A DNA stretch of 64,000 nt from Pavona decussata. Its lineage: Eukaryota. Every line of letters starts with the position of its first letter. Positions within the stretch are counted from its first letter, which is position 1. The translations under genes were made by a program, and so were the position numbers. Where the stretch lies: the NCBI GenBank assembly GCA_977016875.1, contig CDRNST010000015.1, positions 1,612,001 through 1,676,000 on the forward strand. The letters are read 5' to 3'. Shown in pieces: positions 1-64,000 of the stretch. A model generated the notes under the pieces. It had not been told where the DNA came from. It saw nothing but the letters and a program-made list of their open reading frames with translations, and ran no database searches.

Positions 1-11641: not shown

Positions 11642-12174
11642 TGTCGCGGAATCTTTCATGAACTCCGCACTTGCCGGTTCACAAACTGAAGAGGACTGTA
11701 ATTCTTTCCTTTTCTGAAGATTTATTTAACATTCACAATCTGACAATCTCTGATCCAATCTACAATATTCGCGATGCACAGTTCCGTTCACAATTCGTTC
11801 TTAATCGATCTGATCTTACATTACAATTGTACTAAGATTTTCTAGGTTCTATTTGCGCAACAAGTATTTTTACTACAATCACGAGCACAGTATAATCCCA
11901 AGGCTATACTATTGTAATGCTACTAAATTTGATTTCAATTACACAATTACACGCGTTTCTCTTCCTTATTTAGCTTAATACTACGCGGGTCTACGCGTGC
12001 AGTTACATCATTGTCATGCAGTGTATTAACTTCGGACTTTCCCGGAGTACAATTGTGCAATCTGCTTTGCTCACTAATTTTAAAGTATTGCTCGCGTTAC
12101 TATTTCGTGACATTGTTCATCAAATTTCCAAGTTAATATTCTACGTCACGCACATCAGTGCTTCTTTCCCGACA
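11642..12174 (-). repeat. 5' LTR of the BEL element
   Basis: 533 bp, TGTCGGGAAA...TTCCGCGACA on the minus strand. Confidence 0.97.
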
Positions 12175-13825
12175 AAATGTGTTTTTGCTCGATGATTTTG
12201 TAATCTTTCTGCGGATGTCAATCAGCCTTTCTTGAACACGCGTCAATCCCAATTAAACTTCAAACGTTTCACTCAACGCTAGTACTTCTTGTGCAGTTTC
12301 CTCAGCGTCATGATACTCCTCAAGACAGTAACATAAGTCCATCTTTGCAATCAGCCGATAAATCTGCAATACGTCCATTTCCTTGTTGCTGCCGAACTTG
12401 GTCTCAAGTGTTCCCAGACTTTCTTCGGTTTCCATGATGTTCTGTCTTATTATGTCTTTGTTTCTGGGTACAGTCTTGTTTCGCAATTTAGATTCATCAA
12501 AGCAATTTTGACTACGGCACACTGTTCATAATACGTAGAGAATGATTCGCCGTCTGACTGAACGCACATCTTGATACAACTATCCAACAGCTTCTTCCCT
12601 TCAGTAGCGCCATAATACTCCGTTCTCGAGCCAGGAAACATGGAAGCAATATCCATTTTGAAACTTCCTAACTCGTATAGCAAAAGCATCACAGGGCAGC
12701 AAGGAGGGAAGCCTGACGCAATTTTCCTAGCAACCTCCAAACACATCTCGGCTTTTCCAAACATCTTTCTCCTTTTATAAACTGTAGCAAGGTAGCTCTT
12801 TGAGAAAACTTCAAGCAGAAGCCGAACTGAACCGCTGGTCTTTTCAATCTTCTTCACGGCATTGTTCATCATGTCTTCTGCACGTTCCAAGTCATTCATC
12901 CTAAAAGCGATGGCGATACTTTTCTCCAGGACAACGATGATCTCACGACTTGGATTAACCGCATCGTCTTTAAGTAAAAGTTCTTCGGCACGACGTTCAA
13001 ATTCAGGCTATCTACCGTTCAATAATAGTGGACGTAATGCATTTATACAACGATGCAAGGTCTGCAGTGCTTGCTGAAAGGTTGAACTATCATTCTCGAA
13101 AGAATATCCGTTCAGAGTTGCTTCTCTCCTATCTTCACCCGAGCTTGAAGTGCTATAGTTTGGGTTGCACCCCAGTGTCTTTTCCTGCGCTTTCGATTAC
13201 ATCGTTTCTTTCGTAGATTTTCCGCTGCTGCCTCAATGCCGCACTTCCTTTCTTCGTCTACGCCCTCACAATAATGTTGCTTACACGTTACGACCGGGGA
13301 AAACGTCGATATCGCCGCTGACGTTTCCTCTATAACTAGCATTTTCACAGTGCAATGGGAAACACCCCGGCTCTTTTATGATCTTGGCCATGTTTTGCTT
13401 GGTTAAGTCCAAACCAGCAATCTTTGCATCGCCTTTTGATACGCGCTCGCTCCATAGGTCAGACAATGATTTTCTTTGAAGCTCAGAGTTATTGCTCAGC
13501 GCAGAGGAGTCAAAATTGATTACGTTATTGTCACCAACCATTACTACTTCTCAATTGTTGATATCCACAACAAACTGATTGGAAGGCTCCGAGCTGGGGC
13601 ACTGCGCCACGTAAGCCGAACTTCTGTCTAGCACACGCTTGTTTAACACTACGTTTTCCTGCGTCAAATTTGCCATTCCGCCACACGGAGTTAGTGATAT
13701 ACCAAAGCAATATAGGAGTTGGGGGTACCAGACCAAGATGGTCTCTTACCCAACCAACTCAATACTACTATTACCATTCAATGATAACCATTTTATGAAT
13801 CCAGCATGCAAATCATCCGATGAAA

Positions 13826-13990
13826 TCTATATACTTTTCATTGCGTGACACCCCATAAACAGGAAGTCATAATTCTCGGAACAAAGGAAGTCTATGATGC
13901 CATATCACAGGGACTTTCCCAATCACCAAAATTGCTTTTGTTTTCAAGTCATATGAATATTGCGTGATTTTTTCAGCCAATCAGGAAGTG
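13826..13990 (-). promoter_or_regulatory. Putative immune-type promoter (NF-kB site, ETS cores, CCAAT, TATA-like)
   Basis: GGGACTTTCC at 13910-13919, AGGAAG at ~13861/13885/13983, CCAATC at ~13919/13977, and a minus-strand TATATAG near 13830, all upstream of the RHIM-TPR pseudogene. Confidence 0.45.
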
Positions 13991-14017
13991 GCTGTTGCAT
14001 CATTCAGTTTTGCGTTG

Positions 14018-14915
14018 TTACGCGGGATGCTGTGAGGGCAGACCCTGTCTAAAATTGGGCTCGCTATCTTTTTTTTCATGGTAGCTTCAAATCTGCACAT
14101 TAATTTATTCACTAAACTCTGCTCTCTCCTAGAAGGTATCTATTGTTCTGATTGTCCTCAACAAAAACGGCCCAATCAAAATCTATTATCGGCGCGTATC
14201 ACGAGGGAGGGGACCCCCTCACCCCTACCTGTGTGACGTCAAATCATCATATGCTTTAGTAATTAAACCTGGATTAAATCCTGCTCTCTCCTTGTGGCGG
14301 CCATATTGTTTACAAGTTTAAGACTCACCTATGGCGTTTTAAAAAAGAAAATTAAGCGGCCTTTTGAAGCGGTAAATCGAAAGAATAACTTCTAAAAAGC
14401 ACTGGACAGTTAAAACGGTGGAAATTGGAGAGTTCCTGGGAAGGAATCATGCTTTGTTTGACAGTTGCAGAATCACAATACGAGTAGTAAAGGTCATTGA
14501 TAAACTAAAATGCACATCACACCGCTTTGTCGAATTGATGCTTAAACGCAACTGGAAGGGTTTGATTGTCAATTTTTACTAAAATTTGTCATTTTGGAAA
14601 AGCTTTTTGGTTGTTTTTCTTTCTGTTCTTTTTTTTTTTTTCGGTGAAATGAGAACAATTTGTAATCTCACACTTTTATTGAAACTGCATAACCAGAATA
14701 GAAAACGTGAGTGAGGCCAAGTGTGTGGTTGCAATTTCCGGTATAAAGATAGGTAGCGTAACACAAGGGAATACGGAAATCACGCTATCTTTGTGATTCA
14801 AACTATTCCGTCAGCTAGTTAAATAAGATAGTTTCAAAAGTCTGCGAAACATACAATGGGAATAAATGAGGCCACATTAAGCATCCCGTGAAAATGACAT
14901 TAGGGGCATCTTTTT
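14018..14915 (+). mobile_element. Non-autonomous Helentron-like element (HINE), copy 2
   Basis: TTACGCGGGATGC ... GCATCCCGTG + degenerate hairpin + TTTTT. Colinear with 2471-3415. Confidence 0.6.
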
Positions 14916-14959
14916 ACTCAGGTGATTATAGAGATTCTGTTGATCTGATTGATCGAGGA

Positions 14960-16460
14960 GGCAATATTACTTGCAAAAGAAAATCGGTAAGGGGATAAGA
15001 CAGGAGCCAGGCAGGAAACACCTTGAGACAGTCACTCAGTTCCGGCCTATAAATTACAAATACATTGACGAAAGAAACAGATGCCGAGGTCAATAACATT
15101 CCTCGCTAATAATTTGTTGGTTCAAGAAAGACAGTGTGATTAGGGCAGTACGAGACAAATAAAACAGAATGCCGGCTCAACCAGGTCAAGTATTACACAA
15201 GTTTTAAACAGACAAAGAAAAATTGGAGCAGAACAAACACTGCCAAGTTCCAGCCATAACAATGTACAAAATAACAGAGCCGAGTGCATTGGACACACCC
15301 CCAAAGGGGCGATAAAGTGGGTTGTACACTCATGTGGCAAAGTGAAAGCACAAAAACAACATGACCAAAGCCGTGAAAAGCACGATAAAAATTACCGTGA
15401 CGAACATGGTCCAAAGGACCCAGTGAGCCTTGAAAGAAAAATGGGAATTACCCAGTGAACAAATAAACAAGAACTCACGAACAATCACAAATGAAAACGG
15501 CTTGGTAAACAAATGGGAACTGGCAGGTATCTTTTAAATTCAATATAACCACTGAAGGCGCAATGGCCCTCAAAAATCTCAATACTGCCCCTCTCAGACT
15601 GCGAAAAAAAAAAAAAATAAATAAAAAAAATAAAATAAAATAAAATTGTACTGCCCTAACATATTTAAAGGAATACCATTGCAAGAAAGAAAAAACGGGA
15701 TTCGCAATTCTCAAACCCCGGTAACGCCAATATAAGACATTGGTAATCGGTTCGAACACTACTTGTAAATATTGAGTTAAAATGATAACTAGGGATAAAT
15801 CATCTGACAGACACATATAAATTGGACACCGTTAGACTCAAACATCAACCGAGCAAGGTCCTCGATCGCTGAACTAGTCTCAACGGCGGAAAGGAAAGCC
15901 AAGTCGTTAGTCCTGAGCTGTAAAATTACGATATCAGGGCAAGAAACTCAACGACCCCAAGGACGTGTTGAATAGTCTTAGCTATTGTTCTCCCTCCGGT
16001 CCCTCGCCATATCTCATAACGAGATCATCAACCAAGTGAAAATCGGTCAGGAAAGCATTAGTTAGACAATACTTTGCAATAAGAAACGACCGCAGGCGGT
16101 GGATAAAAAAATGCCCGAGGATGAAAACACGAGTTGGCACCATCTCGCCAAGATACAGCAGCCACGATACAAATCAAAAAAGAAACTACTCGAGAATAAA
16201 CACCAATGCCCAAAAACGGGGGAAATGCTACAATAAAAAAAAAAGGAATATCCAAATTGATAACTTGCCTGAATAGCTTTGTGAGGGAAAAAACTTGTCC
16301 TTGATATGAACACACTGATGGCAAGGGAAGGAAGGATGCTTTTATCAAGGAATCTTGACTATAAACCTGGTCAGAACAGCCTTAACACCTCATTGGTTAG
16401 ACTTTACGCAATCTTGGTACCTAGCACCGATGACCTCAACGGGTTATCACGCGGCACCAT
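14960..16460 (-). mobile_element. Degenerate Ngaro/DIRS-type retroelement 3' part with SGNH-hydrolase ORF
   Basis: From ATG 16143, across frameshifts: RVFILGHFFIHRL...WRGTGGRTI...PDIVILQLRTND...YLQVVFEP..VLYWR...RSLRGAVLR. These are the GxS/GxND blocks of the SGNH esterase ORF found in metazoan Ngaro elements. Boundaries are approximate. Confidence 0.65.
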
Positions 16461-16539
16461 GTAGCGACATAAATAACATTATGGGTTCCATAATGTTTGC
16501 TTTTAAATTACTGAGCCTTCGGCGAATAATTGTTAATTA

Positions 16540-16917
16540 TTCAATTAAGGCCTCTTGAAAGCAGAACAAGGGTTCAAAGTGTAATGGTGAATGCCTCGGG
16601 CAAACTTCAGGCGTTTATTTTTCAAAGATACTTTTGTGCGGCTTATGACTATGCGAGAAAAGCAGACCTTAGCGAGGGTTCAGTTGGAATTCAAAAAGGA
16701 ATTTAAAGATAACCAAGCGGATTTTAGAAATAATAAAGCTTCAATTTGGAAACATACCACACGTTGTTATGAATTTCAAAGCTTTTTAGCCGAATGCTTG
16801 TTGCTTATTTATCTCGAATTAATCTCTAATTCCAGTTGCCTTTGCTGAGATCTGCTTTTCCCGCATAGCCACAACTGCGCAAAAATCCTCTTCTATATTA
16901 TGACGCACCGTCCTTAA
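16540..16917. mobile_element. Non-autonomous TTAA-terminal (Kolobok-like) repeat fragment
   Basis: Ends GCACCGTCCTTAA. Homologs at ~24440-24600, 30640-31130, 33950-34415 and 55110-55410. Confidence 0.5.
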
Positions 16918-17446
16918 TATTTATGAAATTTCTTTGGCGTTGTTCACTAGAAAGCTCTCTTGGACGGAGATGGAATGGTGTTATATAAATAACGTATTAT
17001 CGTTATGTTATTATTGGAGAAAATTTTGGCAAAGTTTCACGTCTTATTTCGAGACACTTTAAGAAAAGACCATAAACGTCTATAATTATGAAGTTTGTTC
17101 GATTGAATTCTATTGTTGCTACACATTAAGTTTGTGGTGGACGTTTTTGAGAAATGAAATAATATTTTTCCAGCTGCAATATTTAATATATTCCAAATAC
17201 ACTTTCCACTTTTGGCGGCTCAGTCCATTTTTACATGCCTTAAGAGTAAACGAATGACATTACCGAAAGAAAAATAAAAGGGCGATTCACCTGACAGGAA
17301 AACAACAAATGCAGTCTAACTGATTATCAGTTACAAATCTGAATGATTCCTCAGACGGAGTAGAGGTGAAACAACAAAAAAAACTACGATTATATATTTG
17401 TAACTTTCACAAGTATGACGGGGCTATGTTTCTGTGCTAACTAGAA

Positions 17447-18418
17447 TCAATTTAACTCGATGACGTTTTCATTTGTCGAAGAACAGATCAATTGCTTGAT
17501 TATGTCCTTGACTGCTTGTCTCACTTCTCTGATCTTCCAACAGTAAAGAATTGGGTTTAATGATGAATTTAAGTAAATTAAAGTCGCGGTAAACTGTCTG
17601 ATGAGAGCAAGGGATGGAGTTAATCCAACATGAGATGACAATGCTGTCACTACACCATGTGGCAGGTAACATAAAACTAACACCAACTGTAGCCACAATG
17701 CACTGGAGACTGCCTTTCTGTATCGCGCCATGTTAAGTTGTTGTGTATGGCTCGGTTGTCCTCGTTGAGAAACTGGATCTTGTACTTGAATGTGATGCTT
17801 ACGATTACGAAGATTAATGAAAATGTTGGTGTAAGAGAATATCGATGTTACTAAACCAATTGCTATTCCTACTTGGCTATACCTTATGGTAAATAGGTAA
17901 CTCTTAACGTAGGCTGTTGAACAGACAGAGCTTACAATCCAAGAGGTAACAACAATCACATATGTTCGCTTCAAAGTTACAATTTGCCTGTACCTCAGAC
18001 CCAGGGAGAGCGCAAGAAGTCTGTCCACGCTTATTGCTGTCAACGTAAACAGAGATACTGAACACAAATTATAGCTCGCTATAAAACTGGAAAATATTGC
18101 TTGATAACAAACATTCCAGAGTTTTTTCACTGCAGATATCCAATAGATTACAGCAAGAGGCTCCGAAACAAGACCAACACAAAGATCGGATGCCGCCAGA
18201 GAACGAAACAGCAGTTTGGACGGCGGATGAAGAGAAGACTCCTTGTGAAGGGCGACCAGGATCACAGCATTTCCCACGGAGGCAATTATACACAATAACA
18301 CGTTAAAAATTGAAAGAAATATCAACTCGTGGTGCATTCCATCTGTCAAACCTGCCGAGCAGAAAAGTTCTTCATACGTTTTCTGCGCTTCACCCCCGGT
18401 AACATTTGCTTTCGCCAT
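17447..18418 (-). CDS. Class A orphan GPCR, paralog 1 (323 aa)
   Basis: Seven hydrophobic segments; GN (TM1), LAASD (TM2), SVDRL (TM3), CYLP (TM6), NSSLNPILY (TM7). ATG at 18418. Confidence 0.92.
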   Translation of the reverse strand: MAKANVTGGEAQKTYEELFCSAGLTDGMHHELIFLSIFNVLLCIIASVGNAVILVALHKESSLHPPSKLLFRSLAASDLCVGLVSEPLAVIYWISAVKKLWNVCYQAIFSSFIASYNLCSVSLFTLTAISVDRLLALSLGLRYRQIVTLKRTYVIVVTSWIVSSVCSTAYVKSYLFTIRYSQVGIAIGLVTSIFSYTNIFINLRNRKHHIQVQDPVSQRGQPSHTQQLNMARYRKAVSSALWLQLVLVLCYLPHGVVTALSSHVGLTPSLALIRQFTATLIYLNSSLNPILYCWKIREVRQAVKDIIKQLICSSTNENVIELN

Positions 18419-19059
18419 AGCGGTCTCTAAGATGCGTGTCTTCTCGCTGCACAAACAGGTGCGTATAAATTAAGCATTCACTTATCGTCACTTTAATCAT
18501 CGTTTATTGAATGTCAATGACTTTTAGTTTTATTATTCAATTGATTATAGATATTCTATTGATCTCATTGGTCGAAGATTGGCCGCTTCGCGATTTGTTG
18601 ATGTTTCTTAGGCACAAATAAATACGATGAAAGCAAATGCAATTCTGAAAGGTACTAAAGATTCAGCTAAGTTCAGGGTGACACTTTGCAAAGGCCAGAT
18701 GTAACTTTTTTCGAATTGTAGTAGAAAAACCTTGTAAACTGTGGTGAAAATGTTTTCGGTGTCGTTTATACGAATTTCAATTAACAATTATTCGCTGAAG
18801 TCGAAGTAAATATTGGTGAATATTGGTCTCGGGGTATATTCCGCAATATATTATTTCCTGAATAATTGTATTATATTCACCAATATCTACGAAGTTTGTT
18901 CGATGAAACTCTTTAATAAAGAATCCATACTATAATTTGTTGCCTCATTATCGCTACACAGCTAGCAAAATAAACGTTTCTAACGAAAGTTTTTGTCAGC
19001 TGAAATTATATTTTGTCAGCTGAAATATTTAATTTGTCGGGCCGAAGGGCCGCTTGGGA

Positions 19060-19136
19060 GTATTCTCCGTGGCAGCCGTTTTGAGTGGGGAGGAGCGTTG
19101 CGTAACGACATTAAAAACGGCTGCGAGGGAGAGTAG
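19060..19136. repeat. Short palindromic MITE remnant
   Basis: CTCCGTGGCAGCCGTTTT ... AAAACGGCTGCGAGGGAG inverted arms. Confidence 0.6.
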
Positions 19137-19173
19137 CACGGGAGCAATCGAGCAAAAATTATATTTATATATA

Positions 19174-20170
19174 TCTATATATCGTTGAAGGTGTCTGCGG
19201 TGTTGCCTGACAACAGTGCAAACAAAGTATGAATGACGTCAGACAAAGGGAAGGTTGCTAGGCAGCAGCAGGTTCAAGACAGGCTGGCGCTGATGTTTAT
19301 TCATAGAGTGCTTAACGCGTTTGTTCATCGAGGAGTGAAAAATGTTTACTATAGCTGAAACACGAACAAATTGTGATGCAAATGAACCACAGGAGGACGG
19401 ACAAGATTCGCCGAGGGAGATTAAACAACGAAACCCTGAAGAACGTGAATGGCGAGTTCAGATTTAGCGCGAGCAGCGAAGAAGAATGAGACATCAGGAA
19501 ACCACAGAGCAAAGACAACATCGCTTGGCTCAGCAAAGACACTGCGCCGTCAGGAACAAACAGAGGAGCAGAGGAAACGCAGATTGGAATATCACAGGCA
19601 GTACAACCAATGTAGGCGTGCATTAGAAACTTTAGAAGATAGGCAAATTAGGTTACATTTACTCTTAATCGCTTCAATAACGAAACCCCCGTTCAACATG
19701 AGCTTCGATTACATCGAATTCGAAGAAACCAGGCACAACGACTGATAAATGAGTCCGAACAGAAGCGAAATTTGTGATAACAAACGCTTCGGTCAAACCA
19801 GGCACAACGACTGATTAATGAGACTGAACACGAACGAGATTTTCGATTACAAACGCTTCGGACAAACCAGGCAAAACGACTGATTAATGAGACTGAACAG
19901 GAAGGGAACTTGCGACTACAAAAACTCCCAGAAAGTCAATCCATACGAATACAAGCGGAAACTAAACAGCTATGACAGATATGACAGGTTACAAACCACT
20001 CGTGACAACACTGCATCGTAGAATAGAAGTTTTAATGAATGCGGAACTACAGAACAGACTCCAACTGCTTCAACAAAATGGTGCTATGTACAGAGAGAAC
20101 GAGAGGCTACAACATGTACAAGATCAAAATTTTCTTCTTGAAAACAACCACAATCACATGTAAACAGTAC
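19174..20170 (+). mobile_element. 5' fragment of a Helitron with degenerate 23-aa (STPR-like) repeats
   Basis: Starts A|TCTATATAT. 69-bp tandem units at 19726/19795/19864 encode ETEHERDFRLQTLRTNQAKRLIN-like repeats, typical of RepHel N-termini. Confidence 0.65.
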
Positions 20171-21055
20171 ATATTCTGTTTATGCAAATAAAGCAGTTGC
20201 AACAAAACAAATATCGTACTTTCTGATTAGAATGGAAGGTACGGGAGAGAGGGGTGGGAGAGAAAAAAGATAAGCTACATCTATGTGTACCATCTTCTGA
20301 GAACTCTCTGTTAAATATCATTTGCAAAGTATTATACACCTTCACTAACCATTTCACAACCAAGATCTGAAAAATAATTCTCCTAAGTAATTAATATTGA
20401 TGTGTTTGTTGGTTTTTCCTGACAGTATGGTGCCAGAGCAAAAAACTATCCCCTTATTATTTTTTTTGTTAATTCTTATTACCTGTCTGCTTCACAGTGT
20501 ATTAAAATTATGAGGAGAATTTTTAAATAATGCTGCTCACTTCTGGGAGTAAAAGGGTTGGTGACAAAGGGAGACCGTTGCGCAGGGTAACACTAAACCA
20601 TGTCCATGGTATCTATTATTTGCCCTTCTGTTATACTCTCACCTTCTATTGAGTGACTACCTCTCTAATCATTGAATATAAATCCGTCCCCGTATTCTCA
20701 ATTAAGCAATCACTTGCCTATTTCCCCAGAGTGACCAGTTAACAGATGTTTGGGAGGATGACTAGATCAAGGCAATATATAGAACCTTCTAGCCAGGAAT
20801 GCACTATTACAAAATTTGAAGGGCGCAGGGGGGGAGATGGGGGGAAGATTACTTTGTGGAAAGGTATGTTATTTTTTTCACAACCAGCGGGGGTGCAAAA
20901 TTTTTTTTCCAACCTTGAAAAACGTTTTTTGCTTTCTTTGCAATTCAGGATTGTTTTTTCTTACATTTTGGTTTTGCACGATTTTTTCCCGTTTATGGAC
21001 TCCTCACCCCCACAGCCCATCCTTCACATTTCTAATGGTGCATCACTAACGTCCT

Positions 21056-21296
21056 GGCCCCAGTTGTTCAAAGGCCGGATAACTTTATCCGCTGGATAAG
21101 GCATTATTCAGGGTCTAAAATATACTTCACGTAAAACGTTGTCCAAGGTTTTCGGACACTTCCAAACTCAACTGTGGTTAGAGTGTGCATATTCGCTTGT
21201 ACAAGAGGAAATACTGAAATCTTTGCACAGATTGAAACTGACGGATAGCGACTTATCCACTGGATAGAGTTATCCGGCCTTTGAACAACTGGACCC
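21056..21296. mobile_element. MITE with ~40-bp TIRs
   Basis: CCAGTTGTTCAAAGGCCGGATAAC ... GTTATCCGGCCTTTGAACAACTGG. Confidence 0.85.
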
Positions 21297-21519
21297 TTCT
21301 AATTACATTGGATCACTCCCACAGTCTGTGGGGGTGACATCATACAGAGCGGGTGTGATCACACAACCTGCACAAGGGTGGGGCTATATAAAGGGCACAC
21401 TATCCTCTTAATCACTATCTCAAAGAATGACACAATTCATACTTTCTAGCTGCCTTAGCCCATTCCTTCACTTCAAATCAACTTTCCACCCAGTCCTAAT
21501 TTCGCAAGGTTTTCCAAGT

Positions 21520-22740
21520 CACGTATTTTTAGTATATTCCATATGGGCTTTCCACTTTTGCCGATTTTATCAGTTTTACGTGCTTAAGAGTGAATGAATG
21601 ACATTACTAAAAAAAAAAAATGGGAAGGCGTTTCACCTCACAAGGGAACAACAAATAAAGCATAACTGATAATCAGTTGCAAATGTACATGGGTCCTCAG
21701 AAGGAGTAGAAGTGTCAGAAAAAATGAACTTCAATTGTTTACGGTACAACCTCCCAAAGTGAAACCAAAATTAGATCGTGTTAACGGGAGTTCAAGTTGG
21801 CGGGGTTAGTGTTGAATTTCAAACACCCTGTTAAAAATTAATAAAATATCGTGGTTTTTTCACTCCTTCACACTCAATCAATGTAACAGGTTTTTGATTG
21901 TTTGGAAATTTTAGGCACAATGTTAACCCTATCAAGACATTGTTTGTTTCTTTTTCTAATGGGACCTGTGCGTGCGGGCGGAGGAGGGGAGTGACGGCGA
22001 TAATAAACAATGAGGCTTGGAGGATAGATAGGACGTCCAAAGATGTATCCTTCGAGGTCCACAATGGGAAGTTCTGACGTCATTGGAAGTGGTTATTACG
22101 TAATGATTGCCAAATGGCGGCCATCTTGGATCCGCCATCTTGGATTTATGGATTTACCCTAAACTTCAAGAAAGCGCCGAATTTTAGCCCTTCCGGAACG
22201 GTACCCCACCCCTCAGACCCCAAAATCCCCCAAAATTTCACACATGCACAGAGTACTTTATTTGTGGACACTGCTGTTCCAAGGAACTCCCGGGCTCATT
22301 AATTGAAAAAAATTTGCGACAAAAATGTCGAGCAAATGGGACGCAAAAGGGTTCCCGGCAGCCAGTTTTTGTGCGCAAATCAGCCGTCAGTAAAGAGTAA
22401 GAAAGAAAATGTTGAAAACAAGAAAAAAAATAACTGCAAGTAGTTTTAGAGTGGAAGCGAATAATTTTTCGTGCGATAAAAAGATCGACAAACTGCAGAG
22501 AGAACGTAAACGTCTGCAGTTTGAAAAGGCTAGTCTGAAAAGGACAGTACGAACTCTACGACGAAGCATAGGTAAGTGTCAGTTCAAGAAGCCATGAAAT
22601 TTATTTTAAATGCCTGAAAAGTGTTTTTTGAACATTTTCGAGTTGGAAGCCGTAGAGAGTGGCTTTCCTACACACACATCAAAATTTTGCCAATTTAGCG
22701 ATCGATGCTGTCATTAAATTTAACTTCAGCTTATGTAATG
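21520..22740. repeat. Duplicated block: orphan GPCR 3' flank plus composite repeat
   Basis: Homologous to 26730-26875 + 28677-29770. Confidence 0.8.
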
Positions 22741-25162
22741 TATTCCTTGGCCCGTCAATTTTTCTGAACGTGCCTTGTTTCGCGTTTCGTAATAAGAATG
22801 CTCCGCGCGATAACCCATGAAGGTTCAGGATTTTTCCGGCGGAGGAATTAAAAAAAAAAGAGAATTGTCATCGCAGGACTGAGTGTGACACGATAGCGAT
22901 CGCGTCAACGATTACATCTCTATAAAGTCAAATTGGAAAATTAAGTCTAACTGTGGTCACCCAAATTAAAGCTATTCAGAGGTACTTTTCTTTTGGAGCT
23001 ATTTTGATGTTTATTATGCGTAGTTTGAACTTGTAAGTCTCTGGATGAAAACCTAAGCCGTGGACATTAAAATAAAAGCTGAAGAGCAGCAGTTTTCTCA
23101 AACGTGGATTTCGGCATTTCTTCAAGATGACCTTTGAAAGTTAAAACGGGTTAATGGATCATATTCACCTAAACTGATCGAGCACCTCTGCTGTCCTATT
23201 ATTCCAAGCGTTCACTAAGTCAGAAACTGTCTCTCTTTTTTCCTCTTCCTCAGCGTGCACTTGCGATCGATCGTTCGATTCAACATGACCATTCTTCTGC
23301 TGTAAAACATTCGCGTTGCTCGCAGTGAGGTCTGCATTCGAATCTTTGGAATTCTTTGAATTTTCTGAGCGTTCTGCAGCATCTTGCGAAGGTCCCGGAG
23401 AAAGCTGCAAAACCTCACTATAATCTTCTGGTTCGATTTCGCATTCGCGTTTTCCATGCCCTCCATCTACATCATCTTGCACGGATTTAAATTCATTCGC
23501 GTGCTGCTCGTGCGACAAACCTTCCAAAGGTTCATGATTTCTTGCACAACTGTCACCCTAGCTAATTTGCCAATCAGACGAAACCGAATGCACCATAATC
23601 AAGCTTACCTCCTCTTGTTGTAATCATGGATGCATTCCGTACCGCGTACCAACTCTCGCGCCTCCGCGCTGAAATACTCTCAGGCAGTAATTAGTAATTA
23701 AACTATACGGGGCTAAATACAAATTTGAGGAAGGTGAGTTTTTCTACCCTCCGCATGAAGCTTGGTACGCAGCCACTCTCGGAATCCGCGCTCCCGCCAA
23801 TTGCGTCCGAATGAAACGGCGACCATGATCTTTCTTTGCAGCCCTCTTGCAAACTCTTACGCGGCGGCTGAAAGCTATGGAAGGGTCGCGGAAGGCTGCA
23901 GGCGAAACAGTGGCGGAAAAAAGTTGCCGCGCTGCGTTGTGCTGCTCTTTCCTTTTTCCTTCGTGCCTCTTCACTCTCGCAAGACTTGTTCTCTTATGCT
24001 ATATCCACGGGCTTTAATCCTTACGTTTTCCCTTTCTTCGCCACTCGACATGCTATCATTGCCATCACCTTTTTGTTCTAACGACTCCAGAACCCTCTCT
24101 ACGTTAAGGGAAACCGTTCACGAACGCTTCACCGCCGACGCCAAATGTTTTTGATTCGAAAGAATAGTGACTTGCACAATACATCGGTTAAAGGGAGGGG
24201 GAGCTAGGGAAGCGAGAAAAAATGAGGGAGTTTGGGGCCCTCCCCTCCCCTTCCCCGATTACTACACTCGGCGCCCCACGGCTCGACTACAAAGAGCGCG
24301 ACTGAGAACTTAACTCGAGGCCCGAAGTCTTATGCGCTGTCTCTCGGACAATCGCGACGCAAAGAAAAAAAAAGGACATGACCGAAAACTTAACTCGTAC
24401 CGCCTTACAGCCTGAGTAATTAACCTTCATTTTGGAAAAATTTCATACCTTATTATGAATTTTAAAGCTTTTTAAAAATTCTACTTACTTATTTATTTCG
24501 AATTAATCTCTAATTCCAGTAGCCTTTGCTGAGATCTGCTTTTCCTGCATAGCCACAACTGCACAAAAACACTCTTCTATGTTATGACGCACCGTGTTTT
24601 TGCATTGTTCACTGTAAAGAGCTATTGGACTGAGCTGGAATGGCGCTATATAAATGACGTATTGTTGTTGTGTTATTATTGTTTTTTTTTTTAGTTTCAC
24701 GTCTTATTTCCCAACACTTCTTAAAAAGACCATAAACGTCTGTAAGAAGTTTGTTCGATTGAATTCTATTGTTGACGTTTGTGGTGGAAGTTTTTGAAAA
24801 ATAAAATAATATTTTTCCAGCTACAATATTTAATATATTTCAAATACACTTTCCACTTTTGGCGGTTCAGTCCATTTTTACGTGCCTTGAGAGTAAATGA
24901 ATGACATTACCGAAAGAAACATAAAAGGGCGATTCACCTGAAAAGAATCCCGTTGAAGCCTGAATTTTTTTCAGGCTTCTAATTTCCAATTGCATAAATT
25001 GGAAAATTCACTGCGATGATCACTTCCCCCTCTTAAATGCTGATAATCAGTTACAAATGTACGACTCCTCAGCCGGAGTAGAGGTGAAACAAAAAAAAAC
25101 CGTGATTATATATTTTTAACCTTCACAAATATTACAGAGTAATGTTTCTTTGCTAAAAAGGC

Positions 25163-26128
25163 TCAATTCAACTCGATGACGTTTTCATTAGTCGAAGAAC
25201 AGATCAATTGCTTGATTATGTCCTTGACTGCTTGTCTCACCTCTCTGATCTTCCAACAGTAAAGAATTGGGTTTAATGATGAATTTAAGTAAACTAAAGT
25301 CACTGTAAACTGTCTGGTGAGAGCAAGGGATGGAGTTAATCCAACGTGAGATGACAATGCTGTCACTACACCATGTGGCAGGTAACATAAAACTAACACC
25401 AACTGTAGCCACAATGCACTGGACACTGCCTTTCTGTATCGCGCCATGTTAAGTTGTTGTGTATGGCTCGGTTGTCGTCGTTGAGAAACTGGGTCTTGTA
25501 CTTGAATGTGATGCTTACGAAGATTAATGAAAATGTTGGTGTAAGAGAAGATTGACGTTACTAAACAAATTGCTATTCCTGCTTGGCTATACCTTATGGT
25601 AAATAGGTAACTCTTAACGTAGGCTGTTGAACAGACAGAGCTTACAATCCAAGAGGTAACAACAATCACATATGTTCGTTTCAAAGTTACAATTTGCCTG
25701 TACCTCAGACCCAGGGAGAGCGCAAGAAGTCTGTCCACGCTTATTGCTGTCAACGTAAACAGAGATACTGAACACAAAGCATAGCTCGCTATAAAACTGG
25801 AAAATAGTGCGTGATAACAAACATTCCAGAGTTTTTTCACTGCAGAAATCCAATAGATTACAGCAAGAGGCTCCGAAACAAGACCAACACAAAGATCGAA
25901 TGCCGCCAGAGAACGAAACAGCAGTTTGGACGGCGGATGAAGAGAAGACTCCTTGTGAAGTGCGACCAGGATCACGGCGTTTCCCACAGAGGCAATTATA
26001 CACAATAACACGTTAAAAATTGAAAGAAATATCAACTCGTGGTGCATTCCATCTGTCAAACCTGCCGAGCAGAAAAGTTCTTCATACGTTTTCTGCTCTT
26101 CACCCTCGGTAACATTTCCTTTCGGCAT
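25163..26128 (-). CDS. Class A orphan GPCR, paralog 2 (321 aa)
   Basis: Same motifs as paralog 1, with LAAFD in TM2. Intact ORF, ATG at 26128. Confidence 0.92.
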   Translation of the reverse strand: MPKGNVTEGEEQKTYEELFCSAGLTDGMHHELIFLSIFNVLLCIIASVGNAVILVALHKESSLHPPSKLLFRSLAAFDLCVGLVSEPLAVIYWISAVKKLWNVCYHALFSSFIASYALCSVSLFTLTAISVDRLLALSLGLRYRQIVTLKRTYVIVVTSWIVSSVCSTAYVKSYLFTIRYSQAGIAICLVTSIFSYTNIFINLRKHHIQVQDPVSQRRQPSHTQQLNMARYRKAVSSALWLQLVLVLCYLPHGVVTALSSHVGLTPSLALTRQFTVTLVYLNSSLNPILYCWKIREVRQAVKDIIKQLICSSTNENVIELN

Positions 26129-26875
26129 AGCGGTCTCTAAGATGCGTGTCTTCTCGTTGCACAAACAGGTGCCTATAAATTAATCATTCACTTATTGTCA
26201 CTTTAATCATCGTTTAGTGAATGTCAATGACTTTTAGTTTTGTTACTCAATTGATTATAGATATTCTATTGATCTCACTGGTAGAGGATTGGCCACTTCG
26301 CGATTTGTTGATGTTTCTAAGGCAGAAATAAATACGATGAAAGCAAATACAATGCTGAAAGGCACTAAAGATTCAGCTAAGTTCTGTGTTACACTTTTCG
26401 AATGCAAGGTGTAAATTTTTTCTTATTGTAATAGAAAAACCTTGTAAATCGTGGTGGACATCTTATTGGTGTCCTCTATACAAATTTCACTTACCAATTA
26501 TTCGCGAAGTCAATATTGGTGAATAATGGTCTCGGGGTATATTCCGCAATATTTGCTAAATAATTGTATTATATTCACCAATATCTACGAAGTTTGTTCG
26601 ATTGAACTCTTTATTTAAGAATCCATAATATAATTTGTTGCCTTATTATCGCTAAACAGCTAGCAAAATAGACGTTTTTGACGAATGTTTTTGACAACTG
26701 AAATAATATTTTGTCAGCTGCGATATTTAATATATTCTATATGGGCTTTCCACTTTTGGAGGTTCAGTTCAGTTTGACGTGCCTAAGAGTAAATGAATGA
26801 CATTACTGAAAAAAATGTGAAAGGACGTTTGACCTCGCAAGGAAACAACAAAGGTTGTATAACGGATAATCAGTT

Positions 26876-28676
26876 AACAACAACAGCAAACAAGAACAAC
26901 AACCTTATTTAATATATTTAGATCTTTTACAGGAATACACAGCCGGCATATAGCAAAGCTAATCGAGGCAGGCTGTGTAACTTAATAATTATGACAAACA
27001 TGAATATAAAATAAGAATAAATTAGTAAATATAAATATAAGTAAGCAAATAAGTCACGCATTCGTTCTTTTACAATGTAAGCAACTAGATAAGACAAAAA
27101 TTAAATAAGTAGAATATACATAATTATACATACACATATATACGCATATATCAGATTTCGGGGAAACAAGAACAATTAACAATAGTTAGTGATTTTAAAG
27201 ATTAAGACGAGACACTAACATAATCATCCTTATCATCAAGCACCGCAAGAAGAAATTGATGAATTGTTTACTTAAAACGTCTCTTCCTAAGCTTACGCAG
27301 ATCAGGCCTCAAGCAATTCCACACCTTAGCTCCAAGGGCCGACAAAGAATGAAGTCGAACATTCAATCTTTATTTATTAACATAGAAATTATCAGCATCA
27401 GAAATCTAGTATTGGTATGGACATTACTTGAATAGGTAAAGAGGCGACAAATATTCCGAGGCGCAGAATTAGTAGAAATGTCATGCATTAGAGAACAAAC
27501 CGTTTCAAAATAAGGCATATTGAGAGGTAAGATGTTAGTAGAGATAAAGAAGGGGATAGCATGAGATCTACAATATTAGAAAAGATCATTAGCCGAAGGG
27601 CACGTTTCTGTAGGATAAGTATCTTAATAAATAATAAATCTACGCAGCTTGACCCCAAGCGGCAATGCCGTAAGATGTGAATGGAAAAAGCAAAGAACGA
27701 TAAATTTGGATTAAAGTTGTTTTTGACGATTTCTCGGCTTTAGATGTCAATCGCTTCCGACAAGACTGGAAGCACAAAACACCGTTTTTCCAGCAACAAA
27801 GCAAACGCTGTCTTTCAGGCAAAAAGCAAAAAAAAATCAAAACCTGTTCTACGTCACTGTCCAAGCCATTTTGCGCGCGGAACGTGCGATTTAAATTAAT
27901 TAATGTCCAGTCCTTGCGCGGCGCAAGGCTAAGTGCGCGCGCGGCGAACACATGAAAACACAACAATAAAGAGTAGAAAGATAGAAATGTTAATGTCAGC
28001 AAAAAAAAAAAGTACGAATTGTCCAAAACAAAAGTATTAAAGGAACGTAGTGTCTTAATCGTGCAGCAATTCCAACAACTCTACTAATTTTAGAGGCAAT
28101 ATAGTCAATATGAAATTTCCAGGTTAAGTTTTTTATCGATAAGTACCCCTAGGAACTTAACGTAATCTTTACATTCAAGAGAAGTATGACCGTTTGAGGT
28201 ATTGTCGTATATCCTTAGATTAATGTGATAGCTCAGCTTCTTTTGTGATGGTCTGAAAATGACAAAATTTGACTTTTTAGCATTTATGGTCAGCTTATTA
28301 GCATTTGACCAGTAACATCCTTTCTGCAATTCGATGTTAATTACTGTTTCTAATGATTTCAAGTCTTTATTAGCATACAACAGGTTGGTATCATTATCAA
28401 ATAAGTAAACACCAAGCGTCTCAGGAGAATTGTAGATATCATTTATGTAGATCAAGAAGAGCAGAGGGCTCAAGACAGACCCTTGGGGGACTCCTGTTTG
28501 TACATTCCTTTGAGATGCTATATGATTGTCAATTTGGGTTGTTTGGACTCGGCCATTTAAGTACGAAGAAAACCAATCATTTACGGGACCCCTTACTCCA
28601 TAATGACACAGCTCACTCAAAGGATTGAATGATCCACAGTATCAAAGGCTTCTTTTAAGTCGAGAGAAATACCACG
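26876..28676 (-). mobile_element. 5'-truncated CR1/L2-type LINE (RT domain)
   Basis: GVPQGSVLSPLLFLIYIND, degenerate FADD (FDNDT), VKFLGVLID and a (TTG)n tail. Absent at the paralogous site ~21680. Confidence 0.88.
27718..28030. mobile_element. Probable solo LTR nested in the LINE
   Basis: 313 bp, TGTTTTTGAC...GTCCAAAACA, flanked by a 5-bp TSD AAAGT (27713-27717, 28031-28035). Confidence 0.7.
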
Positions 28677-31207
28677 TGTGAACATGGGTCCTCAGACGGA
28701 GTAGAGGTGTAAGAAAAAATGAACTTCGATTATTTACGGTACAACCTCCCAAAGGGAAACCAGGAATAGATCGAGTTAGCGGGGCTTCAAGTTGGCGGGG
28801 TTAGTGTTTAATTTCAAACACCCTGTTCAAAATTAATAAAATATCGTGCTTTTTTCACTCATTCACACTCAATCAGTCTGTTTTATAACAGGTTTTTGAT
28901 AGTTTGGAAATTTTAGGCACAATTTGAACCCTATCAACGCCTTCTTTGTTTCCTTAAATATTTCTACTGGGACGTGTGCGTGTGGGCGGGGAGGGGGAGG
29001 GACGGCAATTATAAACAATGAGGCTTGGAGGATAGATAGGACGTCCAAAGATGTTTCCTTCGAGGTCTCCAATGGGAAGTGATAACGTCATACGAAATTG
29101 TAATCACGTAATGATTGCCAAATGGCGGCCATCTTGGATCCGCCATCTTTGATTTTTGGATTTACCCTAAACTTCAAGAAAGCGCCGAAGTTTAGTACTT
29201 ACGGAACGGTACCCCACCCCTCAGACTCCAAGATCTGCCAAAATTTCAGACATACGCAGAATACTTTATTTTGGGAGACTGCTGCTCCAAGGACCTCCCG
29301 GGCTCATTAATTGAATGTTTACATTCAAGGAAAAAATTGCAACAAAAAATGTCGAGCAAATGGGACGCAAAAAGGTTCCCGGCAGCCAGTTTTTGTGCGC
29401 AAATCAGCCGTCAGTGAAAAGTAAGAAAGAAAATGATGAAAAAGTGAAAAAAAAAAAAAACTACAAGAAGAGTCAGAGTGTAAGCGAATAATTTTTCGTG
29501 CTATGGAAAGATCGACAAACTCCAGAGAGAGTGTGAACGTCTGCAGTTTGAAAAGGCTGGTCTGAAAAGGACAGTACAAACTCTACGACGAAGCATAGGT
29601 AAGTGTCGGTTCAAGAAGCTATGAAATTTAATTTAAATTCATGAAAAGTGTTTCTTGAAAATTTTCGAGTTGAAAGCCGCAGAGAGTGGCTTTCCTACAT
29701 ACACTTGAAAATTTTTGTGGCAATTTAGCGATTGATGCTGTCATTAAATTTATTTTCAGATTATGTAATTAACCTAACATAATGATATCACCCACTTTCA
29801 GGAGCACTTAACAAGAAAAAAAACGTTCGTACGACACAAGAAAATTATTGGTTTATACCACTTAGAAGAGGAAAGAAGAAAAAAAAACAGTAGAACTTTT
29901 AAATCTGTCCCATTCTTTCTACCTTGCATGCTAAAGTTCCAAAACTCTTGTGTTTTAAAACGATATTCAACGAAACAGATTGCTATGCTTTGACTGGCGC
30001 AAATGTTGTCCAAGAAACGCTCCAACAGAACATGTCTGAAGCTTTTCCTTCCTGACATACTGCATTCCATTCCGTGAAGACTAATTAATTGAACGAAAAG
30101 TAATCAAAACCAAGAACAGAACACTAATATCAGTTAAAAACATAAAAGTTAAATTTTTCTTCCGTTTAAAAAGGGATTTTCCATTTTCTTGAAAATCTGC
30201 CCGTCAAAAATTAGTTCTCAAAGTTATTTTTTGGTGGACAATGCCTGGATGTGCAGAACGTATGCGCAGTATGAAAAGGAACAACCGTTCTAAAAGAAAA
30301 GGGCTTGCCTTTTCAGCTTTTGTTAACAACTTTTCGGCCGTTTTCTTTGCTTATTGTCCCAGCACCTGCATACTGCTAAAGTGTGAATTTCTGATCGAGG
30401 TGCACAGACACTCAGGACCGAAGATTTGGAGAGAAAGACAAAGTAATATATTAATATGTTAGAGAAAAAGTTGTTTCTTGATCCTGTCATATGGTACACC
30501 ACTTGACAAAGATTCCGAGATGGAATCGAAAGCTCGTATCTAAATATAAATTTTCGATCCTGAGAAGGAAACTTTTTTTGTTTGAAATATATAAATGTAT
30601 TTACTTGATACTGAAATTCTATGAACCTATTTTTCTCCCACTCTCGTTCAAAGGCGCCTCCAATTCGGAAAGCTCCGGTTGTTCACGGTCTTTGACAATC
30701 TCAAGAACAATTTATTTTAGCCTGAGTTGCTTTCCATTAATATTCAAGTAAGGCCTCTTGAAAGCAGCACATGGGTTCAATGTGTAATGGTGAATGCCTC
30801 AGGCAAACTTCGGGCGTTTATTTTTCGAAGATATATTTTGCATGGTTTATGACTATGCAAGAAAAGCAGACCCTAGTAGAGGGTCCGTTGGAATTGAAAA
30901 AGAAAATTACTGGTAACCACCCATTTTTCAGAGATAGTTAAGCTTCAATTTAGAAAAAATGCAATACGTTTTAATACATCGTAAAGCTTTTTGGAATGAT
31001 TTTGCTTATTTAACTCTAATTAATCTCGAATTCCAGTAGCCTTTGTTAAGATCTGTTTTTACCACATAGCCAAAACTGTGCAAAAATACTCTTCTATATC
31101 ATATTCTATATCATAACGCACCGTCCTTAATATTTAAGTAATTAATTGAGCATTGTTTCCTGTAAAACTCTATTGCACAGAGATGGAAGGGCGCTACATA
31201 AATGAAG

Positions 31208-31222
31208 TATTATTATTATTAC

Positions 31223-31271
<49 letters not shown>

Positions 31272-31287
31272 GTTATTATTATTATTG
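31208..31287. repeat. (ATT)n microsatellite
   Basis: Directly visible. Confidence 0.95.
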
Positions 31288-31730
31288 GAGAAAATTTGGC
31301 AAAGTTCCAATGATTATTTCGCAACACTTCTCGAAAAGACCACAAACGTTCATACGAAGTTTAGTCGATTGAATTCTTTAATAAAGAATCCATAATATAA
31401 TTTGATGCCTTATCGTTGCTACACAGCTAGCAAAATATACGTTTGTAAAAGAAGTTTTTTGTCAGCTGCAATGTTCAATATCTTCCGAAAACACTTTCCA
31501 CGTTTGACGGTTTAGTTCATTTTTACGTGCTTAAGAGTCAATGAATGATATTACTGAAAAAAAAAATATAAAGGCGTTTCACCTCACAAGGAAACAACAA
31601 ATGCAGTATAAATAATTATCACGTGAATGACTCCTCAAACGGAGTGGAGGTCAGTCACAAAAAATGAACTACGATTATATATTTCAACGTTCAAAAGTAT
31701 GACGGAGCAATGTTTCTTCGCTAACAAGAC

Positions 31731-32696
31731 TCAGTCCAACTCCATGACGTTTTCATTTGTCGAAGAACAGATAAATTTCATGATTATCTCCTTGACTGCT
31801 TTTCTCACTTCTCTGATCTTCCAACAGTAAAGAATTGGGTTCAATGATGAATTTAAGTAAACTAAAGTCACTGTAAACTGTCTGATAAGAAAAAGGGATG
31901 GGGTTAATCCAGCATGAGACGACAACGCTGTCACTACACCATGTGGCAGGTAACACAAAACTAACATCAACTGTAGCCACAATGCACTGGAGACTGCCTT
32001 TCGGTATCGCTCCATGTTAAGTTCGTGTGTTTGGCTCGGTTGTCCTTGTTGAGAAACTGGGTCTTGTACTTGAATGTGATGCTTACGAAGATTAATGAAA
32101 ATGTTGGTGTATGAGAAGATCGATGTTACTAAACAAATTGCTATTCCTGCTTGGCTATACCTTATGGTAAATAGGTAACTCTTAACGTAGGCTGTTGAAA
32201 AGACAGAGCTTAAAATCACAAAGGCAATAACAATCACATATGTTCGCTTCAAAGTTACAATTTGCCTGTACCTGAGACCCAGGGAGAGGGCCAGTAGTCT
32301 GTCAACGCTTATTGCTGTCAACGTAAACAGAGATACTGAACACAAAGTATAGCTCGCTATAAAACTGGAAAATAGTGCGTGATAACAAACATTCCAAAGT
32401 TGTTTCACTGCAGATATCCAATAGATCACAGCAAGAGGCTCCGAAACAAGACCAACACAAAGATCGGATGCCGCCAGACAGCGAAGCAGGAGTTTGGACG
32501 GCGGGTGAAGAGAAGACTCCTTGTGAAGGGCTACTAGGATCATAGCGTTTCCCACAGAGGCAATTATGCACAATAACACATGAAAAATGGAAAGAAATGT
32601 CAACTCGTGGTGCATTCCATCTGTCAAAGCTGCCGAGCAGAAAAGTTCTTCATACGTTTTCTGCTCTTCACCCTCGGTAACATTTGCTTTTGCCAT
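31731..32696 (-). CDS. Class A orphan GPCR, paralog 3 (321 aa; possible upstream ATG at 32756)
   Basis: Intact ORF with the same motifs. TM4 lacks the conserved Trp. Confidence 0.92.
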   Translation of the reverse strand: MAKANVTEGEEQKTYEELFCSAALTDGMHHELTFLSIFHVLLCIIASVGNAMILVALHKESSLHPPSKLLLRCLAASDLCVGLVSEPLAVIYWISAVKQLWNVCYHALFSSFIASYTLCSVSLFTLTAISVDRLLALSLGLRYRQIVTLKRTYVIVIAFVILSSVFSTAYVKSYLFTIRYSQAGIAICLVTSIFSYTNIFINLRKHHIQVQDPVSQQGQPSQTHELNMERYRKAVSSALWLQLMLVLCYLPHGVVTALSSHAGLTPSLFLIRQFTVTLVYLNSSLNPILYCWKIREVRKAVKEIIMKFICSSTNENVMELD

Positions 32697-32779
32697 AGCG
32701 GTCTCTAAGATGCGTTTCTCGGCTTGTTGTTCAAATAGGTGCGTACTTTGAAGCATTCACTGATTGTCGTTCAGTGAAT

Positions 32780-33390
32780 GTTATCACAAAATCCAGAATA
32801 TCTCGGGAATATTGGAATGATGCCTTCAAACATGGCACCAGTAATGTACCTCAGGTGATACACAAAATGACGCCTACTGTACTGTTGCCATGGCAACAAA
32901 TTTGTTCTCTGGCCTGTTTCATGCTCGATCGACGTTCTTATATTTTGTCTTAATCAGACATCGCTTACTCCCAATGAGCTGGTGAGGAGACGCAGGACAA
33001 TATGGACACTTCGTGCCTTTCAAGTAGTATTGTCTGCCTCTCCTTATATGGTCCAAAGTGGAGACATTTGGTTCATATAGCGGAAAGCGACTGCGGTCGA
33101 GAGTAATGCCAAAGCAACATCAAAATGGGTGTCATTTTGTGTCTTACCTGGTGTACATTATTGGTGCCAAGTTTGTGTTCGATCGCTGTTATGTTTTCAG
33201 AGATATTCTTGTTTTGTGATTTATCTTCATTGTGAGACGATTTGTGACGTCATCAATTTTTGAACAAAACTTGAATATCTCTGGAGCGAGAGAAGATATT
33301 TCATAAAAGAAGACGCCATTATTCGTCATTTTGAAAGGTCTTTCAAATAAGTATAATATATTTTTTATTTGTTTGTAGGCACTTCAAACG
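32780..33390. mobile_element. Non-autonomous DNA transposon fragment containing the duplication breakpoint
   Basis: Partly palindromic, with GTTGCCATGGCAAC motifs, and ends GTAGGCACTTCAA. Its 3' part recurs at 41866-42112. Confidence 0.55.
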
Positions 33391-34535
33391 TTTTTCAAGT
33401 TCTTTTTTTTTTAGTCAGTCTAATCATAAAATCGCTAGAAATTAATCTGAATTAAAAGAGGGTTGATTTCGTCCCCGAAAACTGCCTTTAATGCTTAATG
33501 TATTCAGTTACGCAGTTTTGGATATGTGGGAGAAGTGGATCTCATCAAAAACTAATGTAATTTAGAAAGAAAATTAGGGGTAACCACGTATTTTTAAGAG
33601 ATAATTGATCAACGGTTATTATAACCTTAAAAGCTTTAAAATGCATAGCAATATGTGACATCTGAAGCGGCAAATTGAAGTGTTTTTTTCAATTATCTCT
33701 GAAAATGCGTGGTTATCCCTAATTTTCGTTCTCCTTTCCAACAATCCTTCCTAAGGTCTGCTTTTCTCTTATAGTCATAACCATCATAACATGTCATTGT
33801 TTTAGTAGGCACCGTCCTTAAGAAACTCTTGTTTCGGCGGACTATCCCCAGATGTGTAAAACAGGTGTACAGTAGCAAAAAGTGGCACAGCTCTAAAACT
33901 AAATAGCTTGTCTTTACATGTTTTATTAGCATATTTTCGCCCACGCTCGTTGAAAGGCGCCTCCAATTCACAATCCTCACGTTGATTGACAATCCCAAGA
34001 ACAATTTCTTTTAGCCTGAGGTTCTCTTCGGTCATTAATATTCAAGTAAGATCTCTTGAAAACAGCATATGGGTTCAATGTGTAATGGTGAATGCCTCGG
34101 GCAAACTTCGGGTGTTTATTTCCCGTAGATATATTTTGCGTGGTTTATGACCATGCGAGTAAAGCAGACCTTAAGAGGATCCGGTTGGAATCCAAAAAGA
34201 AAATTAGAGCCAAACCAGGAATTTTCAGAGATAATTAAGCTCCAGTTTTGAAAAAATACCGTACGTTTTAAGCAACGTAAAGCTTTTTAGAATGATTGTT
34301 CCTTATTTATCTCAATTAATCTCTAATTCCAGCAGCCTTTGCTGGGATCTGCTTTTCTTGCATAGCCACAACTGCGCAAACATACTCTTCTACAATATGA
34401 CGCACCTTCCTTAATATTTAGGTGACTACTTTGTCACTGTTTACCATAAAATTATATTGAACAGAGAAGGAATGGCGTTGTATAAAAAAAAGTATTATTG
34501 TTGTATTATTATTGTTATTATTGTTGTGTTATTCG

Positions 34536-34941
34536 ACCGCAGAGAGGTTGGCTCAGTTGGTTGACTATCGGACTAACGTGCGGGAGGTCGGGGATTCAAA
34601 CTCTTGCCAGACCAACACTCAGGAACTGAACTTCACTGAGAAGAAAGTGCTGCATTTGTAATGACATCTGCAAATGGTTAGCCTTAGTCTTAGCCTAGGA
34701 TAAGGACAATAAACCGTAGGCCCCGTCTCAGAACACTTCAATATTCATAACCCTCTGGGACGTTAAAGAACGCACACATTAATCGAAATGGTTTGGGTGG
34801 ATTGGAGGAGGTCGCTAATGGATTGCCAGAGGCGCCTATATATGCTGATGTCCGATCTCACCCTTGCACTGAAGTAATGTAAACCGCATTTGAATATGTA
34901 TACAGAAAATGCGCTATATAAATACCATTACCATTACCATT
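34536..34941 (+). mobile_element. tRNA-derived SINE with Deu/Nin-like core
   Basis: A box TGGCTCAGTTGG, B-box-like GATTCAAACTC, core GGATAAGGACAATAAACCGTAGGCCCC...GACGTTAAAGAAC and a (TACCAT)n tail. Only the 3' part survives at 55412-55545. Confidence 0.75.
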
Positions 34942-35367
34942 TCCATGGAGAAAATTTGGCAAGTTTCACGTGTTATTTCGCAACACTTCTTGAAAAGACC
35001 ATAAACGTCTATACGAAGTTTGTTCAACTGAATTCTATTGTTGCTACACATCACGTTAATTTGTGGTGGACGTTTTTGACAAATGAAATAATATTTTGTC
35101 AGCTGCAATACTAGTTTAATATATTCGAAATACACTTTCCACGTTCAGTTCATTTTTATGTGCTTAAGAGTAAATAAATGACATACCGAAACAATCATCA
35201 AAGGGCGATTCACCTGAAAAGAAAACAACAAATGCAGTATAACTGATAATCAGTTACAAATGTACATGAGTCCTCAGACGGAGAAGAGGCGCCACAAAAA
35301 AGAACTGCGATTATATACTTTTAACTTTCACAAGTATGACAAAGTAATATTTCTTCGCTAACAAGAC

Positions 35368-36333
35368 TCAATTTGAATCGATGACGTTTTCATTTGTCGA
35401 AGAACAGATAAATCGCTGAATTACGTCCTTGACTGTTTGTCTCACTTCTCTGATCTTCCAACAGTAAAGAATTGGGTTTAATGATGAATTTAAGTAAACT
35501 AAAGTCATTGTAAACTGTCTGATGAGAGCAAGGGATGGAGTTAATCCAATATGAGATGATAACGCTGTCACTACACCATGTGGCAGGTAACATAAAACTA
35601 ATATCAACTGTAGCCACAATGCACTGGACAATGCCTTTCTGTATCGCGCCATGTTAAGTTGTTGTGTATGGCTCGGTTCTCCACGTTGAGAAACTGGGTC
35701 TTGTACTTCAATGTGACGCTTACGAAGGTTAATGAAAATGTTGGTGTAACAGAAGATTGATGTTACTAAACAAATTACTATAACTGCTTGGCTATACCTT
35801 ACAGTAAATAGGTAACTCTTAACGTAGGCTATTGAACAGACAGAGCTTACAATCCAAAAGGTAACAACAATCACATATGTTCGCTTCAAAGTTACAATTT
35901 GCCTGTACCTCAGACCCAGGGAGAGGGCGAGAAGTCTGTCCACGCTTATTGCTGTCAACGTAAACAGAGATACTGAACACAAAGTATAGCTCGCTATAAA
36001 ACTAGAAAATAGCGCGTGATAACAAACATTCCAAAGTTGTTTCACTGCAGATATCCAATAGATCACAGCAAGAGGCTCCGAAACAAGACCAACACAAAGA
36101 TCGGATGCCGCCAGACAGCGAAACAAGAGTTTGGACGGCGGATGAAGAGAAGACTCCTTGTGAAGGGCGACTAGGATCACAGCGTTTCCCACAGAGGCAA
36201 TTATGCACAATAACACATGAAAAATTGAAAGAAATGTCAACTCGTGGTGCATTCCATCTGTCAAACCCGCCGAGCACATAAGTTCTTCATACGTTTTCGG
36301 CCCTTCACTCTCGGAAACATTTGCTTTCGCCAT
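35368..36333 (-). CDS. Class A orphan GPCR, paralog 4 (321 aa)
   Basis: Intact ORF, same motifs, ATG at 36333. Confidence 0.92.
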   Translation of the reverse strand: MAKANVSESEGPKTYEELMCSAGLTDGMHHELTFLSIFHVLLCIIASVGNAVILVALHKESSLHPPSKLLFRCLAASDLCVGLVSEPLAVIYWISAVKQLWNVCYHALFSSFIASYTLCSVSLFTLTAISVDRLLALSLGLRYRQIVTLKRTYVIVVTFWIVSSVCSIAYVKSYLFTVRYSQAVIVICLVTSIFCYTNIFINLRKRHIEVQDPVSQRGEPSHTQQLNMARYRKALSSALWLQLILVLCYLPHGVVTALSSHIGLTPSLALIRQFTMTLVYLNSSLNPILYCWKIREVRQTVKDVIQRFICSSTNENVIDSN

Positions 36334-36722
36334 AGCGGTCTCTAAGATGCGTGTCTTCTTGTTGTTCAAACAGGTGCGTATTTTGAAGCATTCACTTGTT
36401 GTCGTTCAGTGAATGTTAATGACGTATAATACGATCTTATTCAAAACATCCATTTAAACAGGCCAAACGCGTGTCTTTAATTATTCAGAAGAACTTCCGC
36501 TGTTTTCAGTGCAATAGAGTTTGTTTTAAAATTGATTCTGTAAAGAATCTTAAACTTTCTGGTAAAACTGATAGTGGCACACTTTTCTTTCTGTCTTCTC
36601 CTGAAGACACGGTTTCAACGATTCTTCTCGCTTTGTATCAGATTCTCTGACCTGTTGACGTAGAATATCCTTTGCAACAGGCAGATGTTAAACTCTTTCT
36701 AACCTATTTTTAGGTGGAACCG

Positions 36723-37430
36723 CAACCTCGTCCCTAGCGTCTTTGCAATATTCAAAATGGCAGACGGCGGCGAAGCCAAATGGTATCCATCCGGCTCGTA
36801 AAATCTGCTCGAGGAAAAAATGTGATGGAGACGAAACTCAAGGGTGTGCCACATGACAAAATAATCCACGATTTGTGGAAGGTTGTTCTTAGAATGGAAA
36901 CTCCAAAACAAGGCTGGACACCCTTTGGAGTTTACATAATATAGTATTCTTAATCGTGATAGACTTGACGTAGACGAGCAAAGAAGTTTATTTCTAAGAC
37001 AGAAAACTGAGAGAATAGAGCTCCATTTAGGCATTGAACATCCGTTTTGGGGTTTAGCACTGATCGACAATATTTATGTCTCAGCATTGATTTGAAAACT
37101 GTTAGCGGCCATTTGGTGTCATGGCTAACTCTCTCAAATTAGTTCAAAAATTGCCCCTTTCATCAGCTAGCACTCCTTATTCTAGTGGATATGGTAAGGA
37201 GATACAAGCAAATGTCCCGGGCTCGAGGCGTACACTATTTTGATTTTAACTTCTTTGACTGTTTTGTTTGAAATAAAATTTCTGTTGTGTAAACGTCACT
37301 TGGTGTCCAACCTTGTTTTGGAGCATCCATTCTAATAACAACCATTTGTGGAGTGTTTTGCAGCGTGGCCCCATAGTCTTTACCACCGTTCGCCATTTTG
37401 AATATCGCGAGGACCCTGGGGACAAGTTTG
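36723..37430. mobile_element. MITE (CAACCTCGTCCC-type TIR), present only in duplicate A
   Basis: CAACCTCGTCCCTAG...ATATTCAAAATGGC / GCCATTTTGAATAT...CTGGGGACAAGTTTG. Confidence 0.75.
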
Positions 37431-38364
37431 GAGTAAACTGATGACGTAAGTTATGAAGTTAAAGGGAGCGAAAGCTTCGGTCTGTTTAACTAAAGCATCG
37501 TACGTGCGAAGGTCACCTACCCATTGCTTTTCACCTGCATGCTATTTTACCTCCTTTACATTCACGAGCGTCAATATTTTCTGACCAATTTTCTGACCAA
37601 GCTGACCAATTAATCGGCTTTCAAGCTGTCTTGTTCTAGTTGGATCGACGTAAAATTTACCGCAGTTATTGGTTTGGGATTGATGGCCCTTAACCAAAAT
37701 CGATATTTTGATTCCATCGATATCTCCATGACAACGATAATTAACACAATTGAAAAACAATTTAAAAGGGCACTGTTACGACGATTTTGCTGTATTTTGG
37801 TCAAAACTGCTAAAGTATCTGATGAAAAACCTTGCTGTTAACATGCAATTCCTCTTAGAACACCGAGAAGGTAATATAGACGGATTTCGCCAAGGAAGAA
37901 CTAACTATAATCAGTTTTTAGCAACTTCTCTAAAATACACCAGACGAACTTGAAAAAATTGGCCAATTTTTTCTTGTTGTATTCCATTTCCATCCTAGAA
38001 GATAGTTAATGCTAGTTTCTGTGCACTAACAAGGTAATTGTTAACAAAATCTGGACCATTATTTTAACGTTTCCAGTGATAAAAAGATATGTTTTTGCCA
38101 TTTAAAGATACACCAAAAATGATGACACGGCCCTTTTATCTTGAATTTTGCACAATGAAGATTTCATATAAAAGATCCATTACCAGCATAATAATCTATG
38201 ACATGTGGCAAATGAAACTGACTCTCCATTGTCGCATAATGCGGCAGACTCTGTCGAGCTTTAACTATGTTTACCACACCAAATTAAAACAGCCTTTCTT
38301 AGCTGGGTTTTTTTTTATTATTATTTATTTAGGCGCCGCTCTTCTTGCCGGACTTAATTCATGA

Positions 38365-38400
<36 letters not shown>

Positions 38401-39750
38401 TATCAGGCCTTAATATTTGTTTAGTCACAATAATTTGGCCATAAAATACGTTGTTTTGATTGAATCACTTGATAATGTTACCATAATGTGCCCTGAGCTT
38501 TATTTTTTTGACGCCATGGAAATCCCCAGTTACCTTCCTCTTTTGCGATCTCGAGAACGTTTTTTCGCTGTGATCGTTTCTGTTATAATTGTCGTAATTT
38601 TACAATGTTTTGAGCTTTGGTTGTAAAAATCTCAAAAACGCCTCCATAGGTTTTTAAAACATTCACCGTGTATTTTTATCATGCCAGAAATATTACTCCA
38701 AAGTTTTGCTAATATTGAGTTAATGGAACACTTTTAAATTGAACGATAAAGATGAGCGTAAACCAGCGCTAAACTTTGGGTCAATAATTCAAGGTCAACA
38801 AATTCTACTAATCTGAATTCATTCTACTAACCTTTTTTTGTGCAACCGCTTAAGTTGCATACTAACTGCGACGGCGAGGATCTTTCTTCTATTTGATCTT
38901 TCATCCGCAGTTCAAAATATATGTTTCATATATTTACGTTTACTTCTAAATTTATATTAAGGCTTAAAAAGTAGTTGGGATTTATCTAAATTCAAACACA
39001 CAGAATTTTTTTTTTTATTTGCCACGTTTCACACATTATTATGCTGGTAATGGATCTTTTATATGAAATCTAGATTGCTCAAAATTCAAGTTAACTAAAA
39101 GCGTTTTTCAATTATGTTAATCAGATCATTGTCATGGTAATATCGTTGGAACCAAAATATCCGTTTCGACAAACTTCAATTTAAAACCAATAACTATAGT
39201 AAATTTTACGTCAATCTGACTATAAGACAGTTTACAAGCCGAGGAATGGTTTCAAAACAAGACTGTATCGAGCCACCTCGAATTTTCTCTGCAACCGTTC
39301 CTATGGCGTTTGAAGGAACCACCTTATCGCATATCTGAAATGAAAAGGGGAAAATCCCTTTAAGGGCTTTTGTAGTTCTAACAAACAGCAAACAGGAAAC
39401 TAAAAAGCATTAACGAGGTTTTATGGGTCTATATAGAAGATTTTTTAAACGGTAACTTATCATACTTAGAGGAAATGCGTGTCAAATTTCCCTAGCCAGA
39501 GACATTAACCAGTATAGAAGATCCGTATTGCAATCCATCTTCTTGAGGCACAAAACTTGCAAAGTAGCAGCTTGATTAACTTTTGGAATTTCAAAGGTTT
39601 TGATGTGAAATCCTATGCACACCCTCTATTTTAACTAAAAAGCTTGTTTTTGCCTAAGGTAATTTAAACACCATTCAAATGATGATGTTTTATTTTTCCC
39701 GTAGCGCCTTTCCGTCTTTAAAAAATTTTCTTTGCTTCTCACAGTAATGC

Positions 39751-41816
39751 ATGGCTGAAAGAGAGAACAGCACCATCTGTGGCCTTCCTAGAAGGGTACC
39801 CATTTCAGAAAATGATACGGCCTCCTTAGTGAGTGACATAATGTTGTGTGTCATCAACGTGCCTTTGAGTATCTTCGCCTTTCTTGCAAACCTGGCAGTT
39901 GTCATCGCCATCGTAAAAATGATTTCGCTGCAAAGGCCATGCAACATTCTTGTTTGTAGTCTGGCCATTGTGGATTGCTTGACCGGCCTGATTGCTCAGC
40001 CGATATATGTTGCCTGGCGATTGACGATGATTCACCGCATCCATGTCCAGTGCGATCATGTGAAAGAACTGTTTACTGCCTTCGTGGCGTGTAAATTATT
40101 TTTTGTCGGATTATCGTTGGTGTATCTCACACTCGTCAGCTTGGACCGTCTTTTCGCGCTTGCAAAGCCCATGGAGTACCGTGCGAGAGCGAGGAAAAAA
40201 GGTAAAAATTTAGATAAATAATAAAATGTAATCTTACGTTACCCTTGAAAGGAGCCGTAAAATTTGGAGTTCCAGAAGCATCATAAACAATTTATCCCTT
40301 TTGATTATTTTCATGTGATGATTTGTATCTACCCGGACTTTTGGAAACGGGTCCGCTCAATTCAAGTCACGCTTACTTCACAGTACGGTGCGAATGGTTT
40401 TTTTGCAGTTCAAAAATTTTTCTTCTCTATTTTGCAGCATTCTGCTCCTACTCGGGGCCATAAAACTCATGATTAGGTGTCGTTTCACGAAAAGCCCTCA
40501 AGTTTTCATCGGCCATATTTTCAAACATTCGGGTACATGTATAAAAGATCTAAGGGCAGATAGCCGGGGCGAGGGGAAAGTCAAAACGGGCGGCGAAAAA
40601 GAGTCAAGATAAACTAATAAATGCATATATTTTTAGCTTGGCATATTTTTCGCCTGTTTTGACTTCCCCTCGCCTCATTGCCCCTAGGTTCTAAGGATGC
40701 CTGTTTGTCCGATATAGATTTTACCGTATTTTTCTTATTGCATGTTCCACCCATCGCCAGATGAACATCCTGTGAGAGTCAACGGCTTTCCCGACTCTTG
40801 TTTCACTCATTGAGATGCACATCAAAGTGATTATATTATAATTCCTCACTGTTGCCAGTCCACCCCCCCCCCCCCCCCAAAAAAAAAAAAAGCTGCTGGT
40901 TTAGAGATTAGGAGTTCAGATTTTTTTATAAGGCCCGACCCACATTTTATAAAACACAAAATAACTACTACAAAATTGAAGCAATTGAGGAAAACATTGT
41001 CTCGTAGAGATGTCTCGTAGAGATGTTAAAGGCTTATTATTATAGTTAGTTAAATGACATTTTATTTTCTGATACACAACTCTTAAGGGCGTGGTTCAGT
41101 TCGATTGGTGGGAAAATTCTTGAAAAGCTAATCAAACAGTCGTGCTCAAAACTCATAAATTGAAATTACCGTACCTACCCTTTCTTGAGGCCTAAACATA
41201 AATATCCTCTCCCCCCTTCCCCTTGGGGGTTAATAGGACGTTTTACAGTACGTATGTCTCATCGATCCGGTATATGCATAACCAAAGCTAATTAAAGATG
41301 CTTTCATTGTCTTGTTTGCTTTGTGTTGTTGTTTTTTTTACTTTTGTTTTATCTATCACAGTAACAGTCAAGGTAGTTATCATAACTGGAGTCACGTGGC
41401 TGGCTTTGACGATCTTGACTCGCTTCGTTCTGCCCGACAATATCCAAATCGCTGTCATGATGGTTGGAGGTGTAATTACTATGACCGTTCCACTCCTGAG
41501 TCACGTTGGAATTTTCATTGCTATTCGTCGGCAAAACAGACAGGTGCAAAGCTTCGTTTCAGGGCAGGATGCATGCGTTATCTTCAGGCGAGAAAAGAAA
41601 GTGGCCATTGATATGATTATTGTGACCGTAGTGCTGTTACTTTGCGTTGCTCCAGGAGGAGCCGTTACTTTCTTTCACGAGTACGGACAACAACTTGGAA
41701 TCTTGTACGTTTGGTTGAACGCACTTATTTTTATAAACTCCTCTATAAATCCTATTATTTACTTGGTTCGGAGACGCGACATTAGGAATGCATTAAGATC
41801 CATGGTTCCTTGTTAA
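39751..41816 (+). CDS. Two-exon class A GPCR, copy A (exons 39751-40201 and 41362-41816; ~301 aa)
   Basis: AN (TM1), LAIVD (TM2), SLDRL (TM3), CVAP (TM6), NSSINPIIY (TM7). GT donor at 40202 and CAG acceptor at 41361 join in phase 1. Confidence 0.88.
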
Positions 41817-44385
41817 TTTTGTTCAGCTTTACAATGATGAGGAGGAGTCTACCATTCCCCATTACACTTACTTGGTGTGCATTATTGGTGCCAAGTTTGA
41901 TTTTGATAGCTCTTATATTTGCAGAGATATTCTTGTTTTGTGATATATCTTCATTGTGAGACGATTTGTGACGTCATCAATTTTTGAACAAAACTTGAAT
42001 ATCTCTGGAGCGGGTGAAGATATTTCAGAATCATCAACGCCATTATTCGTCATTTTAAAAGGCCTTTCAAATAAGTATAATGTATGTTTTTTTTGTTTGT
42101 TGGCACTTTAAACGTTTTCCAAGTTGTTTGTGTTTTTAATGTGGCTAATCATAAAATCCCTAGAAATTAGTTTTAACTAAAAGTAAGTTGATTTCGTCCC
42201 CGAAAACTACCTGTAATGCTAAATGAGACTGAGATATTAAGGACCGGTTAGTCATCATATAGAAGTGTATTTTTACGCAGTTTTGGCTATGTGGGAGAAG
42301 TGGATCTTATCACGGACTACTGTAATTCAGGAAGAAAATTAGGGGTAACCACGTATTTTTAAGATATAGTTGAACAACGGTGGTTATAACCTTAAACGCT
42401 TTAAGAGTAAATGCCTGTAAAAACCAAAGAAATCCCGGACACAGCTCAAAATTCGAATTCGCTCATACCTTGTAGATTGATGGGCCCTAGTACCACACTT
42501 ATGAAAAGGACATCCATTTAACCAAATAACCACTCGTTTACGAGAAACGAATTTTAAATTATCAACGGCATTTTTGGTCAACAAAGCCTCAAATTATGTC
42601 AACATTCATTAAGCTACCGAATCAAGCAATCGTAACTTTTGAATCTCTTACACGCAAATCCTATTCATTAAATGCTTTTTTAGTTCTCTGACTTGTAACA
42701 TAGCCAGGCAACTCTTCTTATAAATATTTTACGATTTTTTTTTTTAAGGAATGCCAACGGCTTCTCTGAAAGGCTTTGTTAGGACCTCCAACAAACTAGC
42801 CATAACTACCAGTGGTACTCAAAAAATCTCACCGAAAAACCTTCTGGGGGTACAATTTATGATAGTTTTCAGTTTCTATCGTTTCAATTTCTTGGGATCT
42901 TTCGTACGTTAAGAAAAAAACATTTCTAAACTGAGCATATTTTCACTATCGGCCATTTTGAAATGAACAACAAACACACTTGAATTGTTTATAAAACTTA
43001 CATTGTTTTAGTCAAATAAGCCGCTTGAAACATCTATTTGTACGAAGTATCAACTGCGGTAAATCCCTTTTATGTTCTTTTTTGTGAATTGATATCATAA
43101 CCTAAAGTTTAGCAAGTTAACATAACAAAATCGCGTCTGGCAATGGTTTTGCATAATTTCTACATTTTTGCCGTGACTCACCTCATTCCTGTCACTGACC
43201 TTCAACAAACTTGATTTCTTTGCCGTTATTTTCTTAGTTCTCGGTTTAATCTTACGTTCCCTACTATACAAGCCAAGCTACAAACCATTATGAATCTTTC
43301 ACCGCGAGCTCAGCCGTTCCAACCAGAAATTTGTGCAGTATTTTCGTCTATTTCGAATACAGTTTTACAGAAATTCACGTGATCAACACGGAACGTCACT
43401 TTGTGTTACTTTGCGTCACGCTCACGCAACTTCCAGTACCCCTTCTTTGGTAAAACTCGCTTACGCGCACCTTGAGACTGGAAAAGGTCAAAACTGGCAA
43501 ACATATTTTATAACTTAAGCTAAGCGAAAAAAGACAATAAACTTCTTGTCGCTATTTGTCTAGGAAGACGTAAATTAACTCAACGGGAACTCCAACCAAT
43601 AAACCGGCAAATGGGTGGCTTACTGCAGTACACATTTGTTTTACGAACTTAAAAAAGATTAAATAAAAGTCAAGGCTTTTCAAAGCACTTTCAGGCTAAG
43701 GTTGACTAAAAATAGAAAATGAATAAATGTTTTTAAGTTGACTGTGATCAGCTTGTACCATATAACTGGGTTTTCATATACCTTATGCAAAAATGACTGA
43801 CATTTTAACATTCCCGTTTGTTGCATTCACTAGCCTCGTTCAAGGTAAAATACTCTTTTGATTTTTAAACTCAATAACGAAGCTAGTGAGGCTAATTTGA
43901 ATGCAAACAAAAGGATATTAAAATGTCAGTCATTTTTGCATAGGGTCTATGCCCCCACCTTCCCACCCATTTTCTTTAAAATGAAACTCACGGTCGCGCG
44001 GACAAGACAGTTACCGTTTGGCAGGACTTTCGCGCGCGGGGCAAACTCACGCACAGCGTCTTCTATTTGTCGCTCAAAAATTGTGACTGAAAAAGAACAA
44101 GAATTTATTTTAGCCCAGATCCTAGCGGAGGTAGAGAGTCTGGCCCTTCGATCTTCGTCCTTAACCTATTGCAAACACTTTCATTATATCCAATTCTGAT
44201 CAAACGAGGGCTGCATGAAGTGCACCAACCACACATAAACTAAACACCTTAGGGGTTCGTCAAAATAAACAATTCTATATGAAAACGTATTCTAGCAGAC
44301 TTGTCTTCCCTAACACTCCTTTATTAATGCCAAATTTTTGGCAACTTTAGCTTATGTTGCACTGTCCAATTGCAGCTTACAATGT

Positions 44386-44529
44386 NNNNNNNNNNNNNNN
44401 NNNNNNNNNNNNNNNNNNNNNNNNNNNNNNNNNNNNNNNNNNNNNNNNNNNNNNNNNNNNNNNNNNNNNNNNNNNNNNNNNNNNNNNNNNNNNNNNNNNN
44501 NNNNNNNNNNNNNNNNNNNNNNNNNNNNN
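44386..44529. other. Assembly gap (N run)
   Basis: 144 Ns. Confidence 1.
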
Positions 44530-45129
44530 TAGCGACCACTTCTCATAAGCGACCACCTTCCGTAAGCGACCACCTTGTAAACAACGGTTTTGTTTCTCAG
44601 TTAAATACTGTTTCAAGAGCTGTCTCGTAAGCGACCACCACTCAAATTTCTCAAGGGACCGCGACCACTTTTTAGGCCAGAAATTACACATTCTTTTGTT
44701 TTCTGTTTCCGGTAAGCGACCACACAACATAATCACGTATGATCGCATGTAAATCATTACTCAGAAGTGACAAATGTTCAATTTTGATGACGCTTCCCCG
44801 TACTGCTGACAGATAATGACAGTTTACAGACAGAGAAGATGGCTACAAGTAGATCTTTAGGTAAACGGGAATTGTTACAGTGATCTGTTCCAAAATGAAC
44901 CATGAACCATGTTATACAAAGTTTCATAAGAAGAATAAATAAATGTGAAAAAAATCAAATAAACAAGTTTCCATTTGCCTGATTTTAGCTGCTAAGGTAA
45001 CATTTTTTTGTAATTAATTAATCAATCCAGTATTAGGCTTGGTTTGTTGATCTTTCCCGTAAGCGACCACCTCCCGTAAGCGACCACTTTGTCGTGCACC
45101 AAGGGTGGTCGCTTACAAGAGAGTTGACT

Positions 45130-45132
<3 letters not shown>
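44530..45132. mobile_element. Tc1/pogo-like MITE with TAAGCGACCAC subterminal repeats
   Basis: Right end GAGAGTTGACTG-TA abuts (TAA)n at 45131-45203. The left end lies in the gap. Confidence 0.6.
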
Positions 45133-45186
<54 letters not shown>

Positions 45187-45229
45187 TTAATAATAATAAT
45201 TATAATTTTGGCAGGTGTCATTTACGTGC

Positions 45230-45695
45230 ACATGACCTTTCCCCAACAAGCTGGGTAAGCAGATCAATGAACGGTAAGTTCCATCCACATTTAATCCCAG
45301 ATTCTCACAAAGCTCCCTCAACATTTTGACTGGAAAATTTGATAACTTCTTCTCGCTCGCCAAGCTGCATGACTTTATCGATCGCCAACCTAATCTCGAC
45401 ATTCCCGAACCGACTGAGATCAGGGTACGAGATTACCGCCAACCAATACCCAAACGTTCACGGTGCAAGGGACATATGGTCATTTCCTGGATTTTCGGCG
45501 GTGTTTGAAAACAGGCTGGCACTTCTTGCTAGTATGAGCTCGACTTCCGTTTCACAGCCACTAAATTTCAACAGTTTTTTTGTGACCTGATACACTCTTG
45601 TTGCACGACACAAGAGGTGGGATCCCACACGACAGAATCCTACTTCTTGAATCACATCCACATTCGCCACCGACCAAAAGAGAGAAAGACATTTT
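45230..45695 (-). pseudogene. Sola3 transposase remnant (N-terminal Zn-finger region fused to C-terminus)
   Basis: SFSLLVGGECG...PLVSCNK...EVELILAR...MTICPLHRERLGIGWR, then LASEKKLSNFPVKMLRELCENLG. Motif order matches the termini of the protein at 48966-53255. Confidence 0.7.
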
Positions 45696-46380
45696 CCTTC
45701 TTCTGAGCAGACGTATCAGCTTTCGGTTAACAGCCGCATTTCGGAAACATGAAAGAAAAGAGTCGGCTCCGAAAGGTTGTTCATTTCAGTAAATATTCTA
45801 ATAAGTTTTATTAAACTGAGAACCGGGTTTGCGAGATAACTGTCTTTGCTTCGAATTTGATGTAATGACGGCATTTATCCTTTCATGTTATTTGTTTTTA
45901 TTCCATTTCGAGTTTCGTTTCGACTGATTTGCTTTCTTCACTTTGCAAGAGACTCTTTAACCGAGGCACGTATTCAAACAATACTTGTCATTGCTACGGT
46001 TTTTAACGATTGCCGCGAGACACAGCACACCGTTTTGGACTGAACAGGTACATAATCATAGACATTATGGAGTTCAATACACTTTGGACTTATACTGCCG
46101 TCTTGAGGTAAATTGAAGGGGTAAAGTAATGACGGAAGGCCATGTGACGTTTACTGTGAGAAACGGCCCTTCGACAATGGTAATTTGATACAAACAGGTA
46201 AGCTTATTTCAATCCATTTCTTTGTCGGATATTTGAAAATCTGTAGTAGTCCCGAAACATTTTATTCTTGGATATTTGAACCACCAAAAAAGGGAAATTT
46301 TGGACGGACGCTTTCGAAAAAAAACAAACAAACAAACAAACTCAACTACATGCTCAGTTCTCCAGGAAACCCATTCCAAA

Positions 46381-46799
46381 GGGGCAGCACTAAAAGTAGG
46401 AATCCGGAATCTGAAATCCGAAATCCAGAATCCAGAATCCGGTTCCAGCGGAAGCCTCAAGATTCAACAATTAGGTTGTACAAAGATTGTCTCCAGAAAA
46501 CCTTAACATAGTTTCAAAATGAAGATATAGACTATCAAATTTCTTTTCTTTACTGTACGCTCGATCGTTTTTAAATGTTTTAACCGTGAGACCAATCATT
46601 TTTCATTTGCGGGAAATAATGACTTAATTAGATTTTTTCTCTGGTGCCACGAATCGAAAAATATAACATTTCCGTTGACAATATTTTCAGGCAATTTTTG
46701 TACAATCTAATTGATCAATCTTACGGATTCCTCTGGATCCGGAGTCCAGTTTTCTGTTCCGTATTCCGGATTCCGGATTCCTGATTTTAGTGTTGCCCC
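46381..46799. mobile_element. MITE with GGGGCAGCACTAAAA TIR and 7-bp (GGAATCC) subterminal repeats
   Basis: Right end TTTTAGTGTTGCCCC. Nested in Sola3-A. Confidence 0.75.
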
Positions 46800-49700
46800 T
46801 TAGTTTTCAAAATGGCGTCCGTCGGAAAATTTGTCATATTAGCAAACTTCAATGAAGTCGTATCACACAACTAACCGACATCCCAAAATAATGCCAGCAT
46901 AACTTTTGACATCTATCCTTTATTTGTATCTGCAGTATAGTATGAGGTCCTAGTTTGGAGTACCGACATGATTTTTAGGGAGTTATTTTAAGGTACCTCA
47001 AAACTATTTGAAAAGAGTATCGAAGGTGGCTTCAAGAAAAAACCCATGACCGTTGTTAAGGAAGAAAATAACCGCTTTTCTTATCACTGCTGAATTTTCT
47101 AGAGACCAAACTATAAAGTTCCAGCAAAGGAAGATTTACAGTGTATTTTTAACGAACACTAGAATGCTATGAATATTGTGAAATTTCGATCCAAATTAGC
47201 CTCAAAACCAACGCAAACGTTTTTATTAAATTACTCTTAAGGAAACGAATTTTAAAACGAACTAACCCTGTTTTGTTTAGTTTGGGTCAAAGGCCTTTCT
47301 ATAGAAAAAGTATGAGCGAAATCGAATTTTGAGCTGTGTCCGCGATTTGACGATTATATTTGATGCTTAAGGACATTTACTCTTAAAATGGATAACAATA
47401 TGTGGCATCTGAAGTGGTAAATTGAAGTGTTTTTTCAATTATCTCTGAAAATGCGTGGTTATCCCTAAATTTCGTTTTCCTTTCCAACAATCAATCCTAA
47501 GGTCTGCTTTTCTCTTATCGTCATAACCATCATAAAATGTCATTGTTTTAGTTGGCACCGTCCTTAAGTGTCCCTGACTGAGAAAGTGGTCCAGATGTTG
47601 GAAGTAGGGGTCAACCGAATTTGATGAAACTTGCTGCAGAAGTTGGCCTTTGTGAGATATTCCAAACGCCATTTGGGTTTTGTTTTCCGACCTTTGGTTT
47701 AAAAGTTTCAGGGGGGGGGCCCATTTGGGGCCTCCGAATCAGTAAAAATCAAGCTTCTGAGGGGGCAGGTTTGTCCCAGTATAAAAATAAACACATTAAA
47801 CATATTAAACACTTTTCTGCATAGTGTTTTTCTACTATAAATACCCTTTCAGTTGATATGCAAGGATTCAGCATTAAGGCATCTGACTGTGTGGGGCCTG
47901 GTACTAGTTTTGGCCAAATATTAAAAAGAAGATTACCACCAAAAATTGCCAAAGTTTAGCAGTTGATAATTTTTAACTGCCAACTTAGCTAAAACGGATT
48001 CTTCTGTCAGGAGTTACTCCAATGTAAGTACAACCAAAATCATTTGTGAAAAAATTGGCTCGCTAAATTTAAGGGGCTTTAGCAAAGCATTTTAGAGTCC
48101 CACCCCCACAAAATTTACATATTACCAAAAGCAACAATTTAACAATCATGGTAGCTTTATTTATATTTTAACGTTTCAGTTTGCTTTGTTAATGCTTACT
48201 TTACTTACAAAGTCTGTGATAAGCAATAACTGTGTGATTTAAAACTACCTGGGACCTTTAAATTGCCTTAGAACTGGCAAATTGTACTCACAAAATCAAC
48301 GTTTGTTCTACTTGAACGTGAATATTCGTACAAAGTAACTGATGGGAACTCAAATAACAAAATAGGAGGCATGATAGTTATACTGACAAGCATAACCTTG
48401 CTTGCTTACCTTTATATCACTTTATATTAGCCATGATTACAGTGCTAAGGCTCCTTGGCTTCGAGAGAAATGTCTCCAAGGTACTTTTTATGTCAAGAAA
48501 TAGCCATATTCCTGATAATTGACAGCACCTTACGGCCAATTCATAATGCCCGATGAACAGTTCTTGTTGTATTTGTTGACAGACAAGTTCACAGTCTGAT
48601 GTATGTACGGAGAATGCTTTCTCCAGCCACTTAGTTGGTTAGGCAGCTCTTTTCTTTATCGAAGATTTCGATATTCAGCTCGTGATTGTGTGTAAGTAAT
48701 ATTATGCACATTTTGTGTGAAAAGGCAGAGATATTCTCTTTGTCGGTACCTGCATCCTTATAGCCATAGCCGATATTTCTACGTCCACATTTCATATTGC
48801 TACTCTTCAGTAAATGAAATTTCACTGTTTGTTCCGCCATCTTGGATGTAGACAAAGAAGGTCTGGGTCTGTAGTGGTTCCCAGTCTTCCTATCAACTGC
48901 TCTTTTGTTTACAAGCACCTGTCGATGTCGGAAACAATAAATCTTGTGGGAAGGAAAGGAAAGGAATGGCGTTTTGTTCTTTCGGGGGGCCGGGGGAAGA
49001 CAATCCATGTGGTGCTATAGAATGGGCAAAACAAGAAAGTTCCATGGTACCATTGCTTAGCTGTAATGTGGATATGAGCTCGTGGCTCAAGGATAAATAC
49101 AAAGGTGTAGGGGCTTCAGGGAGCAGGGGACGTCCTGCTGCCAAGGGTTCGGGAAGTGGCGGTAAGAAATATATTTAACCCTTCATATATTCATATATAA
49201 GAAATATCAGGATGACATTTCTTAATGTACTTTTAATATATGTTCGATTGGACAACTTTCTGCAGTTGGCATGCAGTCACGCGTCATTCGCGTGACCAAA
49301 TAGTTACAATCACAAATCTTGCCAACTCGGTTTTCTCGCCGCGAAAGTTACGTCACTTTAGAAGGTAGAAGGTTTGTGCATTAATACATAAATAAACTGT
49401 GTATAAATGTTTCCATGCTGATGTAGTTTTCTCTAAGAGGCCTTTTTTTTTGGGGGGGGGGGGGAGTAGTGTTATTCACACGGAACTGATCAGGGAGGCC
49501 GAGTTGTTTACATGTGTTGAATCAATCTTTTTCCCTTTAGGCAATGAGGTTTGTGAATGGGAACTAATATTGAACCGTGCAGGGATAGCATGTGATAATG
49601 TAAACGCAACGGGACTGACTATCTGCCCCAAACATCGTTATAAACTTACAATGCTGTATAAAGCAAGGTAAGAACAGTTAACCACAACCGCTTTTGTGTT

Positions 49701-49929
49701 TTTTAAGTGATAACTGGCTGATAACCGTTAATTTTCGTACTGTTGTTTTCATAGGACAAGTGCTGTCATCCATTTCAAGTAAATAGTAAAGGCCCCTCAA
49801 GCATAAAGACACGTGTTAGCAAAATGCTGAAACGCCTTCGAAGGGTGAACAAGACCATGGCCAACACGATCTATAAGAAGACAGGGATTGTTGTTGCTAT
49901 GGGCACAGGTATCCCAGAAATCAACACTT

Positions 49930-50141
49930 ATCAGCACTGAGACACACGTACCATCCCCGTGGTATGGCCAATACCGTACGCATGCACACAACCATATCAC
50001 CCGGGCAGTGGCAGCCATGGACAGCTGTTTCGCCCTTGTTGGGGCTCATCAGCATGGCATAGCCGTCGCGTCAAGAAGCGGGAGTAAACCCGCGCATCGA
50101 GACCCTTTACTGCCGAGGCAAGGGTCTCGATGCGCGGGTTT
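49930..50141 (-). mobile_element. Retrozyme-like non-autonomous retroelement in transposase intron 3
   Basis: Non-coding, GC-rich unit containing a type I hammerhead and a terminal inverted duplication. Confidence 0.75.
50001..50065 (-). ncRNA. Type I hammerhead ribozyme
   Basis: GCCATG-CTGATGA-GCCC(CAACAA)GGGC-GAAA-CAGCTG-TC^CATGGC. Full catalytic core; predicted cleavage between 50020 and 50019. Confidence 0.92.
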
Positions 50142-53100
50142 TTTAGTATTTTATCGAGATTAGACCCTGTGTTAGCTAGAGTGTGAGGGTGACCTTTGTA
50201 TATGTGCAGTTCTAATTCATTCTCTTCCTACGTTGCAGCTATTTGCTCTACGTGTCGACAACTAGTCGGTGAGACACCAGCCACCCAAGCACTAAACCTT
50301 GGAGAAGATATACAAATGGCAGTGCCAACTACATCAAAATCCATACCCAGACAGTTCCGACAGCGTAGGCCAAATAGTGCGCATTATCGTGTGTCATTTG
50401 GTTCAATGTTTTCTGCTCGCAGTAGCTCGTCCCAGGAGGAACAAAGCAGCATCTACTTGCCTGATGGTGAAAAAGAAAGGAAACACTTAGAAGCTCTGAA
50501 TAGCGCCCTGAGTCTTATATCGGAGGGGAAATTCGAACCTTTGCCGCATTACGTAGATGTTCAATGGAATGCACTTTCAGACAAAACCAGAAATGATTAC
50601 AGTGCAAAAGCTGAACATGCTGTATCACTTGTTTTGGGCACTATTGCTCCTCTGCAGGAAGAAAGTTTGTGGCAAGCTATTATTCGGTGTCACCATGCAG
50701 TAAACAGCTCTAAGAATGCTCAGTCGCCAGATGTTGGTCTAGAAGCGATTTTGCTCGCTTATAAGGAATGTCAAAACAAGTCCACTAAGACGCAAATATT
50801 ATCACTCATAAGCAACAAATACAGTCAGTCCCAAATACAAGAATTCCTCCCTGGAATCTCCTTACGGCAGATAAAGAAGGCAAGAAAGCACACCCAGGAG
50901 CAGGGGCCAGGGGAACCGTTGCCAAATGAGAAGATTTTTCGATGCAGACTAGATATGAAAAAGGTGAAAGATTTTGTTGACTCTATTTCGCGATCTACCT
51001 TTTTACAAGATGTTGCATTTGGCACAAAAACACTAAAGCTCAATTCTGGGGAATCCATTCCGATTCCAGCTCTTATCCGAACTATGACCACGACCAAGAT
51101 TGTATACTTGTATCAGGAGGAATGCAGGCGAGAGAATATGGAGACTTTGAATGAGCGCACTAGCTTGTTTTCGAATAATGGAGGTGTATAGTGCTTCAAA
51201 GCAGAAGTCTCTGCAGGGCCTTGATGATACCGCCACTTCAGAAGCAGAGGCATTTGAAACGCTAGAGCCAATTGTTGAAAATCTCGGCAGAAACGGAGCA
51301 GGTGTGTCATGGGGTCGTGAGAGACTGAGAGAGCTCTAACTGCAGGCGGACAGTACCTTAAAGGATACTACAAGAGTCATTTGGGACCAGACGAATGTTG
51401 TGCTGACCACTGCACAATCTTCGCTCTATCAGATCCAGAAAGGAAGGAGTTTGCTTCTCTTTGTAACCACAACCACAATCTGTACTGTTCAGAGTGCCAG
51501 AATATAAAATATGTTCTGAAAGATATAGAAGAAAAAATTGTGAAGACAGAAGAACTTACAGAAGACCAGAGAGAAAGGGCCAAGTGGGAGTTTGAGCATG
51601 CAGTAACTGACATCGAAGCCTGGAAAGCTCATCTCCTCAGGGCATTCCACCAAGATCGAGCGAGGCAAGATGCTATAAGCGGCCAACTATACGAGGAAGC
51701 GGTCCTAATTATAAATGACTGGGCCATGAAGCTGTTGCCAATAAAAATCAGAGAGACGCAATCACAGTGGTTTGCGACACGTGGCCTGAGATGGCATTTT
51801 TCTGCCGTAGTTCACCGGTCAGGTCACCGTGACTGTCAAGCTGAAGGAAATGGTGAGCACACAATTCACACGTATGTGGCGGTTCTTGATAAGGGCAAAC
51901 AGGACTGGTTCTCGGTGTCATGCATCATTGAAGAAGTCCTTGTCACCGTAAAGGAAACGCACCCATCTGTGTCAAGAGCTGTGTTACGGAGCGATAATGC
52001 AGGCTGCTATCACAGCGCTCCACGGTTATCAACTATCAATTGGACAAGTAAGCAAACCGGCATAGAGGCTGTAGGCTACGATTTCTCAGATCCACAAGCT
52101 GGGATGGACCTCTGTGACCGGAAAATTGCGCCGTGCAAGCAAAGTCTGAGAAATCATGTAGCGGAAAACAATGACATAGAAACGGCGGAGGACGTGAAGA
52201 ATAGACTACAATTTCACCAGGTATTGCAAACACTCGGGTGGCAGTTTGCAAAATTGACTCTTCCAAAATGTCAGCAGCCGTTGGGAACAACAAGATTCCA
52301 GGTATTACTAAATATAACAACTTCTCTTTTGGCGAAGATGGCATTCGAGTCTGGCAGGCGTACAATATTGGCGAGGGTTTGAAGATACAAGACGTCCAGA
52401 ATAAAAATAATGTTTCTGGACTGAAGAGAGTGGGTGATTGGAGCCATGAAGTTACGAAGAAAAACAAAGGCAAAACAAAATCCATAGCTCATAATGGTGA
52501 TCTTACGAGCACATATGCCTGTTTGGAGCCAGCATGCATTTTGACGTTCAGCACACTGGAAGAGGCTGATGAACATATGGATGCTGGACGTCATGTCATG
52601 CTGCCTGAAAAGAAAAATGTATACGACACCATCCGAAGACAGTGGGCAGCAACAACTTCTTCAATCAAGGGGAAGAGTGACAAGATTGGGGCCTGTCGAT
52701 ACATTGACCATGACACTACAGTTCAAGAGAAGGCTGGTCAGGGATGGGCTCTTTTGAGGCAGAAGGCTACCGTTCGAATTTCACCAGCAGTCAAGCAATA
52801 CCTCACCCAGGTTTTCAACGAAGGTTCCAAGGAAGGACAGTCAAAAGCAAACCCTGCTGACGTTGCATAAGATGTTAAAATGAAGTTCGCGAGAACCGAG
52901 TGGCTGGAGGCAAAAACTATCAAAGAACACTTCTCTCGACTGGCTGCATTGCAAAAAGGGCCAAGAAATAAGCGAGGAAGAGACAGGCTGTCAAGATGTG
53001 GTAATCGAAAAAGAAGAATTCCTTAAAAATTTGATACATGAAGCCCATGACCAAATTGGTCTTCAGCATCCTCTAATGTATGAGGGCATCAATCTCTGTG

Positions 53101-55957
53101 AACTTTTTGTTGACAACAAACTCGACCGTGCATTGCGAAAGTTAAATTTATCTTCTTTGAAATGTATGTGTGATGTATTTGGCGTGGACGCTGAGGGTAA
53201 AGCATCATTTATCAATCCTATTTTTGACCTAGTAAGATCTTACCAGTGCCAATGAGCGACCTTTGAATTCAGTTGTTTAGTTGTCAGGTAAAGATGCAAA
53301 AACCAGTGCTGGAATTTAGACTACGAGCTGGTCCTGTAATGGTGTACATTAATATCGAATACCTTAGTTCAGGAGGCTCATAACGAATATATTATAATCC
53401 CGGGATAATCTAGGACCGATTTTTGTTGTGACAATGGTTTATCTACCCATGCTGCATGCTATCACTAATGTTACCATTGTATTATTAAGTTAGCTATTTT
53501 AAAGTTGTTTTTCATCGGGATCGTTTAGCCTAATAGGATTATTGGCATGAAACTACTTCCTTGTACTCTGACATAGCTATTCTTAAGTTTGTTTCTAGAA
53601 GATTGAATAAATAAGTATGTCGGTGCCATATGTGGGGTGAGCACTTTCAAAAAGACTGGTACTGAGGTTACCCTCGACCCAGTACCCCCGCGCCACGGTC
53701 CAAAATGGCGCTGACCAAAGAATGGCAAGGATGTAAGCATGTGATGCCTAAACTCATCTTCTATGCATTGCAATCCTGTAAAATGATGTGTGTTTTATCC
53801 CTGGAGAAAATATACCTATGATATACACCTCCTACGCCAAATGTTTATAATGATTCACCTCCAACGAGTACTCCTGACTAAATTGCGGTGCTTCGAAACA
53901 ACTACATGTAAGTAGCTTCTAAATTGCATCAGACTATTGTTAAATATCTAATTGTCCAAAAAACTGAGTTACCCTGACTATCGGCCGAAGTGCTTTACGC
54001 CCAGGATGCATGATTCACTTTCCATGATTTTTAGGAATGGATCCGGAGCTGTATATTTGCATTAACTTTGGACTAATTTTCCTCCTTGCTAAGGACCTTC
54101 GAATGAGCATTAACACAGTTAATTAAAGGTAAGCAAGCAAGGTTATGCTTGGAAGAAATGTCAGTATAACTATCATGCCGCCTATTTAGTTATTTGAGTT
54201 CCAATTAGCTGTTTTGTACGAATATTCCCGTTGAAGTAGAACAAACGTTGATTTTGTGAGTACTATTTGCCAGTTCTAAGGCAATTTAAGGGTCACAGGT
54301 AGTTTTTAATCACACAGTTATTGCTTATCACAGACTTTGTAAGTAAAGTAAGCATTAACAAAGCAAACTGAAATGTTAAAATATAAATAAAGCTACCATG
54401 ACTGTTAAATTGTTGCTTTTGGTAATATGTAAATTTTGTGGGGGTGGGACTCTAAAATGCTTTGCTAAAGCCCCTTAAATTTAGCGAGCCAATTTTTTCA
54501 CAGTTGATTTTGGTTGTACTTACATTGGAGTAACTCCTGACAGAAGAATCCCTTTTAGCTAAGTTGGCAGTTAAAAATTATCAACTGCTAAACTTTGGCA
54601 ATTTTTGGTGGTAATTTTCTCTTTAAAATTTGGCCAAAACTAGTACCAGGCCCCACACAGTCAGATGCCTTAATGCTAAATCCTTACATACGACCTGAAA
54701 GAGTATTTATAGTAGAAAACCACTATGCAGAAAAATATTCAGTACGTTTAATGTGTTTATTTTTGTACTAGTACAAACATACCCCCTCAAAAACAGGATT
54801 TTCACTGATTTGGAGGCCCGAAATGGGACCCCCCCTGAAACTTTTAAACCAAAGGTCGGAAAACAAAACCCAAATGGCGTTTGGAATATCTCACAAAGGC
54901 CAACTTCTGCAGCAAGTTTCATCAAATTCGGTTGACCCCTACTTCCAACATCTGGACCACTTTCTCAGTCAGGGACACTTTTAAGTGTCTCTTGTTTTCG
55001 GCGGACTATCCCCAGATGTGTAGAACGGGTGTACAGTAGCAAAAAGTGGCACAGCTCTAAAACAGAATAGCTTCTCTTTACATGTTTTATTAACATATTT
55101 TGGTCCACGCTCGTTGAAAGGCGCCTCCAATTCACAATCCTCACGGTGATTGACAATCCCAAGAACAATTTCTTTTAGCCTGAGGTTCTCTTCGGTCATT
55201 AATATTCAATTAAGTTCTCTAGTAAACAGCATATGGGTTCAATGTGTAATGGTGAATGCCTCGGGCAATCTTCGGGTATTTATTTCTCGTAGATATATTT
55301 TGCGTGGTTTATGACCATGCGAGTAAAGCAGACCTTAAGAGGATCCGGTTGGAATCCAAAAAGAAAACTAGAGCCAAACCAGGAATTTTGAGAGATAATT
55401 AAGCTCCAATTTGGTCGCTAATGGTTGCCAGCGGCGCCTATTTATGCTGATGTCCGATCTCACCATTGCACTAAAGTAATGTAAACTGCATTTGAATATG
55501 TATATAGAAAATGCTGTATATAAATACCATTACCATTACCATTTCCATGGAGAAAATTTGGCAAGTTTCACGTCTTATTTCGCAACACATCTTGAAAAGA
55601 CCATACACGTCTATACGAGGATTGTTCCATTGAATTCTGTTGTTGCTACATATCACGTAAAAACATCACAAATGAAATAATATTTTGTCAGCTGCAATAC
55701 TAGTTTAATATATTCGAAATACACTTTCCACGCTCACTTCATTTTAACGTGCGTAAGAGTAAATGAATGACATTACCAAAAGAAACCTAAAAAGGCGATT
55801 CACCTGACAAGAAAACAACAAATGCAGTATAACTGATAATCAGTTACAAATGTACATGAGTCCTCAGACTGAGTAGAGGCGTCACAGAAAAAAACTACGA
55901 ATAAACATTATTAACTTTCAAAAGTTTGACGGAGCAATGTTTCTTTGCTAACTAGAT

Positions 55958-56922
55958 TCAATTTAACTCGATGACGTTTTCGTTTGTCGAAGAACAGATA
56001 AATTGTTTAATTACGTCCTTGACTGCTTGTCGTACTTCTCTGATCTTCCAACAGTAAAGAATTGGGTTTAATGACGAATTAAAGTAAACTAAAGTCATTG
56101 TAAACTGTCTGATGAGAGCAAGGGATGGAGTTAATCCAAGATTAGATGATAACGCTGTCACTACACCATGTGCCAGGTAACATAAAACTAACACCAACTG
56201 TAGCCACAATGCACTGGAGACTGCCTTTCTGTATCGCGCCATGTTAAGTTGTTGTGTATGGCTCGGTTGTCCTCGTTGAGAAACTGGGTCTTGTACTTGA
56301 ATGTGATGCTTACGAAGATTAATGAAAATGTTTGTGTAAGAGAAGATTGATGTTACTAAACAAATTACTATTCCTGTTTGGCTATATCTTATGGTAAATA
56401 GGTAACTCTTAACGTAGGCTGTTGAACAGACAGAACTTACAACCCAAAAGGTAACAACAATCACATATGTTCGCTTCAAGTTACAATTTGCCTGTACCTG
56501 AGACCCAGGGAGAGGGCGAGAAGTCTGTCCACGCTTATTGCTGTCAACGTAAACAGAGATACTGAACACAAAGTATAGCTCGCTATAAAATTGGAAAATA
56601 GTGCGTGATAACAAACATTCCAAAGTTGTTTCACTGCAGATATCCAATAGATGACAGCAAGAGGCTCCGAAACAAGACCAACACAAAGATCGGATGCCGC
56701 CAGACAGCGAAGCAGGAGTTTGGACGGCGGATGAAGAAAAGACTCCTCGTGAAGGGCGACTAGGATCACAGCGTTTCCCACAGAGGCAATTATGCACAAT
56801 AAAACATGAAAAATTGAAAGAAATATCAACTCGTGGTGCATTCCATCTGTCAAACCCGCCGAGCACATAAGTTCTTCATACGTTTTCGGCCCTTCACTCT
56901 CGGAAACATTTGCTTTCGCCAT
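55958..56922 (-). pseudogene. GPCR paralog 5, frameshifted
   Basis: 1-nt deletion at ~56478 (TTCAAGTTAC vs TTCAAAGTTAC). Also a TM6 CYLP to CYLA change. Confidence 0.85.
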
Positions 56923-58087
56923 AGCGGTCTCTAAAATGCGTGTCTTGTCGTTGTATCAACAGGTGCGTATATTAAAGCATTCACTTATTGTAGTTTAGTG
57001 AATGTTAATGACGTATAATACGATCTCATTCAAAACATTCATTTAAACAGGCCAAACGCGTGTCTTTAATTATTCAGAAGAACTTCCGATGTTTTCTATG
57101 CAGTAGAGTTTGTTTTGAAATTGATTCTGTAAAGAATCTTAAACTTTCTGGTAAAACTGATAATGGCGCATTTTTCTTTCTGTCTTCTCTTGAAGACACG
57201 GTTTCGACGATTCTTCTCGCTTTGTATCACATCCTCTGAACTGTTGACGTGCTCTCACCAGAAAAACCTCCACAAATTACATGTTTTTACCTAAGGTGGT
57301 TCGATGCAGTTCTTTTGGGACCATACCTCACTTTTTAATCGGCTTTCAAGCCGTCTTGTTCTAGTTGGATCGACGTAAAATTTACCGCAGTTATTGGTTT
57401 GGGATTGACGGCCCTTAGCCAAAATCGATATTTTCGTTCCATCGATATCTCCATGACAACGATAATTAACACAATCGAAAAACAATTTTAAAGGGCACTG
57501 TTACGACGATTTTGCTGTATTTTGGTCAAAACTGCTAAAGTATCTGATGAAAAACCTTGCTGTTAACATGCAATTCCTCTTAGAACACCGAGAAGAAAAT
57601 ATAGACGGATTTTTCCAAGGAGGAACTAACTATAATCAGTTTTTAGCAACTTCTCTAAAATACACCAGACGAACTTGAAAAAATTGGCCAATTTTTTCAT
57701 GTTGTATTCCATTTCCATCCTAGAAGATAGTTAATGCTAGTTTCTGTGCACTAACAAGGTAATTGTTAACAAAATCTGGACCATTATTTTAACGTTTCCA
57801 GTGATAAAAAGATATGTTTTTGCCATTCAAAGATACACCAAAAATGATGACACGGCCCTTTTATCTTAAATTTTGCACAATGAAGATTTCATATAAAAGA
57901 TCCATTACCAGCATAATAATCTATGATATGTGGCAAATGAAACTGCCTCTCCAGTGTCGCATAATGCGGCAGTCTCTTTCGAACTTGAACCATGTTTGCC
58001 GCACCAAATTAAAACTGCTGCACTTAATTGTTTTTTCTGATTATCATTTATTTAGGCGCCGCTCTTCTTGCCGGACTTAATTCATGA

Positions 58088-58123
<36 letters not shown>

Positions 58124-59460
58124 TATCAGGCCTTAATATTTGTTAAGTCACAATAATTTGGCCATAAAATACGTTGTTTTGATTGAATCACTTTATAATG
58201 TTACCATAATGTGCCCTGAGCTTTATTCTTTGACGCCATGGAAATCCCCAGTTACCTTCCTCTTTTGCGATCTCGAGAACGTTTTTTCGCTGTGATCGTT
58301 TCTGTTATAATTTGTCGTAATTTTACAATGTTTTGAGCTTTAATTGTAAAAATCTCAGGAACGCCTTTATAGGTTTTTAAAACATTCACCGTGTATTTTT
58401 ATCATGCCAGAAATATTCTTCCAAAGTTTTGCTAATATTGAGTTAATGGAACACTTTTAAATTGAACGATAAAGATGAGCGTAAACCAACGCTAAACTTT
58501 GGGTCAATAATTCAAGGTCAACAAATTCTACTAATCTGAATTCATTCTACTAACCTTTTTGCTTGTGCAACCGCTTAAGTTGCGTACTAACTGCGACGGC
58601 GAGGATCTTTCTTCTATTTGATCTTTCATCCGCAGTTCAAAATATATGTTTCATATATTTACGTTTACTTTATCTGAATTTATATTAAGTAGTTGGGATT
58701 TATCTGAATTCAAACATACAAAATTTTTTTTTATTTGCCACGTTTCACACATTATTATGCTGGTAATGGATCTTTTATATGAAATCTAGATTGCTCAAAA
58801 TTCAAGTTAACTAAAAGCGTTTTTCAATTATGTTAATCAGATCATTGTCATGGTAATATCGTTGGAACCAAAATATCCGTTTTGACAAACTTCAATTTAA
58901 AACCAATAACTATAGTAAATTTTACATCAATCTGACTATAAGACCGTTTACAAGCCGAGGAATGGTTCCAAAAAAAGACTGTATCGAGCCACCTCGAATT
59001 TTCTCTGCAACCGTTCCTATGGCGTTTGAAGGAACCACCTTATCGCATATCTGAAATGAAAAGGGGAAAATCCCTTTAAGGGCTTTTGTAATTCTAACAA
59101 ACAGCATACAGGAAACTAAAAGCATTAACGAGGTTTTATGGGTCTATATAGAAGATTTTTTAAACGGTAACTTATCATACTTAGAGGAAATGCGTGTCAA
59201 ATTTCCGTAGCCAGAGACATTAACCAGTATGGAAGATCCGTATTGCAATCCATCTTCTTGAGGCACAAAACTTGCAAAGTAGCAGCTTGATTAACTTTTG
59301 GAATTTCAAAGGTTTTGATGTGAAATCCAGTGCACACTCTCTATTTTAACTAAAAAGCTTGTTTTGCCTAAGGTAATTTAAACACCATTCAAATGATGAT
59401 GTTTTATTTTTCCCGTAGCGCATTTCCGTCTTTAAAAAATTTCGCTTGCTTCTCACAGTA

Positions 59461-61816
59461 ATGGCTGAAAGAGAGAACAGCACCATCTGTGGCCTTCCTA
59501 GAAGGGTACCCATTTCAGAAAATGATACGGCCTCCTTCGTGAGTGACATAATGTTGTGTGTCATCAACGTACCTTTGAGTATCTTCGCCTTTCTTGCAAA
59601 CCTGGCAGTTGTCATCGCCATCGTAAAAATGATTTCGCTGCAAAGGCCATGCAACATTCTTCTTTGTAGTCTGGCCATTGTGGATTGCTTGACCGGCCTG
59701 ATTGCTCAGCCGATATATGTTGCCTGGCGATTGATGATGATTTACCGCATTCATGTCCAGTGCGATCATGTGAAAGAACTGTTTACTGCCTTCATGGCGT
59801 GTAAAATATTTTTTGTTGGATTATCGTTGGTGTATCTCACACTCGTCAGCCTGGACCGTCTTTTCGCGCTTGCAAAGCCCATGGAGTACCGTGCGAGAGC
59901 GAGGAAAAAAGGTAAAAATTTAGATAAATAATAAAATGTAATCTTACGTTACCTTTGAAAGGAGCCGTAAAATTTGCAGTCCCAGAACCATCATTAACAA
60001 TTTGTCCCCTTTGATTATTTTCATATGATGATTTGTATCTACCCGGATTATTGGAAACGGGTCCGCTCAATTCAAGTCATGCTTCCTTCACAGTACGATG
60101 CGAATGGTTTTTTTGTCGTTCAAAAATCTCAAAACTTTCCAACAAAAACACAAAACATTGCATAGGCCCTTTTCTCCCCCCTTTAATTTTCTTTTTTTTT
60201 TTTTTTGCAGCATTCTGCTTTTCCTCGCGGGGCCATAAAACTCTTGATTAGGTGTCGTTTCACGAAAAGTGCTCAAGTTTTCATCGGCCATGCTTTCAAA
60301 ATTTCGAGTACATATATAAGAGATTTAAGGGCAGATAGCCGTAGCGAGGGGAAAGTCAAAACGGGCGGCGAAAAAGAGTCAAGATAAACTAATAAATGCA
60401 TATATTTTCCGCTTGACATATTTTCTGCCTGTTTTGACTTCCCCTCGCCTCATTGCCCCTAGGCTCTGAGGATGCCTGTTTGTCCGATATAGATTTTACC
60501 GTATTTTTCTTATTGTTCCACCCATCGCCAGATGAACAGCCTGTGAGAGTCAACGCCTTTTCCGACTCTTGTTTCACTCATTGAGACGCACATCAAAGTG
60601 ATTATATTATAATTCCGCACTGTTGCCAGTCAAGTCCCCCCCTCCCCCCCCCCCCCTACCCTCCAGTTCAGTTTAGTTTAGTTTTACATTGTATATAGAG
60701 ACATAGGATATAAAAGGAGAAAAGAAAGAAGTTAATGGCTTTGGTAGAAGTGTACGGTGGTCAGAGGAGCTTGGCTTTCGAGCTATCCACCGCTATATTA
60801 TAAATAGAAATACTAATAATAGTGTGTGCTTGGTGCCATGCACTATGGATGATCATATGGAACGGTCATTTTTATATTAAAATATACATAGTTCAATAAA
60901 TAGTCTTGGTATCCTCCCCAAATAAGCTGCTGGTTTAGAGATTAGGCTCGCCCCTCACATGTTATAAAACACAAAATAACTGCTACGAAATTCAAGCAAT
61001 TGAGGAAAACGTATTCTCGTAGAGATGTTAAAGGCATATTATTATAGTTAGTAAAATGACATTTTATTTTCTGATACACAACCCTTAAGGGCGTGATTCA
61101 GTTTGATTGGTGGTAAAATTCTGGAAAAGCTAATCAAACAGTCGTGCACAAAACTCATAAATTGAAATTACCGTACCTACCCTTTCTTTAGGCCTAAACA
61201 TAAATACTCCCTCCTCCCCCTTGGGGCTTAATAGAGCGTTTTACAGTACGTATGTTTCAACGATCCGGTGTATGCATAACCAAAGCTAAAAAAAGCTGTT
61301 TTCACTGTCTTGTTTGCTTTGCGTTGTTGTATTTTATTAACTTTTGTTTTATCTATCACAGTAACAGTCAGGGCAGTTATCATAACTGGAGTCACGTGGC
61401 TGGCTTTGACGATCTTGACTCGCTTCGTTCTGCCCGACAATATCCGATTCGCTGTAACGATGGTTGGAGGTGTAATTGCTATGACCGTTCCATTCCTGAG
61501 TCACGTTGGAATTTTCATTGCTATTCGTCGGCAAAACAGACTGGTGCAAAGCTTCGTTTCAGGGCAGGATGCATGCGTTTTCTTCAGGCGAGAAAAGAAA
61601 GTGGCCATTGATATGATTATTGTGACCATAGTGTTGCTACTTTGCGTTGTTCCAGGAAGAGCCGTCGGCTTCTTTCACGAGTACGGACAACAACTTGGTA
61701 TCTTGTACGTTTGGTCCAACGCACTTATTTTTATAAACTCCTCTATTAATCCTATTATTTACTTGGTTCGGAGACGCGACATTAGGAATGCATTAAGATC
61801 GATGATTCCTTGTTAA
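59461..61816 (+). CDS. Two-exon class A GPCR, copy B (exons 59461-59911 and 61362-61816)
   Basis: Paralog of 39751-41816 with intact frame and splice sites. Confidence 0.88.
60665..60912 (-). mobile_element. Short LINE 3' end inserted in the GPCR intron (copy B only)
   Basis: (AAACT)n tail next to the poly-C tract. Absent at ~40870. Confidence 0.5.
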
Positions 61817-62520
61817 TTCTGTTCAGTCTTACAATGAGGGGGAGGGGTCTAGTTACCTTTCCCCGGAAAGTCCAAGAATAACTTAATCAAAACGAAGATC
61901 AAATCGCGAAAAGTTTAACTGGTATCCAAGCCTAAATCGCTCTGCTGGTTGCAAAACGAAACCAGACTGAGTCTTCACATGGTGCTAGGATCTGAACGGT
62001 TCCAGAATTGGATCAGCATTTTTGCGTATCCAAAAATGGGACGGAATTTGGAACAGACAGCCGATACAGATGTGAGGTCAGTGTAAACCAAAGGCCTATC
62101 ATGCCGGAGTTTTACTCCGCATTCATTTAGATCCAGCTCCGTGTGAACATAACCTTTAAAGTGATGACAAATTGTACAAGTTACATCTCCCCAGATTGCT
62201 TTGAGCGGTCGTTGACAATACCTACAATGTTTTTAGAATCGTCCCAACGAAAAGTTGCTAGAATTTATATTTTTTTTATTATTTCTTTGTTATATAGTGG
62301 CTCTACCTCCCATTTGCTCAAAAAGAAAGTTAAAAAAATTCAGCCAGAATGTACAACGTTGCTTTTACGTTAATTGATAGGTAATATCATCAACACCTCA
62401 ATGAAAATGGTAACTACTTGTCACCAACATTCTTGAATCACTTTAATCGGGAATTTTAAGTGCCTCGACAGACTGGAGAAAAAGTCCTCGATAACTCTGT
62501 GTATTCGACAACTGTTAGTA

Positions 62521-62780
62521 TATACATATATTTATTCATCCTTCACGGGTATATTACGAACTCACAATATGACCAGCTCCCAATTGGTTTCATAGTTCAG
62601 TTGGTAGGATACTGCACCGGCATCGCATAGGTCATGGGTTCGAATTCCGTTCAAGCCTGAATTTTTTTCAGGCTTTCTTTTTGCAACTGCTTAAGTTGCG
62701 TAGCAACTGCGAGGATCGCTCTTCTGTTTGATATTTAATCAGCAGTTCAAAATATATGTTTCATATATTTACATATATTT
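62521..62780 (+). mobile_element. tRNA-derived SINE-like repeat
   Basis: A box TAGTTCAGTTGG, B box GGTTCGAATTCC and T-run. Fragments at ~24945-25025, 38840-38940 and 58565-58670. Confidence 0.75.
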
Positions 62781-64000
62781 GTTAGTACTCAGTAGAGCTT
62801 TTTTCACACCAAAGGCCAAAACTATAGAGAACTTGTTTTTTTTCTATGAAAGTTTGGTAACTATCGTTCCTGCGCATGTCAAACTGTCGTAGATGGGCGT
62901 AGTTTGTTTCCTTTTTTTGAAAACGAAAACTGATTTGTTGTCGATAACTAATTTAAAATTTTTTGTAGTCTGTTGTTGGTAAGTTGGTTCACACACTAGA
63001 TCTTTTGTTGTCGACAACTATTTATGATCGACAGCAAAATAGTTGTCGATAACAATTTCCCTAGTCTCTGGAGGCCCTAAAAAAATAGTAGTTGGTTGAA
63101 AAGGTCTAATAAGGGAAGGCTGTATATGAAGTTTGTCACAAGTAGATTAACCCGTGCAAAAGCTAAACGTGAGTTTTTTACATGATCACCAAATATGAAA
63201 ACAATTGAAATGAAAATGACAACTCTTGAAAACTGTTTGAGGCCAACATTGGAGAGGTTCAGAACGACCAAACGGCATTTTGCCGTGAAATGTTCATTTC
63301 CTGATATCCTTATGATCATGTTTTACGGTTATGCTCGCTTATTCTTTTTTTATTTGGTTTTAATTTAAGTTCTTCAGATACGTTATGAAAATGAAACAAT
63401 CGAACCTTAATTGGGCTAAATGTCACACTTGATATGAAGTTGATAATTAAGGTGGTATTGAATACCTTGAATAATAGCCCTGACATAAATTTGCTTGTGA
63501 CATCTTGAAGAAATCACATTGAAGCAACCATAGCTACAGTTGCATCCACTTTAGAAGGAGCGCAGTTCTCTGCCTCAGATTAAGGACTGAACGTTCAAAC
63601 TAAACAGCAACGCGGCTACCCAAGCGAGCAAATCAAGGTAAGAGATTTCGAGTACATGTATAACGTATTAAAAGAAGTATACTTTGTTTTGGTGATATAC
63701 TGGCGTAAAGAATACCACTAATGTTACTTTACGTTCGATGAGATGGAGTCGTAAAATGACAAGGAGAGCGATAAAATTAAAATCAGTGAGCAAATACGTT
63801 TAAAAACCATTCAGGTCTGGACTACTTTCCCGCCGTCTGTTGTAGGGACTTGTAAAGGGATATTTCTGTATACTAGCATCTATGTAGAGGTTGATGTGGT
63901 CGTATCTTTAATTTTAGCTTAATACTAATTTAAATTTTAGAGAACGTCAAAAGACCTCAAATTTACGATTTGCTGCTGGCCTTACTAAAATCCTAGCAGC

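Follow-up and report, generated by a model that had tools for sequence, protein, structure and literature searches.

Vertebrate necroptosis and IMD signalling in Drosophila both depend centrally on functional amyloids driven by RHIMs. The vertebrate RHIM (RIPK1, RIPK3, ZBP1 and TRIF; PF12721) is a motif some 20 residues long that lies in disordered sequence and in which a hydrophobic strand, an N-rich turn, an h-x-h-G tetrad and x-x-N follow one another; its definition and the role of its Asn/Gln ladder have been described (PMC13506858, PMC9444067, PMC7885112). The cryptic RHIMs of Drosophila (PGRP-LC/LE, IMD, Pirk), which have non-canonical VxxG tetrads, form functional amyloids and serve NF-kB-type signalling without cell killing (PMC13506858). 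According to Kajava et al. (2014; PMC4262963), RHIMs sit where other proteins have death-fold domains, and the text of that paper names no cnidarian example. Outside animals, fungal PNT1 (PP-NB-ARC-TPR with HELLP) and bacterial BASS combine an N-terminal RHIM-like amyloid motif with a C-terminal TPR sensor, and the chemistry of these motifs is N-, Q- and G-rich (PMC7885112, PMC12881547). One survey places the origin of RHIM functions in vertebrates (PMC9573974), another detected no homolog of RIPK1 among cnidarians (PMC12119088), and no description of a cnidarian RHIM protein was found in the literature searched.

Here, we describe a decayed gene in the window, i.e., the whole 64,000-nucleotide stretch of Pavona decussata DNA that was analysed, and its intact copies, which belong to an uncharacterised coral gene family with a RHIM-like motif joined to a TPR domain. 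The first-pass annotation had noticed this combination in the decayed gene and read it as a candidate cell-death or immune adaptor. The observation was confirmed and the interpretation is supported: none of the three findings named in advance as speaking against it (an unconserved motif, a separate transcript for the N-terminal piece, a non-solenoid C-terminus) was obtained. The family outweighs the dead locus in the window, which serves only as a pointer to it.

A dead copy split by a retrotransposon

Together, the two coding pieces listed in Table 1 make up a dead copy of a gene without introns, 87.5% identical in nucleotides to its nearest intact paralog, L002. The ATG of the copy is likely at 13676; position 13736, to which the gene had been extended, is only the first codon of a mechanical ORF, and position 12175, from which it had been counted, is the exact outer edge of an LTR. 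The motif quoted in the first-pass annotation reads exactly so in frame 1 of the minus strand (...SNQFVVDINN, the TGA, then EVVMVGDNNVINFDSS...), and the helical strings quoted with it, LERAEDMM, KAEMCLEVARKI and EEYHDAEETAQEVLALS, are all present downstream of the motif. The TGA also stands in place of a Cys codon, as had been supposed, but it is not the single break that it was taken for: the alignment to L002 reveals four in-frame stops, the other three being TAA, TAG and TAA (13376-8, 13008-10 and 12253-5), and three indels that shift the frame (near 13383, 13174-5 and 12473-4), and the retrotransposon insertion is a further break.

Table 1. Features of the decayed gene and of the element inserted into it
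Feature	Positions in the window	Strand	Basis or remark
Pseudogene main body: motif, linker, TPR-like region	12175..13676	-	Alignment to L002
TGA stop within motif	13551..13553	-	Aligned to TGT (Cys) codon of L002
RHIM-like motif FVVDINN-stop-EVVMVGDNNVINF	13512..13574	-	Tetrad-equivalent VMVG
Decayed TPR-like helical domain	12190..13100	-	Corresponds to L002 residues about 205-517
BEL/Pao LTR retrotransposon in the gene's 3' end	5649..12174	-	LTRs, target-site duplication, polyprotein domains
Displaced 3' end of pseudogene	5558..5648	-	Resumes in frame, FRDIPKIIDSCS...SSN then stop
3'-UTR-like flank, still homologous to L002	4590..5557	-	

Could the copy nevertheless function, for example by readthrough of the TGA or by selenocysteine incorporation? 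The first break is indeed a lone TGA at a Cys position, but three further stops, the frameshifts and a 6.5-kb retrotransposon all interrupt the frame. The additional stops and the frameshifts speak against a rescue by readthrough or selenocysteine, which was therefore rejected; the chance that the copy still works is practically nil, and judged by its sequence it is refuted as a working gene and is itself non-functional.

The inserted element of about 6.5 kb has 534-bp LTRs that are 100% identical (5649-6182 and 11641-12174), a target-site duplication AAAT(G) and one open ORF of 1803 aa (6210-11621) matching Peptidase_A17 (6.6e-47), DUF1759 (3.7e-43), Integrase_H2C2 and RVT_1. It thus has the LTRs, the target-site duplication and the polyprotein with Pao peptidase A17, RT and integrase that mark a BEL/Pao retrotransposon. 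This young element split the pseudogene after the copy had arisen: beyond it the last 29 codons follow in frame (5647-5561), and this 3' piece matches the C-terminal tail conserved among the paralogs.

The sequence shared by the pseudogene and L002 extends from about 40 nt upstream of the ATG to near the ends of RNA-like contigs on L002. The copy, roughly as long as the transcript, lies on a contig other than that of the main gene cluster and may be a processed (retroposed) pseudogene; there is no clear poly(A) at its 3' boundary, and the parent genes are intronless too. Within the 3'-UTR-like flank lies an additional insert of roughly 335 bp (about 4962-5296), which ends in AATAAA and an A-run.

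The intact family, its motif and its TPR domain

Intact paralogs, whose existence the first-pass annotation had surmised, are present in the same genome in at least seven copies of 440-550 aa, six of them inside about 120 kb of one contig. Each of these is a single uninterrupted ORF, so that the N-terminal piece and the helical domain belong to one gene. Homologs numbered 25 by word search and 221 representatives by profile search, the latter all unnamed and coming from corals, Nematostella, a hemichordate and amphioxus. In an intact member, some 40 variable residues come first and are followed by a conserved motif of about 21 residues embedded in disorder; the long linker after it is disordered as well and includes a conserved basic cluster (RKRxKR), and beyond the linker lie a TPR superhelix, about 310 residues in length and of the peptide- or ligand-binding sensor type, and a conserved Ser/acidic tail. 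The amphioxus homolog P0156 has a Death domain (40.9 bits) ahead of the same C-domain, in the place of the motif, and no NACHT/NB-ARC NTPase was found in any scanned member, only a weak SNaCT5 match in P0097 (E 0.0017). L002 is probably transcribed: contigs from four studies, whose runs are guessed to be RNA, span its ORF together with the flank on the 3' side and leave the upstream sequence uncovered. A search for an effector near L002 met only one paralog and an hAT fragment as neighbours.

The motif, for which the intact members give the consensus h-V-N-I-x-N-N-S-G-T-V-(V/Q)-(V/I)-G-D-N-N-V-(I/V)-N-V, is the sole conserved element in about 200 disordered N-terminal residues. In an alignment of 22 sequences, no position of this region except N53 and G60 is nearly invariant, and the motif is kept among paralogs that are just 25-45% identical overall and whose flanking linker is unalignable. 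When a 33-position profile made from the intact paralogs alone is run genome-wide, it finds the window motif with E = 1.7e-11, the TGA lying within the match; recovered in this way, the window motif is, as far as sequence can tell, not a chance pattern. Across the wider family 62 instances of the motif were collected, 58 of which have N at G+3, 33 N at -7 and 30 G at -5, and tandem copies occur in several members.

How closely does the motif resemble a RHIM? As in the definition of the RHIM, it is a short (18-22 aa) non-globular segment with disordered flanks, to judge from the AF2 model of L002 and the alignment, and it has the flanking Asn and Gly (G-x-x-N, and the N-rich turn before the tetrad). 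In the window and its closest paralogs the tetrad is VMVG, VIVG or VVVG, with V/I/M replacing Q, and the core tetrad (V/I)-Q-(V/I/L/C)-G of RHIMs is absent from them. Q stands at tetrad position 2 in 17 of the 62 instances, and canonical tetrads are present in Nematostella and coral members; Nematostella LOC116603563 and P0105 are examples of proteins with a Q-type motif. The form [IVL]Q[IVLC]G was found in 23 of 129 N-terminal regions vs 2.3 +/- 1.5 in shuffles, and in just 2 of 171 C-domains. The enrichment over shuffles is roughly 10-fold for the canonical tetrad and 17-fold for the extended pattern, a statistic that overstates independence because family members are related to one another. 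V-type and Q-type motifs were aligned in register by hhalign (P = 0.0076).

The comparison with the Pfam RHIM model that the first-pass annotation recommended did not bear it out for its own locus: PF12721 has no match at E <= 10 in the four pseudogene pieces (searched separately) or in eight intact paralogs. With V/I for Q and no Pfam match, the window's subfamily does not, by its sequence, formally belong to the RHIMs. Of 98 distant members, two are matched at E <= 1, both under the curated cut-off of 20 bits; the best family scores, both on the motif, are those of P0105 (E 0.0098, 15.9 bits) and P0030 (E 0.2, 11.7 bits). A whole-genome scan with PF12721 gave four sub-threshold matches, of which the best, KAVQIGANNYLIR at L015 (18.8 bits), was taken as chance because it has no coding context. 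Searches of PDB sequences (hmmsearch with the family and motif profiles A1 and A2; phmmer with the Q-type members P0105 and P0054) returned no chain of RIPK1, RIPK3 or ZBP1 at E <= 10, their power being low for a motif of 20 residues.

That the C-terminus is an alpha-solenoid, as had been proposed, is borne out by structure prediction. In the AF2 model of L002, residues 205-517 form 14 helices, all-helical, with pLDDT above 90, and the C-terminal 310 residues are confidently predicted to be a TPR superhelix, the tandem helix-turn-helix solenoid being seen with AF2, Foldseek and VIA alike. Foldseek matches the C-domain to the LGN/Pins TPR (E 6e-4). In VIA, the homologous C-domain of L012 matches APPBP2 (Z 22.2) and MalT domain III, Rap and NprR (Z 17-19.5), with an rmsd of 3.2-3.3 over 242-264 residues for the matches at Z 22.2 and 19.5, and with a 703-aa model every match fell on the TPR part. 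In sequence, TPR_12 (cut-off 30.1) gives 16.1 bits for the window piece and 16-20 bits for the paralogs, all under the gathering score, and it matches 51 of 98 wider-family members at E <= 1; ESM Atlas returned only generic TPR neighbours for the full protein. Residues 1-204 of L002 are below pLDDT 50, save for a weak hairpin at 47-59, which is the motif.

Candidate mechanism and other explanations of the motif

With a probability of about one half, we consider that in this family, of which the window copy is a dead member, RHIM-type amyloid-like assembly triggered through the TPR domain gives an innate-immune or cell-death signal. Binding of a ligand or partner by the TPR domain would bring molecules together, and the N-terminal RHIM-type motif would then nucleate a cross-beta (amyloid-like) homo- or hetero-oligomer, in which paralogs or a putative RHIM-bearing effector may be the partners; such an assembly would relay the signal. 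The model resembles RHIM signalling by RIPK1, RIPK3 and ZBP1 and that of fungal NLRs with a PP motif, without a NOD module. The canonical Q tetrads in distant members and the amphioxus Death domain lend new support, from sequence, to the RHIM-like interpretation, and amyloid formation and an immune or cell-death role are candidate properties of the family.

The motif might instead be an extended peptide that lies in the concave groove of its own or a paralog's TPR domain and brings about autoinhibition or head-to-tail oligomers without amyloid, its likeness to RHIMs being convergent. Structurally, the C-domain comes closest to TPRs that bind peptides or degrons (APPBP2, Rap, NprR, PlcR, AimR, LGN and MalT domain III), and the C-terminal tail, itself conserved, is another segment that could bind in the groove. 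Moreover, the motif and the TPR domain are always found together: within its limited sensitivity, a genome-wide search with the motif profile yielded only the TPR paralogs and the pseudogene, and no separate motif-bearing partner or effector. However, AF2 left the motif of L002 undocked on the TPR domain, what takes the place of the motif in the amphioxus homolog is a homotypic oligomerisation module, and the canonical (V/I/L)Q(V/I/L)G-x-x-N together with tandem duplication is a hallmark of RHIMs and prion motifs, not of TPR ligands. We therefore regard a groove ligand as unlikely. It is quite unlikely, too, that the motif has only a structural part, as a hairpin or pair of strands within a small beta domain at the N-terminus, and no signalling role of its own. 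Apart from the hairpin predicted in L002, this explanation draws on the AF2 model of L012, in which the two copies of the motif lie on strands (54-65/70-73 and 139-150/155-158, pLDDT about 70-80) beside a confident, possibly C2-like beta-sandwich (173-314), and since the motifs of the long-N-terminus subfamily are in a moderately confident beta-rich region, they may there belong to a fold. In the window's subfamily, on the other hand, the surroundings of the motif are below pLDDT 50 and variable in length and sequence, and therefore there is no domain to hold it; amyloid-prone segments, too, typically show up in AF2 models as isolated strands of great length.

Finally, is the likeness to RHIMs a matter of chance, the motif being a low-complexity stretch rich in N, V and G in a TPR family unrelated to immunity? 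No curated model reaches its threshold and a 'VxxG' criterion is very loose, but the motif has been conserved where the linker has diverged beyond alignment, is enriched over shuffles, is confined genome-wide to the TPR family and is replaced in amphioxus by a Death domain, all of which make pure chance very improbable.

Relation to known systems and evolutionary setting

RHIM-type assembly, the reading that we prefer, can be set against the systems outlined at the beginning. The coral motif shares with the vertebrate RHIM its length, its disordered setting and the order of its elements, and its register fits that of RIPK3 (...IYNCSGVQVGDNN...). True (V/I/L)Q(V/I/L)G tetrads in distant family members are a further likeness, and tandem copies are found in ZBP1 and HET-s as well. 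It differs from the vertebrate motif in the V/I/M that the window's subfamily has for the defining Gln, in a Pfam score below threshold and, in many family members, in a spacing from N-rich turn to tetrad that is one residue longer; the family, known from sequence alone, lacks a kinase, Z-alpha or TIR domain. The Drosophila cryptic RHIMs work with a non-canonical tetrad and are thus a precedent for a functional tetrad without Q, but their host proteins are unrelated, the coral family having no PGRP or IMD death domain. Like the present family, the invertebrate proteins of Kajava et al. (PMC4262963) have N-terminal RHIMs in architectures of the innate-immunity type, some with repeat domains; RHIMs are reported there from amphioxus, where the present family also has members, one with the Death domain at the motif position. 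BF82280, the repeat-containing example published there, is built like an NLR and includes a NACHT module, which is missing from the present family.

The fungal PP-NLRs and BASS are similar to the coral proteins in their arrangement and in the N-, Q- and G-richness of the motif, but possess an NB-ARC/NACHT oligomerisation module that the coral family lacks, and no adjacent effector gene with the same motif was found in the coral genome. With the peptide-sensing TPRs (MalT domain III, Rap/NprR/PlcR/AimR, LGN/Pins, APPBP2) the C-domain has fold and size in common (VIA Z 17-22, Foldseek E about 1e-3), whereas sequence identity is 8-15%, and a common fold shows no common function or ligand.

As intact coral copies exist, RHIM-type signalling may predate bilaterian animals. 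We put forward tentatively, as a possibility short of probable, that RHIM-type amyloid signalling is older than the cnidarian-bilaterian split and that a NOD-less TPR sensor/adaptor family has been kept in anthozoans, hemichordates and amphioxus. Its N-terminal modules would be interchangeable, comprising a canonical RHIM, a Q-less variant, a Death domain, and ankyrin with RHIM; reef-building corals would have expanded the Q-to-V/I subfamily, which could form a private network insulated from canonical RHIMs. If this is true, the family would be the missing animal counterpart of the fungal and bacterial receptors that join an amyloid motif to a TPR domain. An expressed multi-copy family would provide candidates for testing whether immune signalling by amyloids is an ancestral trait of animals, and these would also bear on its relation to the fungal and bacterial systems and on whether it is involved in stress, disease or the cell death linked to bleaching in corals. 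Nematostella, which is among the organisms with family members, is genetically tractable.

The interrupted locus and its relatives

The decayed state of the gene noticed in the first-pass annotation is evident from alignment with L002, the closest intact paralog in the same genome (87.5% nucleotide identity over 1615 aligned bases), relative to which the frame is broken repeatedly, with several in-frame indels in addition to the lesions listed in the table. The gene reads in frame 1 as MANLTQENVVLNKRVL...SNQFVVDINN, a TGA and then EVVMVGDNNVINFDSS..., followed by a charged, Ser-rich linker and about 300 codons of helix-forming sequence, in which the helical strings quoted earlier are present. 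Past a BEL/Pao LTR retrotransposon the frame resumes at 5647 (FRDIPKIIDSCS...SSN, then a stop), and this 3′ piece corresponds to the tail that the paralogs conserve at their C-terminus. The locus is a pseudogene that belongs to a genuine gene family; its interest is that it leads to this uncharacterised RHIM-like/TPR family.

Features of the pseudogene and the inserted element, with lesions as aligned to L002
Feature	Position	Strand	Remark
Pseudogene, main piece	13676-12175	minus	
In-frame stop (TGA)	13551-13553	minus	TGT (Cys) in L002
Frameshifting indel, -2	near 13383	minus	
In-frame stop	13376-13378	minus	
Frameshifting indel, +2	13174-13175	minus	
In-frame stop	13008-13010	minus	TGG (Trp) in L002
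Frameshifting indel, +2	12473-12474	minus	
In-frame stop	12253-12255	minus	AAA (Lys) in L002
BEL/Pao LTR retrotransposon	5649-12174	minus	cuts pseudogene at 12174/12175
Pseudogene, 3′ piece	5648-5558	minus	
SINE-like insert	about 4962-5296	minus	in 3′-UTR-like flank

The retrotransposon has two LTRs of 534 bp each that are 100% identical, a target-site duplication AAAT(G) on both sides and a single uninterrupted 1803-aa gag-pol-type ORF with Pao peptidase A17, DUF1759, RT and integrase domains; its insertion is very recent. Since the LTRs show zero divergence whereas the pseudogene differs from L002 by 12.5%, the insertion is much younger than the gene duplication.

For all searches, the two pseudogene pieces were kept separate and stops were not translated through, or intact paralogs served as queries. 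A six-frame search with the longest open piece matched 13 other loci in the genome. Among the close relatives, at least seven have an unbroken ORF of 439-544 aa (counted from the first Met); on contig C20 six of these cluster in about 120 kb (426-543 kb), and another is on C498. L009 (G000:C57:1499967-1500563) is a second pseudogene with 5 stops, and L010-L014 are remoter relatives with longer N-termini. At L011 (G000:C182) an L012-like gene is split into two ORFs (369 and 333 codons), so that L011 is a pseudogene or else misassembled.

The stretch over which the window is homologous to L002 begins no more than about 40 nt before the ATG, takes in about 0.75 kb of 3′ flank and ends near L002 position 3150. 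On L002, contigs of four sequencing studies extend from the ORF to about position 3185, leaving upstream positions 237-472 uncovered; this fits transcription, the RNA nature of the runs being only a guess, and the family is probably transcribed. Judging from the homology and this coverage pattern, the copy in the window is a duplicate of transcript size on another contig. It may plausibly be a retrocopy, although it lacks a clear poly(A) and its parent genes have no introns either. The 3′-UTR-like flank also contains about 335 bp that L002 lacks; this insert ends in AATAAA and an A-run and resembles a small retroposed (SINE-like) element.

Domain anatomy

In an alignment of 22 family members (A1), conservation is high over about 310 C-terminal residues; within the first 200 or so residues, N53 and G60 of the motif alone come close to being invariant. 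The linker varies from about 60 to 150 residues and keeps an NLS-like basic cluster, RKRxKR(xxR), followed by an S-rich acidic patch (L002 residues about 170-185). The terminal tail ...SSKNNTPYSSEYEDKL (L002 residues about 520-544), conserved in most members, could be a phospho-regulated or TPR-groove-binding peptide.

AlphaFold2, run on this alignment, predicted 14 helices with pLDDT >90 in L002 residues 205-517. Among PDB structures, Foldseek ranked the LGN/Pins TPR domain highest (E 6e-4 to 2e-3), with Rap/NprR and APC subunits next. With the homologous domain of relative L012 as query, VIA-align found APPBP2 (Z 22.2, rmsd 3.2 over 264 residues), phage Rap (Z 19.5), MalT domain III (Z 18.6), LGN (Z 18.1), AimR (Z 17.5), NprR (Z 17.4) and PlcR (Z 16.4). 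Thus, the domain is a TPR-like alpha-solenoid, as originally proposed, of the peptide- or ligand-sensing kind; Pfam TPR models stayed below their cut-offs on the window's subfamily.

The N-terminal motif and its resemblance to RHIM

RHIM has been defined as a stretch of 18-22 residues that contains a core tetrad (V/I)-Q-(V/I/L/C)-G and is stabilised by Asn/Gln ladders (PMC13506858, PMC9444067), and 'cryptic' RHIMs of Drosophila keep VxxG alone (PMC13506858). The motif is h-V-(D/N)-I-N-N-C-A-V-V-I-V-G-D-N-N-V-I-N-V in the window's clade and h-V-N-I-x-N-N-S-G-T-V-V-V-G-D-N-N-V-V-N-V in other clades of the close family. Because the tetrad Gln is absent, the window's clade falls outside the strict definition, and PF12721, the Pfam RHIM model, had no match in the window pieces or in 8 paralogs. 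The RHIM-like character claimed for the motif is nevertheless backed by the wider family. An exhaustive profile search collected 221 representatives at E <= 1e-3, of which 125 also pass E <= 1e-10; the C-terminal domain is common to all of them, and many remoter members have canonical tetrads at the same N-terminal position (...AVQIGDHNV, ...SVQIGRDNY, ...HVQVGQNNT, ...YVQLGDENS, ...CLQLGDHNN, ...LVQVGESNE), with two in P0105.

Whether this resemblance arose by chance can be judged from the 129 members with a complete N-terminus, compared with 1000 composition-preserving shuffles: [IVL]Q[IVLC]G occurs in 23 of the 129 N-terminal regions against 2.3 +/- 1.5 in shuffles (maximum 7), and the extended pattern h-(h/Q)-h-G-x-x-(N/H/S) in 57 against 3.4 +/- 1.8, in members that are related and so not independent trials, yet are representatives at <=50% identity. 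Just 2 of 171 C-domains contain the tetrad. Among 62 aligned motif instances, tetrad position 2 is Q in 17 and V in 21, and N stands at G+3 in 58; hhalign places V-type and Q-type motifs in register (P 0.0076). PF12721 matches exactly on the motif in P0105 (E 0.0098, 15.9 bits) and P0030 (E 0.2), below the 20-bit cut-off. Counting against the RHIM reading, sequence searches with family queries retrieved no RIPK chains among PDB sequences. The motif might instead be a ligand of the TPR groove or a structural hairpin, or its likeness to RHIM a matter of chance; in L002 residues 1-204, where pLDDT is otherwise <50, the motif coincides with a weak beta-hairpin (47-51/55-59). Several members (P0013, P0054, P0057, P0094, P0105, P0124 and L012) have two tandem motifs, as do ZBP1 and HET-s (PMC4262963). 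In our reading of these sequences, the family motif is probably of RHIM type, homologous or very closely convergent, and the window's clade would carry a Q-less variant of it.

The longer relatives (L012:187-2295:+, L013, L014, P0040-P0105) have one or two Q-type motifs, e.g., YLQVGENNNIHV. A PF12721 scan of the genome was without power, its best match (18.8 bits, E 1.3) being L015 (G000:C129:1392638-1392676:+; KAVQIGANNYLIR), probably a chance hit in a 54-codon open frame without evident coding neighbours.

Relatives in other animals and a possible mechanism

Named members, all annotated as 'uncharacterized' or 'hypothetical', occur in Stylophora pistillata (XP_022785220.1, PFX13944.1), Oculina patagonica (XP_078384344.1), Nematostella vectensis (XP_032220863.2, EDO47770.1), Branchiostoma belcheri (XP_019615954.1, KAI8485564.1), Branchiostoma floridae x japonicum (XP_078572111.1, XP_078583099.1) and the hemichordate Glandiceps talaboti (XP_077989882.1). 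The architecture, a RHIM-type motif in disorder joined to a TPR sensor-type domain, is conserved across phyla and multi-copy in corals. A bona fide Death domain (40.9 bits) lies N-terminal to the family TPR domain in amphioxus XP_078572111.1 (P0156), and ankyrin repeats and a VVQLGDD motif precede it in Nematostella EDO47770.1 (P0092); the two show module swapping before the same TPR domain. Kajava et al. described many amphioxus RHIM proteins with innate-immunity architectures, in which RHIM stands in place of death-fold domains, and subsets of them in 'several other invertebrates', their text naming no cnidarian (PMC4262963). Surveys report that cnidarians lack RIPK1 homologs (PMC12119088) and that RHIM functions are of vertebrate origin (PMC9573974); we found no description of a cnidarian RHIM protein in the literature searched.

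Binding of a ligand or partner by the TPR domain might raise the local concentration of the motif, which would then nucleate cross-beta assembly and recruit more copies or a RHIM-bearing effector. Such a mechanism would be like that of RIPK1/RIPK3/ZBP1 and of fungal PP-NB-ARC-TPR receptors (PMC7885112, PMC12881547); unlike the latter, the family has no NTPase module, which is absent from every scanned member. A weakness of this model is that a genome-wide motif-profile scan found no partner with the same motif and that no adjoining effector gene was found among the neighbours of L002. Three findings named beforehand as fatal to the interpretation (a motif not conserved in homologs, an N-terminal piece outside the transcript, a C-terminus other than an alpha-solenoid) did not emerge, and the wider family adds support to it.

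A second weakness of the model is that AlphaFold2 puts the motifs of L012-type relatives in a beta-rich region of moderate confidence. This region adjoins a conserved beta-sandwich (about 150 residues; GYWFRF...Y.I.F.L signature, pLDDT 80-95), for which the sole lead is a weak C2-domain-like one (ESM Atlas, score 0.86). The intact 439-aa paralog L004:1123-2439:- has lost most of the motif region (...NRFIVKIKS, then EFFSVVKC), as have P0005 and P0007; such a protein is a natural TPR-only form, which could act as a regulator or decoy.
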